64,000 nt of DNA from an archaeon (GTDB lineage: Archaea > Undinarchaeota > Undinarchaeia > Undinarchaeales > JBDRKL01): positions 89,170-153,169 of the forward strand of contig JBDRKL010000012.1 in the NCBI GenBank assembly GCA_043814055.1, written 5' to 3'. Below, piece after piece: positions 1 to 64,000 of this stretch. Below the pieces are notes generated by a model. It was not told the DNA's origin, did no database searches, and worked only from the letters and a program-made list of their open reading frames with translations. Positions within the stretch are counted from its first letter, which is position 1; every line of letters starts with the position of its first letter. A program made the position numbers and the translations under genes.

Positions 1-1030
1 CCCGCTGAGCACCCAGGATGATATCGCGGCAGCGCTCGCTGAGGAGGAAAATGTTGAGATTTTCGCGTGGCACGGGCAGAACACTGAGGAGTTTTACTGG
101 AGCATTGAGCAGTGCCTTGAGTTCAAGCCGACCTTGACTTTGGACGATGGGGCTGACTTGATATTCACAGTGCACAACAAGCACCCAGAACTTGCTGACG
201 GGATTATTGGCGGAAGCGAGGAAACAACCACAGGAGTTCACAGGCTTAGGGCGATGTCTGATGCAGGGAAGCTCTTGTATCCGGTTATTGCAGTGAATGA
301 TGCAGAGACCAAATGGGACTTTGATAATGTTTACGGCACAGGGCAGAGCTCGCTTGACGGAATTTTGAGGGCGACTAATGTTCTGCTTGCTGGAAAGACT
401 TTTGTGGTTGCAGGGTACGGGCACTGCGGCAAGGGCTGCGGAATGCGCACAAAGGGAATGGGCTGCAATGTTATTGCAACTGAGGTTGACCCAATACAGG
501 CGCTCAAGGCAACTCTTGAGGGAATTAGGGTGATGAAGATGGATGACGCCGCAAAGGTCGGGGATATTTTCATAACCGCGACCGGAGTCAAGGACATTAT
601 TAGGAGGAATCATTTTGAGGTAATGAAGGACGGTGCGATTGTGTGCAACACCGGGCACTATGACTGCGAGATAAACATTCCTGAGCTGGACTCGCTGGCC
701 AAGAGCAAGAGGACCATAAGAGACAATTGCGAGGAATATACAATGAAAGACGGCAGAAGGATTTATCTGCTTGCACAAGGCAGGCTTGTCAATCTTGCGG
801 CAGCTGAGGGGCACCCAAGCGAAGTTATGGACATGAGCTTTGCGAACCAGTTCAACGCGATGATGCAGCTGGCAAAGGAAGGAAAAACCATGGGCAAAAA
901 GGTCTATGACACTACCAAGGAGCAGGACCAGGAAATAGCCGGAGTGAAGCTAAGCACAATGGGCATTGAAATAGACAAGCTCACAAAGGAACAGGAAGCG
1001 TATCTCACGGATTACAGCATGGGGACATAG
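1..1030 (+). CDS. ahcY: S-adenosyl-L-homocysteine hydrolase, 5'-truncated by window edge
   Basis: Frame is open from nt 2. Translation PLSTQDDIAAALAEEENVEIFAWHGQN...GKTFVVAGYGHCGKGCGMRTKGMGCNVIATEVDPIQALKA carries the NAD-binding Rossmann motif typical of AdoHcyase. Confidence 0.85.
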   Translation, partial: PLSTQDDIAAALAEEENVEIFAWHGQNTEEFYWSIEQCLEFKPTLTLDDGADLIFTVHNKHPELADGIIGGSEETTTGVHRLRAMSDAGKLLYPVIAVNDAETKWDFDNVYGTGQSSLDGILRATNVLLAGKTFVVAGYGHCGKGCGMRTKGMGCNVIATEVDPIQALKATLEGIRVMKMDDAAKVGDIFITATGVKDIIRRNHFEVMKDGAIVCNTGHYDCEINIPELDSLAKSKRTIRDNCEEYTMKDGRRIYLLAQGRLVNLAAAEGHPSEVMDMSFANQFNAMMQLAKEGKTMGKKVYDTTKEQDQEIAGVKLSTMGIEIDKLTKEQEAYLTDYSMGT

Positions 1031-1253
1031 AAAAGGTTCATAGGATGAGATAACCCCTTTATAAAGAGAACCCTTTATATACCCCCTTACTTATATAGTA
1101 CTTCCCCGCGATGGAGGGGGCTAAATTTTAGTCATGAGGTGGTAATTGAATGGCACCCAGCCCCTGAAGTTGGGGACTGGGTGTATTTCGAAGCGGCGGA
1201 AGTCGCTTCAAAAAAAAGAGGGAGGGAAATGCGGCATTTAATGCCGCTTCGAA

Positions 1254-1895
1254 ATGGCAAAAAAAACAACAAAAAAAAGTACAACAAAACCTGTTAAAAA
1301 ACAGGTTATTAAGAAATCTAAGACAACAAAACCTGTTAAAAGACAATTTATTAAGAAACCCAAGGTTAAGATTGAGAACGTGGTTGCGTCCGCTTCTGTG
1401 GATGCCGAAATAGACTTGGACAAAATTGCTGCAACGCTTCCGAATGCTGAGTATGAGCCGGAGCAGTTCCCAGGGCTTGTCCTAAGACTTACTGACCCCA
1501 AAGCCGCAATACTGGTCTTTTCCTCAGGAAAGATGGTCTGCACAGGCGCAAAAGAAGTAGCTATGATTAAGGTGGCAATAGACAAGACCATCAAGCAGAT
1601 AAAGACAACCGGAACCAAGGTTAGGGGGGAGGCAACCATAACTGTGCAGAATATTGTGGCAAGCTCTGACCTAGGCGTAGAGCTCAACCTGGACAAGATT
1701 GCTTTCTCGCTTCAGAACGCTGAGTTTGAGCCAGAGCAGTTTCCCGGGCTCGTGTTCCGCGTGTTTGACCCTAAAGTGGTGTTCCTGCTGTTCAGGTCTG
1801 GGAAGATAGTGTGCACTGGCGCAAAGAAGAAGATTGATGTTGAGCGCGGAGTCGCAAAGCTGATACAAGAACTCAAAAAGATAAAGGCGCTTTGA
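1254..1895 (+). CDS. tbp: TATA-box binding protein with lysine-rich N-terminal extension
   Basis: Two TBP direct repeats (IENVVASASVD...GKMVCTGAKE and VQNIVASSDLG...GKIVCTGAKK). The first ~40 aa are K-rich (TTKPVKKQVIKKSK/TTKPVKRQFIKKPK). Confidence 0.9.
   Translation: MAKKTTKKSTTKPVKKQVIKKSKTTKPVKRQFIKKPKVKIENVVASASVDAEIDLDKIAATLPNAEYEPEQFPGLVLRLTDPKAAILVFSSGKMVCTGAKEVAMIKVAIDKTIKQIKTTGTKVRGEATITVQNIVASSDLGVELNLDKIAFSLQNAEFEPEQFPGLVFRVFDPKVVFLLFRSGKIVCTGAKKKIDVERGVAKLIQELKKIKAL
1281..1364 (+). repeat. 42-bp x2 tandem duplication inside the TBP 5' coding region, encoding the K-rich tail
   Basis: acaacaaaacctgttaaaaaacaggttattaagaaatctaag followed directly by acaacaaaacctgttaaaagacaatttattaagaaacccaag. 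Confidence 0.8.
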
Positions 1896-1917
1896 ATCAT
1901 TTCATAATGGGGAGAAT

Positions 1918-3954
1918 ATGGAGAGAGATCCAATAGAACGATTTGAGGAATTTTTCCGAGAGAAATACTACGACGACCTACTGAAGGTTGCGCGTGAATA
2001 CCCTGACAAGAAATCTCTTGTCGTGGACTACGCGGAGCTGGACAAGCACGATGTTGAGCTGGCTGATCTGCTTCTCAAGGACCCAGAGGAGACCTTCAAG
2101 ATTGCCAAGGACGCCCTGATGGAGATTGACCTCCCTATTGAGGGAATCTACAGTATAAATGTGCGCTTCAAGAACTTGCCGAGCTCCCAGAACATAAATA
2201 TCCGCGACGTCAGGTCAGAGCACATAGACCACCTCATAACGCTTGAAGGGCTTGTGAAGAGTGCGGCGGACGTGAGGCCTGAGGCGATTAGGGTTGTGTA
2301 TGAATGCCCAGACTGCAAGAAGGAAATTGTTGTGGCACAGGGCGGGAAGAAGCTCAAGACCCCGTTTATGTGTGATGACCCGCAATGCGCCAGGAAAGGG
2401 CGGTTCAAACTGCTCAGGGCAGATTTGATTGACACGCAGAGCATAAAGATACAGGAGCCCCCTGAGACGATTATCGGCGGGGAGCAGCCATCACAGCTTT
2501 ACTCACAGCTCAGTGAGGATTTGGTTTCACCTTTTGAGAGGAAGAAGTCGCTGCCTGGAAACAGGGTCAAAATAACCGGAATTCTCAGGAAGAGGGCAAC
2601 GCACACGACTGCCGGCGCGCCCACCACAAGATTTGACTTGTATCTTGAAGCAAACCACATTGAGACTATTGAGCGCGAGTTTTCAGAGATAGAGCTGAGC
2701 AACAAGGATATTGAGGATATAAAGAAATTGTCAAAGGACAAGAAGCTTTACAAGAAGTTTGTTGATTCGCTTGCACCTTCCATCCAGGGTTATGAGGATG
2801 TGAAGGAGGCCATATTGCTGCAATTGTTCGGCGGGGTTCCTAAGATTCAGCCGGACGGAACCAGAATTAGGGAAAATATTCACTTGTTCCTTGTTGGTGA
2901 CCCAGCTGTTGGTAAGTCACAGCTGCTAAGGTATGTTGCTGAGTTGTCGCCAAAGGGCAGGTTTGTCTCTGGGCGAAAAGCGTCAGGGGTTGGTTTGACA
3001 GCAGCGGTTGTGCGCGATGAATTTGCCGGCGGCTGGACCCTTGAAGCAGGCGCGCTTATCCTTGCAAACAATGGAGTGGCTGCTGTTGACGAGTTTGACA
3101 AGATGGATGACGACGACAGGAGCGCTATGCTGGAAGCCATGGAGCAGGGGACGATTTCCATTGCCAAGGCAGGGATTGTAACAACGCTCAGGGCGAACAC
3201 AACTGTGCTTGCTGCAGCGAATCCAAAGTATGGAAGGTTTGACTTGTACAGGCCGCTACCTGACCAGATTGACTTGTCTCCGGTTATACTGAGCAGGTTT
3301 GACGTAAAGTTTCTGATACAGGACACGCCAGGCAGGGAAGCGGACGAGAAACTCGCTGATCACATTCTTAATTCGTTTATTTCTCCAAAAACTGTTGAGC
3401 CCGTGATAAAGGGGGAGTTCATCAGGAAGTATGTTGCTTACGCAAAGACACATTGCAAGCCAAAGATGACAAGGGAAGCACAAAAAATCATAAAGGACTT
3501 CTATGTGACTTGGAGGGGAAAACACGGCGGCGGGGACAGCGGGGACAACAAAGTTGCGCTTACTCCGAGGCAACTGGAAGCGCTTGTGCGAATGTCAGAA
3601 GCATCTGCCAAGGTGCGGCTTGCTGATAAGGTTACTGTTGAGGATGCGAGGCGCGGCACAAGGTTGCTTGAGTTCTCGCTGAGGCAGCTTGGCACTGAGC
3701 CTGAGACAGGGCAGATTGACATTGACAGGATAGAGGCGGGCACTAGTTCAATGCAGAGAAGCAAGATTTACACCATGCTCACAATTATTGAGGAGATTAC
3801 AAAGGACGTTGGCAAGAATGTTCCGGTTGAGGATATCCTGAAAGAGGCAAAAGACCGCGGCATAGAGGAGCTCGCGGCGCTTGAGCTTATTGGAAAATTA
3901 AAGGAGAAAGGTGATTTGTTTGAGCCAAAACCGGGCTACCTCCAAAAAGCGTAA
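1918..3954 (+). CDS. mcm: MCM replicative helicase
   Basis: Zn-finger region CPDCKKE..CDDPQC, Walker A GDPAVGKSQLL, arginine finger SRFD, and a C-terminal winged-helix tail KGDLFEPKPGYLQKA. Confidence 0.9.
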   Translation: MERDPIERFEEFFREKYYDDLLKVAREYPDKKSLVVDYAELDKHDVELADLLLKDPEETFKIAKDALMEIDLPIEGIYSINVRFKNLPSSQNINIRDVRSEHIDHLITLEGLVKSAADVRPEAIRVVYECPDCKKEIVVAQGGKKLKTPFMCDDPQCARKGRFKLLRADLIDTQSIKIQEPPETIIGGEQPSQLYSQLSEDLVSPFERKKSLPGNRVKITGILRKRATHTTAGAPTTRFDLYLEANHIETIEREFSEIELSNKDIEDIKKLSKDKKLYKKFVDSLAPSIQGYEDVKEAILLQLFGGVPKIQPDGTRIRENIHLFLVGDPAVGKSQLLRYVAELSPKGRFVSGRKASGVGLTAAVVRDEFAGGWTLEAGALILANNGVAAVDEFDKMDDDDRSAMLEAMEQGTISIAKAGIVTTLRANTTVLAAANPKYGRFDLYRPLPDQIDLSPVILSRFDVKFLIQDTPGREADEKLADHILNSFISPKTVEPVIKGEFIRKYVAYAKTHCKPKMTREAQKIIKDFYVTWRGKHGGGDSGDNKVALTPRQLEALVRMSEASAKVRLADKVTVEDARRGTRLLEFSLRQLGTEPETGQIDIDRIEAGTSSMQRSKIYTMLTIIEEITKDVGKNVPVEDILKEAKDRGIEELAALELIGKLKEKGDLFEPKPGYLQKA

Positions 3955-3956
3955 GA

Positions 3957-4023
3957 TAGGGGCTTCGCGAACTAAAGTGAGCGAACGCCCCAGCTCTACC
4001 TCCGCGAGCAGGCGGAGTGATTG
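3957..4023. repeat. Copy 1 of a ~70-nt structured intergenic repeat (GGCTTCGCGAACTAAAGTGAGCGAACGCC...CTCCGCGAGCAGGCGGAG)
   Basis: Contains the palindrome TTCGCGAA and the hairpin CTCCGC/GCGGAG. Two related copies lie at 43916-44085. Confidence 0.6.
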
Positions 4024-4033
4024 GAAATTAGGA

Positions 4034-4846
4034 ATGTTCTTTTCCGAGCTTTCACTGTTTCTGGGCGCGCAGATTTTGGGAGTTTATGTTGGATTTTCGC
4101 TCATAAACATGGGTTACACCTATGTGCAGGACACGGGCGCTTCGGTCTCAAGCTTTTTGATTTCCTTCACAATCGCAACATTGGTGCTTGTGTTAATGCT
4201 TAAGTTCCTGAAGAGCCACTTGTTCTTCAAGGGGCTTCTCGCGTTCCTGATATTCGTCGGCGCTGAAACCGTGTTCGCGGTTTTCATCTGGGAAGGCGCA
4301 GCGCTTTTGCTTGCCATAGCGCTTGTTGTTTTAAGATTTAAGCTGCCCAACGTGTTTATGCAAAACTTGGTGATGGTTATAGCCATAGCCGGGATTGGCG
4401 CGAACTTGGGGACGCTGTTCTCAGTTCCAGCTGTTTTGATAATACTCGCTGTTCTTTGCATCTATGACGTTGTTGCAGTGTACAAGACCAAGCACATGGT
4501 AAGCTTGTTTAAGGGAATGGTCAGTAAGGGCGTTCCATTTTCATTAATAGTGCCGGAGAGCATTGGGGATGTTAGGATTAATGTCAAGGATGCCGTGCCG
4601 GGAGAGGGGCGGTTTTTAATGCTTGGGACTGGAGATGTCGCGTTCCCTGTGATATTTGCTGTGGCTGCGCTACAGGTTGGGTTGATGAGTTCAGTGGCAG
4701 TTGTGGCAGGAGCTCTTGTCGGGCTTCTCACGATTCATTTGCTCCTTGTGAGCAAGAAGACCGGAGCAATTCCAGCTCTTCCGCCGATAACATTTTTCTC
4801 AGTAATTTTCTTCCTGATTTCGCTGTATTTTAATGGAGGGCTCTGA
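4034..4846 (+). CDS. Presenilin / signal-peptide-peptidase family intramembrane aspartyl protease (A22)
   Basis: Multi-TM protein with the YD motif (CIYDVVAVY), GxGD motif (LGTGDVAFP) and PAL motif (AIPALPP). I chose the ATG at 4034 because the 3911 start would overlap MCM and the repeat. Confidence 0.7.
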   Translation: MFFSELSLFLGAQILGVYVGFSLINMGYTYVQDTGASVSSFLISFTIATLVLVLMLKFLKSHLFFKGLLAFLIFVGAETVFAVFIWEGAALLLAIALVVLRFKLPNVFMQNLVMVIAIAGIGANLGTLFSVPAVLIILAVLCIYDVVAVYKTKHMVSLFKGMVSKGVPFSLIVPESIGDVRINVKDAVPGEGRFLMLGTGDVAFPVIFAVAALQVGLMSSVAVVAGALVGLLTIHLLLVSKKTGAIPALPPITFFSVIFFLISLYFNGGL

Positions 4847-5454
4847 TGGAGCTCGCAACGAAAATTCACATTAAGGATATACTTGACGGAAAATTCACTC
4901 CAGGGCAAGGCTACGAGTCTGGCACGCTGAAGACAACTGACGGGAAGGAAATCAAGAAAATTCATATTCTGGCCACTATTGTTGAAAAGTTCGTTGCGGA
5001 AGACAAGGGATTCGCGAGCATCACGCTGGACGACGCCACTGAGACAATAAAAGTCAAGGTATTCAAGGAGCACGTGGCGAAGATTGAGCCCCGGAAGGTT
5101 GGGGATATTATTGACGTGATGGGTGTGCTAAGAGAATATGAGGGCGAGGTTTATGTAATGCCGGATTTTATTAAGATTATTGATGACCCTAATTGGGAGA
5201 TATTGCGAAACTTGGAGCTTGATAAAAGGACTTTGCAGAAAGCAAATGAAAACACAGCGCTGGGAGCAGCCAGAGTGGAGATTGACCTTGGGCCGATAAT
5301 ACTTGAGAAAGTTGGAGCAGGTAGAATAGCAATTAAAGAATTGATAAATGATTTAAAGGAGCACGAAGAAGAGAATGTTCTTGGCAAGGTGCGAGAGCTG
5401 ATGATGAAGGGCGATTTGTACGAGCCAAAACCAGGAGTGATAAAAGCAGTATGA
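4846..5454 (+). CDS. RPA32-like ssDNA-binding protein (OB fold plus C-terminal winged helix)
   Basis: OB-fold-like segment ITLDDATETIKVKVF...VMGVLREYEGEVYV. The C-terminus KGDLYEPKPGVIKAV closely resembles the MCM C-terminal tail. Confidence 0.5.
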   Translation: MELATKIHIKDILDGKFTPGQGYESGTLKTTDGKEIKKIHILATIVEKFVAEDKGFASITLDDATETIKVKVFKEHVAKIEPRKVGDIIDVMGVLREYEGEVYVMPDFIKIIDDPNWEILRNLELDKRTLQKANENTALGAARVEIDLGPIILEKVGAGRIAIKELINDLKEHEEENVLGKVRELMMKGDLYEPKPGVIKAV

Positions 5455-5852
5455 GCTACGAAGACCTTTTAAAAAGAGCGAGGGAGAATTTGCCGGAACA
5501 GACCGCAGAAGATAACCGATTTGAGGCGCCGACGTTTCAGAGCTTTAACCAAGGTTCTCAAACCATCATCAAGAACTTCACTGAGGTTGCAGGAACGCTT
5601 GAGCGGGATGTTGCCCATTTAATGAAATTCATACTAGGAGAGTCAGGAGCTGCTGGCGATTTGGACGGGCACAGGCTGATACTGAAAGGCAGGAAGACCC
5701 AGGATTTTCTCAACCAAAAACTTGAGGTTTATATTAACAGGTTCTTGATTTGTGACCAGTGCGGAAAGCCGGACACTGAGCTGAGGAAAGAAGAGGGTGT
5801 TTTGAGAATTAAGTGCAAAGCGTGTGGGGCGAAATACACACCTAAAAGATGA
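5451..5852 (+). CDS. Translation initiation factor 2 beta subunit (aIF2-beta)
   Basis: C4 zinc ribbon CDQCGKPDTEL...CKACGA at the C-terminus. Size and the N-terminal helix region fit eIF2-beta. Confidence 0.8.
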   Translation: MSYEDLLKRARENLPEQTAEDNRFEAPTFQSFNQGSQTIIKNFTEVAGTLERDVAHLMKFILGESGAAGDLDGHRLILKGRKTQDFLNQKLEVYINRFLICDQCGKPDTELRKEEGVLRIKCKACGAKYTPKR

Positions 5853-6151
5853 TTAGCATAAAAGAAACTGAAACCACAGATGGAAAAGTTCTCGCCGCTT
5901 GCGACGAGGAATTGCTTGGGAAGAATTTTAAAGAGACCGGAAGGACTTTAGAGGTTAGAGAAAGTTTCTACGGCGGCAAGATTGTAACGATTGAGGAGTT
6001 TTCTGACAAATTACAAGCCTGCACGATTGCTAATTTGGTTGGGGATATTGTTGTTGGGAAAGCACTGGAGCTCGGACTGGTTGCTGAAAGCTCAGTTATT
6101 AGAATTCAAAATGTGCCGCACGCTCAGATATTATTCTTTAAAACAGCATAG
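5849..6151 (+). CDS. Conserved small archaeal protein of unknown function (possibly DUF424-like), translationally coupled to aIF2-beta
   Basis: ATGA overlap with the upstream gene. No recognisable catalytic motif. Confidence 0.4.
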
Positions 6152-6386
6152 TTTCCAGGTCAGCGCTGGCTATGTCAATTATTATTGGCTCTTTTCCATC
6201 CGCGCGCCTTATCACGGTCATTGGGATTGCGCGGTCCTTGAACTCCAGGACTGCAACCTCGGTTGGAGAACCCTTGAGCTCATCAGGAACATTCACGAGC
6301 ACAGGTGCGCCCATTGAAATCTGCAAAGAGCGGGCTCCAATGATGCGTGCGCGCTCAAAACGTGTAAGTTTGTTTGTAGGATACAT
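6138..6386 (-). CDS. rpoK: DNA-directed RNA polymerase subunit K (Rpb6/omega homolog)
   Basis: [25 protein letters not shown] matches the RpoK signature. The start at MYPTNK is an internal ATG of the longer listed ORF. Confidence 0.85.
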
Positions 6387-6455
6387 AAGCGAAATGATAT
6401 CTATTGAAAGGTATTTAAAGGTTAGTATGAGACACACATTGGAGAAAGTTGTTAC

Positions 6456-7109
6456 GTGTGTTCATCAACATCGGAGGCGATGTTGATGGAGCCGAAGAAA
6501 GAAGAGCTGGAACAACTCAAAGCCACAGGACTTGAGTACGTAGCGAAAGGGTGGCGCTCAAGCGTGTATAAAGCGCAAATGGGCAAGAAGGTTGCTGCGC
6601 TAAAGGTTTGCGAGGCTGGGACGGCTGTGAAGGAGGCCGAGATGCTCAGAGAAGCGAACAAAGTGGGCGTGGGGCCGGAGTTATATGGCAGTGCAGAGCA
6701 CATTGTTGCGATGGAGTTTATTGACGGGGTTCGCTATGCGGACTGGGTTGAAACCGCTGAGCCAGTTGATGTTAAAAAAGTTGTTTTGAAAATACTTGAG
6801 CAGTGCAGGGCGCTTGACAAAGCCGGGATTGTGCACGGCCAGCTCTCCACTGCGGAGAAGCATATTATTGTGAGGGGGAATATTCCGTATATTATTGATT
6901 TTGAAAAGGGCTCCGCAGAGGGGAATGCGCGCAATTTTACAGCTGTTTTGAACTTTATTTTGCTTAATCCGAACGGGTATGCGGCAAAGACAACAGTAGA
7001 AAAGCTTAATATAGACGCCAACGAAGTAAAGCGCTATGCCAGGGAATACTCAGAACACGGGGAAGAAGCCTACGCCAAAACCAGGCGGTGGATACAGACC
7101 GGGATTTAG
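6456..7109 (+). CDS. Atypical serine/threonine kinase, compact RIO-type or Bud32-like
   Basis: Nucleotide-binding loop GWRSSVYKA, catalytic loop [12 protein letters not shown], and metal-binding IIDFEKG. Its neighbours aIF1A and the KH/Dim2 protein favour a RIO1-like assignment. Confidence 0.6.
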
Positions 7110-7440
7110 GCCAGGATACCGCCCAGGTTTTAATAGGAACCAGGACGGAGATGGCTTTGTCCGCGTTCGCATGCCCAAGGAGCAATTTAGAGAGGTTTTG
7201 GGCACGGTTGAAGAGAACTATGGCAGCAAACTATTGATAAAGTGCAAGGATGGGCACGATAGGATTTGCAGAATTCCCGGCAAGATACGCTACAAGCTAA
7301 GGCTCAAGATTGGGGACATAGTACTTGTCAAGAAGTGGACAGTGCAGGAGAATGAGAAAGGCGATTACCTTTATCGGTACACTCCGGCACAAATTGCAAA
7401 GCTCAAGACGATGGGCATTTTGAAGGATGAGGATATGTGA
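7036..7440 (+). CDS. eif1a: Translation initiation factor 1A (aIF-1A) with a G/R/P-rich N-terminal extension
   Basis: S1/OB core FVRVRMPKEQ...KIRYKLRLKIGDIVLV. The only in-frame start upstream of the VRVRMP motif is the ATG at 7036, which overlaps the kinase gene by 74 nt. Confidence 0.7.
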   Translation: MPGNTQNTGKKPTPKPGGGYRPGFRPGYRPGFNRNQDGDGFVRVRMPKEQFREVLGTVEENYGSKLLIKCKDGHDRICRIPGKIRYKLRLKIGDIVLVKKWTVQENEKGDYLYRYTPAQIAKLKTMGILKDEDM

Positions 7441-7562
7441 AAGGGCGGAGCGTGGCGATTTTGGTTTTTAGAGCTGTGTGTTTTGAAGACTAAATCAATA
7501 TGCTGCGACGCAGTTACCTTTATATACCAAGAGAGATAAATAGCATATAGTCCTTCTGGATA

Positions 7563-8105
7563 GTGGTTAAAGTGGCAGAATACGTTAAAATACCAGCAGA
7601 GCGCATTGAGGTTTTGCTGGCAAACAAAGAGAAGATAAAGAGAGAGATTGAGAAGGGCACGAATACAGAACTTGAGATAGACGAAGAGGCCTGCGACGTA
7701 GAAATTATTGAAACCGAGAGAATGGAAGACCCCTTAGCTGTCTGGAAGGCGCGGGATATTGTAAAGGCAATTGGCCGCGGATTTGAGCCAGAGATTGCGA
7801 TGATGCTGCTGGACGAGAACAATGTGCTTAAGGTTATAGACCTGAAAGCGTTTGTTGGAAAAAGTAAGAATGCGGCGATAAGAATAAAGGGCCGCGTGAT
7901 TGGTCGCGAAGGAAAGTCCAAGAAGAAGATAAGCGAAATAACCGACACGGAAATGGTCGTATACAGCAAGACAGTGGCGATAATTGGAAAAATGGAGTAC
8001 GTTGAAATTGCCGCAAGGGCCGTAGACATGCTTGCGTCAGGCTCAATGCACGGCTCAGCATTCAAGATGGTTGAGGAAGAAATGGCAAAAGCGGTGACAA
8101 AGTAA
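7563..8105 (+). CDS. KH-domain pre-rRNA processing protein (Dim2/Pno1 homolog)
   Basis: Two KH modules with the GxxG loop (IGREGKSKKKI). GTG start. Confidence 0.7.
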   Translation: MVKVAEYVKIPAERIEVLLANKEKIKREIEKGTNTELEIDEEACDVEIIETERMEDPLAVWKARDIVKAIGRGFEPEIAMMLLDENNVLKVIDLKAFVGKSKNAAIRIKGRVIGREGKSKKKISEITDTEMVVYSKTVAIIGKMEYVEIAARAVDMLASGSMHGSAFKMVEEEMAKAVTK

Positions 8106-8180
8106 GATGAGACACAAAGCAAAAAATTTGTTAAGCAACTTCATTGTGTTCAAAGCAGGTAAAGGGGGTGAAACTTTGAA

Positions 8181-9932
8181 ATGGCAGGAGAAATAACAGC
8201 AGAAGCATTATTCAAGGAATTCCAGAGCGTTCAATTGAGCGAGTTCTTTAGGAAGAATAGGCAGTTTCTTGGCTATGTTGGAAAAATAAAGTCACTCACT
8301 ACGGTTATTCACGAGCTTGTTACTAATTCATTAGACGCGTGCGAGGAAGCGGGCATACTGCCTGACCTTCGGGTTATTGTTGAAGAGCTTGGAGTTGAGC
8401 ATTACAAGATTACTTGCCAGGACAACGGACCAGGAATCCCGGAAACACATCTGGAAAAAGTTTTCGGGCAATTACTCACAGGGACTAAATTTCACAGGAA
8501 TATTCAACTCAGAGGACAGCAGGGGCTTGGTGTCAGCGGAGCAGTGCTGTTCTCACAGATCACTACTGGCCAGCCGAGCAGGATAAAATCAGGAACAGGC
8601 AAAGGCACAGTTGTTGATGCCATGATTGAGATGGATATCAAGACGAACTCGCCAAAGATAATTTCAAAAAATGTTGAGCACGATTCCTGGAGGGGAACGC
8701 GCGTGGAAAGCGAATTCAAGGGGGTCCAATACTCAAAGGGCTCTAAAGGGCCGTTTGAATATGTCAGGTGGACCGCTGCCTCAAATCCACACGCGAAAAT
8801 TTACTTCAAGGACCCTGCGGGCAGTGAGATTGTGTTTGAGAGGGTTATTGACAAGATTCCGCAGACACCAAAGGAGATAAAGCCGCACCCGGAGGGGCTT
8901 GAGGCGCACGACCTGCTTGACCTAGCGCACAAGTCAACGGCAAGGCAGGTTTCAACGTTCCTGACCACAGAGCTCGCTCGAGTGAGCTCGCAGAAGGTCA
9001 CGGAGATGGAAGACATAATCAACAAGGACATGATTAGGGATTACTTGGTAGCTGCTGGAATTTCAAAGGAATCTGCTGAGACGCAAGCTGCTAGCATAAC
9101 CCCTAAAGAGTGGACTGAGAAGCACGCGGATAAGCCGCTCTTTGACACCCGCAGAAGCCCGAAGAGGATTGAGTGGAAAGACGCTGAACATCTCGTGAAT
9201 GCTTTCAAGAAAACCAAGTTTATGGCGCCGCCGAGTTCTGGATTAATTCCAATTGGGCAGAAAACTGTTGAGAAGGCGCTAACAAATCTGCTCGCGCCTG
9301 ACTTTGTTGAGGCAATCACACGAAACCCCACAGTTTACAAAGGCGGAATTCCGTTCATGGTTGAGGCTGCGATTGCATACGGCGGAAACTCAGGGAGAGA
9401 AGGAGCAGAAGGCGGGAGAAAAGTTGAATTGATGAGATTCGCAAACCGCGCTCCACTATTGTTTGACGCAGGCGGCTGCGCTTTAAACAAGTCAATGGAG
9501 TCAATTGACTGGAAGAGATACCACATAATGGATATGGACCACGCGCCGGTGACTGTTTTCATAAATCTCGTATCAACGCACGTACCTTACACATCCGCAG
9601 GGAAGCAGGCGATTGCAGAGGAGGACGAGGTTGTGGCAGAGGTGCGGTTCGCGCTGATGCAGATAGCAAGAACACTTCAAAAGTTCTTGTCCGGAAAGAG
9701 GCGGGCTTCAGAGAGGAACGCGAAGAAAAAGCTGTTTGAAAAATATATCCCAGAGACCGCGAAGGCGATATCAAAGCTCAGCGGCGCAAAAGAAGAGGAC
9801 CTGCGCAAGAATCTTGAGAAAATCGTTCTTGACCGGTTTGGAAAGGAATTCGCCGGCGGCGAGCCAGAGGAAGAAGAGACCGCTGCGTATGAGGAGATTC
9901 CTGAAGAGATTGAAGAGGAGGCGGAAGAATGA
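8181..9932 (+). CDS. top6B: DNA topoisomerase VI subunit B
   Basis: GHKL/Bergerat ATPase motifs ELVTNSLDACEEAG and DNGPGIP, with an acidic C-terminal tail. Confidence 0.9.
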   Translation: MAGEITAEALFKEFQSVQLSEFFRKNRQFLGYVGKIKSLTTVIHELVTNSLDACEEAGILPDLRVIVEELGVEHYKITCQDNGPGIPETHLEKVFGQLLTGTKFHRNIQLRGQQGLGVSGAVLFSQITTGQPSRIKSGTGKGTVVDAMIEMDIKTNSPKIISKNVEHDSWRGTRVESEFKGVQYSKGSKGPFEYVRWTAASNPHAKIYFKDPAGSEIVFERVIDKIPQTPKEIKPHPEGLEAHDLLDLAHKSTARQVSTFLTTELARVSSQKVTEMEDIINKDMIRDYLVAAGISKESAETQAASITPKEWTEKHADKPLFDTRRSPKRIEWKDAEHLVNAFKKTKFMAPPSSGLIPIGQKTVEKALTNLLAPDFVEAITRNPTVYKGGIPFMVEAAIAYGGNSGREGAEGGRKVELMRFANRAPLLFDAGGCALNKSMESIDWKRYHIMDMDHAPVTVFINLVSTHVPYTSAGKQAIAEEDEVVAEVRFALMQIARTLQKFLSGKRRASERNAKKKLFEKYIPETAKAISKLSGAKEEDLRKNLEKIVLDRFGKEFAGGEPEEEETAAYEEIPEEIEEEAEE

Positions 9933-10004
9933 GACGCAAAGTAAGAAATTTGAAAAGCAACTTCGCGTTTATTTCAAACCTGATGCAGGCGGGGAGGGTT
10001 TGAA

Positions 10005-11120
10005 ATGAGCGACGATGCAAAAAATAAGAGGAAGCTTGAAAAAGAGGAAGAATCCACTGAGAGAATAGGCGATTTTGGAAAGAATATTTCTGACACGATT
10101 CTTGCCGGGAAGTCCCCGGATTTCTCCATGCCAATAAGGTCAAAGAACAACGTCACATATGACGCTGGACATGGCTACCTTGAGCTTGGGGACAAGATGG
10201 CAAAGCGTTATTTCCTGAACGTGGCTCACACCAGAAAATTCATGCAGTCAATGCTCGTTGCCTCGGCGTGCAAGACGTATATTGAAAACGACAGGACAGT
10301 AGGAAAACGTGAGTTGTACTACAACCTGAAGCACTCACTGCCAAATTCAAGGGAGAACACTTTTGAGGATGACATTGAGTCCGGCACTGTGCTTGATGAT
10401 TTGGAGGCATCGCTTGACACCCTGCGTGAGAACCTGCACATTGAAGCAAAAGCGCGCGGGTCAATTTATGGAGACATAACGCTGAGCCAGGCAGGGGACA
10501 CTTTTGACTGCAGCAGGCTTGGCAGGGGCGGATGGGCTATTCCTGGATACACCGAGGACGTTGAGGTAGTCAACCACAAGGCGGATTTCATATTAGCAAT
10601 AGAGAACGATGCCATGATGTCCCGACTCATTCAGGAAAAGATTTACAAAAAGTTGAACTGCATCCTGATGACAGGAGAAGGCATGTTCCCGCGGGGCGTG
10701 AGGCGGTTCGTGAAGATACTGAGCGAGCGGCTCAAGCTGCCGGTCATAACTTTCGTTGACGGCGACCCGTACGGGTTTTACATATACTCTGTGCTGAAGT
10801 ATGGGTCAATCCAGCTTGCGCACTTGTCAAGGAGGTACGCGATACCGGATGCAAAGTATGTTGGAATGACAATGGATGATATTGACACTTACGAGCTGGG
10901 GAATGTTACGGAAAGGCTCAAGGAGATTGACAAGAAGAGAATCAGGGAGGAAATGGAGTACCCGTGGTTCAAGGGCAATGAGGTCTGGATGAGGCAGTTA
11001 AAAATGATGCTGGAGAAGGGTGTGCGTATTGAACAGCAAGCGCTTGCGAATAAATCACTGGACTTTGTCGCGAAGAAGTATCTGCCTGAGAAAATTGAGG
11101 CGGAGAAGTTCTTGTTTTAG
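10005..11120 (+). CDS. top6A: DNA topoisomerase VI subunit A (Spo11 homolog)
   Basis: Toprim region VDGDPYGFYIYSVLKYGS and a winged-helix catalytic Tyr region. Confidence 0.9.
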   Translation: MSDDAKNKRKLEKEEESTERIGDFGKNISDTILAGKSPDFSMPIRSKNNVTYDAGHGYLELGDKMAKRYFLNVAHTRKFMQSMLVASACKTYIENDRTVGKRELYYNLKHSLPNSRENTFEDDIESGTVLDDLEASLDTLRENLHIEAKARGSIYGDITLSQAGDTFDCSRLGRGGWAIPGYTEDVEVVNHKADFILAIENDAMMSRLIQEKIYKKLNCILMTGEGMFPRGVRRFVKILSERLKLPVITFVDGDPYGFYIYSVLKYGSIQLAHLSRRYAIPDAKYVGMTMDDIDTYELGNVTERLKEIDKKRIREEMEYPWFKGNEVWMRQLKMMLEKGVRIEQQALANKSLDFVAKKYLPEKIEAEKFLF

Positions 11121-11199
11121 TAGGCAGATATCAGTTTGTAGTTCGTAGTAACTACCAACCACTAACTTTAAAAAGAGCTAAGAATATAAGAGTTGTACA

Positions 11200-11370
11200 A
11201 TGGGAAAGAAAGAAAAGGTCAGCCTGCCGCCAATGGGCGGGGGATTGTTCAGGCCAACAGAAGGCGAAGGAACAGGACTAAAGCTCAAGCCAGAGCACGT
11301 AATTGGAGCTGTTATTTTTGTGATTGTTTTTGAGGTTTTTCTTCACTTTTACGGGAACTCGCTGTTTTAA
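11200..11370 (+). CDS. Preprotein translocase Sec61-beta subunit (56 aa), missing from the ORF track
   Basis: MGKKEKVSLPPMGGGLFRPTEGEGTGLKLKPEHVIGAVIFVIVFEVFLHFYGNSLF has the PxGxGL motif, KPEHVIG and a single C-terminal TM helix. Its 3' end overlaps the convergent Lrp gene. Confidence 0.75.
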   Translation: MGKKEKVSLPPMGGGLFRPTEGEGTGLKLKPEHVIGAVIFVIVFEVFLHFYGNSLF

Positions 11371-12397
11371 CTCCAGGAATTGAAAGTATTGGGGAATCAC
11401 GTTCAGTAAAAGATGAGCCGTAGGTTTGCGTCCGTTCTATGCCGGGAATTTTGATAATCTCTTTGATGATTTGCTTCATGATTTCACGCTCGCTTGAGCC
11501 GTGAGCCTTCGCAACTATGTTGAACTTTCCGGAGAGGATATGTGCCTGAGTGATATTTGGTATGGCTGCAAGAGCCTTCAGGATGTCGTCAAGCTTTATG
11601 TTCTTGTCTATTAGTTTGTCAGCTGAGATTGTTGAGACGAAGATGAAAGCGGTTGCAGGAAGGCCTATTTTTCCAGGGACTATTTTTGCGTGGTAGCCAA
11701 TGATAACCTCGTTTGTTTCAAGGCGGCGCCTGCGGTGGTGCACAGTGGTTGGAGGGATGTTAAGTTTTGAGCCAAGCTCACGGGAAGAGAGCATGCAATT
11801 CTGCTGAAGCTCAGCGAGGATTTTGCGGTCAGTGTTGTCAAGCTTGACCTCGCCTTCCTTGAGCACTGGGATTTCCTTTTTCACTGACTCGTGGATAGAA
11901 AGCTCGTGGCTGTCCAGGGCAGAGAGTCCGATGAAAAGCGTCTCGGTTCGGTTGATTCCAGGAACAGCTCGGATTTGGTCAATAAAGAGACGACCGATCT
12001 CCCAATCAGTGGCGCCTGTTGCCCTAACGAGTATGTCCAAATCCCCTGTGAGAATGTCAACGCTTGAGACGTTGTTAAGCTTTCCAATCTCGTGAGTGAT
12101 GTCATATACGCTCAGCTTTTCCTGCATCATCAGGTGTAGGGAGAGAATTTCAATAAGAATTAGGACTGATGTATTAAGGCCGACTGCGTTTGGATTTAAT
12201 TTTGCGTGGTATCCTGATATCACGCCGGTTGCCTCAAGTCGCTTGCGCCTGTGATGTGCAGTGGTTGAGGGGATTCCAACTTTTGAGCCAAGCTCACGGG
12301 AGGAGAGCATGCAATTCTGCTGAAGCTCAGCAAGAATCAAGCGGTCAGTGTTGTCAAGCTTGACCGGAGCTATGGGATTTGGGAGAGTTTCTTTCAT
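11312..12397 (-). CDS. Tandem-fused double Lrp/AsnC family transcription regulator (two HTH+RAM units in one chain)
   Basis: Two ~170-aa units each start VKLDNTDR(L/K)ILAELQQNCMLSSRELGSK. The DNA carries an ~83-nt near-identical repeat at 11768-11850 and 12278-12361. Confidence 0.85.
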   Translation of the reverse strand: MKETLPNPIAPVKLDNTDRLILAELQQNCMLSSRELGSKVGIPSTTAHHRRKRLEATGVISGYHAKLNPNAVGLNTSVLILIEILSLHLMMQEKLSVYDITHEIGKLNNVSSVDILTGDLDILVRATGATDWEIGRLFIDQIRAVPGINRTETLFIGLSALDSHELSIHESVKKEIPVLKEGEVKLDNTDRKILAELQQNCMLSSRELGSKLNIPPTTVHHRRRRLETNEVIIGYHAKIVPGKIGLPATAFIFVSTISADKLIDKNIKLDDILKALAAIPNITQAHILSGKFNIVAKAHGSSEREIMKQIIKEIIKIPGIERTQTYGSSFTERDSPILSIPGVKTASSRKSEEKPQKQSQK

Positions 12398-12430
12398 TTT
12401 GATATTGGCACATACAGTACAAAGTGTTAT

Positions 12431-12446
12431 TTTTGTACATTATACC
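12431..12446. promoter_or_regulatory. AT-rich box TTTTGTACATTA inside the imperfect palindrome GTACAAAGTGTTATTTTTGTAC, upstream of the Lrp gene. Candidate Lrp operator
   Basis: The same 12-mer recurs at 59086-59097 upstream of lysW. GTACAAGAT direct repeats are nearby. Confidence 0.4.
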
Positions 12447-12743
12447 ATAAATGAGTAGCTGTTTATATGTTTTTCTAATAATTTGCAATGTAAATCGCCT
12501 AAATAGGAACATACGTACAAGATAGCGAAGGAACGTATAAACAAGAAAATGGGTATTGATTGGATAATGTACAAGATTTAGTTAGTATTCGTTAGAATAT
12601 CATAAAATATACAATATTTTTTAAGAAACTTATATATAAGGAATAGTGTATAAGAAAGGCGTGGTGGAAATGAAACTATATGGAGAGAGAGGCGCAATAG
12701 AAAGTTTGAGAGCCAATTTGTATGGCAGAAAGGTGGTGGAGAA

Positions 12744-12971
12744 ATGGTAGTGGCTTTCATACTGGCCAATACAAAAACAGGGAAAGAGAGCGATGTAATA
12801 AACAGCCTGAAGGTTATGCCAGAGATTAAGGAGGCGCACAGCGTGTATGGAGACTATGACATTTACATACGGGCGGAGACTGAGAATCTTGAGCACCTGA
12901 ATGACTTCCTGCTCAAGAAAATACGCGGCGTTACAGGCATATCTTGCACGACCACGATGATTGGCCTTTAG
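12744..12971 (+). CDS. Stand-alone Lrp/AsnC C-terminal (RAM) domain protein
   Basis: 75 aa beta-alpha-beta-beta-alpha-beta effector domain (VYGDYDIYIRAETENLEHLNDFL). Divergent from the double-Lrp gene. Confidence 0.7.
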   Translation: MVVAFILANTKTGKESDVINSLKVMPEIKEAHSVYGDYDIYIRAETENLEHLNDFLLKKIRGVTGISCTTTMIGL

Positions 12972-13063
12972 GCTCTGGGGTCTGCTAGTTCTGAATAGAC
13001 GTGAGTATTGATTATAGAAAGTGTTAAAAGGGTTCGCGGAGAGAATAGTCTAGTTATAACATA

Positions 13064-13182
13064 GGGGGTGTGGTCTAGTTTGGTATGATACTTGCTTTGG
13101 GAGCAAGTGGTCCCCAGTTCAAAGGCGTGCGAAGCGTGACTTAACATGCGCTTGTGCGTGGAAAATCTGGGCACCCCCACCA
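13064..13182 (+). tRNA. tRNA-Pro (anticodon TGG) with a ~42-nt intron in the T-loop and encoded CCA
   Basis: Acceptor GGGGGTG/CACCCCC, D-loop AGTTTGGTA, anticodon arm CTTGC-TTTGGGA-GCAAG, T-stem CCCAG (13113-17)/CTGGG (13167-71) split by an insertion at 13124-13165. Discriminator A then CCA. Confidence 0.7.
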
Positions 13183-13288
13183 CTCCGCCTAGCCGCGGAG
13201 AAAGGCTGTCCCGCATCACACAACACACACTCGTGTGTGTGCATAAATCACCGCAATGCGGTGATTCATGTTTGTGATGCTGCGGGAC
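13183..13288. terminator. Nested long palindrome between the convergent tRNA-Pro and tmk genes, candidate bidirectional terminator or structured RNA
   Basis: CTCCGC..GCGGAG hairpin (13183-13200), then GTCCCGCATCACA...TGTGATGCTGCGGGAC (13208-13288) enclosing CACACACTCGTGTGTGTG and AATCACCGCAATGCGGTGATT. Confidence 0.5.
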
Positions 13289-13305
13289 TACTGGACAAGT
13301 ACATC

Positions 13306-13866
13306 TTAAACAAGATTTCTGATTTCATCCTGCACTAAATCAACCTCGCGCGAGGCGTCAATTATTTTGAAACCGCTTTCCTCCGCGAGTTTCAGGTAGT
13401 TCCCCCGGACTTTTGTAAGAAACTCAGTGTTCTCAAATTTTTCCTCAGTTGTGGTTCTGCCTGCTCCGACTTCGGGCGGGACGTCAAGCAGGATTACAAT
13501 GTCAGGCTTAGGGGCGAATGAATTCAATGATTTCAACCATTCCATATCTAGGCCCTGCGCGGCTTGGTAAGCGATTGTTGAATAGGTATAGCGCTCGCAG
13601 ATTACGGTTTTGCCCTGCTCAAGAGCTGGCTTTATTTCCTGCTCAACATGCTCAGCTCGGTCTGCGATGAAGAGCATTGTGTCAACGAGCGGCGGAGCAT
13701 CCTGCCTGAGATACTCGCGGAGAAGTTTTCCAATTTGGCCGTGGCTCGGCTCGGCGGTGTGCAGGACTTCTTTGCCATGCTCTTTCAGAAATTCAGTAAG
13801 AAGCTCTGCGTGGGTTGACTTGCCGCAGCCGTCTATGCCTTCAAAAACTATGAGCTTACCCGGCAT
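13306..13866 (-). CDS. tmk: Thymidylate kinase
   Basis: P-loop FEGIDGCGKST, DRY-like motif, lid region. Confidence 0.85.
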   Translation of the reverse strand: MPGKLIVFEGIDGCGKSTHAELLTEFLKEHGKEVLHTAEPSHGQIGKLLREYLRQDAPPLVDTMLFIADRAEHVEQEIKPALEQGKTVICERYTYSTIAYQAAQGLDMEWLKSLNSFAPKPDIVILLDVPPEVGAGRTTTEEKFENTEFLTKVRGNYLKLAEESGFKIIDASREVDLVQDEIRNLV

Positions 13867-15028
13867 TTTTCTCCACTACCTCGCCTGGCTTTGTGGTTGC
13901 TCCGGATTTTATTTTTCTGCCAGGGTATATTATTGAGCAGATTCCTGTTTTCACGTTGTCGCCAATTACTGCGCCGAATTTTCTCAGGCCTGTGTCAACC
14001 ATTTCACCGTTCACTTCCATCTTTATGTTCGCGTTATCGTGGCGCAGGTTTCCGATTATTGTTCCTGCTGCGATGTTGCAGTTTTCCCCTATGATTGAAT
14101 CTCCAACGTAATTCTGGTGTGGCAGGCAGGTATTGTTAAATATGACTGAATTTTTTATCTCAACACTCTGGCCTATTTTGCAATTGTTGCCGATTGTTGA
14201 ATACGGGCGGATGTAGCAGTTCGGGCCGATTCTGCAGTTAGTCCCAATAAGCACTGGGCCTTCTATGTAAGCTCCTGCGCGGATTATCGTGCCTTTGCCC
14301 GCGATTATCTTGCCCTTTAGTGTTGCGCCCTGCTCAACCTCAGCCTCATTCTTCCCTTCAATTTCATTTAGAAGCGACTGGTTTGCCTCAAGAATCTGCC
14401 ACGGGTAGCCGACCGGCTGCCAGAAGATTGCGTCAACGTATTTCAAGCTGCCAAGTTGAAGCGCAGCCTGCGGGAGTTCGTAATCGCCGCGCTCGGATTT
14501 CTCAAGTTTCAGTTCAAAGAATTTTTTTGGGAGGATGAAAGCGCCGGTGTTTACAAAGCCATCTGCTCCTGATTTTTCAGAGAATGAAATTACCTTGTCA
14601 TCATCCAGCTCTGCAACCCCGAATGCGGACGCATCTTTCACTTTTGCAAGAGCAACAGCGGGCGCGCCTTTTTCAATTAAGTTTTGTATTGTCCCGGCGT
14701 CTATTATGTCGTCTCCGTTTAGCACGAGGAAATCTTTCTTGATAAAATCTTTTGCAGCTGCAACTGCGTTCGCGGTTCCGAGCGGCTCTTTCTGCACTGC
14801 GTATTCAAGCTTGACCCCAGCGGTTTCGGTTCCAAGTGCGCCCTTGAGTGTTCCGTCCGGCTTCTGGACTATGACTGCCTCGCTGATGCCTGCTGTTTTC
14901 AGGGCTTCAAGTATGTGCACTATGATTGGCTTGATTGCAATAGGGATGAGCGACTTGAGCCGCGTCTCGGTCAGCGGGAGCATTCTGGCCCCGTCTCCTG
15001 CGGCAAGGATTACAGCTTTCATGGGCAC
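13856..15028 (-). CDS. Bifunctional sugar-1-phosphate nucleotidylyltransferase / acetyltransferase (archaeal GlmU-like)
   Basis: N-terminal AVILAAGDGARMLPLT nucleotidyltransferase fold plus C-terminal hexapeptide-repeat left-handed beta-helix. Confidence 0.75.
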   Translation of the reverse strand: MPMKAVILAAGDGARMLPLTETRLKSLIPIAIKPIIVHILEALKTAGISEAVIVQKPDGTLKGALGTETAGVKLEYAVQKEPLGTANAVAAAKDFIKKDFLVLNGDDIIDAGTIQNLIEKGAPAVALAKVKDASAFGVAELDDDKVISFSEKSGADGFVNTGAFILPKKFFELKLEKSERGDYELPQAALQLGSLKYVDAIFWQPVGYPWQILEANQSLLNEIEGKNEAEVEQGATLKGKIIAGKGTIIRAGAYIEGPVLIGTNCRIGPNCYIRPYSTIGNNCKIGQSVEIKNSVIFNNTCLPHQNYVGDSIIGENCNIAAGTIIGNLRHDNANIKMEVNGEMVDTGLRKFGAVIGDNVKTGICSIIYPGRKIKSGATTKPGEVVEKNAG

Positions 15029-15098
15029 TCATTTGAGAAAAGCCTCTCTTATAGTTTACTACAATAATAATTTAAGGCAGCGCGGACAAGTGGGAGTT

Positions 15099-15851
15099 AT
15101 GGGATTGGAGGAAGAACTGGTTGAGGTTTACAGGAAGGCAGCCTGCGAGCTGCCTGAGGATGTTCTAGCGGAGCTGAAGAAACGCGCAGGGGACAGGAAG
15201 ATTGATACTATTTTGGATAACTGCGAGATTGCGAAAGCTGAGAGCAAACCGATTTGTCAGGACACCGGGACTCCGGTTTGGTATGTTAAAAAGCCAACTG
15301 GAAAAAGCGAGGATGAAATCCGCACAGCGATTGAAAGCGCCACCAAGCGAGCTGTTGAAGAGGTTCCGCTTCGCGCTAATTCCGTCTGTCCTGTTACCGG
15401 GCAGAACTTTGGATTGATGCCATTCATACATTTTGAAGAGCACGAGAAAGATTTAATTCAGTTTGACCTGCTTTTGAAAGGCGGCGGCTCTGAGAACATT
15501 GGACAAACTTATTTTGTGAAGGAAATGGAGTTTAGCGCTGTGAAGAATTACGTGAAGGACGCGGTTGAGAAAGCCGGAGACCGTGGCTGCCCGCCCTATG
15601 TGCTTGGTGTTTGCGTTGGAGGTTCAAGGGATATTGTTTCTTATTACTCAAAGAGGATGCTGAGGCGGAAATTGGATGATGTTAATAAGAATCCGGTTGC
15701 AGCGGAGATGGAGAAAGAACTGGTTGAGGAATTTGATAATGTGATGGGTGTGAAAATTGGAATTACTAATAGGCACCCTGCGTCGTATTTTGTTGATGTT
15801 TGCTTTTCGTGCTGGGCGCTGAGGAGAGGTAGGTTGGAATGGAAATTATAG
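15099..15851 (+). CDS. Fe-S hydro-lyase alpha subunit (class I fumarate hydratase / tartrate dehydratase alpha)
   Basis: The CQDTGT motif is characteristic of class I fumarase alpha (ICQDTGTPVWYV). The start is the ATG at 15099. The upstream part of listed ORF 14535..15851 is antisense to the GlmU-like gene and was discarded. Confidence 0.75.
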   Translation: MGLEEELVEVYRKAACELPEDVLAELKKRAGDRKIDTILDNCEIAKAESKPICQDTGTPVWYVKKPTGKSEDEIRTAIESATKRAVEEVPLRANSVCPVTGQNFGLMPFIHFEEHEKDLIQFDLLLKGGGSENIGQTYFVKEMEFSAVKNYVKDAVEKAGDRGCPPYVLGVCVGGSRDIVSYYSKRMLRRKLDDVNKNPVAAEMEKELVEEFDNVMGVKIGITNRHPASYFVDVCFSCWALRRGRLEWKL

Positions 15852-16591
15852 TTCTTACAGAGGATATTGCTAGAGAAGGATTCCTTGCTGAGCATGGAGT
15901 TTCATTTTTGATTAAACATAATGGGAAAAAATTGCTTTTTGACACTGGACAAAGTGATGTTTTCATAAAAAATGCAGAGAAAATGGGAGTTATACTTGAT
16001 GTTGATGCGATTACACTAAGCCACGGGCATTATGATCACAGCAGGGGTTTGAAATATTTAGCTGGGAAAAAATTGAAGTTAATTGCTCATCCGCTTGCGT
16101 TTAAAGAGCAGATAGAAGAAGGACAGAACATTGGAACTCCAATGAGCAAAGAGGAAGCGCAGAAAGCATTTAATCTAATTGAAGCCGTTGAGCCGTACAA
16201 TATTTTTGACGAGGTTCTATTTTTAGGAGAGGTTCCAAGAGAGAGTGGATTTGAGCAGAATGAATACAATGAACTGCTTGATGATTCAGGGGTTGTGATA
16301 AAAACTAACAAAGGGCTCGTTGTTATTTCTGGCTGCGCGCATTCGGGCATTGTAAATATTATTGAGCATTCAAAAAGAGTTGCAGGTATTGAAAAAGTTT
16401 ATGCAGTTATTGGTGGATTTCACCTTCGAAAAACTTCGCAGGAGCAGATTGAAAAAACAATTGAGTATTTCAAGGAAGAGAGAATTGAAAAAATAATGCC
16501 CTGCCATTGTAATGATGCTGAAGCAATGACAGCTTTCCATAATGCTTTTGAATTTAAAAAACCGTGTGCAGGAGATGTGATAGAATTATGA
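15839..16591 (+). CDS. Metallo-beta-lactamase-fold hydrolase (low-GC gene lying between the fumarase alpha and beta genes)
   Basis: HxHxDH motif (LSHGHYDH), GCAHSG and GGFHL. Markedly AT-rich compared with its flanks. It overlaps both neighbours (13 nt and ATGA). Confidence 0.65.
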   Translation: MEIIVLTEDIAREGFLAEHGVSFLIKHNGKKLLFDTGQSDVFIKNAEKMGVILDVDAITLSHGHYDHSRGLKYLAGKKLKLIAHPLAFKEQIEEGQNIGTPMSKEEAQKAFNLIEAVEPYNIFDEVLFLGEVPRESGFEQNEYNELLDDSGVVIKTNKGLVVISGCAHSGIVNIIEHSKRVAGIEKVYAVIGGFHLRKTSQEQIEKTIEYFKEERIEKIMPCHCNDAEAMTAFHNAFEFKKPCAGDVIEL

Positions 16592-17022
16592 AAACAAGCG
16601 AGGATTTTTCAAAGCTCAAGAAGGGCGACGAGGTTTTGCTCTCTGGGAAAGTTTACATTGCCCGAGATTTGGCGCATAAAAAATTGCTTGAAGAGGATTT
16701 TGATTTGAAAATTGATGTTATTTACCACTGCGGACCTTTGTTTAAGGGCGATGAGATTGTTTCTGCAGGGCCGACCACTTCAAAGAGAATGGAACCATAC
16801 ACGAAAGAGGTTGTTGAGAAGTACGGGGTTCGCGGGATAATTGGGAAAGGCGGGATGGAAGTGCCTGAAGGTGTTGTTTATTTTGAAGCTGTGGGCGGAG
16901 CAGGAGCTCTGCTTGCGAAGAAAATTAAGAGCTGGAAGAAGATTGTTGACTTGGGACCGGTTGAGAGCATTCTTGAATGCGAGGTTGAGGAGTTTCCGGT
17001 TATAGTTTCATCTTCGCGCTGA
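16588..17022 (+). CDS. Fe-S hydro-lyase beta subunit (class I fumarate hydratase beta)
   Basis: GPTTSKRMEPYT...GIIGKGGM is typical of the fumarate/tartrate dehydratase beta (C-terminal) domain. Confidence 0.75.
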   Translation: MKTSEDFSKLKKGDEVLLSGKVYIARDLAHKKLLEEDFDLKIDVIYHCGPLFKGDEIVSAGPTTSKRMEPYTKEVVEKYGVRGIIGKGGMEVPEGVVYFEAVGGAGALLAKKIKSWKKIVDLGPVESILECEVEEFPVIVSSSR

Positions 17023-17623
17023 GCAGTTCATACGCCTTTGTAGCATCTTTTTCATCAACTATAAAAATCGTGTCAGTGTAGCAGGATATTACCTCAACTA
17101 TGTTTATACCTTCGGCTGAAAGGAGCCCTGTTGTATACTCAACAAAACCAAGTGTTTCTTCAACATCAATGGGGCTGATTAAAGCAATCTCCACAAGGTT
17201 CTTGCGTATTTCTATGGCGTTGACTACATCAACCTTTTCCAGATCCTCGTTGTTTATCACTAGAGTGTCGGCATTTGAGCCGCTTGAGGTATGAATTGGC
17301 TTGAAACCTTTAACTTTCAGCTCCCCCTTCTTGAAAGTTATGTCAACAACACAGTTCTTCATGCTGATTTGAGACTTTGAAAGGAGCTTCAGGAGTTTTG
17401 TTTCCTGGACGCTGGCTTCCTTGCTCAAAGTTTCAGCAAAGCGGCGGGCTGAGACAGCGATTGCATCGTTGCTGACTTTTCGGCCAAGGGTTTCAACTAT
17501 AGCGGGCTTTATTTTTTCAGCTAGAGCAGAGTAGTTTATTATGCCATTCTCCATTGCATACAACAAGTACGGCTTTTTCTCTAAGTTCTCGCGCACAGTT
17601 TTTGCGAGTGAGTTTTGCTTCAT
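17000..17623 (-). CDS. HTH + ACT domain putative regulator of amino-acid metabolism (COG2150-like)
   Basis: N-terminal HTH-like GIINYSALAEKI and C-terminal ACT-like modules. Paralog of 58372..59052. Divergent from dapF-argGH-carAB. Confidence 0.55.
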   Translation of the reverse strand: MKQNSLAKTVRENLEKKPYLLYAMENGIINYSALAEKIKPAIVETLGRKVSNDAIAVSARRFAETLSKEASVQETKLLKLLSKSQISMKNCVVDITFKKGELKVKGFKPIHTSSGSNADTLVINNEDLEKVDVVNAIEIRKNLVEIALISPIDVEETLGFVEYTTGLLSAEGINIVEVISCYTDTIFIVDEKDATKAYELLSAKMKL

Positions 17624-17633
17624 ACATATAATG

Positions 17634-17716
17634 TCGTATTTAAGACATATAAATATTGCGGTGATTTTAGAGAATACCACACAAAATTGGATTATTTTGT
17701 CTTATTTAAGACACAT
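17634..17716. promoter_or_regulatory. Two direct repeats TATTTAAGACA(T/C)AT (17634-17650 and 17698-17716) in the divergent promoter region, overlapping TATA-like sequences
   Basis: CGTATTTAAGACATAT and CTTATTTAAGACACAT, 64 nt apart. One sits ~15 nt from the ACT gene start and the other ~40 nt upstream of the dapF ATG. Confidence 0.45.
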
Positions 17717-17751
17717 TTTTGATATAGGATGTTGAGCACTTTTAGTGGGCT

Positions 17752-18618
17752 ATGAAATTAGAATTTAAAAAATATCATCATTGCGGAAACGACTTCGTTA
17801 TAGTTGATGATTTAACTGGGACGATCGAGCCAGAGTTTGCAAAGAAGCTCAGCAAAAACCTTCTCAAGAGAAAATATGCAATTGGGGGAAATGATTTACT
17901 TTATTTGAAAAGTGATGAAGATACTGATGCATTTATGCACATTTACAATGTCTCGGATGTTGAGGGGAGTATGTGCGGAAATGGCAGTCTTTGTGCTGGA
18001 AAATATCTCAGTGGAAAGCTTGGTAAAAATGAAATAAAAATAAAAACCTTGTCTGGAATTGTTAATATTAAAAAGATAGGCAATAACTTCTTTGAACTTG
18101 GGCTAGGACAGGTTTTTCACAAGTATGGCGAGCTTTCAAAGTTTTTCAAGTATCCTGGGCTGGCTAAAGAGGAAAGTGTGCTTGCAGTTGAATTTAACAT
18201 AAAAGAAGTTCCACCGTTTATTGGAAATGTTGTGCATGTTGGGGAACCACACTTGGTTGTTTTTGAAACTGAGGTAGATAAAGTGGATTTGCAGAAGTTT
18301 GGAGATGCTGTAAACAATTGCAAAAAACATTTTCCAGAATTTATAAACTTAAATCTTGTACAGATTTTGGACGAGAAAACAATAAAAATCCGCACATATG
18401 AGCGCAGCTGTTTTGAAGAAACCGATGCTTGCGCCACCGGAAGCACATGTGCAGCATATGTTTGCAAATTACTGGGAAATCTAAAAGAAGATATGATTAC
18501 TGTCAAGGTCAAGGGTGGAGAATTCAAAGTTTATGCAAAAAAGAATATGAATTATCTTGTTGGGAGCCCAGAGAAAGTTTTTGAAGGTCATGTAGCGATA
18601 CCAGAGGGGGAATTTTAG
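17752..18618 (+). CDS. dapF: Diaminopimelate epimerase
   Basis: The two catalytic Cys regions CGNDFVIVD and ETDACATGSTCAA. Low GC relative to the downstream argG. Confidence 0.8.
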   Translation: MKLEFKKYHHCGNDFVIVDDLTGTIEPEFAKKLSKNLLKRKYAIGGNDLLYLKSDEDTDAFMHIYNVSDVEGSMCGNGSLCAGKYLSGKLGKNEIKIKTLSGIVNIKKIGNNFFELGLGQVFHKYGELSKFFKYPGLAKEESVLAVEFNIKEVPPFIGNVVHVGEPHLVVFETEVDKVDLQKFGDAVNNCKKHFPEFINLNLVQILDEKTIKIRTYERSCFEETDACATGSTCAAYVCKLLGNLKEDMITVKVKGGEFKVYAKKNMNYLVGSPEKVFEGHVAIPEGEF

Positions 18619-18619
18619 A

Positions 18620-19813
18620 ATGAACCAAAAAATAATATTGGCATACAGTGGTGGACTTGATACATCGTTCTGTGTGCCATACCTGAAAGAGAAGGGATAC
18701 GACGTAATAACCCTGACAGTTGATACTGGAGGGCTGAACAAGGATGAGCTTGAGTATATCGAGAGCCATTCAAAGGAGCTTGGGGCTTCAAAGCACTACT
18801 TTGTTGACGCGAAGGATGAGGTTTATGAGAAAATCATAACCAATGTGATAAAAGCGAACGGGCTTTACCAGGGAGTTTACCCCCTGATGTGCTCGGACAG
18901 GTTCCTTTTTGGGAAGTATGCCAAGGAAATCGCGGACAAGGAGGGCACGAATGTTATAGCGCACGGCTGTACAGGCACTGGGAATGACCAGTTTCGTATA
19001 GAGCTTCCTGTGCTTGCAATGTATCCTGAGATTGAGATAGTTGCGCCAGTGAAGGAATTGGGGAGCACGCGTGATTATGAAATAGAATATCTGGAAAAGA
19101 AAGGGTTTGAAGTTCCGAAAGAGGTCAAGAAGTACACTTATAATCAGAATGTGTTTGGAGTTACGATTTCAGGCTCTGAGATTGACGAGAACAAGGAGAT
19201 TCCTGAGAGCGCGTGGGTAATGTCTAAAGTCACGAAGACTGAGCCGGAGTATGTTGAAATTGAATTTGAGAAAGGAGTCCCGGTTGGATTAGATGGTAAA
19301 AATTTGCCTGGGATTGAGATACTCGGAAAGCTGAATGAAGTTGCTGGAGCGCACGGATATGGCCAAGGATACTATATTGAAGATGAAATCCTTGGAATAA
19401 AGGGACAGCAGGCGTTTGAGGCTCCGGGTTTGATGCTAATTATAGAAGCACACAAAACATTGGAGAAATTGACGTTGACCAAGGAGCAGTTGAGCATTAA
19501 GCACGGGCTTGAGTATACTTGGGCTGAGTACGCGTATTTGGGCAAGCTGTTTGACCCAATGATGAAGGATGTTCAGGCGTTTTTTGATTCAACGCAAGAG
19601 TCCGTGAATGGAAAGGTAAAGATGAAGCTGGAGCACAAATCAGCTTTCCTGTGCGAGGTGCACAGCCCGAACTCGTTGATTGACGAAGATGTGGCGTTGT
19701 ATGCACAGAAGGCAACTTGGACCGGAGGGGACGTGAATGCATTCATGAAATTCTATGGGATGCAAAGCACAACGTTCAATAAAAAAAATGAAAAAACAAA
19801 TCTGGAAAACTGA
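18620..19813 (+). CDS. argG: Argininosuccinate synthase
   Basis: ILAYSGGLDTS PP-loop, ~397 aa. Confidence 0.9.
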   Translation: MNQKIILAYSGGLDTSFCVPYLKEKGYDVITLTVDTGGLNKDELEYIESHSKELGASKHYFVDAKDEVYEKIITNVIKANGLYQGVYPLMCSDRFLFGKYAKEIADKEGTNVIAHGCTGTGNDQFRIELPVLAMYPEIEIVAPVKELGSTRDYEIEYLEKKGFEVPKEVKKYTYNQNVFGVTISGSEIDENKEIPESAWVMSKVTKTEPEYVEIEFEKGVPVGLDGKNLPGIEILGKLNEVAGAHGYGQGYYIEDEILGIKGQQAFEAPGLMLIIEAHKTLEKLTLTKEQLSIKHGLEYTWAEYAYLGKLFDPMMKDVQAFFDSTQESVNGKVKMKLEHKSAFLCEVHSPNSLIDEDVALYAQKATWTGGDVNAFMKFYGMQSTTFNKKNEKTNLEN

Positions 19814-20963
19814 AAAAGAGAATGAATTGAATCCAACTATTCTGGAGTATAATTCAGGAGAGAATATCCAGCTTGACCAGGCTTTGCTCAAATATGACAT
19901 CAAAGTGAACAAAGCGCATGCGAATATGCTTGAGAAAACTGGGTTGATTTCAGCTGAAGAAAACAAAAAGATTCAGGAGGCATTGAACAAGATTCCAGAG
20001 GATTTTAAACTGGATCCGGAACTTGAAGACGTTCATATGAATGTTGAGTCTGCGCTTGGAGAAATTGGAAAGAAACTGCACACTAGCAAGAGCAGAAACG
20101 ACCAGGTTATGGCTGACCTGCAACTCTATATGAAAGACCAGATAGGAGAAATTGCTGGAGGACTGCAGGAGCTTCAGAAAGTTTTGAAAGAGAAAGCAGA
20201 TGAGTACAAAGGAGCAGAAATGCCGGCTTACACGCACATGCAGCCAGCGGTTTCCACCACGTTTGATGAATGGATTGGAGCTTATGCCTGCCTGTTTGAG
20301 TCAGACGTTGAGTTTTTTAATACTGCAAAAAAGTCTCTTTTTTGCCCGCTTGGCGCGTGCGCTGTGGCCGGCACCAATCTTCCAATAGACAAGAAAATGA
20401 CTGCAAAGGAGCTTGGGTTTGAAAAAAGCTTTGAGAATCCAATTGCAGTGATAAGCTCGCGCGGGGAGGTTGAGACACACTGCTTGTTCGGGCTTTCAAT
20501 GGCAATGTTGCACTTGAATAAGCTGGCGAATGACCTTCAGCTTTATTCCACATTTGAGTATGGAATGATTGAGCTAGCGGATGAAGTTTGCACTTCCAGT
20601 TCCATAATGCCGCAGAAGAAGAATCCAGACGTATTGGAGATTTTGCATTCTAAAAGTGTAGAGATTCACAGTTTGTTGATGCAAAACCTTATGATACTTA
20701 ATTCATTGACTTCTGGGTTTCACATGGATATGCAGCAGACCAAGAAGAATGTGATGCAAGGATTTGAGATTGTCCTGAAAAGTATTGAAGTTATGAAAAT
20801 TGTAATTGCCGGACTAAAAGCAAACCCGGAGAAGATGAAAGAGTTGGTTGAGGCAAGTGGCTGCAATGCGATTAAGGAAGTTGAGCAGCTTGTTTTAGGT
20901 GGGATGCCGTTCCGTGATGCGTATAAGAAAGTGAGGCAAAACTATATAACCGCGAATAGGTAA
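19788..20963 (+). CDS. argH: Argininosuccinate lyase
   Basis: Fumarase/aspartase family with TSKSRNDQV and the GSSIMPQKKNPD signature. The start is uncertain (19755 or 19788) and overlaps the argG end. Confidence 0.85.
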   Translation: MKKQIWKTEKENELNPTILEYNSGENIQLDQALLKYDIKVNKAHANMLEKTGLISAEENKKIQEALNKIPEDFKLDPELEDVHMNVESALGEIGKKLHTSKSRNDQVMADLQLYMKDQIGEIAGGLQELQKVLKEKADEYKGAEMPAYTHMQPAVSTTFDEWIGAYACLFESDVEFFNTAKKSLFCPLGACAVAGTNLPIDKKMTAKELGFEKSFENPIAVISSRGEVETHCLFGLSMAMLHLNKLANDLQLYSTFEYGMIELADEVCTSSSIMPQKKNPDVLEILHSKSVEIHSLLMQNLMILNSLTSGFHMDMQQTKKNVMQGFEIVLKSIEVMKIVIAGLKANPEKMKELVEASGCNAIKEVEQLVLGGMPFRDAYKKVRQNYITANR

Positions 20964-20995
20964 ATTCAATACCTAATTGTAGGAGAGATTTAAGA

Positions 20996-22102
20996 ATGGC
21001 TGATAAGAGTCTAATTGTGTTCAGGGACGGCGCTGTGCTAGAGGGGAGAAGCTTTGGCGCGCGGAAAACTGTTGTCGGCGAGATAGTTTTCAATACTGCT
21101 ATGACAGGTTACCAGGAATCGCTGACTGACCCTTCCTACCACAGGCAGATTCTGAACCAGACCTACCCGATTGTTGGAAATTACGGAATTGATGAGGAAA
21201 GTTTTGAGGGCAGCAAGCTCTGGGCCTCCGGGTTCCTGGTCAGGGACTTGTGCGAGAAGCCGTCGCATTATAAATCCATAAAAACTTTGGATGAATTTTT
21301 AAAAGAGCAGGATGTTCCCGGGGTTTGCGGGATTGACACAAGGGCAGTCACTGTGAAGCTGAGGAATGCTGGCTCAATGCTTGGCGCGATTGTGCCTTAT
21401 GAGGGAAAAAAGCCTGAGCTGGGAAAAATCAGGGAAGAAATCAGCTCGTTTGACTATGCAGGAGCGGACCTGGTCAAGGATTACGCAGAGGCTGAGTTCA
21501 AGGACAAGGAGAAAATTATCCACGGCAAAGGGAACACGTACAAGGTTGTGATGATTGACTGCGGAGTCAAGCTCGGGATTGTGCGCGAGATGGTGAAGCG
21601 CGATATTGAGGTTATAAGGGTTCACCCTGTGACAAGCGCTGAGAAGATTCTTGCAATGAAGCCGGACTGCGTGCACATTTCAAACGGACCTGGGAATCCT
21701 GAGACAATACTTTACGCAATAGAAACTGCGAAGAAGCTTGTGGGAAAAGTTCCAATGCACGGGATTTGCGTTGGTCACGGCGTTATTGCCGCGGCGTGCG
21801 GAGGGAAAAATTTCAAGATGAAGTTCGGCCACCGCGGAGGGAACCACGGGGTTAAGGATTTGAAAACCGGGAAGGTTTTCATCACTTCGCAGAACCACGG
21901 CTTCTGCGTGGATGGGGATTCGCTGAAAGGCACTGGGCTTGAGGTTACTGAAGTTAACTGCAATGATGGGACTGTGGAAGGAATGGATCATACAAAGTAT
22001 CCGATTTTTTCAACGCAGTACCATCCTGAGGCGAACCCAGGACCTTACGACGCGCTTGGGAAGTTTGACAGGCTTGTTGAGATGATAAAGGAGAACCGAT
22101 GA
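20996..22102 (+). CDS. carA: Carbamoyl-phosphate synthase small (glutaminase) subunit
   Basis: GATase catalytic triad region GICVGHG plus a CPSase small-chain N-domain. Confidence 0.9.
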   Translation: MADKSLIVFRDGAVLEGRSFGARKTVVGEIVFNTAMTGYQESLTDPSYHRQILNQTYPIVGNYGIDEESFEGSKLWASGFLVRDLCEKPSHYKSIKTLDEFLKEQDVPGVCGIDTRAVTVKLRNAGSMLGAIVPYEGKKPELGKIREEISSFDYAGADLVKDYAEAEFKDKEKIIHGKGNTYKVVMIDCGVKLGIVREMVKRDIEVIRVHPVTSAEKILAMKPDCVHISNGPGNPETILYAIETAKKLVGKVPMHGICVGHGVIAAACGGKNFKMKFGHRGGNHGVKDLKTGKVFITSQNHGFCVDGDSLKGTGLEVTEVNCNDGTVEGMDHTKYPIFSTQYHPEANPGPYDALGKFDRLVEMIKENR

Positions 22103-25100
22103 AAAGAGATGTGAAAAAAGTGCTTGTGATTGGCTCTGGCCCGATTGTGATAGGCCAGGCTGCAGAGTTTGACTACTCAGGAAGCCAGGCGCTAAAGGCG
22201 ATGAAAGAGGAAGGCGTCAAAACCGTGCTTGTCAATTCAAATCCCGCTACTATTCAGACTGACAGGGACATGGCTGATGCAGTTTACATAGAACCGCTGA
22301 CCCCCGAGATTGTTGAGAAAGTGATTGAAAAGGAGAAACCGGACGGAATTTTGTCCGGGATGGGAGGGCAGACAGCGTTGAATATAATTTCTGAATTGGC
22401 TGAACGCGGAGTTCTTGAAAAGCACAATGTTCAAGTGCTTGGGACTCCGGTTGATACGATTGAAACCAGCGAAAACAGGGAGTTGTTCAAGCAGATGATG
22501 CTCAAGATTGGGGAGCCGGTTCCGAAGTCAAAGAGCGTGAACACAGTTCAAGAGGCGCTGGATTTTGCAGAGGAAATAGGATATCCGGTTGTTGTAAGGC
22601 CGGCTTACACACTTGGCGGCTCAGGCGGCGGCATTGCCCACGACTTCGTTGACCTAGAGAGGATTGCAGGCAATGGCATTTCGCTGAGCAGGATAGGCCA
22701 GGTTCTCATAGAGGAATACCTGAGCGGCTGGAAGGAGATAGAGTACGAGGTTATGCGCGATTCTGCTGACAACTGCATAACCATCTGCAATATGGAGAAC
22801 CTTGACCCGATGGGAATACACACAGGGGATAGCATTGTTGTTGCGCCGTCGCAGACGCTGAGCGATGATGATTACCACATGCTGCGCTCGGCGAGCCTGA
22901 AAATTATCCGCGCGCTGAAAGTGGAGGGCGGGTGCAACATACAGTTTGCCCTTGACCCAAAAAGCAGCGATTATAGAATCATAGAAGTCAACCCGAGAGT
23001 TTCAAGAAGCTCAGCGCTCGCGTCAAAAGCAACCGGATACCCAATAGCACTCATCTCCGCTAAGATAGCAATTGGCAGAACGCTTGGTGAGATACCAAAC
23101 GCAGTAACTAAAGACACGCCAGCCTCTTTTGAGCCGGCGCTGGATTATATTGTTGTTAAAATACCAAGATGGCCATTTGAGAAGTTCCCAATGGCTGACA
23201 GAACCCTTGGAACCGAGATGCGCAGCACTGGTGAGGTGATGGCAATAGGCAGGACGTTTGAGGAGGCGCTGGACAAGGCAGTGAGGAGCTTGGATATTGG
23301 GAAGAAATTGATTGATGGGACTGGGGAGATGGATAAGGGGCACTTGAGAGAATTTTTGACAGTCGCAACTCACAAGCGGCTGTTCCACATAGTTGACGCG
23401 ATTAAGAGCGGATTTTCAGACGAGGAGATTGTTGAGCTCACAAAGATAGATCCGTGGTTTATCTGGAAAGTACGGAGCATTGTGGAGAGTGGAGATGGGA
23501 AAAAGAAAAAGTGCTACAAGATGGTGGACACTTGCGCGGCAGAGTTTGAGGCAAAGACGCCGTATTACTATTCGACTGAAGGCGATGTAAGTGAGAGCGT
23601 TGCATCAAACAAGAAGAAAATAATTATACTTGGCTCCGGGCCAATACGGATAGGACAGGGTATTGAGTTTGACTACTGCACTGTTCACGCGGTGTGGGCG
23701 CTTAGGGAGATGGGCATAGAGACAATTGTAATTAACAACAACCCAGAGACAGTTTCAACTGATTATGACACTTCGGATAAATTGTATTTTGAGCCGCTTG
23801 ATTTTGAGCACGTGATGAATGTTGTGAACGTGGAGAAACCAACAGGCATTATAACCCAGTTCGGCGGGCAGACAGCTGTAAATCTTTCTTTGCCTTTAGA
23901 AAAAGCAGGTGTTAAAGTCTTTGGAACCTCACCAAAAAGTATGGACTTGGCTGAGGACAGGACTAAATTCACAAAGGTTTTGAAAAAGCTCAAGATACCG
24001 CAGGCAAACTATGGTGTTGCACACAGCTTTGAAGATGCAAAGAAGGTTGTTGCCAGTATTGGCTATCCGGTTTTGGTCAGGCCGTCTTATGTTCTTGGTG
24101 GCAGGGCAATGGAGATAGTGCATAGCGAAGATGAACTTGTGAATTACATGAAAGAGGCCAGAAAAGTTTCTGAAAAGCGACCCATACTCATTGACCAATT
24201 TTTGCAGAATGCGATAGAAGTTGATGTTGATGCGGTGTGTGATGGAAGTGAAGTGCTTATTGGCGGCATCATGGAGCACATAGAGCAGGCAGGAGTGCAC
24301 TCTGGGGACAGCTCGTGCGTTGTGCCACCGCAGAGTTTGAGCAACGAGATTGTGAAGAAAATCAGGGATTACACTAAAAAGCTTGCGCTAGGTTTGAATG
24401 TTGTTGGGTTAATGAATGTGCAGTATGCGGTGAAAGATGAGGTGGTTTATGTTCTTGAGGCGAACCCGCGGAGCTCAAGGACAGTGCCGTTCATAAGCAA
24501 GGCAACAGGGATTCCGCTCGCGAAGATTGCGGCGCAGGTCATAGCCGGAAAGAAATTAAAAGAGTTAAAAGTGAAGAACAAAATTCTGAATCATGTTTCA
24601 GTTAAGTCCGTTGTTTTCCCGTTCAACAAGCTGCCTGGCTCTGACACCAAGCTCGGGCCTGAGATGAAGAGCACTGGAGAAAGCATGGGCATAGCTGACA
24701 GCTTCCCGGAGGCATTTTACAAGGCACAGCTCGGCGCAGGCGTTGAGATTCCATCAGATGGGTGTGTTTTTTTCGCTGTGAACCACGAGGACAAAGAGCA
24801 TATCACTGAGATAGCGCGCGGCTTTGAGGGGCTGGGGTTTGAGATACTTGCAGTTGGCCGAACTGCAAAAATTCTCCGCGTGGACGGCGTTTCAGTTAGA
24901 AAAGTCTTTAAGGCCAGCGAGGGAAACCTAAACATTGTTGACCTTATCAAGCGCGGAGAAGTGGACCTTGTGATTAACACGCCGACAAAAGGAGGATCAG
25001 CGAATAGGGATGGCTATAAGATACGGACGGCGTGCATACGCTCAAATGTTCCGTGCATAACAACGCTTGCAGGGGCAAGGGCTGCGCTCAAGGCGATTGA

Positions 25101-25152
25101 AAATGCAGGTAGGGGCGGGATGCAGGTTAAGCCGCTTGGGGATTACTACTGA
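22099..25152 (+). CDS. carB: Carbamoyl-phosphate synthase large subunit
   Basis: Duplicated ATP-grasp halves, oligomerisation and MGS-like domains, 1017 aa. ATGA-coupled to carA. Confidence 0.9.
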   Translation: MKRDVKKVLVIGSGPIVIGQAAEFDYSGSQALKAMKEEGVKTVLVNSNPATIQTDRDMADAVYIEPLTPEIVEKVIEKEKPDGILSGMGGQTALNIISELAERGVLEKHNVQVLGTPVDTIETSENRELFKQMMLKIGEPVPKSKSVNTVQEALDFAEEIGYPVVVRPAYTLGGSGGGIAHDFVDLERIAGNGISLSRIGQVLIEEYLSGWKEIEYEVMRDSADNCITICNMENLDPMGIHTGDSIVVAPSQTLSDDDYHMLRSASLKIIRALKVEGGCNIQFALDPKSSDYRIIEVNPRVSRSSALASKATGYPIALISAKIAIGRTLGEIPNAVTKDTPASFEPALDYIVVKIPRWPFEKFPMADRTLGTEMRSTGEVMAIGRTFEEALDKAVRSLDIGKKLIDGTGEMDKGHLREFLTVATHKRLFHIVDAIKSGFSDEEIVELTKIDPWFIWKVRSIVESGDGKKKKCYKMVDTCAAEFEAKTPYYYSTEGDVSESVASNKKKIIILGSGPIRIGQGIEFDYCTVHAVWALREMGIETIVINNNPETVSTDYDTSDKLYFEPLDFEHVMNVVNVEKPTGIITQFGGQTAVNLSLPLEKAGVKVFGTSPKSMDLAEDRTKFTKVLKKLKIPQANYGVAHSFEDAKKVVASIGYPVLVRPSYVLGGRAMEIVHSEDELVNYMKEARKVSEKRPILIDQFLQNAIEVDVDAVCDGSEVLIGGIMEHIEQAGVHSGDSSCVVPPQSLSNEIVKKIRDYTKKLALGLNVVGLMNVQYAVKDEVVYVLEANPRSSRTVPFISKATGIPLAKIAAQVIAGKKLKELKVKNKILNHVSVKSVVFPFNKLPGSDTKLGPEMKSTGESMGIADSFPEAFYKAQLGAGVEIPSDGCVFFAVNHEDKEHITEIARGFEGLGFEILAVGRTAKILRVDGVSVRKVFKASEGNLNIVDLIKRGEVDLVINTPTKGGSANRDGYKIRTACIRSNVPCITTLAGARAALKAIENAGRGGMQVKPLGDYY

Positions 25153-25643
25153 GGAAGCCTTGGCCGACGGCCGGTTTCTTTAACAAGCCGGTTAAATTTG
25201 TCCTGCAAATCTGTCATAGCGTATTCAATCAGCTCATCCAATTTGGAGATGTCTTCTTCTGTGACTTTCAAAAAAAGAGTGAATGAATGCTGGACGCCTT
25301 TTAATTGATTCAAGTTGTTTTGGGTGGTTTCAAAATCTCTGCGAAGTGAGGTGATTGTGAAGGGGGATGAATGGTTTTCCTTTAAAGAGCGTGCGATGCC
25401 TGCAATTCGGAATTCCTCGTGCTGTATTGAATCGTCTATTTGCGCCAGTATTCCTTTGAACTCTTCTTGCCGTGCGAGCAGAGCCTTTTTAAACGTATTC
25501 AAACCAGGCAGGATGGAATTGAAGTCCTTGTAGTCCTGATCAGAAATGCGGGCGCGTGACTTGGTAAAAAATTTGTCTGCCCACGCCCTGAGACCCTCTT
25601 CAAGTTCCTCAGTGAGGTGATTGTACCCCTTTTGATCACCCAT
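25146..25643 (-). CDS. Hypothetical coiled-coil protein (165 aa)
   Basis: No recognisable motif. Overlaps the carB stop by 7 nt on the opposite strand. Confidence 0.4.
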   Translation of the reverse strand: MGDQKGYNHLTEELEEGLRAWADKFFTKSRARISDQDYKDFNSILPGLNTFKKALLARQEEFKGILAQIDDSIQHEEFRIAGIARSLKENHSSPFTITSLRRDFETTQNNLNQLKGVQHSFTLFLKVTEEDISKLDELIEYAMTDLQDKFNRLVKETGRRPRLPQ

Positions 25644-25846
25644 ATGATAAAATAGTTGTTTTCGCTGTATAAAAGCTTTTATGGAAAGGTATAAATCACA
25701 TTTTAAACATGATATTTTAGATATGGGCGCAAAAACTTCAGTTCGGAGAAGCAGGCGGCTTTAGCCGCGCCCATCGGTATCTTTTTATTCACCCAAAGAT
25801 TATTAGTCTTCAGCCAATGGGCTGTTGACGGTGTAAGGCAAAAAAA

Positions 25847-26033
25847 GGATCCGTAGCCTAGTCTGGATAAGGCGACAGCCTTCTAACAACCGCAAAATCG
25901 GTTGACGCTTTGGGTCGCATTCCGCTTCGCGGAAGCGACCCGGCTCGCGCGTTCGCACGCGCTCGCTCGGTCAATTCGAGCAAGTTGGTTGGAAGCCAGC
26001 TGTAAATCAGGGGTTCAAATCCCCTCGGATCCA
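25847..26033 (+). tRNA. tRNA-Arg (anticodon TCT) with a 112-nt intron at canonical position 37/38
   Basis: Acceptor GGATCCG/CGGATCC, D-arm GCCT-AGTCTGGATA-AGGC, anticodon stem ACAGC (25875-79) with loop CTTCTA|A, 3' stem GCTGT at 25999-26003, T-arm AGGGG-TTCAAAT-CCCCT. Intron ~25886-25997. Confidence 0.8.
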
Positions 26034-26047
26034 CTCAAACCTAAAAT

Positions 26048-26297
26048 GGGCCAGTAGCCTAGTCTGGATACGAGGCGGAAGCAAGCTCCCGCTTGTTTCC
26101 AGCTCCGCTGGAAAAGGCGTCAGGCTTCGGACCAGCGGCAAATTCATTTGCTCTGGAAGGATACCTGAAGACCGAGGGTTCAAAACTCCGCCGCTGCGGA
26201 GGATAGCAGGGGGCTTGGTTAAAACCGAGCATTCCGCCAAAAGCGGAAGCCCCCTATAAAATGCAGCGCCGGACTGAAAATCCCTTCTGGCCCACCA
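26048..26297 (+). tRNA. tRNA-Arg (anticodon TCG) with three apparent introns (D-arm, anticodon 37/38, T-loop) and encoded CCA
   Basis: Acceptor GGGCCAG/CTGGCCC, D-stem GCCT, D-loop AGTCTGGATA, then a 44-nt insert (26071-26114) before AGGC-G. Anticodon stem TCAGG (26120-24) with loop CTTCGG, a ~32-nt insert, then A-CCTGA (26163-68). T-stem GAGGG (26174-78) pairs CCCTT (26282-86) across a ~90-nt insert. Confidence 0.6.
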
Positions 26298-26333
26298 TAA
26301 TCATTAAAACCAAGGAAAACCTACGGGAAAACA

Positions 26334-28496
26334 ATGGCAAAGAAAGAAAAGTCAAAAAAAGCGGTAAAGAAGAAGGTAATGCCGAAAACTCTAAAGAAGA
26401 AGGCAGCCATTAAGAAGAAACTAGTAGTGAAGAAGAAAGCTTTGATTAAGAAAAAAATTGTAGTGAAGAAGAAACCAGTGTCTAAGAAGAAAGTGACACC
26501 AAAGAAGAAGGTTTCAAAACCAAAGAAAGCCCTTGCAAAGAAAAAGCTGGTGGTGAAAAAGAAAGCTGCAAAACCGAAAGCCAAAAAGGCAGCGATTAAG
26601 AAGAAACCGGTAAAAGCAAAGAAAACTGTGAAGAAGACAACAGTTAAGAAGAAGGTTTCAATAAAAAAGAAGGCTGTAAAAGCCAAGAAAAAAGCAGCAA
26701 AACCTAAGAAGCCGCCGGAACCAAAAGAAGAGCAAGAACCTGAGAAACCAAATGAACCTACCTATGACCCGTGGCAGGAACTAAAGAATCAGGCACAAGC
26801 AGCGATTGAAGAAGCTGTGAAGACCGCGAAGATTAAGGTTCCATCAGAGGTAAATTTTGCAACTGCGATTGAAGAGCCGCCAAGCGCCAAGATGGGAGAT
26901 GTGGCTTGTAGCATTGCGTTTTCATTGGGAAGAGCATCTAAGAAGAACCCAAGACAGCTTGCGGAACTGCTCATATCAAAAGTAAAGAAGCCGCCAATTT
27001 TCAAGAAGGTTGCGCTCGCAGGAGCGTACATCAATTTCTTTCTGGATCACGATAAGTTCGCAAAGCACATTCTTGCAAAGGTTGTTGACGACGATTATGG
27101 CCGGGGAGGGAAGAAGGGCGACAAGGTAATGGCAGAGTTCTGCCAGGTTAACACGCACAAGGCGTTTCATATTGGGCATATTAGGGGAACCATACTTGGC
27201 GAGACTATTTCACGCATTTTGGAGTACAGCGGGTATGAAGTTGTGAGAGCAAATTACCAAGGGGACATTGGCTCGCACGTTGCAAAGTGGATGTGGTATT
27301 ATAACAAGTTCAAGAGTGGAGAGAGCCCGCATGGCAAGGGGGAAACCTGGCTTGCTAATATTTACCGGGCTGCCACGCAGGAGCTAAGGGAGCACCCTGA
27401 ATACGAGAAAGAGACCAGCGAGATTCTGCAGAAGCTTGAAGCCGGTGAAGATGAAAAACTGATGCAGGCCTGGCGGGAAACTCGGCAGTGGTCGCTTGAT
27501 GAGTATGAGAAAATTTACAAAGAGCTTGACGTGCGATTTGACCGATATTTCTTTGAGAGCGAGATGGGAAACTCTGGCAAGGAAATCGTGGACGAACTGC
27601 TCAAGAAAAAGATTGCAAAGATGAGCGAGGGCGCTATTGTGATAAATTTGGAGAAGTTTGGGCTCGGAACGTATCTTTTGCTTAAGAGCGACGGGACCGC
27701 GCTTTATTCCACCAAGGACCTGGCGCTTGCAAAGGCTAAGTTTGAAGAGTTTGGAATTGATATTTCACTTTATGTTGTTGGATCAGAGCAGCGGCTTTAT
27801 TTCCAGCAGCTGTTCAAGACGCTTGAGCTGATGGGCTTCAAGCGCGCGAAGAAGTGCCACCATCTTGCTTTTGACCTGATAAGCCTGAAGGAAGGCAAGA
27901 TGTCCTCAAGGGAAGGTACTGCCATTTTATATTCTGAGCTGAGAGACGGGATGTTCAAGAGGGCGCTTGAAGAAGTTATGGAAAGAAATCCGGAGATGGA
28001 CCCGCACGAACAGAAGATCATTGCGAATAAAGTTGCGTACGGCGCGATGAAGTTTGACATACTTAACATAAACAACAACAAGACAATATTCTTTGACTGG
28101 GAAAAAGCACTTGAATTTGAGGGCGAGACCGCGCCTTATGTGCAGTACGCCGGAGTTCGATGCAAGAGAATACTTGAGAAGGCTGGAAAAGTGCCTGAGA
28201 CTGGAAAAGTTGACTTCGGAAAGCTGAAGCTTGCAGCAGAGCACGAGCTTGTCAAGATGCTCGCGAGATTCCCTGGGGTTATTGCCACGGCTGCGAAGGA
28301 GTACAAACCGCACTTCATTGCGAATTATGTATATGGGCTAGCTGACAAGTTTAGCACTTTCTATACCGAGGCGCCTATAATGGACGCGGGAGATAAGGCA
28401 ACAAAAGATGCTCGGCTTATGCTGCTAAGCGCAACATATAAAACCCTTGAGAAAGCCCTATATCTGCTCGGAATAGAAATTCCTGAGCGTATGTAA
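26334..28496 (+). CDS. argS: Arginyl-tRNA synthetase with a ~145-aa polylysine N-terminal extension
   Basis: Class I HIGH motif (AFHIGHIRG), KMSK-like GKMSSREG, and a DALR anticodon-binding C-terminus. The N-terminus is KKK(L/I)VVKKK repeats. The antisense ORF 26321..26686 is an artefact of the repeats. Confidence 0.9.
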   Translation: MAKKEKSKKAVKKKVMPKTLKKKAAIKKKLVVKKKALIKKKIVVKKKPVSKKKVTPKKKVSKPKKALAKKKLVVKKKAAKPKAKKAAIKKKPVKAKKTVKKTTVKKKVSIKKKAVKAKKKAAKPKKPPEPKEEQEPEKPNEPTYDPWQELKNQAQAAIEEAVKTAKIKVPSEVNFATAIEEPPSAKMGDVACSIAFSLGRASKKNPRQLAELLISKVKKPPIFKKVALAGAYINFFLDHDKFAKHILAKVVDDDYGRGGKKGDKVMAEFCQVNTHKAFHIGHIRGTILGETISRILEYSGYEVVRANYQGDIGSHVAKWMWYYNKFKSGESPHGKGETWLANIYRAATQELREHPEYEKETSEILQKLEAGEDEKLMQAWRETRQWSLDEYEKIYKELDVRFDRYFFESEMGNSGKEIVDELLKKKIAKMSEGAIVINLEKFGLGTYLLLKSDGTALYSTKDLALAKAKFEEFGIDISLYVVGSEQRLYFQQLFKTLELMGFKRAKKCHHLAFDLISLKEGKMSSREGTAILYSELRDGMFKRALEEVMERNPEMDPHEQKIIANKVAYGAMKFDILNINNNKTIFFDWEKALEFEGETAPYVQYAGVRCKRILEKAGKVPETGKVDFGKLKLAAEHELVKMLARFPGVIATAAKEYKPHFIANYVYGLADKFSTFYTEAPIMDAGDKATKDARLMLLSATYKTLEKALYLLGIEIPERM

Positions 28497-28511
28497 TAGA
28501 GACAAAAGTGT

Positions 28512-28694
28512 GCCAGGGTAGCCTAGTTTGGATAAGGCGACAGCCTCCTAACAGCGGCAAATTCCGCTGGCAAATTGGGCCGCATTCGGCTTTCAGCCGA
28601 AGCGACCCGGCCCGCTGCGCGGGCAAAAGCCAATAGCGGAAAGCTGATGGAAGCAAGCTGTAAGTCGAGGGTTCAAATCCCTCCTCTGGTGCCA
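28512..28694 (+). tRNA. tRNA-Arg (anticodon CCT) with a 105-nt intron at 37/38 and encoded CCA
   Basis: Acceptor GCCAGGG/CTCTGGT (two G-U pairs), D-arm GCCT-AGTTTGGATA-AGGC, anticodon stem ACAGC with loop CTCCTA|A, 3' stem GCTGT (28657-61), T-arm GAGGG-TTCAAAT-CCCTC. Intron 28551-28655. Confidence 0.75.
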
Positions 28695-28699
28695 TAATA

Positions 28700-29182
28700 A
28701 TGACCTTAGTAGACGAATGCAAAATAAGGGACGCAGCGCCTGAAGATGTTGATGCAATCATAGAACTGTACAAGGAAGCCCTAGTCCCGATATGGGACAG
28801 GATACACAGGCCCTATGACCTTGTTAGGCTAAGGAGAACGCTTGAGAAACGGTTTGAAAAAGGGCATAGCGGTCTGGTGGTTGTTAGGGAGAACAAGATT
28901 ATTGGGTGCGTTCTGACCGCACTGCGAACCGGGAAGATATCCAATAAAAAAGTAATGAAAATATCGTCTCTTCTGGTCAAGCCGGAATTTTTTGGGAAAG
29001 GCTTAGGCCAGGAACTCATTAGAATCGTAGAAGACACAGCAAGGCAAAATGGCGTGGAGCGGATAAGACTGAAGTGCGCCTATAAGAACACTGCACTGGA
29101 GTTCTACAACAAAATGGGTTTTCAGGAAGACCAGATAAGCTTTATCAAGGAGCTAAAAACAAAAAAAGCCCCCGTAGTCTAG
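28700..29182 (+). CDS. GNAT family N-acetyltransferase (160 aa)
   Basis: Acetyl-CoA binding motif region (Q/R)xxGxG/A: FGKGLGQELIRIV. Its last ~15 nt overlap the 5' end of tRNA-Arg(GCG). Confidence 0.7.
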   Translation: MTLVDECKIRDAAPEDVDAIIELYKEALVPIWDRIHRPYDLVRLRRTLEKRFEKGHSGLVVVRENKIIGCVLTALRTGKISNKKVMKISSLLVKPEFFGKGLGQELIRIVEDTARQNGVERIRLKCAYKNTALEFYNKMGFQEDQISFIKELKTKKAPVV

Positions 29183-29241
29183 TTTGGATAGGATGTGAGC
29201 TTGCGGAGCTCGAGGCTTGGGTTCAAATCCCGACGGGGGCA
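29168..29241 (+). tRNA. tRNA-Arg (anticodon GCG), intron-less
   Basis: Acceptor GCCCCCG/CGGGGGC, D-arm GTCT-AGTTTGGATA-GGAT, anticodon arm TGAGC-TTGCGGA-GCTCG, T-arm TTGGG-TTCAAAT-CCCGA, discriminator A. Confidence 0.8.
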
Positions 29242-30717
29242 CTAATGTTTTCTTTTACTAAAACTCTTTTTGAACTCGTGGCGCCAGAGCTTGTCGCGGA
29301 ATGACTTTCGCTTTGAGTTGAAAAAGAAGACTGCAGCTATTATGAGGAGTATTACAACAGCTAAAAGCAGTTTTCCGCCTAAGGAGTCCAGCAACCTGAC
29401 CGGTTTTTCCTCAATTACAAATGCTGCAGATTCGCTCTCCGCAAGCCGCTGTTCATCCACAAGAATCGTGACCTTGAGCAAGTGGTCGCCAGGCGCTTCT
29501 GGGATGTCCCAGACGCTCAACACATCCTTTTTCTCGCCCCTGAGAAGCGTGAATGAATTAAAACCAATTTTATAAGAGTCCATATAGAAGTTTACCGTGC
29601 CCTGAATGTCAATGTTTCCTGTGTTCTCAAGCGCGGCAACCAAATCTACTTGGTCTCCAATGTACGCGGAGCTGGCGTTGAGCTTGAGGCCGGCAAGTAA
29701 TTTCTTTTCTTCCGCGACTGTGAAAGTCTTTGCGCACTTGCCCTTGTTGCCATACTCATCAGTTGCCTCTGCCTTTGCAGTGTACTGGCCGGGAGGGTCC
29801 TGCTTGCTTATCGGGGCTTCAAAAGAGAAGTGGCCGTTGCTATCTGAGATTGCGTCATATGTTGTTGAGATGTCCTCTGAGGTTGTAAACCAGGATTTTG
29901 TGCTTATTTTATCAAGTGGCTCGTCGTGCACATTGTCTATGGTTCCAAAGAGGACCACAACACCGCCTGGGTTTATGTTTGTCTTCTGGAGAGAACACGC
30001 CATCTTGAGCTCATCCGTGACAATGATGTCATCAATGATGGAGGTTCTTGCGTTCCCGTAGTTGTCAAGAAAGTTTGCTTCTAGTGAATATGTTCCAGGA
30101 GGGTCTGACGCTTTGAATGTGTAAGCGTAGGATATGTAGCCGTTCTTAAGGTCTGCGGAATCTGTAACAATGCCACCCAGACCGGACTCCTCAAGGCTTA
30201 TGGACGCTTTGCCCTCTACCGGGAACCCGTGGGCGTTAAGGACTATACTGCTGAACTCAAGGGTTTCGCCTCGGTTGAAGATGCGAGCGTTTATGCTACG
30301 CTCAACAAAGAGGTTCTCGGTTATGGTGAATTTGCCAGAGTAAAAATCTGCATAGGAATCGTAGCCGGTCTTTATCTTTACCTTGATTCTCCAGTCGTCC
30401 GCGGTGTTTATGGTGCTGGTTACGTCCCAGAGGAGTGTGCCCTTGGTGATTAGAGAGAATGAAACTGGGGTGTCTGCGAGGAAGGAGTATATTTTAGTGG
30501 TTATTGGAATTTCCTGGGAAGTAGAGTCGCTCACAGCAAGGAACTGGACCTCAGAGCCTGGAATGTTCTCGCCGAGCTCAATTGTTCCAGTAATCACGAT
30601 TTGGTCGCCGTAGTTGAACGTGCTGTTCGCCCGCGGGTTTGAAACTGTCATTCCAGCGTGAGCCCCGGATAGCACGATTAGAAATAACACTAGGGCGCAT
30701 AATGCAAGCTTTTTCAT
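29242..30717 (-). CDS. Secreted / cell-surface protein with N-terminal signal peptide and C-terminal TM anchor (491 aa)
   Basis: MKKLALCALVLFLIVLSGAHA signal and a C-terminal LLLAVVILLIIAAVFFF anchor followed by a basic tail. Beta-rich repeats suggest Ig/CARDB-like domains. Confidence 0.5.
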   Translation of the reverse strand: MKKLALCALVLFLIVLSGAHAGMTVSNPRANSTFNYGDQIVITGTIELGENIPGSEVQFLAVSDSTSQEIPITTKIYSFLADTPVSFSLITKGTLLWDVTSTINTADDWRIKVKIKTGYDSYADFYSGKFTITENLFVERSINARIFNRGETLEFSSIVLNAHGFPVEGKASISLEESGLGGIVTDSADLKNGYISYAYTFKASDPPGTYSLEANFLDNYGNARTSIIDDIIVTDELKMACSLQKTNINPGGVVVLFGTIDNVHDEPLDKISTKSWFTTSEDISTTYDAISDSNGHFSFEAPISKQDPPGQYTAKAEATDEYGNKGKCAKTFTVAEEKKLLAGLKLNASSAYIGDQVDLVAALENTGNIDIQGTVNFYMDSYKIGFNSFTLLRGEKKDVLSVWDIPEAPGDHLLKVTILVDEQRLAESESAAFVIEEKPVRLLDSLGGKLLLAVVILLIIAAVFFFNSKRKSFRDKLWRHEFKKSFSKRKH

Positions 30718-30757
30718 ATTCTCCCAAGGATGGGTATGAATTTTGAGTATTTAAGGG

Positions 30758-31657
30758 TTACTTTGTGATTTGAGTTCCTGCTTTTCCGCCAAGAGCTTTC
30801 TCAATATCGCTGAGGTGGCAGATTATTGCACGCTCGCCGCCGGATTCAATAAAGTTTATTGCGGCTTGAATTTTCGGGCCCATTGAGCCCGCTGGGAAAG
30901 AATCCATGTGTTTTTTTGCTTCTTTAACCGTGAGTTTGTCAAGGAGCTTTTGGTTTGGCTTGCCGAAGTTGAGGTATGCGCCTTTCGTGTCCGTGACTAT
31001 TAACAAAATATCTGCTCCGATTTCCTCGCCGAGCTTCGCGCTTGCAAGGTCCTTGTCTATGACTGCTTCTATGCCATGGTAGTTGTGCTCTTCCCTTTTT
31101 ATCACAGGAATTCCGCCCCCGCCGCAGGTTACAACCAGGAAGCCGGCCTTGAGGAGCTCCTTGATTTTGTAAGAGCCGACAATCCTTATTGGTTTTGGAG
31201 ATGCCACGACTTTGCGCCAGCCCTTTGCGGTTTTCACAAAGCCTGGTTTTTTGTTTTTGTAAGCAGGGCCGATTGGCTTTGTCGGGTTCTTGAACGCTGG
31301 GTCGTTCGCGTCAACCTGAACGTAAGTTGAAAGGGTGGAGAGGAGCGGGTGCATAATTCCGATTTTCATTAATTCGTTATCAAGTGTTTTCTCAATCATG
31401 TAACCGATTTGACCCTGAGTCATAGCGACCAGGACTTCAAGGGGCATTTCAGGGACTTCAGAAGTTGCCTGCTGCTGGAGAAGAAGGTTGCCGACCTGGG
31501 GTCCGTTGCCGTGCGTGATTACAAGATTGTATTTGCCGTATAATTTCGCGACCTTGCTCAGCGGGATTTCAAGGTTGTTGAACTGCTCGCTCACGTTCCC
31601 TTCCTGACCTTTCTGGATGAGGGCGTTGCCTCCGAGCGCGATAATTAGAGTTTTCAT
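30758..31657 (-). CDS. arcC: Carbamate kinase
   Basis: Amino-acid kinase family with LIIALGGNAL at the N-terminus, ~300 aa, typical carbamate kinase length and motifs. Confidence 0.75.
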   Translation of the reverse strand: MKTLIIALGGNALIQKGQEGNVSEQFNNLEIPLSKVAKLYGKYNLVITHGNGPQVGNLLLQQQATSEVPEMPLEVLVAMTQGQIGYMIEKTLDNELMKIGIMHPLLSTLSTYVQVDANDPAFKNPTKPIGPAYKNKKPGFVKTAKGWRKVVASPKPIRIVGSYKIKELLKAGFLVVTCGGGGIPVIKREEHNYHGIEAVIDKDLASAKLGEEIGADILLIVTDTKGAYLNFGKPNQKLLDKLTVKEAKKHMDSFPAGSMGPKIQAAINFIESGGERAIICHLSDIEKALGGKAGTQITK

Positions 31658-31745
31658 TAATTTTGTATTATTTTGAGGGGTAATATGCTTTTTTGTTTGT
31701 GGAAAAACAAAATGTTTATGAAGGAATGAATTTAAATGAAATAAA

Positions 31746-32486
31746 ATGGCAGTAACAAGCTATAGGAGAGACGGCGCTTTGCTTTTGGACAAGCTTTTCC
31801 CAGGGTTCGGGTTGGATGTTAAGATTTATGAAATCTGGAGGGATTTTGACTTAGATGATTACAAGATGGGGAAAGACGATCGTCTTATGGTGAGAACATT
31901 CGGCAGTAATTCTCCAAATGTTAGAAACCCAGATATAATTGTTAAGAATACTGCGGATGCGCTTAAGTTTATGAAAAGGCAGGCTAAGAAAAATCGGTTT
32001 GGATACATAGGTCAAAGGACCATGAATGAAAATGATATAAAATATTCTGTGAGTGGCTCGCTTGATTATAGGAGAATTCCTTCATTAGCATTCACAATAC
32101 GAGAAGTGGACAAAGGATTCATATTGAATAATATGGAAACAGATGAGCGCGGAACAACTACACGAGAGGCAAAGGTGCTTGTTGAGTTCAAATATGATTA
32201 TTTCTCCGCAACTCCGAAAGCTCCTAGCTTGTCACCACCTAATTTTCCGAAGAGCGAGCTTAGAAAACTGAAGAAAACTGTACTTCAGGTAGTGAAGTTC
32301 GCAAAAATAGTTGATGATAATTACACTAAAAACTATGCGAAGAAGGACCTAATGCCAAATTTCCTTTTGTATGTTTCAAAGAAGGGCGACATTTTGCCAG
32401 TTGATTTAAAGCAGAAATACAATTTGAAGAGTACACAAAGAAAAATCTGGATGGGGATTAAAGTTTCCCCATCAAAAACAGCATAA
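31746..32486 (+). CDS. Hypothetical protein (246 aa), cysteine-free, low GC, sitting between arcC and argF
   Basis: No recognisable domain. Its base composition (~38% GC) differs from the flanking ~50% GC genes. Confidence 0.4.
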   Translation: MAVTSYRRDGALLLDKLFPGFGLDVKIYEIWRDFDLDDYKMGKDDRLMVRTFGSNSPNVRNPDIIVKNTADALKFMKRQAKKNRFGYIGQRTMNENDIKYSVSGSLDYRRIPSLAFTIREVDKGFILNNMETDERGTTTREAKVLVEFKYDYFSATPKAPSLSPPNFPKSELRKLKKTVLQVVKFAKIVDDNYTKNYAKKDLMPNFLLYVSKKGDILPVDLKQKYNLKSTQRKIWMGIKVSPSKTA

Positions 32487-33390
32487 TCGCGTTCTGGGCG
32501 TGCATTCTGTTCTCCGCCTGGTCGTACACGATGCTCTGCGGTCCGTCAATCACGTCAGCTGTTTGCTCAAGCCCACGGGCTGCTGGGAGGCAGTTCATGA
32601 AAATCGCGTCCGGCTTTGCCTTGCTCATGAAGTCCGCGTTAATTTGGTACGGCATGAACTTTGCCTTGCGCGCTTCCATCTGGTCTTCTGGAATGTGGTA
32701 GGACATCCAGGAGTCAGTGTAGACCACATCCGCGTCCTTTGCTGCCTCAGCTGCGTCGTGTGTTACGATTACTTTGCCTCCAGAGGTTTTGCAGAGCTCT
32801 TTGCACTCGTCAAGAACTTCCTGCTCAGGGGAATATTCAGCACCCTCTGGGCAGGCTACTGCGATTTCAAAGCCCATCACAGCTGCTGCGCGCATCAGGT
32901 CGTAGGTCACGTTGTTGTGGCAGTCGCCGGAGTATGCCATCTTGATTCCTTCCAGACTTCCTTTCTTTTCAACTATTGCTTGGAGGTCGCAGATGATTTG
33001 GCACGGGTGCGCGAAGTCGTCAAGCGCGTTTATTACTGGCACGTTGGATTCTTCAGAGAATTCTTTAAGGTCTTCCTTCTTGTTCACGCGGGCCATAATT
33101 ATGTCAACATATCTTGAGGCGCACTTCGCAGTGTCCTTGATGTTCTCTTTCTTGCCGAGCGGGGAGTCCTTGATGCTGTAGAATATTGCGTGGCCACCGA
33201 GGCGAGTCATACCGGTTTCAAAGGAGACGCGGGTGCGCAGAGAGGGTTTCTCAAAGAGCATTAGAAGGGTCTTACTCTTCATTGTTGTGTTGTAATTCTC
33301 AGGGTTCTTTTTTATGTCAATTGCTTTTTCAATAATAGTTGCAATCTCGTCCTTTGTAAAATCAGATACTTTTAGCAAATGTCTTGTCAT
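32458..33390 (-). CDS. argF: Ornithine carbamoyltransferase
   Basis: STRTR carbamoyl-phosphate motif, HPCQ and an SMG-like ornithine-binding region. The antisense ORFs 32500-33181 were discarded. Confidence 0.9.
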   Translation of the reverse strand: MTRHLLKVSDFTKDEIATIIEKAIDIKKNPENYNTTMKSKTLLMLFEKPSLRTRVSFETGMTRLGGHAIFYSIKDSPLGKKENIKDTAKCASRYVDIIMARVNKKEDLKEFSEESNVPVINALDDFAHPCQIICDLQAIVEKKGSLEGIKMAYSGDCHNNVTYDLMRAAAVMGFEIAVACPEGAEYSPEQEVLDECKELCKTSGGKVIVTHDAAEAAKDADVVYTDSWMSYHIPEDQMEARKAKFMPYQINADFMSKAKPDAIFMNCLPAARGLEQTADVIDGPQSIVYDQAENRMHAQNAIMLFLMGKL

Positions 33391-33502
33391 TCATCTCACC
33401 TTGGCACAAGTAAGGATGTATCGTTTATAAGAGTATTTATAAAAAATTTTTAAAAGGTTTTATAAATCAATATTTCTTAGTTGGTGCAAGGAGGGATTTA
33501 AA

Positions 33503-34840
33503 ATGGCAGAAAAAAAGAAAGTATTGATTATGGGTGCGGCAGGCACAGATTTCCATGTTTTTAACACGTACTATCGGGACAACGATGAGTATGAGGTTGT
33601 GGCGTTCACAGCCGAACAGATTCCAGGGATTGGAGGAAGAATCTATACAAAGGAACTTGCAGGGGATTTGTATCCTGATGGGATTCCAATTTTTGATGAA
33701 TCAGAACTTCCAAAACTCATAAAGGAAAAGGGAGTTGAGCTCGTGGTATTTGCATACCACGATTTGACTTATGAGTATGTTATGCACCGCGCGTCCATTG
33801 TGAATGCGAACGGTGCAGACTTCATGCTGACCGGGACGAAGAAGAGGATGATAAAATCAGAGAAGCCTGTTATTGCAGTGTGCGCTGTGAGAACTGGTTG
33901 TGGCAAGTCGCAGACAGCGAGAAAGATTTGCGACATAATGCTGAAGAAAGGCTACAAGATTGTTGCAATAAGGCACCCGATGCCTTATGACCAGGATTTG
34001 AATTCGCAAACCTGCCAGAGATTTGCAAGCCGCGAGGATTTGGACAAGTACAGGTGCACTATTGAGGAGAGGGAAGAGTACGAGCCATACATAGAGCGCG
34101 GCATGGTGATTTATGCCGGGGTGGATTATGAGAAGATTCTGCGCGAGGCAGAGAAAGAGGCGGACATAATCCTCTGGGACGGGGGGAACAATGACTTCTC
34201 GTTCTACAAGCCAGATTTGTACATAACTGTTGCAGACCCTAGGCGACCTGGCCACGAGATTTCTTACTATGCAGGTGAAATAAATTCGCGGCTTGCTGAC
34301 TATGTTATAATAAATAAGGTTGACAGCGCGGAAGAGAAGGACATCAAGACTGTTGAGAAAAATATCAAGAGCGTCAATCCGAATGCAATTATTATCAGGG
34401 CTGAGTCAAAACTGACTCTGGATGATGCTGAGGCGATTAAAGGCAGGCGGGTTCTTGTGGTTGATGACGGACCAACGCTCACACACGGCGGACTGCCTAC
34501 AGGAGCTGGCTACTTCGCAGCGAAGAGGAACGGGGCAAAGGAGATAATTGACCCAAGGCCTTACGCGGTTGGTTCTATAAAGGCAACTTTTGAAAAGTAT
34601 CCGCAGACAACCGAGGTTCTGCCAGCGATGGGTTATGGAGATGAGCAGATTAAAGAGCTTGAAGAGACCATAAACGCTGCGGACTGTGATGTGGTGGTTG
34701 ATGGCAGTCCGGTTGACTTGGCAAAGATTGTCAAGGTGAACAAGCCGATTATAAGGGTAACCTATGACCTTGAAGAGATTGGCGAGCCAAATCTTGAAAC
34801 TGTCCTGGACGAGTTTGAGCAAAAGTTCATAAAGAAGTAA
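33503..34840 (+). CDS. Cyclic 2,3-diphosphoglycerate synthetase family protein (COG2403 P-loop NTPase)
   Basis: N-terminal Rossmann-like LIMGAAGTD, Walker A AVRTGCGKSQT, ~445 aa. The assignment is by family resemblance only. Confidence 0.45.
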   Translation: MAEKKKVLIMGAAGTDFHVFNTYYRDNDEYEVVAFTAEQIPGIGGRIYTKELAGDLYPDGIPIFDESELPKLIKEKGVELVVFAYHDLTYEYVMHRASIVNANGADFMLTGTKKRMIKSEKPVIAVCAVRTGCGKSQTARKICDIMLKKGYKIVAIRHPMPYDQDLNSQTCQRFASREDLDKYRCTIEEREEYEPYIERGMVIYAGVDYEKILREAEKEADIILWDGGNNDFSFYKPDLYITVADPRRPGHEISYYAGEINSRLADYVIINKVDSAEEKDIKTVEKNIKSVNPNAIIIRAESKLTLDDAEAIKGRRVLVVDDGPTLTHGGLPTGAGYFAAKRNGAKEIIDPRPYAVGSIKATFEKYPQTTEVLPAMGYGDEQIKELEETINAADCDVVVDGSPVDLAKIVKVNKPIIRVTYDLEEIGEPNLETVLDEFEQKFIKK

Positions 34841-34844
34841 GTAG

Positions 34845-35492
34845 TTGCACTACAGCATGATACTTGAACTGCATATGCATTCGCACTACTCGGACGGCAT
34901 GTATTCTCCGCGGGTTATGGCAAAGCATGTAAAGAAGCTTGACTTGGATGGTTTTGCTCTTGTTGACCACGAGACTGTGAAGGGGCACAAGGATGCGAGG
35001 GCTGCTGCGAAGGAATTTGGTTTGGAGTTTGTTCCTGGAATAGAAGTTGCCGCGGACAAGGGGCACATTCTCGGGCTTGGAGTCACTGAGTACATAGACA
35101 AGGGGCCTGTTGAGGATGTTCTTGAGGAGATTAAGAGCCAGGGCGGGGTGAGCGTTGCAGCGCACCCGTATGATTTTTTCAGGCACGGCATAGGCGGAGA
35201 TTTGCGCAAGTTCAAGTTTGATTATGTTGAGGGGTTCAACTCGCGGGTTGTGCTCTTGTTTTTGAATTACTTCGCGCAGAAAGCAGCGAAGGAGCTGAAA
35301 CTGCCGATGACCGCAGGCTCGGACGCACACGACCTGGCATGCCTTGGATTGGGGACAACCAGAGTTGATTCAATTGAGGACTTGTATAAGGGAAAAGCGC
35401 AGATGCATAAGACAGAGTGGGCTGGTATAAGGCGCATATCTGTTGAGAAAACGCAGAGGATACTCCGATCTGTTAGAGAGAGCACTGCCTAG
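34845..35492 (+). CDS. PHP-domain metal-dependent phosphoesterase
   Basis: HMHSHYSDG N-terminal His motif and AHPYD, typical of the PHP/histidinol-phosphatase fold. Confidence 0.7.
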   Translation: MHYSMILELHMHSHYSDGMYSPRVMAKHVKKLDLDGFALVDHETVKGHKDARAAAKEFGLEFVPGIEVAADKGHILGLGVTEYIDKGPVEDVLEEIKSQGGVSVAAHPYDFFRHGIGGDLRKFKFDYVEGFNSRVVLLFLNYFAQKAAKELKLPMTAGSDAHDLACLGLGTTRVDSIEDLYKGKAQMHKTEWAGIRRISVEKTQRILRSVRESTA

Positions 35493-35519
35493 AGCCAGAA
35501 TAAATATTTTCTGAAATTC

Positions 35520-35729
35520 TTACATCAACTGCTCTATCTTGCGGACTATCGGCACTGTGAAGAGCAGAAGCCCGAGCCAGAGCACGAAGATGCCCAGCAC
35601 GAAGTTCGCCCAGCCTGCGCTCATTATCACAATGATGCCGAATGCGAGCACAAGAGCTCCGATAAAGCTGAGGATTATTTCCTCAATAGCGAACATCAGC
35701 CGCTTCTCCGCTTTGCTTGTCTTTGCCAT
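35520..35729 (-). CDS. Small two-TM membrane protein (69 aa), hypothetical
   Basis: Hydrophobic segments only. Confidence 0.35.
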   Translation of the reverse strand: MAKTSKAEKRLMFAIEEIILSFIGALVLAFGIIVIMSAGWANFVLGIFVLWLGLLLFTVPIVRKIEQLM

Positions 35730-35803
35730 GGGGCGGAATAAGTTGAACCCTATTAAATACTTTTTCCCAAGATATTTATAGAGGTTTATCCACGTGAAAG
35801 GGT

Positions 35804-36574
35804 ATGAAAAGAATACTGCTTCTTGGAATTGTATTGCTTGTTATTTTGACCAGTTCGGCATATGCACAAATGCCCGGCGATGACTGCGTGGTTGGAAAAG
35901 TTGATGCCTCAGTGGCTTATGACGGGACAGCGCACGTCAAGATGATTTACAGGTTCACCTGCAGCGGCACGATTGACTATACAGGGCAGGTTACCAAGAT
36001 GCTCATAAGCCTTCCCTTGAATGATGTGAAAAATGTAGAGGTAGAGGATGGGCTTGGGTCAATGAAAGTTCTTGAGGGACCGGAGTATGTCAAAGTTGAG
36101 AAGGATTCTGACGAATCCAAAATTGGAATCATATTTAGAAAAGGGCTTTTGATTAATAGGGAGACCAATGATTATGACATTGCGATTGAGTTTGACACAG
36201 ACTCGCTTGTCACAGAAGGGGAGAGTGTGAATAGCATTAGCTCCGGGGTGCTTGTTGCGAATCCCAAAGTCACGATAATAACCAGCGGAATGACTGAAAC
36301 CGTACTGCCAGTGAACGCTTTTGATTTCGCGCTCAAGCTGGACGAAGAGGCGAGCATACAAAGCGTGAAGCCGAGCGTTTGTGCAATAGAGGGCGGTGAC
36401 GTTGAATGCGCAGACTTGAGTAAACAGGAGATGGAGCAGCTTGAAATAAGCTGGACTGGCGGAAGCACAGGCTGGGGCGGGAAGATTCAGGGATTCACAA
36501 AGAAATACCTGCCCGCTGCTGGGGATTTCTTAGGCAGCTTGTTTGGTAATATAAAGGATATGCTGGACAAGTAA
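35804..36574 (+). CDS. Secreted hypothetical protein with signal peptide (256 aa)
   Basis: MKRILLLGIVLLVILTSSAYA signal. TAATG-coupled to the downstream AN1 zinc-finger gene. Confidence 0.45.
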   Translation: MKRILLLGIVLLVILTSSAYAQMPGDDCVVGKVDASVAYDGTAHVKMIYRFTCSGTIDYTGQVTKMLISLPLNDVKNVEVEDGLGSMKVLEGPEYVKVEKDSDESKIGIIFRKGLLINRETNDYDIAIEFDTDSLVTEGESVNSISSGVLVANPKVTIITSGMTETVLPVNAFDFALKLDEEASIQSVKPSVCAIEGGDVECADLSKQEMEQLEISWTGGSTGWGGKIQGFTKKYLPAAGDFLGSLFGNIKDMLDK

Positions 36575-36855
36575 TGAGTATAGAAGCGGTTATTTTTGCT
36601 GTAATCGGGCTGATAGTTGCGATTATTGCGTATTTTACTTATTTTAGGGAGCTAGGAATTCCGAAGGTAAGGATGCCGAAAAAGAAATCTGTTGCTGAGA
36701 TTACGCCGCCGAATAAAAAGAAGCTGAGCCCGGTGAGCGGGAAGTGCGCAAAGTGCAGGAAGAAAGTTACAATGCCGTTCAGGTGCAAGCATTGCGAGGG
36801 GCTTTATTGCGATGATCACAGGCTGCCTGAGAATCATGATTGTAAGGAGTTATAG
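36574..36855 (+). CDS. Membrane-anchored AN1-type zinc-finger protein (93 aa)
   Basis: N-terminal TM helix, then CAKCRKKV...FRCKHCEGLYCDDHRLPENHDC, a C6H2 AN1 pattern. Confidence 0.6.
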   Translation: MSIEAVIFAVIGLIVAIIAYFTYFRELGIPKVRMPKKKSVAEITPPNKKKLSPVSGKCAKCRKKVTMPFRCKHCEGLYCDDHRLPENHDCKEL

Positions 36856-36946
36856 CTAAATCGCAATCTATATATAGCACTTTATTCACCCTTATGGAGT
36901 AGTAACAAGGAGTTGGGAGACTCTAACACGTAGTGAGGACAATGTA

Positions 36947-37789
36947 ATGATATGGATGCTTGCAGCTGTACCAGTGATTCTGATTTTGGGAGGCTTGGGT
37001 CTAGCTGCAAAATCGCCAAAGGGCATTATAATCGGCAAGCTTATTTTTGAGTTTCGCGAATACGAGCGAGGCGTAGTCTTCCGGTTTGGTAAGTTTCATA
37101 GAGTTGTTGGCCCCGGCTGGGTTTTTGTGATTCCCACTATTGAGAAATTCGTTTTGTACGACCTGCGTACTGAGACAATTGATATTCCTCCGCAGGAGGT
37201 TATTACCAAGGACGCGGTAAAGCTGCTTATTGATGCTGTCATTTTTATGCGTGTTGAGGACCCTGTAAAAGCCGAGCTGTATGTTGAAGAGGATTACAGG
37301 AAGGCTGTTGAGGAATATACCAAGGGCAGAATCCGAAACGTTATTGGCAGTGTTGAACTCGGCGAGCTATATGCCAAAATAGGGGAGATTAACGAAACGC
37401 TCAAGAAGGATGTCCAGAACATCGCAGAACGCTGGGGAGTCATGATTACGGATATTGAACTTATTGATGTTACCCCGCCCCCAGAGGTTGTAGAAGCAAT
37501 GCAAGCCCAGGAGATTGCGGAGAGGTACAAGGCTGCGGCTGCTGAAGAGGCTAAAACCACTCAGATTAGAATAGGTGCGATTCAGGAGGCTGCGGGCAAG
37601 TTGACAGCGCCTGCGCTGACTTACCTTTACCTGAACGCGCTCAAGGACATTGCAAACGGCCAGGCTTCAAAGCTCATATTCCCACTTGAATTCTCAAAGC
37701 TGGCTGAAGGCATTTCAAAGGGAATCGGCGGCAAGGCTACAGACCTGGAGGCGCTGGCTGAGAAAGTTCTGGTGAATGTAAAGGGATAA
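36947..37789 (+). CDS. SPFH/band-7 (stomatin/prohibitin-like) membrane protein
   Basis: N-terminal TM plus SPFH domain (ERGVVFRFGKFHRVVGPGW...), with a C-terminal coiled coil. Confidence 0.8.
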   Translation: MIWMLAAVPVILILGGLGLAAKSPKGIIIGKLIFEFREYERGVVFRFGKFHRVVGPGWVFVIPTIEKFVLYDLRTETIDIPPQEVITKDAVKLLIDAVIFMRVEDPVKAELYVEEDYRKAVEEYTKGRIRNVIGSVELGELYAKIGEINETLKKDVQNIAERWGVMITDIELIDVTPPPEVVEAMQAQEIAERYKAAAAEEAKTTQIRIGAIQEAAGKLTAPALTYLYLNALKDIANGQASKLIFPLEFSKLAEGISKGIGGKATDLEALAEKVLVNVKG

Positions 37790-37791
37790 AA

Positions 37792-38025
37792 ATGGATGAA
37801 TATATTCTGGCGAACAAAAATGACCTGAAAAACGTGTCGGAGAGAACAAGAACTCTTAAAATCAGCTGTAGCCTGAAGCATCAGGACGCGGCCGATATTA
37901 TGAAAAGATGCCGGCTGCTTGAGGAGATTATTTTTGACCACAAGGCATTTGGCGAGACAGAGGACTCGGCAAAGGAGTATCTCAACAAATGGGTTTTTGT
38001 TGACACAGACGCAAGGCTTATTTAA
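37792..38025 (+). CDS. Small hypothetical protein, paralog A (77 aa)
   Basis: Shares the block TR(T/I)L.(I/V).C.L..(Q/H).AA(D/E)(I/V)(M/L).RCR.LE..IFD with the next gene. Confidence 0.4.
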   Translation: MDEYILANKNDLKNVSERTRTLKISCSLKHQDAADIMKRCRLLEEIIFDHKAFGETEDSAKEYLNKWVFVDTDARLI

Positions 38026-38047
38026 ATTCCCGTTCTATTTCTTTTTC

Positions 38048-38425
38048 ATGCTTATTGAATCCACGCTGGAGCACAAAGAGGATGTTTGGCAGGTTCCAGG
38101 AAATACGCGAATTTTGCACGTTCACTGCAAGCTGGACAGGCACTCCGCAGCTGAGGTTTTGGCTAGATGCAGGGAGTTAGAGGTTGTGATTTTTGACGCG
38201 AACGCTCACACGCTGATTGATGAGGAAACTAAAACATATTTAAGCGAGCGAGTATTTTTAGAGATAGAGGGAGAGCTCAGGGAACACAAAGTTTCGCGCG
38301 AAGAGGCGCACAAGATTCGCGAGCTTTACATGCGGGGCGACCATAGCATTGACGAGCTCGCCAGGGAATTTGAGCTGGATAGGGATATGGTATGGCAAAT
38401 AATAAAGGAGAAAGCACATGGCTGA
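38048..38425 (+). CDS. Small hypothetical protein, paralog B with a C-terminal HTH-like tail (126 aa)
   Basis: N-terminal domain homologous to 37792..38025, plus IDELAREFELDRDMVWQIIK, which resembles a sigma-region-4-like HTH. I chose the internal ATG at 38048. Confidence 0.4.
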   Translation: MLIESTLEHKEDVWQVPGNTRILHVHCKLDRHSAAEVLARCRELEVVIFDANAHTLIDEETKTYLSERVFLEIEGELREHKVSREEAHKIRELYMRGDHSIDELAREFELDRDMVWQIIKEKAHG

Positions 38426-38846
38426 AGATAAAACAATGGTAACTGTTGACGTCCTTGTATCGGACGAGAAGAACGAGAAGTTTCTGCTCGTGAAGAGGAA
38501 GAACGAGCCTTTCGCAGGAAAGTGGGCGCTGCCAGGCGGATTCGTTGAGGCAAACGAGACTGTTGAGCAGGCAGCAGTGCGGGAAGTGAAAGAGGAGCTG
38601 GACATTGATGTTGAGCTGGAAGGACTCCTTGGGGTTTACTCAGAGCCGGGAAGGGATCCGCGAGGTCACACGGTTTCTATTGTGTTCTTTGGGAAGAAGA
38701 AAAGCGGCAAGGAGAAAGCTGGGAGCGACGCAGAGGACTTTATGTGGGCGCTTCTTGGAAAGACAGATTCAATTGACTTTGCCTTTGACCACGCGGTTAT
38801 GGCAGAGGATTTCAAAATCATATATATGAGCGAGCCTGAAAAATGA
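38418..38846 (+). CDS. NUDIX hydrolase
   Basis: Nudix box GKWALPGGFVEANETVEQAAVREVKEELDI. Confidence 0.85.
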   Translation: MAEDKTMVTVDVLVSDEKNEKFLLVKRKNEPFAGKWALPGGFVEANETVEQAAVREVKEELDIDVELEGLLGVYSEPGRDPRGHTVSIVFFGKKKSGKEKAGSDAEDFMWALLGKTDSIDFAFDHAVMAEDFKIIYMSEPEK

Positions 38847-40756
38847 AAACCCTAATACAACACTGCGACTACGTGAAGTTCAAGGTAACGAAGAAGACCA
38901 AGCTGGCGCAGGAAATACCAAAAGAGCTTGAGCAGGGAGAAGTTAAGGAGTGCTTGTTCGTGAGATTTGCAACTGAGAAAGAGGATGATGGGAATGAGAA
39001 GGAGCTTGCGAAGAAAGTTGTTGAGGACTTGAAAGGGGTTGCTGAGCAGGTAAAAGTGAAAAAAGTCCTGCTTTATCCGTATGTGCATTTGCTTTATGGG
39101 TCGGAGCCGAGTAATGTTAAAACCGCGCTGAGCGTCCAGGATTTGGTAGAAGACGGGCTGAAGGAAGATGGATTTGAGGTTTTCAAGGCGCCGTTCGGGT
39201 GGTACAAGGAATTTGAGATGAAGTGCAAGGGCCATCCGCTGAGTGAGTTGTCAAGAATTATACGCGCAGGGGATTTGGTCCAGAAGAAAGAGGGAAGTCA
39301 AGAGCTTTCCGAGGCGCTGAAAGTTGAGGAGAAAATAAAATCCAAATTTTACATTATAGAGCCGAATGGGAAGAAGCACGAGATAGTACACGAGGCCGGG
39401 GAGATTAAGGGATTTGATTTTTCAAAGCACCCCAAGCTTGAGAAGTTGTGCAAATATGAATTGGCCAAGAGCAGGGTGAGCGACAAGGCGCCGCCGCACA
39501 TTGAAATTATGCGGAAGCTTGAGCTTGCTGACTACGAACCAGGGTCTGACCCTGGCAATTTGAGATTTTATCCCAATGGACGATTGATTAAGAGCCTGCT
39601 TGAGGATTATGTCACGCGGGAGACTGTTGCTTACGGCGCAATGGAAGTTGAGGCGCCGATAATGTATGACTATGAACAGCCTACTTTGAAAAAGTACATT
39701 GACAGGTTTCCGGCGAGGCAGTATGTTGTTGAAACACCGAACAAGAATTGCTTTTTGAGGTTCGCAGCTTGCCTTGGGCAGTTTTTGATGGCGCACGACG
39801 CCACGATTTCATACAAAGACCTGCCGCTCAGAATGTATGAGATGACCAGGTATAGTTTCAGGGTTGAGAAGCGCGGCGAGCTTTCCGGCTTGAGAAGGCT
39901 GCGCGCGTTCACAATGCCGGACTGCCACGCGTTCTGCGCGGATGTTAAAACCGCTATAACCGAGATGCAGACAAGGTATAAGCTCGCTGGAAATATTCAA
40001 AAAGGAATTGGCTTTGAAAAAGATGACATGGAAATTTCGCTCAGGGTTGTGAAGGAGTTTGAGAACGATTTGAAGCCGATGGTTGACGCAATACTCAAGG
40101 AGTGGAAGAAGCCGATTATGGTGGAGGAATGGGACAAGAGGTTCTTCTACTTCATATTCAAGCACGAGTGGAACTTCATAGACGCGCTGGACAAGGCCGC
40201 GTGCCTGACCACGGACCAGATTGATGTTGAGAACGCTGAGACTTATGACTTGAAATACACTGGCGAAGATGGGAAAGAGCACAGGCCTGTTATCCTGCAC
40301 CTTTCACCGAGCGGCTCAATTGAGCGAGTGATGTACGCGCTTTTGGAAAAAGCATATATGCAGGCGAAAACCGGGAAAAAGGCGATGCTGCCGGTGTGGC
40401 TCAGCCCAAGTCAAGTGAGAGTTTGTGCGGTTTCGGATGAGTACGTGAAGCTCTGCGAGAAAATTGCAGACATGCTGGATAAGGAATGCATCCGCGTTGA
40501 TATTGATGACAGGTCGGAGAGCGTTGGGAAGAAGATTTCCCAGGCAGAGCAGGACTGGGTGCCTTATACTCTTGTGATTGGAGACCAGGAAGCGAAAAGC
40601 AAGAAGATTCCGGTAAGAGTGAGAAAGAGCGGCAAGGTTGAGGAGATGGCGCTTGAGGAGTTAGTTAAGGTTATAAAGAAGGAAACTGAATGCATGCCGT
40701 ATAGGAGACTTAGCTTGCCTAAGTATTTGAGCAAGAGACCAAAATTTGTGGGGTGA
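38843..40756 (+). CDS. thrS: Threonyl-tRNA synthetase, archaeal type with N-terminal editing domain
   Basis: Class II motif 2 FRVEKRGELSGLRRLRAFTMPDCHAF, motif 3, and a C-terminal anticodon-binding domain. 637 aa. Confidence 0.85.
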   Translation: MKTLIQHCDYVKFKVTKKTKLAQEIPKELEQGEVKECLFVRFATEKEDDGNEKELAKKVVEDLKGVAEQVKVKKVLLYPYVHLLYGSEPSNVKTALSVQDLVEDGLKEDGFEVFKAPFGWYKEFEMKCKGHPLSELSRIIRAGDLVQKKEGSQELSEALKVEEKIKSKFYIIEPNGKKHEIVHEAGEIKGFDFSKHPKLEKLCKYELAKSRVSDKAPPHIEIMRKLELADYEPGSDPGNLRFYPNGRLIKSLLEDYVTRETVAYGAMEVEAPIMYDYEQPTLKKYIDRFPARQYVVETPNKNCFLRFAACLGQFLMAHDATISYKDLPLRMYEMTRYSFRVEKRGELSGLRRLRAFTMPDCHAFCADVKTAITEMQTRYKLAGNIQKGIGFEKDDMEISLRVVKEFENDLKPMVDAILKEWKKPIMVEEWDKRFFYFIFKHEWNFIDALDKAACLTTDQIDVENAETYDLKYTGEDGKEHRPVILHLSPSGSIERVMYALLEKAYMQAKTGKKAMLPVWLSPSQVRVCAVSDEYVKLCEKIADMLDKECIRVDIDDRSESVGKKISQAEQDWVPYTLVIGDQEAKSKKIPVRVRKSGKVEEMALEELVKVIKKETECMPYRRLSLPKYLSKRPKFVG

Positions 40757-40760
40757 AAAA

Positions 40761-41558
40761 ATGAAAATTGATTTTAGTACAGCTGTAAAAAATGGTTTGA
40801 AATATTCTATTTTGAAGGATCGCGTTGCAATTTATTTCGCACTTCTCGCGGTCTATATGATTGGAATGGTTTACCCAATGTATAGATTAATCGGCGCAAT
40901 AAGCGGACTTGCTGCAGGCGGCGGGCCAGAGATTTTCATAACGCTAATAGGACCGCTATTAACCATGATTTTTGTGATATTCATATTCACGCTGATAAGC
41001 ATATGGGTCAATATGGCTTATGTGCAGGATTATGCAACTGGCGCAAAGCAGGGTGGGCTTATGAAAGCCTTCTCTGACGTGAAGAAATACTACTGGAGAA
41101 TGCTCGCGGTAACCATTGTTATAGTGATAATATCCGCATTGCTTGGGGCAATCCCTTACATCGGCTGGATATTCTCGTTCTTGTTGTCGTGGGTGTTCCT
41201 ATTCGCAACACAATTTGTTATACTAGGAAATAAAAAGTTCAGGGACGTGTTCTCAACCTGCTGGGAAACTTTCAAGCAGCACCATTGGGATATTGTTGTG
41301 TTGTGGGTTGTTGGGGCGCTTGTTGGCATGGTTATAATGGGAATATTCGCAATACCACTGATAGGAATGTCCTTGAGCATTGTACTGCCGTACTTGATGG
41401 GAAATAATCCAATGGGTGCGTTGACCGCATTTATGGACAATCTTGCGCTGATAGGAATTGGTGCATTCATCGCATTGATTGGAGCGAGCATCAGCACCGT
41501 GTTCTCAGTTGGATTCTTCACCGACGGATACCTGCAGATATTCAAGAAGAAAAAGTAA
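40761..41558 (+). CDS. Polytopic membrane protein, hypothetical (~265 aa)
   Basis: 6-7 predicted TM helices. I used the ATG at 40761 just after the thrS stop rather than the listed TTG at 40746. Confidence 0.45.
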   Translation: MKIDFSTAVKNGLKYSILKDRVAIYFALLAVYMIGMVYPMYRLIGAISGLAAGGGPEIFITLIGPLLTMIFVIFIFTLISIWVNMAYVQDYATGAKQGGLMKAFSDVKKYYWRMLAVTIVIVIISALLGAIPYIGWIFSFLLSWVFLFATQFVILGNKKFRDVFSTCWETFKQHHWDIVVLWVVGALVGMVIMGIFAIPLIGMSLSIVLPYLMGNNPMGALTAFMDNLALIGIGAFIALIGASISTVFSVGFFTDGYLQIFKKKK

Positions 41559-41565
41559 TATTGAA

Positions 41566-41604
41566 GAAAGAGCGGGGGCGGAAAGCTCCCGCAATTTCCT
41601 TTTT
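41566..41604. terminator. Hairpin plus T-tract between convergent genes
   Basis: GAGCGGGGGCGGAAAGCTCCCGC followed by AATTTCCTTTTTTTAAATT. Confidence 0.4.
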
Positions 41605-42036
41605 TTAAATTCTAATAAATTTAGGCAGTTTTTTCTTGTCGTGCTTTCTCAGCCCGCCTGTGAACATTTTTGGAATGTGCTTTAGCTCGTGGATTAGGAC
41701 TTCGTCCTGCTTGTGCTGCGGGAGCTTGTCAAAGCGCTCGGAAAGAACTTCAATTACGTAGCGCGGATTCATATAGAGCGCGAGCTGCCAGATTTTTGGA
41801 AAGCTCCAGATTCGGGCGAGGATTCTTTCAGAGGTTGAGCCGTGGGAGCGGAAGCAATAAATGCGCTCTGGGGTTACGTTTGGAAAGTCCTCGGCTAGGT
41901 CTATTATTCTCCTTTTGATATCCGGGGCGTGGATGTATTTGATTACCATAAAACTAAATAAGTGGCATGACCTTTTAAGCTTATATGGAAATCCTGTACT
42001 GGAACAAGGACTCAGCGGCGCTGAATATTGTGTCAC
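41605..42036 (-). CDS. Putative zinc metallopeptidase-like protein (HExxH, DUF45/SprT-like)
   Basis: The HELKH motif is the only recognisable element. The true start may be an internal Met. Confidence 0.3.
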   Translation of the reverse strand: MTQYSAPLSPCSSTGFPYKLKRSCHLFSFMVIKYIHAPDIKRRIIDLAEDFPNVTPERIYCFRSHGSTSERILARIWSFPKIWQLALYMNPRYVIEVLSERFDKLPQHKQDEVLIHELKHIPKMFTGGLRKHDKKKLPKFIRI

Positions 42037-42728
42037 GATTGGAAGATATGCAGAGCATTATGATTGAGAAAGACGAGAGTTTGCTTTACTTAGAGAAATT
42101 AGATGAGGATGCTGACTTTTTCGTGATTCCGAGCATGCACAAGAGCGAAGCGGAGAAGTGTTCTTTGACTGTGCACGCGTGCGGGAACTTTGGGAATGCT
42201 GATTTTGGAGGGAACCCTGCTGAACTGGAGAGAACTTGGCCTTCCGCGCTCGCTGTTGGTTTGAGGAGCATGGCGCAAGCTGGTTTGGATGATTATGAAG
42301 TTTGCATGGAAGTTACGCATCACGGTCCGAGCGGGCTGGGCAAGCCACTGGTCTGGATTGAGATTGGCTCTGGGGAAGAGCAGTGGATGGATGAACGGGC
42401 TGGGGAAGTTGTTGCGAAAGCGATTAGAGCTATTTATGATAATAAAACTGAGTTTGAGAATTACATTGGGTTCGGCGGGCCGCACTACGCGCCGAGCTTC
42501 ACGAATTTGGTCTTGGAGAATGAGAAGATTGCAATAGGGCATATTCTGCCGAGCTACCAGGCAGAGCATATTACTAAGGAAATTGTTGAGGAGATGCTTG
42601 AGAAGAGTTCTGCAAAGAAAGCAGTGTTTGACTGGAAAGGGTTGAAGCGCGGGGCGAGGAATAAAGTGCTTGGAATTTTAGATGAGCTGGGTGTTGAGTA
42701 TTGCAAGACGAGTGAATTGAGAGTGTAG
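41985..42728 (+). CDS. Putative archaeal-type D-aminoacyl-tRNA deacylase (DtdA-like)
   Basis: The overall ~250-aa architecture and the conserved SMHKSE / HHGPS / GGPHY blocks resemble archaeal DTD. Assigned from memory of the family, not verified. Confidence 0.35.
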   Translation: MEILYWNKDSAALNIVSRLEDMQSIMIEKDESLLYLEKLDEDADFFVIPSMHKSEAEKCSLTVHACGNFGNADFGGNPAELERTWPSALAVGLRSMAQAGLDDYEVCMEVTHHGPSGLGKPLVWIEIGSGEEQWMDERAGEVVAKAIRAIYDNKTEFENYIGFGGPHYAPSFTNLVLENEKIAIGHILPSYQAEHITKEIVEEMLEKSSAKKAVFDWKGLKRGARNKVLGILDELGVEYCKTSELRV

Positions 42729-42762
42729 AAACTTTATAAGGCAGGAAGAATTACAGAGTCTT

Positions 42763-43740
42763 ATGAAAAAACTTCCTGTAATAGCTGTTATAATTGCAAT
42801 TATTATGATATCCGGCTGTATAGACTTGCCAATAACGCCGGAGTCCGAGATTTTGGAATATGAATTATATGGGGACGGGAGCATAAAACAAACCTCAATT
42901 CAAACCGGGCTGCTGAAGGGTAATGCTGATGATTGGCCGAGCGACTGCACGCAGAACATGACTAAAATGCTAAATGCGATGAAGGCTATGATGGAGGCTG
43001 GAATGAGCATGCAGACCGAGAGTGGAGAAATGTCAGCTGATGAACAGGCAAAAACTGAAAAAGCTATAGCCGCGTTTGACAGGTATGTTGATAGTATAAG
43101 CTGCAAATTTGAAAAATCCGGGGATAGCGGAACTATAACGATAAGCTCAACGCAGAATTATGATGACATCCAGGCACTTAGTGAGATGAGTGAGGCAAGT
43201 GGGCAGGGCTCAGAACCAAGTACAGGGGCAAAGAAGAAAGACGGGAAGATTTATACTAACATAAACTTGTCAAGTGGGCTGTTCGGCGACAGCAGCAGTA
43301 CGCCATCTTTAAAAGAGGTGCGCATAAAGGTCCAGGGAGATGTTGAGACTATGCCGCTGGGTTATGAGATGGACGGCGATGTGTATGTTTACAAGAACCC
43401 AAGCGTAACAGAACTAGCGATTGTTTATGCAAGAAGCGGTGGGATAAGTTTGACAGACCCAATTGTATTAGGCGGGATTGTAGCCGCTATTTTGGTTGTT
43501 GTGATAATTGTGGTTCTTGTTATCAAGAAGAGGAAGAAAAAAGTCAAAGAACAGGAGACTGCTGAAGAAGAACCGCAGCTGCAGCCGATTGGTGAATCCC
43601 AATTAAACCTTTCTCCTGCTGTAATTGATTATGTCAGGGCGATGAGGGCGCAGGGCTACCCGGATGAGCAGATTGGGCAGGCGTTGCTTGCCGGAGGGCA
43701 TCCACAGGAAAAGGTCTATGCGTATTTGAGAAACAGATAA
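42763..43740 (+). CDS. Lipoprotein-like surface protein with a C-terminal TM anchor and short cytoplasmic tail (325 aa)
   Basis: A Cys lipobox-like residue follows the signal (ISGCIDL). The C-terminal TM is GGIVAAILVVVIIVVLVI, followed by KKRKKK. Confidence 0.45.
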   Translation: MKKLPVIAVIIAIIMISGCIDLPITPESEILEYELYGDGSIKQTSIQTGLLKGNADDWPSDCTQNMTKMLNAMKAMMEAGMSMQTESGEMSADEQAKTEKAIAAFDRYVDSISCKFEKSGDSGTITISSTQNYDDIQALSEMSEASGQGSEPSTGAKKKDGKIYTNINLSSGLFGDSSSTPSLKEVRIKVQGDVETMPLGYEMDGDVYVYKNPSVTELAIVYARSGGISLTDPIVLGGIVAAILVVVIIVVLVIKKRKKKVKEQETAEEEPQLQPIGESQLNLSPAVIDYVRAMRAQGYPDEQIGQALLAGGHPQEKVYAYLRNR

Positions 43741-43818
43741 CTAATTGGGGATGTCTAAACTAGCGAAAATGTCTTTAATAAGCAAGATTATAGAATAGAC
43801 ACTCGGGAGAATAATATT

Positions 43819-43915
43819 AGCCCCGTGGTGTAGTGGCCAAGCATACGAGCCTCTGGAGGGTTTTAAAACTCAGGGTGAGCTGGTGACAACGGTTCGAATC
43901 CGTTCGGGGCTACCA
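43819..43915 (+). tRNA. tRNA-Gln (anticodon CTG) with a ~21-nt intron at 37/38 and encoded CCA
   Basis: Acceptor AGCCCCG/CGGGGCT, D-arm GTGT-AGTGGCCAA-GCAT, anticodon stem CGAGC with loop CTCTGG|(intron AGGGTTTTAAAACTCAGGGTG)|A, 3' stem GCTGG (one G-G mismatch), T-arm AACGG-TTCGAAT-CCGTT. Confidence 0.6.
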
Positions 43916-44095
43916 TAAAAACATAACAAGGTGACTTCGCGAACAAAGTGAGCGAATGTCGCCTAAAGCGCCAGCCGATTTCGCGGCTGTTCGCCAATCC
44001 GTTCGGGGCTACCATAACAGATAGAGGCTTCGCGACTAAAAGGAGCGAATGCATCCGGCCTAACTCCGCGGCCAGGCGGAGCGTGTGGGGCTACC
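43916..44095. repeat. Two tandem units made of a ~70-nt structured repeat plus a duplicated tRNA-Gln 3' end (att-scar-like)
   Basis: A 22-nt exact copy of the tRNA 3' end AATCCGTTCGGGGCTACCATAA lies at 43996-44017, and a 10-nt copy GGGGCTACCA at 44086-44095. The spacers carry the CTTCGCGA(AC)..AAAG(T)GAGCGAA and CTCCGCG..CAGGCGGAG motifs shared with 3957-4023. Confidence 0.6.
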
Positions 44096-44106
44096 AAAAA
44101 ACTAAA

Positions 44107-45234
44107 ATGATAACCGAGGACGAATGCTTTGAAATTTGGGACAAGATACGATTAGACCATCGTGTTAGGGCGCACTCCAAGATTGTCAAACAGAACTCTG
44201 TAACTATTGCAAAAGAGCTGCAGAGAGCTGGGATAGAAGTGGATATTCCGCTAATAATCGCTGGCGCGCTGCTTCATGATATTGGCCGCTCTGAGTCTCA
44301 TAATGTTGAGCATGGGTACAAAGGAGGGAAAATTCTGCGCAATCTTGGAGTACCTGAGCCGATTTGCAAGATAGCCGAGAGGCACGTTGGGGCAGGGATA
44401 AGCGCTGACGAAGCGCCTGCCCTTGGTTTGCCCGGGGTTGATTTCATTCCAGAGACGCTTGAGGAGAAAATTGTGTGCTACGCAGACTCGCTCATAGACC
44501 ACGACCACATTGTTGATTACGAACTGAAGCTGAGCAGATGGATAACGGAGTTCGGCGAGATTTCCGGGATTGTGAACAGATTTATTTTGCTGAACCAGGA
44601 GCTTAGCAAGTATGCCACTTCCAGCGAGATGAAAGTGGAGGAGGAGTGGGCAAAGAAGAATGGAATGACCATGGCGGACATGATGGAGAACGCAGGGAGT
44701 TCGGTTGCGGAGACCCTTGTTGAGGGAATGGAGCTAAAGGGAAAAGAGGTAGTTGTGCTTTGCGGGCCAGGGAACAACGGAGGCGATGGCTTGGTTGCCG
44801 CGCGCTATTTGAACAAGTTTGCAAAAGTCAGGGTTTTCATGTTCGGGACTCCGAACAGCGAGGAAGCAGCGCATAATCTGGACTTGCTCAAGAAAGGGAA
44901 GGTTGAGATAAAAGAGGTTCACTATTCTGACGAACTTGGAGAAGTTCGAGGCGACATTGTTATTGATGCGCTCATCGGGACAGGGGTTAAGGGAGACATA
45001 AGAAGACCGGCTTCAATCGGCATAAAGAAAATAAATGAGATGAATGCGTATACTGTTTCAATTGACGTACCTTCGGGAGTGAATCCGGATACAGGGGCGG
45101 AGTCAAATCTTTTTGTTAAGCCGGATTTGGTTGTGTGTATTCATAGGTTCAAGAAAGGATTGGTTGGAAAGTACAAGCTTGGGAAGGTAGTTGTTGTTGA
45201 CATCGGGCTTCCTGAGAAACGGCAAGTATTTTAA
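44107..45234 (+). CDS. HD-domain phosphohydrolase fused to a YjeF-N (NAD(P)H-hydrate epimerase) domain
   Basis: N-terminal HD motif LLHDIGRSESH...H. C-terminal VVLCGPGNNGGDGLVAARYL is the YjeF_N signature. The ATG at 44107 was chosen because the listed 43948 start runs through the tRNA-derived repeats. Confidence 0.65.
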   Translation: MITEDECFEIWDKIRLDHRVRAHSKIVKQNSVTIAKELQRAGIEVDIPLIIAGALLHDIGRSESHNVEHGYKGGKILRNLGVPEPICKIAERHVGAGISADEAPALGLPGVDFIPETLEEKIVCYADSLIDHDHIVDYELKLSRWITEFGEISGIVNRFILLNQELSKYATSSEMKVEEEWAKKNGMTMADMMENAGSSVAETLVEGMELKGKEVVVLCGPGNNGGDGLVAARYLNKFAKVRVFMFGTPNSEEAAHNLDLLKKGKVEIKEVHYSDELGEVRGDIVIDALIGTGVKGDIRRPASIGIKKINEMNAYTVSIDVPSGVNPDTGAESNLFVKPDLVVCIHRFKKGLVGKYKLGKVVVVDIGLPEKRQVF

Positions 45235-45256
45235 TAATCACGTATAGTGAGAGCCT

Positions 45257-46423
45257 ATGATAGATGGAAAAAGAGTGGAAGAACTGCTGGCAAAAGCTGA
45301 AAACGGCGATCTAGACGCGATAAGAGAGATTGTTGTTAAACTCATTGAACCATCAGGCGCCAAAATAGATCTTCCAGACCTGAGGAAAATGGAAGCGTCG
45401 CTTGCTGGCTTAGATATTGGCACAACGATTGCGATAGTAAAAGCGATAAAAGAAGTTGTGGAATACCTGCACAGAGAGGGCTACATAGAAATTCCCTCCT
45501 TAGGGGATAAGAACGAAACAGGGAGCGAGATATACTACTATTACCTTGACAACGGAGTCAAGAACCACATCAAGAACTATTTGAGCGAACAGATAAGGGA
45601 AGCAGAGGTAGCAGAAGAAAACAGAGAAGCGGTTGCATACAAGTACGGGCTTGTTTTTGGGGAAGTGCAGAAAAGGGACATAAAGGTTGACGCTTTTTTC
45701 TCATTTGAGGATCTGAGGACTTCATCACTGGAACTCAAGGACGAGATTGAGGCGTGCATTGACGCACTGGTTGAGATAGATGCTGGCATAAAAAAGAAGT
45801 ATTCATACAGCAAGGTCAGCACTTTTATTGTAGCGCTTTCAAAACTCATTGAGAACCTAGGGGATGTTTCCGCTACGGATCTTCTGCTTGCTGTGAGGGG
45901 CAAGAAGATAGCCGCGCCAGGGTTTATGAAATGGCTGGACAGGGTTCCTAAGGAGAAGTCCAGGAAAGAGTCATTTGAAACACACATAAAAAGCCGGCTT
46001 CTAGGGATTTACGTAAGAAGTAGGCATATCCAGAAAAGAAACACTCCGCTCAGATGGCTTGATGGGTATTACTGCATGGAGAAACAGAGTGGGGAAAGCG
46101 GTGCCTATGTTACAAAACCGGAGAAGAAAATTTACATAGAAACCAATTACAAGGATTTTATTGAGCAGACTTTGAAGGGGCTGAGGAAGTATGCAAACAA
46201 GGGACCTCCAATCGCGCTCTGCTTTGCAGGGTATGAAAAAACAGAGAACGAAGAGGAACTGAAAAAGAGCATGAAAAGCCCGAAAATGGACGAGACCAGC
46301 AGCACCTGCCTCGCCTACATAGACAAAGAGCTTTACAGGATTCTTTGCAAAAAGGCCCCGAAGGAAAAAGTGGACAAGAAAAAAATAGGGGATACCTTTT
46401 GCTTTGAGACCCAGCAAATCTAA
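45257..46423 (+). CDS. Hypothetical protein (388 aa)
   Basis: No recognisable motif. Convergent with scpA, ending 4 nt into it. Confidence 0.4.
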   Translation: MIDGKRVEELLAKAENGDLDAIREIVVKLIEPSGAKIDLPDLRKMEASLAGLDIGTTIAIVKAIKEVVEYLHREGYIEIPSLGDKNETGSEIYYYYLDNGVKNHIKNYLSEQIREAEVAEENREAVAYKYGLVFGEVQKRDIKVDAFFSFEDLRTSSLELKDEIEACIDALVEIDAGIKKKYSYSKVSTFIVALSKLIENLGDVSATDLLLAVRGKKIAAPGFMKWLDRVPKEKSRKESFETHIKSRLLGIYVRSRHIQKRNTPLRWLDGYYCMEKQSGESGAYVTKPEKKIYIETNYKDFIEQTLKGLRKYANKGPPIALCFAGYEKTENEEELKKSMKSPKMDETSSTCLAYIDKELYRILCKKAPKEKVDKKKIGDTFCFETQQI

Positions 46424-47091
46424 GCCTTGTTTTTCACAATATAAAACTCGCCGAACAATTTCTCCTGCTCAAGAGTTATCTTGTGCTCGTTTGCCAGGTG
46501 CAGTATTGGCATAAAAACGTCAACTATCTCATCGCGAGTTCTGTTAGGTGTGAATTCAGAGAATGCAATTCGATTCGATGTGTTTTCAATTATTTTCTTA
46601 TGAAGATCCTCAATCTGCTGGCTTATGTCAAATTCAGGTAAGTCCAGCACGAACTTCTGCATCTTTATGCGCGGTGGCTTTGGCGCGAGACCCTTGCTGA
46701 GCGCGCCGAGCAAATCGGTTAAGGTTACTTTCCTGTGCGGCTTGCGGCGGAGGCGGATATCAAGCAAGGGCACTTCGCCCTGCTCTTCCTCTTCAACTTC
46801 GCTTGGGAACTCGCTGTCCCATTCTTCCATCAGGTTATCAAGTGCTTCCTCTTCCTCGCGGGGCATCAGCTGCTCGGACTGCATCCTGAGCAGAACTGAC
46901 GCGGCAAGTATGATTCGGGCTGGAATTCGCAAATCAAGCTGTTTCATCTTGCGGATGCGCTCTATATAGGTCTCAGTGAGCTTGACAATGTCTATATCCC
47001 AGGGGTCAAGGTCTTCAGATTTGACAATGTCTAGGAGAACGTATTCCCAGGCGCGTTCGGACTGGAGGATTTGCTCTATGTTAAGTTCCAT
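46420..47091 (-). CDS. scpA: Segregation and condensation protein A (kleisin)
   Basis: N-terminal DLDPWDIDIVKLTETYIE and a C-terminal winged-helix region, downstream of smc. Confidence 0.8.
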   Translation of the reverse strand: MELNIEQILQSERAWEYVLLDIVKSEDLDPWDIDIVKLTETYIERIRKMKQLDLRIPARIILAASVLLRMQSEQLMPREEEEALDNLMEEWDSEFPSEVEEEEQGEVPLLDIRLRRKPHRKVTLTDLLGALSKGLAPKPPRIKMQKFVLDLPEFDISQQIEDLHKKIIENTSNRIAFSEFTPNRTRDEIVDVFMPILHLANEHKITLEQEKLFGEFYIVKNKA

Positions 47092-47146
47092 TCAGACTCC
47101 CCTCTTTGTGACTGAATGTCACGAAAAGCTTCGCTTTTCTGTTCCA

Positions 47147-49696
47147 TTATTCATCCCTCGCGATTTCTTCCATCTTCGGGTTGAACTCGGCTTTGGTTCC
47201 CTTTGGCTGCTCGGTGTACTTTTTAGCAGTTTCTGCGTCTCCAAGCTCTATGCCAACTATTCGCGAGGTGCCTTCTGCGGTCATTGAGACCCCATAGAGC
47301 CGCTCTGCTTTCTTGATAACCGAGTTGTTGTGGCTTATCACGAGTATCTGCGCGTTGCCGAGCACTTCAGTGAGCATGTTGACAAATCGCATTGAATTCG
47401 CTTGGTCCAGCGCGGCGTCAACCTCGTCAAGAACATAGAACGGGGCAGGCTTGTATTTCTGGAGCGCGAAGAGGAATGCGAGAGCTGTTATGACTTTTTC
47501 TCCGCCGGACATTGAATCTATGCTGAGGAGTTTCTTCCCTGCGGGTTTTGCCTCCACGATTATTCCGCCCGCGAGCGGGTCCTCCTGATCCTCAAGAAGA
47601 AGTTTTGCCTCTCCATTCGGCGAGAGGTGCGGGAATATTGCTGAGAATTCCGTTGAGACCTTGGTGTAAACTTCCATGAACACATATTTTTTCTTGCCTT
47701 CAATTTCTGCTATGAATTCCAGAACTGACCTTCGTTCATCCTGAAGTTTTGTGAAGCGAATGTTGAAGCTCTCATATTCGCCTTTTGCCTCGGCGAACAT
47801 TTCTATTGCCTTCATGTTGACCGGTTCAAGCGCAGTGATTTCTTTTGATATTTCGCTTAGGCGCTTTTCCATTACCCTCAGGTCGCCTTCCTTGAACTCG
47901 CCAGTCTCAAAGCGCTTCATGCTGTTTTTCGCATCAGATAACTGGGCGTCTATGCGTGCTTTTTCAACGCGGAGGTCGCCAATGATTTGCTGGAGCAATT
48001 CTCGCTCGGATGCAAGCTCCCCTCGCTTGAGTTTCATCCGGTCAAGCTCTGCTTGTAAATCTGTGCGCTTTTTCTGAAGGTTGTTAAAGTCAGCGCCGAT
48101 TTCCTCTGCCTTTTGCTCTGTCTTCTCAAGTTGCTCCCGCCAGGAATCCAGTTCAAGTTTTGTTTCCTCAATTTCATCAAGGAGCTTGTCACGGCCTTTT
48201 GCAAGCTCGTCAACCCCTGAGCTTTCGTTGCTGTCCTTCTTGTAAGACCCCCCAGTGACCGCGCCACTCTTCTCGGCTATGTCCCCGTCAAGAGAAACCA
48301 TTCGGAACCTGCCGATGAGGGATTTCACATCGCGAAGCTTGTCAACGATATAGGTGTTTCCGAGTATGTAGGAGAAGATGTTCTTGTACTTGAAGTCAAA
48401 CTCAACCAGATTTACTGCAAGGCCGACCACGCCGCGGGTTTTCATGTCCTTTATTTCAGGGCCGCGGATTTTGTTGAGCGGCAGGAAAGTTGCCCTGCCG
48501 AGCCTGTTCTTCTTTAGGAAATCCACGCACTTGAGCGCAACTTCCTCGTTGTCAACCACTATGAAGTTAACGCGGTTGCCCATTGCGGACTTTATGGCGC
48601 GCTCGTACTTTGGCTCAACCCTGAGAAGTTCTCCGACCGTGCCGTGGATTCCCTGAACTTCTTCCTTGAGCGAAATCACGCGGTCTCCGGCCTTGTCGGT
48701 TGAAAGGGACTGCATCTTCGTGACCAGTGTGTCAAGGCGGCTTATCTCGGACTGCTTTGATTCTATCTTGCTTTCGCCGATTGAAATCTGGCTGTGCAGG
48801 CGTGCAACTTCGAATTTCACACCAAGCTGCTCCTCGCCGCCCTCCTTGATTATTTTCGTGTCAAGGTTCTTGAGCTCGTTGTCGTTCTTTGAAAGAGTTG
48901 TGTCTATCACCTCAAGTTCCTTTTTTGTAGCGGAGAATTTTGAATTCTCGGCTGTTAGTTTTTCATTTGTTTTTGAGCTCTCTGCTTCTATTTTCTTGAG
49001 CTTTGTGAACGCGAGGCTTGCCTCAAGCTCTGTTGCTTCCTTCTTGAGCGAGTTGTAGCGCTCGGCATCATTCTTTTCTTTTTCAAGGTCTTCCAGGTGC
49101 TTCTTGCGCTCGGACATCACGATTACGAGCTCCTTTATCCTGGACTCAACCTCGTCAAGGTCTTTCTTTGCCTTGTCGCGCTTCTCGTCATACTCAGAGA
49201 TGCCGCATATTTCGTCAAGGATTTGCCGGCGCTGGAGTGGGGACATTTCTATGAAGTTCGTGATGTCACCCTGCAGTACTATGTTGTGGCCCTGTGGGTT
49301 GAATAATGCGGTTGAAAGAATGTCAGTAACTTGCGTGCGGGTTGTCTTGTTGCCGTTTATCTTGAATGCCATTGTGCCCTTGCGCGTGAGCCGGCGGGAG
49401 ATTTTCACGGTTTCCTCGTCAAATGGAAGCTTCTTTTCCTTGTTGTCAAGGATGAGGGAAACTTCCATAAAATTTGCAGGCGCCTTGTTCTTGCCGCCGT
49501 TATAAATTAGGTGGGTCAGGCGCTCAGCGCGCATTGAGCTCGCAGAGCTCAAGCCAAGGACAAAGCAGATGGCGTCGCAGATATTTGACTTGCCGGAGCC
49601 GTTTGGGCCGACCACCGCGGTGAAACCGCTAGAGAGTGGAATAGAGATGTGCCTGTCAAATGACTTGAATCCCTGAAGCTCCAGTTCCTTAATCAT
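47147..49696 (-). CDS. smc: SMC chromosome segregation ATPase (compact, ~849 aa)
   Basis: Walker A GPNGSGKSN, hinge domain, signature LSGGEK, Walker B LDEVDAALD, H-loop. I chose the start MIKELELQGFKSF (internal ATG at 49696). The coiled-coil arms are shorter than in typical SMC. Confidence 0.85.
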   Translation of the reverse strand: MIKELELQGFKSFDRHISIPLSSGFTAVVGPNGSGKSNICDAICFVLGLSSASSMRAERLTHLIYNGGKNKAPANFMEVSLILDNKEKKLPFDEETVKISRRLTRKGTMAFKINGNKTTRTQVTDILSTALFNPQGHNIVLQGDITNFIEMSPLQRRQILDEICGISEYDEKRDKAKKDLDEVESRIKELVIVMSERKKHLEDLEKEKNDAERYNSLKKEATELEASLAFTKLKKIEAESSKTNEKLTAENSKFSATKKELEVIDTTLSKNDNELKNLDTKIIKEGGEEQLGVKFEVARLHSQISIGESKIESKQSEISRLDTLVTKMQSLSTDKAGDRVISLKEEVQGIHGTVGELLRVEPKYERAIKSAMGNRVNFIVVDNEEVALKCVDFLKKNRLGRATFLPLNKIRGPEIKDMKTRGVVGLAVNLVEFDFKYKNIFSYILGNTYIVDKLRDVKSLIGRFRMVSLDGDIAEKSGAVTGGSYKKDSNESSGVDELAKGRDKLLDEIEETKLELDSWREQLEKTEQKAEEIGADFNNLQKKRTDLQAELDRMKLKRGELASERELLQQIIGDLRVEKARIDAQLSDAKNSMKRFETGEFKEGDLRVMEKRLSEISKEITALEPVNMKAIEMFAEAKGEYESFNIRFTKLQDERRSVLEFIAEIEGKKKYVFMEVYTKVSTEFSAIFPHLSPNGEAKLLLEDQEDPLAGGIIVEAKPAGKKLLSIDSMSGGEKVITALAFLFALQKYKPAPFYVLDEVDAALDQANSMRFVNMLTEVLGNAQILVISHNNSVIKKAERLYGVSMTAEGTSRIVGIELGDAETAKKYTEQPKGTKAEFNPKMEEIARDE

Positions 49697-49816
49697 AGGT
49701 TCTGTATAAATCGCTGCACGTATTAAATGTTTTGGAAAAGAGGAAGGAGGAAACACTTAAATATGCGTTTTAATTAGGGGATATCTCAGAAGCCTGCTTG
49801 GGCTAGGGAGGTTGGC

Positions 49817-50824
49817 ATGAAACATTGGATGTTGCGCAAAGACGCTGTCTTTGCCTGGGCTCTCGTCTTGGTAGTTGTGGTCAGCGGATGCACAGGCAAC
49901 GGGGGTGAAAAGGACATAGCCACCATAACTCTTTACGGTTTCAGTGTTTTGGAGGAGGTTCACGCACAGAGAATAATACCAGGGTTTCAGGCCTACTGGA
50001 AGGAAAAGACTGGGCAGGACGTGAATTTTGAAACTTCTTTTGCAGGCTCAGGAACTATCACTAACCAGATTATAGCCGGAACCCCGGCAGAGGTTGCATA
50101 CCTGTCGCATGAGCTTGACGCAATCAGGCTCAGGGAAGCAGGGCGAGTTTCAACCGATTGGACGGGCTTCCAGCACGATGGTATAGTTTCCCAGACACCT
50201 TTTATCATAGTTGTTCGCAAGGGGAATCCAAAGGGGATACAGGACTGGGCAGACCTGACTAATGAGGGCGTTGGAGTGATACACGCAGACCCTTCAACCT
50301 CGGGCGGCGCAATGTGGAGCATATACGGAATGTATGGCTCAGTGCTGAAGACCGGCGGCAGCAGTGAGGAAGCGGCAGAGCTCCTCAGGGGCGTGGACAA
50401 GAACGTGGTGAGCATGCCATCCTCTGCAAGGAAGGCAATGACAACTTTTGAGGCCGGCATTGGCGACGCGCTGATAACATATGAGGAGGAAGCCCTGCTC
50501 GCGATTAGGGACGGCAACGAGTATGAGATAGTTGCGCCGAAGAGCACGATAATATCCGAGAACCCTGTTGTGATTGTTGACGCAAACGTTGCGGAAGGCG
50601 AGAGAGAGCTTGTGCTGGGTTTCATAGATTACCTGTGGTCAGAGGACGCGCAGGCGGCGCTGGGCGATTATGGCTTTGTATCGCACTATGACAGCATAAA
50701 TGCAAAGCACCCAGAGCTTGTCACAATAGAGGAACCCTTTAAGATAGATTACCTTGGCGGCTGGGAGAAGGCAAAAGCAGACCTAATAGACGGGGTGTGG
50801 AGCGGAATACAGCAGGAAGAATAA
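49817..50824 (+). CDS. Sulfate/thiosulfate ABC transporter substrate-binding protein
   Basis: Signal/lipobox VVSGCTG. Blocks VVRKGNPKGIQDWADL and GIGDALITYEEEALLA closely parallel E. coli Sbp/CysP. Confidence 0.75.
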   Translation: MKHWMLRKDAVFAWALVLVVVVSGCTGNGGEKDIATITLYGFSVLEEVHAQRIIPGFQAYWKEKTGQDVNFETSFAGSGTITNQIIAGTPAEVAYLSHELDAIRLREAGRVSTDWTGFQHDGIVSQTPFIIVVRKGNPKGIQDWADLTNEGVGVIHADPSTSGGAMWSIYGMYGSVLKTGGSSEEAAELLRGVDKNVVSMPSSARKAMTTFEAGIGDALITYEEEALLAIRDGNEYEIVAPKSTIISENPVVIVDANVAEGERELVLGFIDYLWSEDAQAALGDYGFVSHYDSINAKHPELVTIEEPFKIDYLGGWEKAKADLIDGVWSGIQQEE

Positions 50825-50876
50825 GTGCAAGGAAACCCTTAAATAGGAAATCCCCGATAGTGGAAAGGACATTATA

Positions 50877-51713
50877 ATGACCAGATTTAACAAGGAGGCT
50901 CTGGAGCGCGCCAACGTCAACTCCGCGACAAAATACGCATTGATTGGCCTTGTGATTGGTTTTTTCTTAATCTTGGTTTTGTTCCCAATCGGCTCAATGT
51001 TCCTCTACTCCGCAGGCGGCGGGTTCGGGGCGTTTATTGAGAACATAACCTCGCCAGCCGCACTGTTCTCGCTGAAGTTCAGCATAATACTGGCACTTAC
51101 CACGACTGTGTGCAACGTGGCTATAGGAACTCTGGTCGCGTTCGTTCTTGTCAGGTACACCTTCTTTGGCAAGAACGTGCTGAACGCTCTGGTTGACCTG
51201 CCCATAGCGATACCGACCGCAGTCACTGGGTTCACGCTGCTGCTGCTCTACGGACCCATGGGGATGGCAGGGGGCTTCCTGGCGCGGCACGGCATAAACA
51301 TCATGTTCGCATTCCCTGGCATATTGCTTGCCCACATTTTCATCACATTCCCCTTTGTGGTCCGGGCTGTCGGCGCAGTGCTTGAGGGTGTTGAGGCGAG
51401 CTATGAAGAGGCGGCGAAGACTCTTGGGGCGTCCGGGCTTCAGGTGTTCAGGTACGTCACTCTCCCCTCAATAATGCCTGGCCTGGTGTCAGGGTCAATC
51501 CTCTCGTTCGCGCGGTCGCTTGGCGAGTTCGGCGCAACCATAATGGTATCTGGAAATCTGGCCATGAACACGCAGACTGCGCCGCTTTACATATTCTCAA
51601 GGTTCAATAGTGGCGACCTGGAAGGAGCGAGCGCGGTCGCGATGATACTCGCGATTGTCTCGTTCGCAATGCTCTACATCCTAAAAACGCTTACGGAGGG
51701 TGGTGAGAAATGA
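50877..51713 (+). CDS. Sulfate ABC transporter permease (CysT/CysW family)
   Basis: Six TM helices and the EAA-like loop EEAAKTLGASGLQVFRYVTLP. Confidence 0.75.
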   Translation: MTRFNKEALERANVNSATKYALIGLVIGFFLILVLFPIGSMFLYSAGGGFGAFIENITSPAALFSLKFSIILALTTTVCNVAIGTLVAFVLVRYTFFGKNVLNALVDLPIAIPTAVTGFTLLLLYGPMGMAGGFLARHGINIMFAFPGILLAHIFITFPFVVRAVGAVLEGVEASYEEAAKTLGASGLQVFRYVTLPSIMPGLVSGSILSFARSLGEFGATIMVSGNLAMNTQTAPLYIFSRFNSGDLEGASAVAMILAIVSFAMLYILKTLTEGGEK

Positions 51714-51783
51714 GACGCGAAGTTTTGAATTTTGACCAGTTTCGCGTTAATTTCAAAGCTGGTGAAGGAGGTGAGACTTTGAA

Positions 51784-52917
51784 ATGAGCAAGAGAGGAGG
51801 CAGGGGCAGGGCAGCGGTGACCATCAAGGGACTCACGAAAAAGTACGGCGAGAACGTGGTTGTTGACAATGCCAGTTTCTCAGTGAGGAAAGGCGAATTT
51901 TTAGTCATACTGGGACCGAGCGGCTGCGGCAAGACCACGCTATTGAGGATTATGGGCGGACTTACCAGGCAGACTTCTGGCGACGTCTTCTTTGGAAAGA
52001 ATCTCGTGAACAACCTGCCGCCGCAGAAGCGGGATATTGGATTTTTGTTCCAGCAGTACACGCTGTTCAAGTACATGACAATAGAGGAGAACGTGGAGTT
52101 CGGACTGAAGATAAAAAAAGTGGACAAGAAAGTGAGAGAGAAGCGCGCCAGGGAGCTGATTGACCTTGTCGGACTTTCCGAGCACTCAGAAAAGCTGCCG
52201 AGCCAGCTTTCAGGCGGGCAGCAGCAAAGGGTTGCGCTCGCAAGGGCGCTTGCAAGGAAGCCGAACCTGCTCCTGCTTGACGAGCCATTCGGCGCTCTTG
52301 ACGCAAAGATACGGCAGAAAATGCGCGGGGATATCAAGCAGATTCAGAAAGAATTGGGAATTACAACAATACTGGTGACGCACGACCAGGAGGAGGCATT
52401 TGAGCTCGGAGACAGGATTGTTGTTATGAACCGGGGGAAGATAGAGCACATCGGAACTCCGCAGGAACTTTACGACCACCCGAAGACTTCATTCGTTGCG
52501 CGATTTATTGGAATGGTTAATATTTTGGATGGGAAAATTGAGAAGAATCATGTTAAAATTGGGTACTTTGACCTGGATTTGAACGGGAACAAGGGGTTCA
52601 AGGAGGGAGACATTGTTAAGGTCCTGATACGGCCAGAGGAGATTGAAGTTGAGAAGGCGCTGGTTGACATGAAGAAGACTGAGGAGCTTACAACAGGGAA
52701 GATAATGAGCATGACTTTTCTAGGGCCGCTTGTAAGAATGAGGTTGAGCTTAGGTCGCGGAGTTTCTGTTAATGCAGTGAAGCCGAAGACAGAAGTGGCG
52801 GAGAAAGAGTTTAAGGAAGGAGATGCTGTTTTTGTGAACATACCGAGTTACAAGATATTCCCAGAAGAGGCAGAAGTTCTGATAAGTTCGCCTGTATCAA
52901 AGATATTGACAGTATAG
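51784..52917 (+). CDS. Sulfate/molybdate-type ABC transporter ATP-binding protein with C-terminal TOBE domain
   Basis: Walker A GPSGCGKTT, signature LSGGQQQRVALARAL, Walker B LLLDEPFGALD. Confidence 0.8.
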   Translation: MSKRGGRGRAAVTIKGLTKKYGENVVVDNASFSVRKGEFLVILGPSGCGKTTLLRIMGGLTRQTSGDVFFGKNLVNNLPPQKRDIGFLFQQYTLFKYMTIEENVEFGLKIKKVDKKVREKRARELIDLVGLSEHSEKLPSQLSGGQQQRVALARALARKPNLLLLDEPFGALDAKIRQKMRGDIKQIQKELGITTILVTHDQEEAFELGDRIVVMNRGKIEHIGTPQELYDHPKTSFVARFIGMVNILDGKIEKNHVKIGYFDLDLNGNKGFKEGDIVKVLIRPEEIEVEKALVDMKKTEELTTGKIMSMTFLGPLVRMRLSLGRGVSVNAVKPKTEVAEKEFKEGDAVFVNIPSYKIFPEEAEVLISSPVSKILTV

Positions 52918-52918
52918 G

Positions 52919-54103
52919 TTAAACTGCTGTCAAAAGTTTTGGAACGTGCTTTAGTAGGCTTGGACGCTTTCCGAAGATTTTTGCCAAAAGCGTAAACTGG
53001 CTGGCTCGCGTTATGTCAAGTATTTGGTCCCCGGATAAATGTTCTGCCAAGTAGTCCAAGTCTTTGTCTGAAAGTTTTTCTATTACGCTTTTCATGATTG
53101 CAACGCGTTTGAGTCGTTTTCCTTCAATTGCAAACCATTCCTCATCATACTGCTTTAGCGTATTTCGTGTGTAATCATTTGCATCAATCGCACGCTTTAT
53201 TGTTTTTGACGCGATTTCTCCTGCCCTCATTGACTCAGGTATGCCACCACCGTGTACTGCATTGACCTGGTGAGCAGCGTCACCAACTAGAACCAGACCA
53301 TCTGTTGAAAGCTGATCCACTGGCCCGCCTACCGGGATGTTGCCGGTGTTTATCTCCAGAATTGACCCTTTTTTCAGATTGTCTTTGCTTTGGATGAATT
53401 TTTTCAAGTAGTAAAGTGCAGATCCATTGGTACCCCGCGTTCCAATTCCAACATTTGCCACGTGCTTTCCTTTTGGAAATATCCAAATGTAGCCACCTGG
53501 TGCTATTTCATTGCCCATGTATACTTCAAGCTGGTCTTCGCTAATAGGGTCTATGTTGCACATTTCAAATTGGGCGCCAGAACAGGTGTCTTGTAAAAGG
53601 TGTTTTGTGTTTAATCCAGCCCAACGACCAACAAGAGATTCAACACCATCAGCTGCGACCACGACTTTTGCTTTTACATCCCATACTCCATCGTAGCCAC
53701 TCAGTTTTACCCCAGTGACCTGATTGCCATTTTTAATAAGACCAGTTGCCCGCACCCCTGCTTGTACCTTTGCTCCATTCTCGGCAGCCAACTCAGCGAG
53801 ACGCTTGTCAAAAATTTTCCGCTCAATGACATAGCCACCATAGGGCTTGTACTCTATGTCAACACGCTTTAGTGAGGGGGAGAACATTATAGCGCCCATT
53901 ATTTTCTGGCGCGCCCACTCTGGTTCAGGCTTCAGGCCGACACGCTTCATTCCGCCGACTGTCAGGCCTTCTCCACATCTTTTTGGAGCTCCAATTTCTT
54001 TTCGCTTTTCTACAAGAAGGGTATCCAGCCCTGCTGCGGCACAATATTTTGCAGTTGAACTCCCCCCAGGACCAGCTCCAACAACAACTACGTCGTATTC
54101 CAT
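52919..54103 (-). CDS. Geranylgeranyl reductase family flavoprotein (digeranylgeranylglycerophospholipid reductase-like)
   Basis: FAD-binding VVVVGAGPGGSSTA and the RCGEG motif typical of GGR. Confidence 0.8.
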   Translation of the reverse strand: MEYDVVVVGAGPGGSSTAKYCAAAGLDTLLVEKRKEIGAPKRCGEGLTVGGMKRVGLKPEPEWARQKIMGAIMFSPSLKRVDIEYKPYGGYVIERKIFDKRLAELAAENGAKVQAGVRATGLIKNGNQVTGVKLSGYDGVWDVKAKVVVAADGVESLVGRWAGLNTKHLLQDTCSGAQFEMCNIDPISEDQLEVYMGNEIAPGGYIWIFPKGKHVANVGIGTRGTNGSALYYLKKFIQSKDNLKKGSILEINTGNIPVGGPVDQLSTDGLVLVGDAAHQVNAVHGGGIPESMRAGEIASKTIKRAIDANDYTRNTLKQYDEEWFAIEGKRLKRVAIMKSVIEKLSDKDLDYLAEHLSGDQILDITRASQFTLLAKIFGKRPSLLKHVPKLLTAV

Positions 54104-54281
54104 TATTTCTCACCTATGGATAGTGCAGTCATTGGACAAAACTTTACGCATATTCCGCACTCATTGCATTTCGTTTCATCTATGACTAAGCCTGAGCCAA
54201 CATAGTTCAAAGCCTGTTGTGGGCATAGTCCAACGCATCCAGCGCACGAAGCGCACTTGTCCTTGTTAAGTTTTACTGCCA
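54104..54281 (-). CDS. 2x[4Fe-4S] ferredoxin (59 aa), missing from the ORF track
   Basis: Reverse-strand translation MAVKLNKDKCASCAGCVGLCPQQALNYVGSGLVIDETKCNECGICVKFCPMTALSIGEK carries two CxxCxxCxxxCP motifs. Its stop overlaps the GGR start (TAATG). Confidence 0.75.
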
Positions 54282-54314
54282 TTTCAAAGTTTCTCCAATT
54301 TCAACAGATTTGAA

Positions 54315-54400
54315 ACTTCGGACGCGCAGCGCAAATTCGCAACAGCGAATTGCGCAACCCGCTTTGCGGGTTGCGTCCGAAGCACGCACACCTTGTGTGC
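54315..54400. ncRNA. Structured element between aspS and the ferredoxin gene, possibly a three-way-junction RNA, terminator or attenuator
   Basis: A 10-bp outer stem CTTCGGACGC (54315-24)/GCGTCCGAAG (54372-81) encloses the hairpins GCGCAAATTCGC..GCGAATTGCGC and AACCCGC-TTT-GCGGGTT. A second hairpin CGCACAC-CTT-GTGTGCG lies at 54383-54400. Confidence 0.4.
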
Positions 54401-54444
54401 GATGTCAGCACGGTCGCAGATTTCAAGGTCTGTGCTTGATTTGA

Positions 54445-55740
54445 TCACGGTTTTAATCTCTTCACGTCCCTTGGGAAAAGAACAGCCTCTCTTATGTTGT
54501 CAAGCCCGCAGATGACCATCACTAGGCGGTCAACGCCTATCGCCCAGCCCGCGTGCGGGGGCATTCCGAGACGGAAGAACTTTGTGATTTCCTCAAAGCT
54601 CTTTGGATCCAGGCCTTTTTCCCTAAGCCTCTTCTCGTACATTTCATGGTCATGGATTCGCCTGCCGCCTGATGCCATCTCAATTGAGTCCATTATCAGG
54701 TCAAAGCCGTATGAAAGTTTTGGATCCTTGTCGTGCGGGTGAATGTAATAAGGCTTCTGCTCAAGCGGATATTCATAGACGATTATCGGCTTTTTATAGA
54801 TTTCCGTAAGCTTCTTCTCACCCTCGGGCGGAATGTCCTCGCCGAACTTGACGCCTATTTTTTTCACAGCCTCAGTATAAGAGACGCGCTCAAAAGGCGC
54901 CTTTGGAATCTTTAGGTCAACCCCTAGGAGCTCAAGTTCTTGTGCGCAGTTCTTTTTTACCTGCGTGTAAATGTGCTCTACAACGCCTTCAAGGATTTTC
55001 CATGTGTCCTCCTCGGTTGCAAAACCCATTTCAATATCCATCTGGGTTACTTCAGCAAGGTGCCTTGGAGTGTCGCTCGGCTCTGCGCGGAACACCGGGC
55101 CAATTTCAAAAACTTTCTCAAAGCAGGAAGTCATTAATTCCTTGTAAAGCTGCGGGCTCTGGCGCAGGTAAGCGTTCTCCTCAAAGTATTTCACTGGAAA
55201 GAGCTCGGCGCCGCCCTCTGTCGCTGTTGCGATTATTTTTGGAGTTTCAATTTCCATGAATTTGTTCTGCCTGAAGTATTCGCGGGCTGAAGCAAGAACC
55301 TGGTCACGGATTTTGAATATCGCGACAACTTTTGGCTTTCTCAGGTCCAGGACTCGGTTGTTCAATCGCGTGTCAAACTCTGCAGGAGTTTTTTCAGTTA
55401 TTTCAAGCGGGAGCGGGGTGATTGAAGTGTTGAGGACTTTTAGATCGTTCAGAAGAATTTCAACGCCGCGGTTGGTTTTGTCGCTCTTCTTTGCAGTTCC
55501 CTTGACTGCGATTACGTCCTCGCGGTTGAGATTCTGGACTGCCTCAAGAAATTTGTTGTCCTTCAAAACAGTTACCTGGCAGTCGCCCTCGCGGTCAGCT
55601 AGTATGATGAAGGCGAGGTTGCCGTGGAGGCGGAGCTCGCGAACCCAGCCCATAAGCGTGACTTCCTTGTTGTCAAGCTTAGGGGTTATTTCATTGGTGT
55701 AGTGCGACTTTTTCCAGTCTGATATTGTGTCCATTGCCAT
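54445..55740 (-). CDS. aspS: Aspartyl-tRNA synthetase, archaeal/eukaryotic type
   Basis: N-terminal OB anticodon-binding domain, QSPQ motif, class II motif 2 FRAEPSDTPRHLAEVTQMD, motif 3 GGRRIHD...GMPPHAGWAIGVDRL. Confidence 0.85.
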   Translation of the reverse strand: MAMDTISDWKKSHYTNEITPKLDNKEVTLMGWVRELRLHGNLAFIILADREGDCQVTVLKDNKFLEAVQNLNREDVIAVKGTAKKSDKTNRGVEILLNDLKVLNTSITPLPLEITEKTPAEFDTRLNNRVLDLRKPKVVAIFKIRDQVLASAREYFRQNKFMEIETPKIIATATEGGAELFPVKYFEENAYLRQSPQLYKELMTSCFEKVFEIGPVFRAEPSDTPRHLAEVTQMDIEMGFATEEDTWKILEGVVEHIYTQVKKNCAQELELLGVDLKIPKAPFERVSYTEAVKKIGVKFGEDIPPEGEKKLTEIYKKPIIVYEYPLEQKPYYIHPHDKDPKLSYGFDLIMDSIEMASGGRRIHDHEMYEKRLREKGLDPKSFEEITKFFRLGMPPHAGWAIGVDRLVMVICGLDNIREAVLFPRDVKRLKP

Positions 55741-55788
55741 GTCCCAACTAGAGTAGGTAATGCGCTATTTTAAGGTTATTGTTCCCAG

Positions 55789-56349
55789 CTAAAGCGGAAG
55801 CACTTTCCTGCCGTAAACCTCGTTGAGCACCTGGCCGCACGCCGCGTATATCGCGCTGAAGCCGCAGAAGATGCCCTCGTAGCCAGCGAAGGTTTTTATC
55901 GCTGCGCTTCCGGTGTAGTCGCCCAATGCGAGAAGCCAGAACAGCACAAAGAGCGTGAAGAACACGACCTGAAGCGAGCGGTTCAGCTTGAGCGAGCCGA
56001 TGAACATGTAGAACGTGAAGAGCCCCCACATGAAAAAGTACGCAGCCATTGCCGTGCTACTTGGAGCAGTTGCCCAGCCAAGTGTCGGCATTACAATAAG
56101 CGCGACAAGTGTGAGCCAGAAGAGCCCGTAGGACGTGAACGCTGTGGTCCCGAACGTGTTGCCTTTCTTGAACTCCATTATCCCGGCGATTATCTGGGCG
56201 ATTCCGCCGTAGAAGATGCCTATTGCGAGTATCATTCCTCCAAGAGCAAAAAAGCCGGCGTTATGCAGGTTCAGCAGCACGGTTGTCATGCCGAAACCCA
56301 TCAGCCCAAGAGGCGCTGGGTTTGCAAGTTTATCCATTTTTTTATTCAC
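55789..56349 (-). CDS. GPR1/FUN34/YaaH family acetate/succinate transporter
   Basis: Signature [24 protein letters not shown] and six TM helices. Confidence 0.75.
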
Positions 56350-56350
56350 C

Positions 56351-56632
56351 TCATAGGTTGTAGAAGAGTATCCAAATGAATATCCAGAATACTATGTACG
56401 GGTAGGCCCCATTTGAGAGCCACCATTTCCTGTCGTACTTTTTTTCTCCTGAAGCGCTTGTCTCGGGCTTAAGGCTGAACGCCTTCTGGACCGCCTGACC
56501 TGTTGCGAAGAGCACGACTATCATCATGAACAGTATTACGATATTGCTCGTGAGCATATTTGATACATATCCAATTATTATACCCATTACAATGTGTATT
56601 AGCATTGTTTTGAGCTCCATAGTAAGTTTCAT
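56351..56632 (-). CDS. Small membrane protein (93 aa), hypothetical, coupled to neighbours
   Basis: Three hydrophobic segments. Its start overlaps the rnhB stop. Confidence 0.35.
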
Positions 56633-57294
56633 TATTTGAAATCCTCCAAGCTTTTTTGCTTCTTTTTACCGATTGTACCGGTTACTGTCCCCCAGGTTTT
56701 CCGAACTATGTCGGGATAGTTTTCATTCTGTTTGAGCCAATTGCTTAAAAACTTTTGCGTGGTGGGGTCAGCTGGGTATCCTGAGCCGACTGCTCCATAT
56801 TTTGCCTCAAGGCTTTTGACTTCAGAGTCTCGCGTTACTTTTGCAAGGATTGATGCGGCTGAGACTATTGGATAGTTTTCGTCTGCCTTGTGCTCAAGGG
56901 TCAGGGTTGTATCAACGCGAAGGTGCTTGTTCAACCGGGCCCGGAACGTCAAGGGGTTTGAGTCAACACAGTCAAGATACGCGTGGCTTGGCTTGAAGTG
57001 GTTTATGAGCTCTGCCATCTTGGCAGCCTCAAGGTCGTTTAGGTTTGCGGTTCCGCTCATTCGCACTGCATCTATCTCAATTGATTTTACCTTGATGAGC
57101 TTGTGGTCTGCAAGGGTTTCTTTTATTATGCCCTGAAGCTCTTCGCGGCGCTTTGGAGTCAGGAGCTTTGAGTCGCGGACTTTTAGCGCCCTGAGTTTTG
57201 GCAGGTCCTGCTCGTCAATAAGAGCGCCGCATATCACAAGCGGACCCAGCACGGCTCCGCGGCCTGCCTCGTCTATTCCTAAAATCTTAGCCAT
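56632..57294 (-). CDS. rnhB: Ribonuclease HII
   Basis: LGIDEAGRGAVLGPLV catalytic DEDD region. Confidence 0.85.
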   Translation of the reverse strand: MAKILGIDEAGRGAVLGPLVICGALIDEQDLPKLRALKVRDSKLLTPKRREELQGIIKETLADHKLIKVKSIEIDAVRMSGTANLNDLEAAKMAELINHFKPSHAYLDCVDSNPLTFRARLNKHLRVDTTLTLEHKADENYPIVSAASILAKVTRDSEVKSLEAKYGAVGSGYPADPTTQKFLSNWLKQNENYPDIVRKTWGTVTGTIGKKKQKSLEDFK

Positions 57295-57370
57295 TGTTCC
57301 CGCACTGAATTGGCGTTTGTTTTATTAAGGTTTGCTATCGCAAAATTATTTTAAGGGGTGGTGTTTATGA

Positions 57371-58375
57371 GTGGCTATGTACGACGAGGCCGAATCAAAA
57401 AAACTGCAGGACAAAATATTTGACGTGCGCAATGAGAATCCGAAGAGCGGCGCCTGGTGGTGGTGGTTCTGGCTGTTCTTCTGGAAGAACCCTGAGAATC
57501 CAGCGAAGCCGAAGCAGCTGATGATACTCTGGAGCACCAAGCAGGAACGCAGGATTAGGTGCAATTCACTTGATATCAAATTGGACCATTCCCTGGAGAA
57601 GGAGAGCAATTGGAAAGTAATGGACGGGGCAGTGGCAGCGTGGTATTTTGACGGGAAGGAAATGCACCACGATCATTTGTTGGAGCAGTGCAACCTGAAT
57701 CTTGATGATTCTGTGGTTACTAAGGAACCAAAAACGTCGTTTACTGGAAAATTGGATAATTATAATGTCAAGATTGGGAAAGACATGGACTTTAGGGCGC
57801 AGTTGAAGGAGAAGAATGATTTCACAATGCCTGAGTACCACGAGAACGAGTACCTGAAGGGAAAATATAATTACAAGATTTTGAGGATGAATAAGATGAG
57901 CCTGGGCGGGAGAGTTGACGGAAAAGCGATAAGCGGAAGCGCATATTTCCAGAGGGTTTTTGTCAACTCGCCGGCTGTGCCGTGGCATTGGGGCGTGTTC
58001 CATTTCCCAAAGGGCGAAATTCTGACTTATTACAGGCCGCACGTAATGGGAATTCCTGTGAAGAAGGACATCGCGTTCTGGGACGGGAAGGAACTGCACG
58101 AGTTCAGGGATATCAAGGTCAGGGCGGTTGGGGCAGAAACTCCGGTATTTTTTGTCTCTGGCAAGAACGAAACAAAGAAGATTCAGTTTGGCGTGCACAC
58201 CTATTCTCACTCGTCCTGGACGTTCAGGAAGCCGCTGCAGAAGCTTGTTTACAATGAGTATCCTGCACTTTTGAAGGGTTTGGTTTTGGAAGACAAGACA
58301 GGGAAGAACTTGTTAAAGAGAAACGTTGGAGAAGGGGTTGGGAATGCTGAGCACACTACCGGTCTGTTGTTTTAG
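57371..58375 (+). CDS. Hypothetical protein (334 aa) with an extreme tryptophan cluster near the N-terminus
   Basis: SGAWWWWFWLFFWKNPENP carries 6 Trp in 11 residues. No other recognisable motif. Confidence 0.4.
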   Translation: MAMYDEAESKKLQDKIFDVRNENPKSGAWWWWFWLFFWKNPENPAKPKQLMILWSTKQERRIRCNSLDIKLDHSLEKESNWKVMDGAVAAWYFDGKEMHHDHLLEQCNLNLDDSVVTKEPKTSFTGKLDNYNVKIGKDMDFRAQLKEKNDFTMPEYHENEYLKGKYNYKILRMNKMSLGGRVDGKAISGSAYFQRVFVNSPAVPWHWGVFHFPKGEILTYYRPHVMGIPVKKDIAFWDGKELHEFRDIKVRAVGAETPVFFVSGKNETKKIQFGVHTYSHSSWTFRKPLQKLVYNEYPALLKGLVLEDKTGKNLLKRNVGEGVGNAEHTTGLLF

Positions 58376-59052
58376 GATTTGCTCTGCTCGATGAGCTTGT
58401 TCAAAGCTTCGAACGCGTGGGTTGCGTCTTTTTTTCGGACAAGGATTGAGAGCTCTGTTGTGGTTGAAACAATATCTATTATGTTTATGCCGTGAATTGA
58501 GATTTGTCTTGTAACGTGCGAGATTATGCCTGGTATGTCCCACCAGCTTGGGGGGGCCATTATGTGGAGCTCGACAGCATCGCGTTCTTCTACGAGTATT
58601 TTCTTGCCCTGAAGCTTTTTGAGCAGGGTGTCGGCGTGTTTTTCTTCGATTATAATTGAAATTTCTGAAACTCCCTGAATAACGCTCAGGAGCTCGCCCT
58701 TTTTTGTGTCCACTTTTTTTGAGATTTCATTAAGGATTGTGAAGATGTCGTTGGTTTTTTCAACAGAGATGTCAGCGACACCGGATTTTAAATTAACTGT
58801 GCATTCACGGAGGACATCATTTATTTTTTCCTCGAATTTTGAATCTTGTGCGGCTTTTGTGTAGCGTTTTACTGCCATAATAACTGCTTGTGGATTTACC
58901 TCAATGCAGAGTTCATCCTCAAGCTCAGGAAGCAGGTCTCTAGCCAATGCGCTCTGATTGACTAAACCGCGAGCTAGGAAGCTCTCCAGCATTGGCATGG
59001 CTGAGATTTTAGTCTCAACTAAGTGGGAAATTGATTTTTTCACATATATCAC
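58372..59052 (-). CDS. HTH + ACT domain putative regulator (paralog of 17000..17623)
   Basis: GLVNQSALARDL matches GIINYSALAEKI of the paralog. GTG start. Divergent from the lysW operon. Confidence 0.55.
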   Translation of the reverse strand: MIYVKKSISHLVETKISAMPMLESFLARGLVNQSALARDLLPELEDELCIEVNPQAVIMAVKRYTKAAQDSKFEEKINDVLRECTVNLKSGVADISVEKTNDIFTILNEISKKVDTKKGELLSVIQGVSEISIIIEEKHADTLLKKLQGKKILVEERDAVELHIMAPPSWWDIPGIISHVTRQISIHGINIIDIVSTTTELSILVRKKDATHAFEALNKLIEQSKS

Positions 59053-59085
59053 CTTTTTTTAACAGTTCTTAGTTAAACAGTTACA

Positions 59086-59110
59086 TTTTGTACATTACCT
59101 ATATAAAGGT
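59086..59110 (+). promoter_or_regulatory. TTTTGTACATTA box followed directly by the TATA-like CCTATATAAAGG, ~100 nt upstream of lysW
   Basis: The same 12-mer appears in the Lrp gene promoter at 12431-12442. A strong RBS GGAGGTGA lies 7 nt before the lysW ATG. Confidence 0.4.
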
Positions 59111-59210
59111 TTTCATACACTGAAGTAAAGCATGGAACTCCTAGTGATTACTCGGAAGCCTCGCAAGGATTGAGCTAGAGTGGAGTTTCCTCATTTTGGA
59201 GGTGATTAAT

Positions 59211-59375
59211 ATGGTAAATTGTGTAGAATGCAACGCGGCTGTTGAACTGCCATCGGATGCACGGCAGGGAGAGATAGTGGACTGCCCAGAGTGCGGGATA
59301 GAACTTGAGATAGTTAACCCAGGAACTGGAGAAGTAAGAGTAGCTGAAGCTACAGAAGAGGACTGGGGCGAATGA
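59211..59375 (+). CDS. lysW: Amino-group carrier protein LysW/ArgW (54 aa), missing from the ORF track
   Basis: [54 protein letters not shown] has the zinc ribbon CxxC...CxxC and a C-terminal EDWGE. ATGA-coupled to the next gene. Confidence 0.8.
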
Positions 59376-60211
59376 GAATAGGTTTCCTTTACTCAAGAAT
59401 AAGAGAAGAAGAGAAGCTTTTGCTTAATGAGCTTGAGCATCGTGGAATAGACGTTGAGATGCTTGATGACCGCGAGCTTGTTTTCAGGCCGGGGCAAGAT
59501 GAATTTGACCTAGATGTTGTACTTGAAAGAAGTGTTTCTCATTCAAGGGCGTTGTATGCGTTAAGAATGTTCAGACAGGCAGGTGTTCCGTGTGTGAATG
59601 AGTATGATACTGCATTGACTTGTGGGGACAAGCTGCTCACAAGCGTTGCACTGCAAGAGAATGATGTGAGAACTCCAAGGATTGAAGTAGCATTTACGCC
59701 TGAAAGTGCACTAAGAGCTATTGAAGAAATGGGTTATCCTGTTGTGATGAAACCGGTTGTTGGCTCTTGGGCTCGGCTTGTTACAAAAATAAACGACAGA
59801 GATGCAGCGGAAGCAATTCTTGAACACAAAGATGTGCTTGGAACCGCGTATTTGCACTCAATTTACTATATTCAGGAGTATGTTGAAAAGCCCGGAAGGG
59901 ATATACGGGCTTTTGTGATTGGAGATAAGGTAATTGGAGCTATTTACAGAAATTCGCCTCATTGGATAACGAACACGAGCAGGGGCGGGACTGCAAGCAA
60001 TTGTCCTGTTACGAATGAGCTTAGAGATGTTGCAGTGAATGCAGCGGAAGCAGTTGGCGGCGGGATAGTTGCGCCAGATTTGATGGAGACCCCAAACGGA
60101 TTGACTGTGCACGAGGTAAACTACACTATGGAATTCAGGAACAGCATAGAGCCAACTGGAGTGGATATTCCTGCAAGGATTGTTGATTATATTGAGGAGG
60201 TGGCAAGATGA
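59372..60211 (+). CDS. lysX: LysX/ArgX, RimK-type ATP-grasp ligase that attaches glutamate or aminoadipate to LysW
   Basis: ATP-grasp fold, 279 aa, immediately downstream of lysW. Confidence 0.8.
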
Positions 60212-61209
60212 GAGTAAGTATTGTTGGAGGCTCTGGATATACTGGCGGGGAATTGGTTAGGATTCTGCTGAACCACCCAGAGGTTGAGCTTGGGGAGATT
60301 ACATCAAGGAGTTTTGCCGGTCGGAGCCTGTGGAAGGCGCACCCTAATCTGAGGAATGTGCAGCATAGGTTTAGTGAGTACTCTGCAGATAGGGTTGGGG
60401 AATCTGATGTGGTTTTTACTTGCTTGCCGCATACTGCTTCAATGGGGATCGTACCAGAACTTGTTGAGAATACAAGAGTTGTGGATCTTGGGGCTGACTT
60501 CAGGCTCAGGTCTGCTGAGGTGTATAGGGAGTGGTACGGAGTTGAGCACACAGCGCCTGAGCTTTTGGAAAATGCTGTTTATGGGATTCCTGAGCTGCAC
60601 GGGGATGAAATGAGAAATGCGAACTTGGTAGCTGGGGCTGGGTGCGAGGCCACTTCGTCTATTTTGGCGCTTGCTCCGCTGAGAGGGAACCTGCAGAGCG
60701 TGATTGTGGATGCAAAGATTGGCGGCTGCGCTGCTGGAAGAACTGCAAATGCTGGGACGCATTATCCCGAGAGGGCGAATGCAGTGAGGCCTTATGCTCC
60801 TGAGAAGCACAGGCATGCTGCTGAGATAGAGCAGGAGGTTGGCGTGAGCGTGGAGATGACTGCGCATGCAGTTGGAATGGTTCGCGGAATTCTTACGACT
60901 AATCATGTGCTTGGGTATGAGGAGGGAGAGCTGAATGAAACCCTGAAGGCGTACAGGGATTTCTACAATGATTCGCCTTTTGTTAGGGTAACTCCAACCG
61001 CGGTGAACAATCTGCCGAATCCAAAGTATGTGCTTGGCTCAAATTACTGCGACGTTGGGCTTGCGCAGAGCGGGAATCGCTTGGTTGTATTCTCGGCGCT
61101 GGACAACATGATGAAAGGGGCTTCTGGGCAGGCAGTGCAGTGCATGAATATCATGTTCGGTTTTGAAGAAACGCAGGGACTGGAGGCCCTTCCAATCTAT
61201 CCAATATGA
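60208..61209 (+). CDS. argC: N-acetyl-gamma-glutamyl-phosphate reductase homolog (ArgC/LysY)
   Basis: [21 protein letters not shown]-binding region and a catalytic Cys region. Confidence 0.85.
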
Positions 61210-61970
61210 TGATCGTAGTAAAAGTTGGCGGTAGCGTGCTCAGTAACATAGAACAGATCGCCAGAGATTTGAAAGAAAGAGAGTTTGTCCTAGTGCACGG
61301 AATCGGCCCGCAGATGGATGAGATGCAGCGTGCGATGGGAGTGGAGCCGCAGTGGCACTACTCGCCTAGCGGGATAAAGTTCAGGTACACGGATGCAGAG
61401 GCAATGCGATTGTTCAATATGGTCGCGTCTGGGATGAGCAATGAAGTTGTTGTTGCACTACAGGCGCAGGGTATTGATTCCGTGGGGGTTGTTGCTGCGC
61501 TGAATGCAAGGAGGAAGGAGCGGATTAGGATAGTGGAGAACGGGCGAAAGAGAATGCTTGAAGGGGATTACAGCGGGAAGATTGAAAGCTGTAGTGCTGA
61601 AGTGCTACAGAATCTTATCTCCAGCGGGATTGCGCCTGTTGTACCGCCGATTGCAATAAGTGAGAATCATGAGCTCGTTAATGTGAACGGGGACAGGGCA
61701 GCCGCTGTTATAGCAAGAGACTTGGAAATTGATACAATTGTAAATCTGAGTGATATTCCTGGGGTATTGAGAGGTAGTAGAGTTATTAGGAGAGTTGGCA
61801 GAGATGAACTTGAAGCATTGCGCAGAGAAGTGGATGGAGGAATGACTATGAAGCTTCTCGCAGTTCAAGAAGCGTTTGACTTTGGAGCAAAGAAAGTAAT
61901 AATTGCACCTGGGAATGTTGAGAACCCAGTAGAAAACGCGCTGAAAGGCAGGGGGACGGTGTTTGAATGA
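61206..61970 (+). CDS. argB: Acetylglutamate kinase homolog (ArgB/LysZ)
   Basis: Amino-acid kinase family VVKVGGSVL, 254 aa. Confidence 0.85.
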   Translation: MMIVVKVGGSVLSNIEQIARDLKEREFVLVHGIGPQMDEMQRAMGVEPQWHYSPSGIKFRYTDAEAMRLFNMVASGMSNEVVVALQAQGIDSVGVVAALNARRKERIRIVENGRKRMLEGDYSGKIESCSAEVLQNLISSGIAPVVPPIAISENHELVNVNGDRAAAVIARDLEIDTIVNLSDIPGVLRGSRVIRRVGRDELEALRREVDGGMTMKLLAVQEAFDFGAKKVIIAPGNVENPVENALKGRGTVFE

Positions 61971-63112
61971 GCCTGGCAAAGACATATGGAATGAGAGGAA
62001 TTGAACTTGTTCGTGGCAGCGGAGCTTTGGTTTATGATTTGGAGGGAAACGAATATGTTGACTGCACTGCAGGGGTCGGAGTTGTGCTGCTCGGGCATGC
62101 GCACCCAGAACTAACAAGAGCGATAAGCGAGCAGACACAGAGGCTGGTGACATGCTACGGGATTTTTGACAATGATGTGAGGAATGAATTTGCAAGGAGA
62201 TTTGAAGCGGTTACCCCTGGAAATTTGAATACCTTCTTCTTGTCTAATTCAGGCTCAGAGAGTGTTGAGTGCGCTTTGAAGTTAGTTAGGAGGTATACTG
62301 GGCGAACAGAAGTTGTTGCTATGAGCAGAGCGTTTCATGGGAGGACTCTTGGGGCGTTGAGCGCAATTTGGAAGCCAGCGTACAGAAAAGCGTTTGAGCC
62401 GCTTGTGCCTGGTTTTTCGCATGTGAAGTATGGAGATTCAGAGGGATTGAGGAATGTAGTTAGTGAGAGCACTGCTGCGGTTATAGTTGAGCCAGTACAG
62501 GGCGAGGCTGGGGTTGTGCTACCGCCTGAAGGGTATCTACAAGAAGTGAGGGAAATCTGCAATGAAAGTGGTGCCTTGCTCATATTTGATGAGGTGCAGA
62601 GCTTTGGAAGAACTGGAAATTATTTCGCAGCGCAGACTTTTGGAGTTACTCCAGACATTGCGTGTGTTGCAAAAGGTGTTGCAGGTGGGGTTCCGATGGG
62701 AGTTACTGCAAGCACAGAGGAAATCTTTTCAGCTCTGGGGGTGGGAGAGCACGGCTCCACCTTTGGGGGGAATCCGCTTTCCTGCGCTGCAGGAATTGCG
62801 ACTTTGAATGTTTTGCAGAGTGAGAATTTGATTGAACGCGGGGCTGAGATGGGACAGCGGCTTCTTGCAGGGCTTAGAAAAATTGAAAATGAGAGCATCA
62901 GGGAAGTTCGCGGAATTGGGGCAATGGTCGCGCTTGAGGCAAGGTTTCCGTGCGGGGGCGCATTAAAGAGTTGTATGGAAAATGGTGTTTTGGTGCTTGC
63001 GTCTGGGCGAAATGTTATGAGGTTCCTACCGCCACTTGTGATTAGCGAAGAGCAAGTTGATACGGTGATTGAGGTAGTGAGGTCGAGTTTAAATGCAAAT
63101 AGCACTGCTTGA
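61967..63112 (+). CDS. argD: Acetylornithine / acetyl-lysine aminotransferase (ArgD/LysJ)
   Basis: Class III PLP aminotransferase with the PLP lysine region FDEVQSFGRTG. Confidence 0.85.
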   Translation: MSLAKTYGMRGIELVRGSGALVYDLEGNEYVDCTAGVGVVLLGHAHPELTRAISEQTQRLVTCYGIFDNDVRNEFARRFEAVTPGNLNTFFLSNSGSESVECALKLVRRYTGRTEVVAMSRAFHGRTLGALSAIWKPAYRKAFEPLVPGFSHVKYGDSEGLRNVVSESTAAVIVEPVQGEAGVVLPPEGYLQEVREICNESGALLIFDEVQSFGRTGNYFAAQTFGVTPDIACVAKGVAGGVPMGVTASTEEIFSALGVGEHGSTFGGNPLSCAAGIATLNVLQSENLIERGAEMGQRLLAGLRKIENESIREVRGIGAMVALEARFPCGGALKSCMENGVLVLASGRNVMRFLPPLVISEEQVDTVIEVVRSSLNANSTA

Positions 63113-63719
63113 TTGCCACAAGAATCGAATTTGTGAATCTGAAAAAATAGCGAGAGCTCTGCCGTGTGAGGTTGATATTTTTGAAGTTAGGAAGTTTCAA
63201 TTTCCTAACATGGAAAACTATGATGCACTCGTTATTAGCGGAGCTGATAGATTTAGAGAGGAACATTTGTGGATTAGAAAAACACAAGAGTTTGTGAAAG
63301 GGCTCAGCGTTCCGATTTTGGGAATTTGTTTTGGAAACCATTTGCTAGCGAGCATTTATGGATATAATTTGATTGAAGCAAATGAGCCTGAAGTTGGATG
63401 GTATGAGATTGAAGTTGTGCAAAATCATCCATTATTTAATGGTTTGCCGGAAAGATTTGCGGTTTTTCAGCACCACAAAAGATTCGTTGAGAGTGGACCA
63501 AGAATCCTTGCTAGAAATGAAAATGGAGTTCAGGCAATTGAATATGCAGAAAATGTTTATGGAATACAATTTCACCCAGAGGAAAGCCCAGAAAGCGGTA
63601 TGGAGTATTTGAGAACGGATCCACATTGCGAGAATTTTGAAGCTGCGATTAGGGTAATTCCTAACGAATACATAGAAAGGGGAATTTTTGAGAATTTTAT
63701 TAGCTGTTGTAGGAATTAA
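63093..63719 (+). CDS. Class I glutamine amidotransferase-like protein
   Basis: GATase1 catalytic Cys region ILGICFGNHLL and HH...E later. Overlaps the argD 3' end by 20 nt. Confidence 0.6.
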   Translation: MQIALLDCHKNRICESEKIARALPCEVDIFEVRKFQFPNMENYDALVISGADRFREEHLWIRKTQEFVKGLSVPILGICFGNHLLASIYGYNLIEANEPEVGWYEIEVVQNHPLFNGLPERFAVFQHHKRFVESGPRILARNENGVQAIEYAENVYGIQFHPEESPESGMEYLRTDPHCENFEAAIRVIPNEYIERGIFENFISCCRN

Positions 63720-63765
63720 ACTAACAGAAACCATTAAATAAACCGCAATTGATTGACTATGACAC

Positions 63766-63948
63766 AGCGGGGTAGGGCAGCCTGGAGTGCCCGCGAGGCT
63801 CATAACAACCTTTTTCCGACCTTCGGCCGCAAAAAGCTTGACCAAAAAGAAATCGCTTTGCGATTTCGTGCCACTGCGCGGCAATTAAAAATCTGCGCAG
63901 AGGGTTGAGAGACACCTCGAGGTCGATGGTTCAAGTCCATCCCCCGCT
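63766..63948 (+). tRNA. tRNA-Met or Ile2 (anticodon CAT) with a ~109-nt intron at 37/38
   Basis: Acceptor AGCGGGG/CCCCGCT, D-arm GGGC-AGCCTGGAGT-GCCC, anticodon stem CGAGG with loop CTCATA|A, 3' stem CCTCG (63914-18), T-arm GATGG-TTCAAGT-CCATC. The anticodon stem lacks the GGG/CCC of initiator tRNA. Confidence 0.7.
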
Positions 63949-64000
63949 ACTAATCACAAAAGTGGCTTCACAAAGTGGAGAGCCACCTTGGGAGGTGCGG

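Follow-up and report, generated by a model that had tools for sequence, protein, structure and literature searches.

Hairpin units homologous to tRNA introns between repeated tRNA-Gln 3' ends in an Undinarchaeota-related archaeon

The tRNA-Gln(CUG) gene of an Undinarchaeota-related archaeon opens an array in the order tRNA-Gln(CUG), unit u1, an exact copy of the tRNA segment A58-A76, unit u2, and a copy of G67-A76. Reverse-complement alignments identify the units as inverted homologues of tRNA introns encoded in the same window, by which we mean the whole stretch of DNA analysed, 64 kb from one MAG. As an explanation we propose, with a confidence slightly short of even, nested insertions of a non-autonomous family of intron-related hairpin elements, in which the tRNA 3'-end copies would be junction duplications that vary in length (0, 10, 13, and 19 nt).

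Structure of the array and its repeat units

The coordinates of all features are listed in Table 1. The tRNA-Gln gene is already complete upstream of u1. After in silico splicing of its canonical intron, ARAGORN returned tRNA-Gln(ctg) of 76 nt, and the Rfam alignment agreed on Gln(CUG); the 'tRNA-Pro(tgg)' call made by ARAGORN at the unspliced locus was rejected on these grounds as an intron mis-parse. Three of the seven tRNA genes of the window were missed by standard tools. The 22-mer AATCCGTTCGGGGCTACCATAA was found exactly twice, at 43897-43918 and at 43996-44017, where the sequence-only reading had placed the second copy, and the expectation for an exact 22-mer repeating within 100 nt by chance is ~1e-11 (arithmetic estimate). 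Its tRNA-derived share is 19 nt (A58-A76), and both u2 and u3 begin with its last three bases, TAA. The sequence GGGGCTACCA was found exactly three times in 64 kb, at 43906, 44005, and 44087; the 10-nt third copy claimed earlier is thus present, but at 44087-44096 instead of 44086-44095.

Downstream of the third copy, the native flank is followed by an HD/YjeF_N gene with its ATG at 44107, a start inferred from homologues (360-378 aa) and Pfam. In the deposited annotation, the repeat units are translated as a protein N-terminus (428-aa ORF); this ORF was rejected as a real gene start, the homologues beginning at ATG 44107. Two further candidates were discarded. The bases that follow the first CCA do not duplicate the native flank or the start of the HD gene (p > 0.1). 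Nor does a split or multi-intron tRNA-Gln, with u1 or u2 serving as an alternative 3' exon or half, explain the locus, since there is no second 5' acceptor strand, no pairing compatible with a bulge-helix-bulge (BHB) was seen, and the tRNA is complete. By inspection, the second A58 is preceded by CGCC, the position at which the T-loop introns of the window pair TTCR with YGAA (TGAA or TGGA). When compared with BHB-type tRNA introns, the units have the homology to bona fide introns, in inverted form, and no location inside a spliced RNA with a BHB was found for them.

Table 1. Positions of the tRNA-Gln array, the repeat units, and related sequences in the 64-kb window
Feature	Position	Strand	Details
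Unit u3	3952-4017	+	66 nt, TAAGATAG...GCGGAG; hairpin 1 3957-3992; H2 4000-4017; between MCM and the next gene
tRNA-Pro(UGG), unannotated	13064-13182		T-loop intron 13124-13164
H2 copy adjoining the CCA of tRNA-Pro(UGG)	13183-13200	+	Minus strand 17/18 identical to H2 of u2
Hairpin-1 homologue in the canonical intron (114 nt) of tRNA-Arg(UCU)	25912-25941	-	Covariance model 17 bits, E = 0.015
T-loop intron of tRNA-Arg(UCG)	26185-26280	+	H2 26186-26201 at the 5' edge, then GATAG and a GGGGGC...GCCCCC stem-loop; homologue of rc(u3)/rc(u2)
Hairpin-1 homologue in the tRNA-Arg(CCU) intron	28577-28608	-	Covariance model 20.8 bits, E = 0.001
tRNA-Gln(CUG), CCA encoded	43819-43915	+	Rfam tRNA match 44 bits
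tRNA-Gln(CUG) exon 1	43819-43856		
tRNA-Gln(CUG) canonical intron	43857-43877		21 nt
tRNA-Gln(CUG) exon 2	43878-43915		
19-mer (A58-A76), first copy	43897-43915	+	Inside tRNA-Gln
Unit u1	43916-43991	+	76 nt, TAA start right after CCA; hairpin 1 43929-43964; hairpin A CAGCCG-ATTTCG-CGGCTG 43972-43989
Filler CGCC after u1	43992-43995	+	4 nt; read from the sequence; no match to intron homologue or tRNA
tRNA-Gln 3' end, second copy (A58-A76)	43996-44014	+	19 nt, ends at CCA; exact match to 43897-43915
Unit u2	44015-44081	+	67 nt, TAACAGATAG...GCGGAG; hairpin 1 44022-44057; H2 CTCCGC-GGCCAG-GCGGAG 44064-44081 (H2 by regex)
Filler CGTGT after u2	44082-44086	+	5 nt; read from the sequence
tRNA-Gln 3' end, third copy (G67-A76)	44087-44096	+	10 nt, ends at CCA; exact match
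Hairpin-1-like hairpin behind tRNA-Met(CAU) (63766-63949)	63960-63988	+	11 nt behind the tRNA, same direction; more diverged; 21.5 bits, E = 7e-4

The two units of the array have just the hairpin-1 core in common, each being nearer to different introns. Units u2 and u3 are co-linear from end to end (alignment score 62, null 14 +/- 2.5), u2 being a full-length copy of u3 (67 versus 66 nt, same ends); therefore, the DNA between the att-like repeats is a whole element and not a remnant. The TTCGCGA...GAGCGAA core has exactly three occurrences, and the CTCCGC-N4-6-GCGGAG hairpin has four against ~0.02 expected for 12 fixed bases (arithmetic estimate). A CTCCGCG-N5-GCGGAG hairpin had previously been ascribed to each unit of the array; it is found in u2 as H2, but u1 lacks it and has hairpin A in the table. 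The box GAGCGAATG, described as shared, reads GAGCGAACG in the copy behind MCM. The ends of u2 and u3, TAA(C)AGATAG... and ...GGCGGAG, are not complementary, so that terminal inverted repeats are absent.

A covariance model built solely from u1-u3 and a homologous element of an unrelated MAG (L020, see below) scored u1, u2, and u3 at 54.5, 53.3, and 48.9 bits, respectively. In the alignment of hairpin 1, 97.9% of cells were paired, compared with 27-43% in slid controls, 4 of the 13 pairs were altered on both sides, and the covariation score was reached by none of 500 shuffles. The hairpin carries an invariant tandem G.A/A.G; behind tRNA-Gln, tRNA-Met, and MCM, the transcribed strand is the one that contains G.A and the only G.U pairs. 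Folding of the complete units gave z = -2.98 for u1 and z = -3.45 for u3; u2 folded no better than its shuffles (z = -0.69), a minihelix with a free ACCA tail being a possible fold. A K-turn or C/D-box RNA was rejected by inspection, as the G.A pairs have no 3-nt bulge beside them and C and D boxes are missing. A structured element at 54317-54381 did not clearly belong to the family (alignment p = 0.03-0.26; covariance model E = 0.14) and was omitted.

The unit that had been noted behind the MCM stop codon was recovered as u3. It separates the last MCM codon from the old TGA stop (4018-4020) and itself supplies the present TAA stop; no flanking repeat was found at this site. In three relatives, the spacer from MCM to the next gene is 13, 17, and ~24 nt long and has no element. 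Removal of 3952-4017 restores GCG-TGA-13 nt-ATG, the same layout as in the relative L024. By this comparison, u3 is a precise lineage-specific insertion.

Homology to tRNA introns and occurrence in relatives

The inverted relation of the units to tRNA-intron sequence was missed by the sequence-only reading. The reverse complement of u1, rc(u1), shares homology with the introns of tRNA-Arg(UCU) and tRNA-Arg(CCU) in their 5' part; the first 27 nt of the tRNA-Arg(UCU) intron (25885-25911) match rc(u1) with 23/27 identical positions (local score 40, null 16 +/- 2.6, 0/1000 shuffles). Likewise, rc(u3) aligned with the T-loop intron of tRNA-Arg(UCG) (score 31, null 13.5 +/- 2, 0/1000 shuffles), and rc(u2) aligned with the tRNA-Pro trailer (score 33, null 13 +/- 2, 0/1000 shuffles). 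Against shuffles, the reverse-complement matches between units and introns reach z of about 9, whereas alignments of the units to their intron homologues in the same orientation score at the null level. The covariance model also recovered the hairpins of the tRNA-Arg(CCU) and tRNA-Arg(UCU) introns, on the minus strand. In the window, the family is thus associated with tRNA genes by two copies behind tRNA-Gln, modules in three tRNA-Arg introns, and one hairpin each at the tRNA-Pro CCA and behind tRNA-Met.

A T-loop intron of tRNA-Leu in L020 aligned with rc(u1-u3) at scores of 36-40 (0/1000 shuffles). The homologous element in L020 is an 81-nt insert between perfect 13-nt direct repeats, and these repeats are intron sequence; therefore, the flanking duplications of the family are not tied to tRNA 3' ends and are of variable length. 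No other outside relative of the element emerged from the public scans, the remaining 58 matches looking like chance. The hairpin-1 pattern gave 23 matches in public genome contigs versus ~17 expected by chance (arithmetic, 19 fixed bases), all in unrelated taxa except for L020; 36 single matches in metagenome contigs, with no relative and no tRNA context among them, were set aside as chance. Viral scans with the 19-mer and the unit yielded one jumbo-phage tRNA-Ile, a coincidence, and otherwise nothing, a plasmid BLAST of u1+u2 brought up nothing above noise, and Rfam at a permissive threshold contained no family for the units. Two Rfam matches, to RtT (14.2 bits, gathering score 45, E = 4.1) and to isrK (E = 0.29), were taken as noise.

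The relatives L028 and L030 have intron-less, syntenic tRNA-Gln(CTG) genes. A conserved tRNA-Gln trailer in relatives, the contrary outcome foreseen by the sequence-only reading, was found only in part: the trailer of L028 contains a decayed hairpin-1 core that matches u1 at 17/22 in the same orientation (p <= 0.005), with the stem lost and no tRNA-end repeats, and no unit is present behind tRNA-Gln of L030. The units are not a conserved trailer. Given the core in L028, the association of tRNA-Gln with the element may be old, which would fit poorly with the perfect 22/22 repeat unless insertion was recurrent or the repeat was maintained by gene conversion. The close u1-u3/H2 family was absent from ~128 kb of the relatives' loci, in which the covariance model gave one weak hairpin match (L071 2005-2034, E = 0.0015). 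The tRNA-Arg intron positions differ wholly between the window and a relative with a 70%-identical ArgRS. Since the close family is absent from these loci and the tRNA-Arg introns differ in position, turnover is fast.

Origin of the array

In the proposed explanation, u1, u2, and u3 would belong to a lineage-specific family of non-coding, GC-rich hairpins of ~66-80 nt without terminal inverted repeats, which would also supply much of the sequence of the organism's BHB-type tRNA introns. Two different members would have been inserted successively right behind the encoded CCA of tRNA-Gln, probably u2 before u1, which would have entered between the tRNA and the u2 module; both are oriented opposite to the intron copies. 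Each insertion would have left a duplicate of the tRNA 3' end on its far side (G67-A76, then A58-A76) and 4-5 untemplated bases. The serial tRNA-end repeats would then be target duplications made at insertion rather than relics of large integrated elements. The tRNA gene would have stayed intact because the proximal copy completes it. Family insertions inside tRNA genes would survive only where the splicing endonuclease removes them, giving rise to new or enlarged introns. The informative junction sets are four (u1, u2, u3, and L020) and heterogeneous; because the duplications range from 0 to 19 nt, filler bases are present, and one junction is precise, a repair-, template-switch- or nick-primed copy-in seems more probable than a dedicated transposase or integrase. 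The miniature tRNA-targeting element family suggested earlier survives in modified form, as dispersed hairpin elements of ~66-80 nt with a strong association with tRNA genes in the window.

Nested att scars were the other option of the sequence-only reading. Integrase-bearing elements (virus or plasmid, of the T-loop and 3'-end classes) could have integrated serially at the 3' end of tRNA-Gln and later been lost or deleted, leaving short remnants; in a variant, hairpin elements would have colonised the gaps between att copies or been mobilised in trans like CIMEs. The repeat boundaries fit this origin: one tRNA-Gln repeat extends from T-loop position 58 to CCA (+3) and the other from acceptor position 67 to CCA, which are known integrase sublocations (PMC1762012; SSV1 and pNOB8 in PMC3293823), so that the repeats, taken alone, could stem from site-specific recombination. 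Gene order at tRNA-Gln differs among the relatives, as at integration hot spots, and the model of Sugahara et al. 2012 ties integration, tRNA fragments, and intron gain together (PMC3293823). Nevertheless, we consider it unlikely. The earlier statement that no integrase is present was upheld within the window: Pfam and PHROGs searches of its ~60 ORFs, tRNA-flanking ones included, detected no integrase or fragment of one, no transposase, and no reverse transcriptase, and the variable ORF beside tRNA-Gln had no recombinase signal. Moreover, the DNA between the repeats is in each case one complete element (67 nt for u2, 76 nt for u1), two independent deletions to exactly this state being unlikely. 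Unit u3 lies away from any tRNA and has no repeats, the L020 repeat is intron sequence, and 10 nt of identity are few for an att core. A circle of 80-100 bp would also be a poor recombination substrate.

The units might instead be a functional, RtT-like tRNA trailer, co-transcribed with tRNA-Gln, in which the ACCA ends release or stabilise trailer RNAs and hairpin 1 serves as a processing, termination or protein-binding signal of the lineage's tRNA trailers. This appears improbable, with evidence on both sides. In E. coli, the tyrT/tyrV units end in the same A58-A76 19-mer of their tRNA; this 19-mer occurs six times in NC_000913.3, and rttR RNA ends at the first downstream copy. The compensatory changes and the invariant tandem G.A/A.G of hairpin 1, the transcribed position of the G.A/G.U strand behind tRNA-Gln, tRNA-Met, and MCM, and the core retained in the same orientation behind tRNA-Gln of L028 point in this direction, as would the u2 minihelix, if formed, with its ACCA tail. 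On the other side, the Rfam hit to RtT amounts to noise, the array does not consist of copies of a single unit, the stem is lost in L028 and nothing is found in L030, the fold of u2 is at shuffle level, and the same element is inverted in introns and also stands behind a protein gene.

We assign a small probability to the units being DNA copies of intron-family RNAs, with the CCA-3'OH of tRNA-Gln, or a nick at this point of the gene, as the primer for reverse transcription. Retroposition of this kind would explain why the units start right after CCA, the junctions reading precisely CCA|TAA, why they are antisense to intron-sense RNA, why extra bases (CGCC and CGTGT) occur solely at the far junction, and why the duplications vary from 0 to 19 nt. 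At retroviral primer-binding sites, a modified tRNA base halts second-strand copying of the tRNA primer, and such a stop would explain the A58 boundary. A stop at m1A58 predicts 18 nt (principle: PMC8599865), and the observed 19-mer is 1 nt longer. If retroposition were true, archaeal tRNA introns would spread via excised intron RNA. A relic of a tandem tRNA-Gln duplication, in which copies two and three of three genes lost their 5' parts, would produce the layout of tRNA, spacer, 3' end, spacer, 3' end and parallel the E. coli tyrT repeats, of which tandem tRNA duplication is the traditional explanation, but it is very improbable, as the spacers u1 and u2 share just the hairpin-1 core while the tRNA fragments are perfect, two separate 5' deletions are needed, u2 equals the stand-alone insertion u3, and no relative examined has tandem tRNA-Gln genes.

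Relation to known systems

Transposition of archaeal tRNA introns is described as proceeding by an unknown, probably DNA-level mechanism (PMC4090602), and the sole concrete model of intron gain invokes integrase-bearing elements (PMC3293823). At the locus described here, intron-family sequence is found beyond the tRNA exons, and both of its junctions can be read. The junctions comprise a precise insertion, three flanking duplications that differ in length, the fillers, and a fixed relation to the tRNA CCA end. They may reveal how these intron sequences are mobilised, and they make the movement of archaeal tRNA introns testable with regard to recombinase, repair/template-switch, and RNA-mediated routes.

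Known precedents are the transposition of tRNA introns in Thermoproteales (Fujishima et al. 2010, summarised in PMC4090602) and intron gain by integration, the model proposed for Caldiarchaeum (Sugahara et al. 2012, PMC3293823). Near-identical introns at different positions in different tRNA genes, their fast gain and loss between close relatives, and tRNA fragments beside inserted DNA are shared with the present case. However, the similar sequences in those systems were observed inside tRNA genes or beside a 1.8-kb recombinase-bearing insert, whereas here they are 66-76 nt long, inverted, and outside the exons with visible junctions, and the lineage is DPANN-like (Undinarchaeota-related) and neither Thermoproteales nor Caldiarchaeum. 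Integrase att duplications (SSV1/pNOB8; class II T-loop, e.g., Ms6; CIME accretion) share the serial direct repeats of the tRNA 3' part (PMC1762012; PMC3293823). They differ in that here there is no integrase, the inserts of 72-80 nt are one mini-element each, u3 has no repeats, and the L020 repeat is not a tRNA end.

Among short mobile elements, classical MITEs differ from the family, which has no terminal inverted repeats and no fixed target duplication (0 nt at u3, 10 at u2, 13 at L020, and 19 at u1); in copy number, the 64 kb contain three close copies and, in addition, relatives in introns and trailers, and no autonomous partner was seen in the window. Bacterial REP/BIME sequences and IS200/IS605-derived PATEs are likewise short imperfect palindromes without terminal inverted repeats that are located in intergenic regions behind genes, and u3, with subterminal hairpins and no target duplication, resembles them. 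In contrast, no Y1 transposase or RAYT was seen in the window, u1, u2, and L020 are flanked by duplications of 10-19 nt that are not made by that family, and the present elements are associated with tRNA genes and introns.

Among known layouts, the nearest is that of the E. coli tyrT/rtT repeats, in which the same A58-A76 segment is duplicated. The tyrT-tyrV/rtT (rttR) units end in the exact last 19 nt of the tRNA, A58 through CCA76 (AATCC...CCA). Compared with RtT (RF00391), the archaeal array gives no significant model match and its second fragment is only 10 nt long, while u1 does have the 19-nt end. The E. coli system is bacterial and consists of near-identical tandem units of 178 bp, whereas the array described here is composed of two dissimilar 67-76-nt members of a dispersed, intron-forming family.

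Organization of the tRNA-Gln and MCM loci

The window, with a G+C content of 47%, originates from an uncultured archaeon whose MCM has its best named relatives in Undinarchaeales (DPANN). Pfam annotation of about 60 ORFs revealed housekeeping genes for TBP, MCM, topoisomerase VI, ArgRS, ThrRS, SMC/ScpA, and arginine biosynthesis; genes for an integrase, a transposase, or a reverse transcriptase were not detected among these ORFs.

Positions of the units, tRNA 3' end copies, and four of the intron-bearing tRNA genes in the window
Feature	Position	Remarks
u3	3952-4017	unit behind MCM
tRNA-Pro(UGG)	13064-13182	41-nt T-loop intron; clean Pro call after in silico splicing
tRNA-Arg(UCG)	26048-26297	three introns (D region, anticodon loop, T-loop); clean Arg call after in silico splicing
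tRNA-Gln(CUG)	43819-43915	21-nt canonical intron; encoded CCA
u1	43916-43991	directly after the tRNA-Gln CCA
Filler CGCC (4 nt)		between u1 and the second tRNA-Gln 3' end copy
Exact copy of tRNA-Gln A58-A76	43996-44014
u2	44015-44081	follows the A58-A76 copy
Filler CGTGT (5 nt)		after u2, before the 10-nt copy
Exact copy of tRNA-Gln G67-A76	44087-44096
Native flank, then HD/YjeF_N gene	ATG at 44107	after the G67-A76 copy
tRNA-Met(CAU)	63766-63949	intron of ~114 nt

Three lines of evidence agree on the identity of tRNA-Gln and overrule the tRNA-Pro(tgg) call of ARAGORN for the same interval: alignment to Rfam, the syntenic tRNA-Gln(CTG) genes of relatives, which lack introns, and in silico splicing followed by ARAGORN. 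A CCA immediately precedes each of the two units behind this gene, u1 and u2, and on the far side of each lies a short filler and then a partial repeat of the tRNA 3' end; TAA is the opening triplet of u1, u2, and u3. Beyond the copies at this locus, GGGGCTACCA does not recur in the window. The sequence-only reading had rightly recognized the third unit, the lack of an integrase, and two further 3' end copies; only 19 nt of its 22-mer are tRNA-derived, the remainder being TAA, the 10-nt copy was repositioned as tabulated, and the CTCCGCG-N5-GCGGAG hairpin ascribed to each unit is absent from u1. The deposited 428-aa protein at 43948-45234, labelled "NAD(P)H-hydrate epimerase", has GTG 43948 as its start codon, so that u1 and u2 are translated; since its homologues have 360-378 aa, the ATG at 44107 should be the true start.

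In three relatives (MCM identity of 79%, 68%, and 68%), the MCM stop is separated from the signal-peptide-peptidase gene by 13, 17, or ~24 nt, and excising u3 leaves ...GCG TGA + 13 nt + ATG, the arrangement of the closest relative. The short spacers and clean excision indicate that u3 is a precise 66-nt insertion that lies between the last MCM codon and the former stop, provides the gene with a new TAA, and lacks a flanking repeat. The GGGCTACC sequence (8/10 nt of the tRNA-Gln 3' end) occurs within the coding sequence of MCM at 3935-3942, 9 nt before u3, where the relative has AGGCTTCC. The sequences adjoining H2, the second hairpin of u2 and u3, are also alike (CGTGTGGGGCTACC in u2; TGGTGGGGGTGCC on the minus strand at the tRNA-Pro copy; TGATTGG in u3). 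Either likeness could reflect target preference or chance.

The synteny of the tRNA-Gln locus (ThrRS ... D-Tyr-tRNA deacylase ... HD/YjeF_N ... ScpA-SMC) is kept in relatives. The tRNA-Gln trailer is plain in one of them (L030), and in another (L028) the gene is inverted, intron-less, and without repeats; with u3 being an insertion, the units do not represent a conserved trailer. The L028 trailer contains TTCTCAACGAATGTGAGCGAAT, which agrees with the u1 hairpin core at 17/22 positions (p <= 0.005) and runs in the same direction, but the stem has been lost. This decayed core suggests that the association between tRNA-Gln and the element is either old or recurrent.

Unit structure and homology to tRNA introns

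Hairpin 1, found in all three units, has an outer stem of 4-7 bp, then a bulged base, a UUCGC/GCGAA stem, tandem G.A/A.G, a distal stem of 2 bp, and a loop of 3-4 nt. When u1-u3 are taken together with one outside copy, 97.9% of cells are paired, 4 of the 13 pairs have changes on both sides, and the covariation score was reached by no shuffle, whereas slid registers paired at only 27-43%. Units u2 (67 nt) and u3 (66 nt) are co-linear end to end and terminate in H2 (CTCCGC-N6-GCGGAG), but the second hairpin of u1 is different (CAGCCG-N6-CGGCTG); u1 and u2 are different members in tandem, not mutual duplicates. The folds of u1 (z ~ -3) and u3 (z ~ -3.5) were better than those of shuffles, and that of u2 was no better. 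The G.A-bearing strand, with the only G.U pairs, is transcribed in 5/6 non-intron copies and antisense in 4/4 intron copies.

Six of the seven tRNA genes in the window bear introns, and three of the seven, tRNA-Pro(UGG), tRNA-Arg(UCG), and tRNA-Met(CAU), escaped both ARAGORN and Rfam at the gathering threshold because their introns are non-canonical or multiple. Splice junctions of multi-intron tRNAs were placed by hand, with a possible error of 1-2 bases, and bulge-helix-bulge motifs were assessed by inspection only. All four tRNA-Arg genes flank the ArgRS gene (26334-28496), UCU and UCG upstream and CCU and GCG downstream (25847-29242); the cluster is kept in a relative, with three tRNA-Arg genes on its 4.8-kb contig and differing intron positions.

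Exactly four copies of H2 occur in the window: those of u2 and u3, one that directly adjoins the CCA of tRNA-Pro, and one at the 5' edge of the tRNA-Arg(UCG) T-loop intron. Reverse-complemented u1 agrees with the opening 27 nt of the tRNA-Arg(UCU) intron at 23/27 positions, and the match extends into the same bulged hairpin; the reverse complements of u3 and u2 match the Arg(UCG) T-loop intron through H2, GATAG, and a GC-rich stem-loop ending in ...GCCCC(C)TAT. Local alignment scores were 31-40 against a null of 13-16 +/- 2-2.6 (0/1000 shuffles), and the homology is limited to the reverse complement, same-orientation scores being at the null level. A u-family covariance model built without the Arg introns recovered the hairpins of those introns from the minus strand (E = 0.001 and 0.015), as well as one more hairpin that starts 11 nt past the end of tRNA-Met (E = 7e-4). 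Judged by these alignments, u1-u3 are inverted tRNA-intron sequence.

Outside copies and other structured spacers

Two large pattern scans returned 59 matches, 58 of which look like chance. The exception is a locus of another MAG (L020), where a tRNA-Leu(CAA) with multiple introns carries the hairpin-1 core (85-91% identity), in intron orientation, in its T-loop intron. The 81-nt insert is bordered by a perfect 13-nt direct repeat, TCAGGGACTGCAC, and its removal with one repeat leaves a short simple intron. This MAG, labelled Methanosarcinales, also has tRNA-Arg(UCG) with a short T-loop intron (3031-3140; region GC 36%); given the T-loop introns, the label looks doubtful. Close copies of u1-u3 or H2 were absent from ~128 kb of relatives' loci, which yielded a single weak covariance-model hairpin match (L071, 2005-2034, E = 0.0015). 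A relative with 70%-identical ArgRS has the same tRNA-Arg genes with introns differing in position and sequence; its tRNA-Arg(UCG) has none versus three in the window.

A 65-nt structured element behind the AspRS/AsnRS-type gene (54300-54420) has an outer stem TTCGGACGC/GCGTCCGAA and two inner hairpins, one being an A-bulged TTCGC...GCGAA, with a further hairpin after it; the block is bordered by an imperfect direct repeat (CAGATTTGAA / CAGATTTCAA), and the element shows only a weak relationship to the u family (E = 0.14 with the covariance model). Between the H2 copy behind tRNA-Pro and the stop codon of the thymidylate kinase gene, which is convergent (13201-13305), a cruciform-like stem GTCCCGCATCACA/TGTGATGC(T)GCGGGAC encloses perfect hairpins CACACAC..GTGTGTG and TCACCGC..GCGGTGA. 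The spacer upstream of TBP (1031-1253) exceeds that of the closest relative by ~130 nt and has a very strong fold (-39 kcal/mol per 70 nt) and long-range complementary arms; its equivalent in L071 (1890-2228) resembles structured RNA and includes a hairpin-1-like match (E = 0.0015). These TBP spacers may be unannotated ncRNA or more inserted elements.

Origin of the tRNA 3' end copies

On the evidence of a single 64-kb stretch of one MAG and a few loci of relatives, u1-u3 are read as belonging to a family of small, non-autonomous hairpin elements that also accounts for much of the tRNA intron sequence of the lineage. The flanking duplications measure 0 (u3), 10 (u2), 13 (L020), and 19 nt (u1), and the units have no terminal inverted repeats; on these grounds, and given u3 and L020, the tRNA-end copies are read as junction duplications. 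The pattern appears to fit repair, template-switch, or nick-primed copying better than a fixed-stagger transposase or an integrase. Presumably, u2 inserted first behind tRNA-Gln, and u1 would have entered later between tRNA-Gln and the u2 module, each leaving a junction duplication. Production of the units by tRNA-primed or nick-primed reverse transcription of an intron-family RNA would explain the CCA/TAA precision, antisense orientation, far-junction fillers, variable duplications, and extent of the tRNA piece to A58, but is very unlikely, as no reverse transcriptase was detected among the annotated window ORFs and the 19-mer is one base longer than the m1A58 stop predicts.

Classical integrase att scars at the tRNA-Gln 3' end, one of two options in the sequence-only reading, seem unlikely: an att-bearing circle would be needed, and u3 and L020 would be left unexplained, although CCA is the end point of both tRNA-Gln repeats and the start of one lies in the T-loop, the strand-exchange site of class II integrases and the start of att identity blocks (PMC1762012). 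The tRNA-Gln neighbourhood also varies among relatives, and tRNA fragments and intron gain are tied to integrating elements in Caldiarchaeum (PMC3293823).

That u1 and u2 might be functional trailer RNAs released at tRNA-like ends, as in E. coli tyrT/tyrV, is quite unlikely, since the match to the RtT family in Rfam is noise, the two units are unlike each other, and the relative's copy is decayed; the strand preference of G.A/G.U and the annotated rttR RNA 3' end, which coincides with the end of the first 19-mer copy, would agree with it. The E. coli unit (NC_000913.3 1286300-1287800) also holds GGGGAAGGAT, complementary to part of the 19-mer. The likeness to tyrT/tyrV lies in the 178-bp units, each ending in AATCCTTCCCCCACCACCA, which is A58-A76 of tRNA-Tyr (sequence checked), a boundary shared with the archaeal locus.
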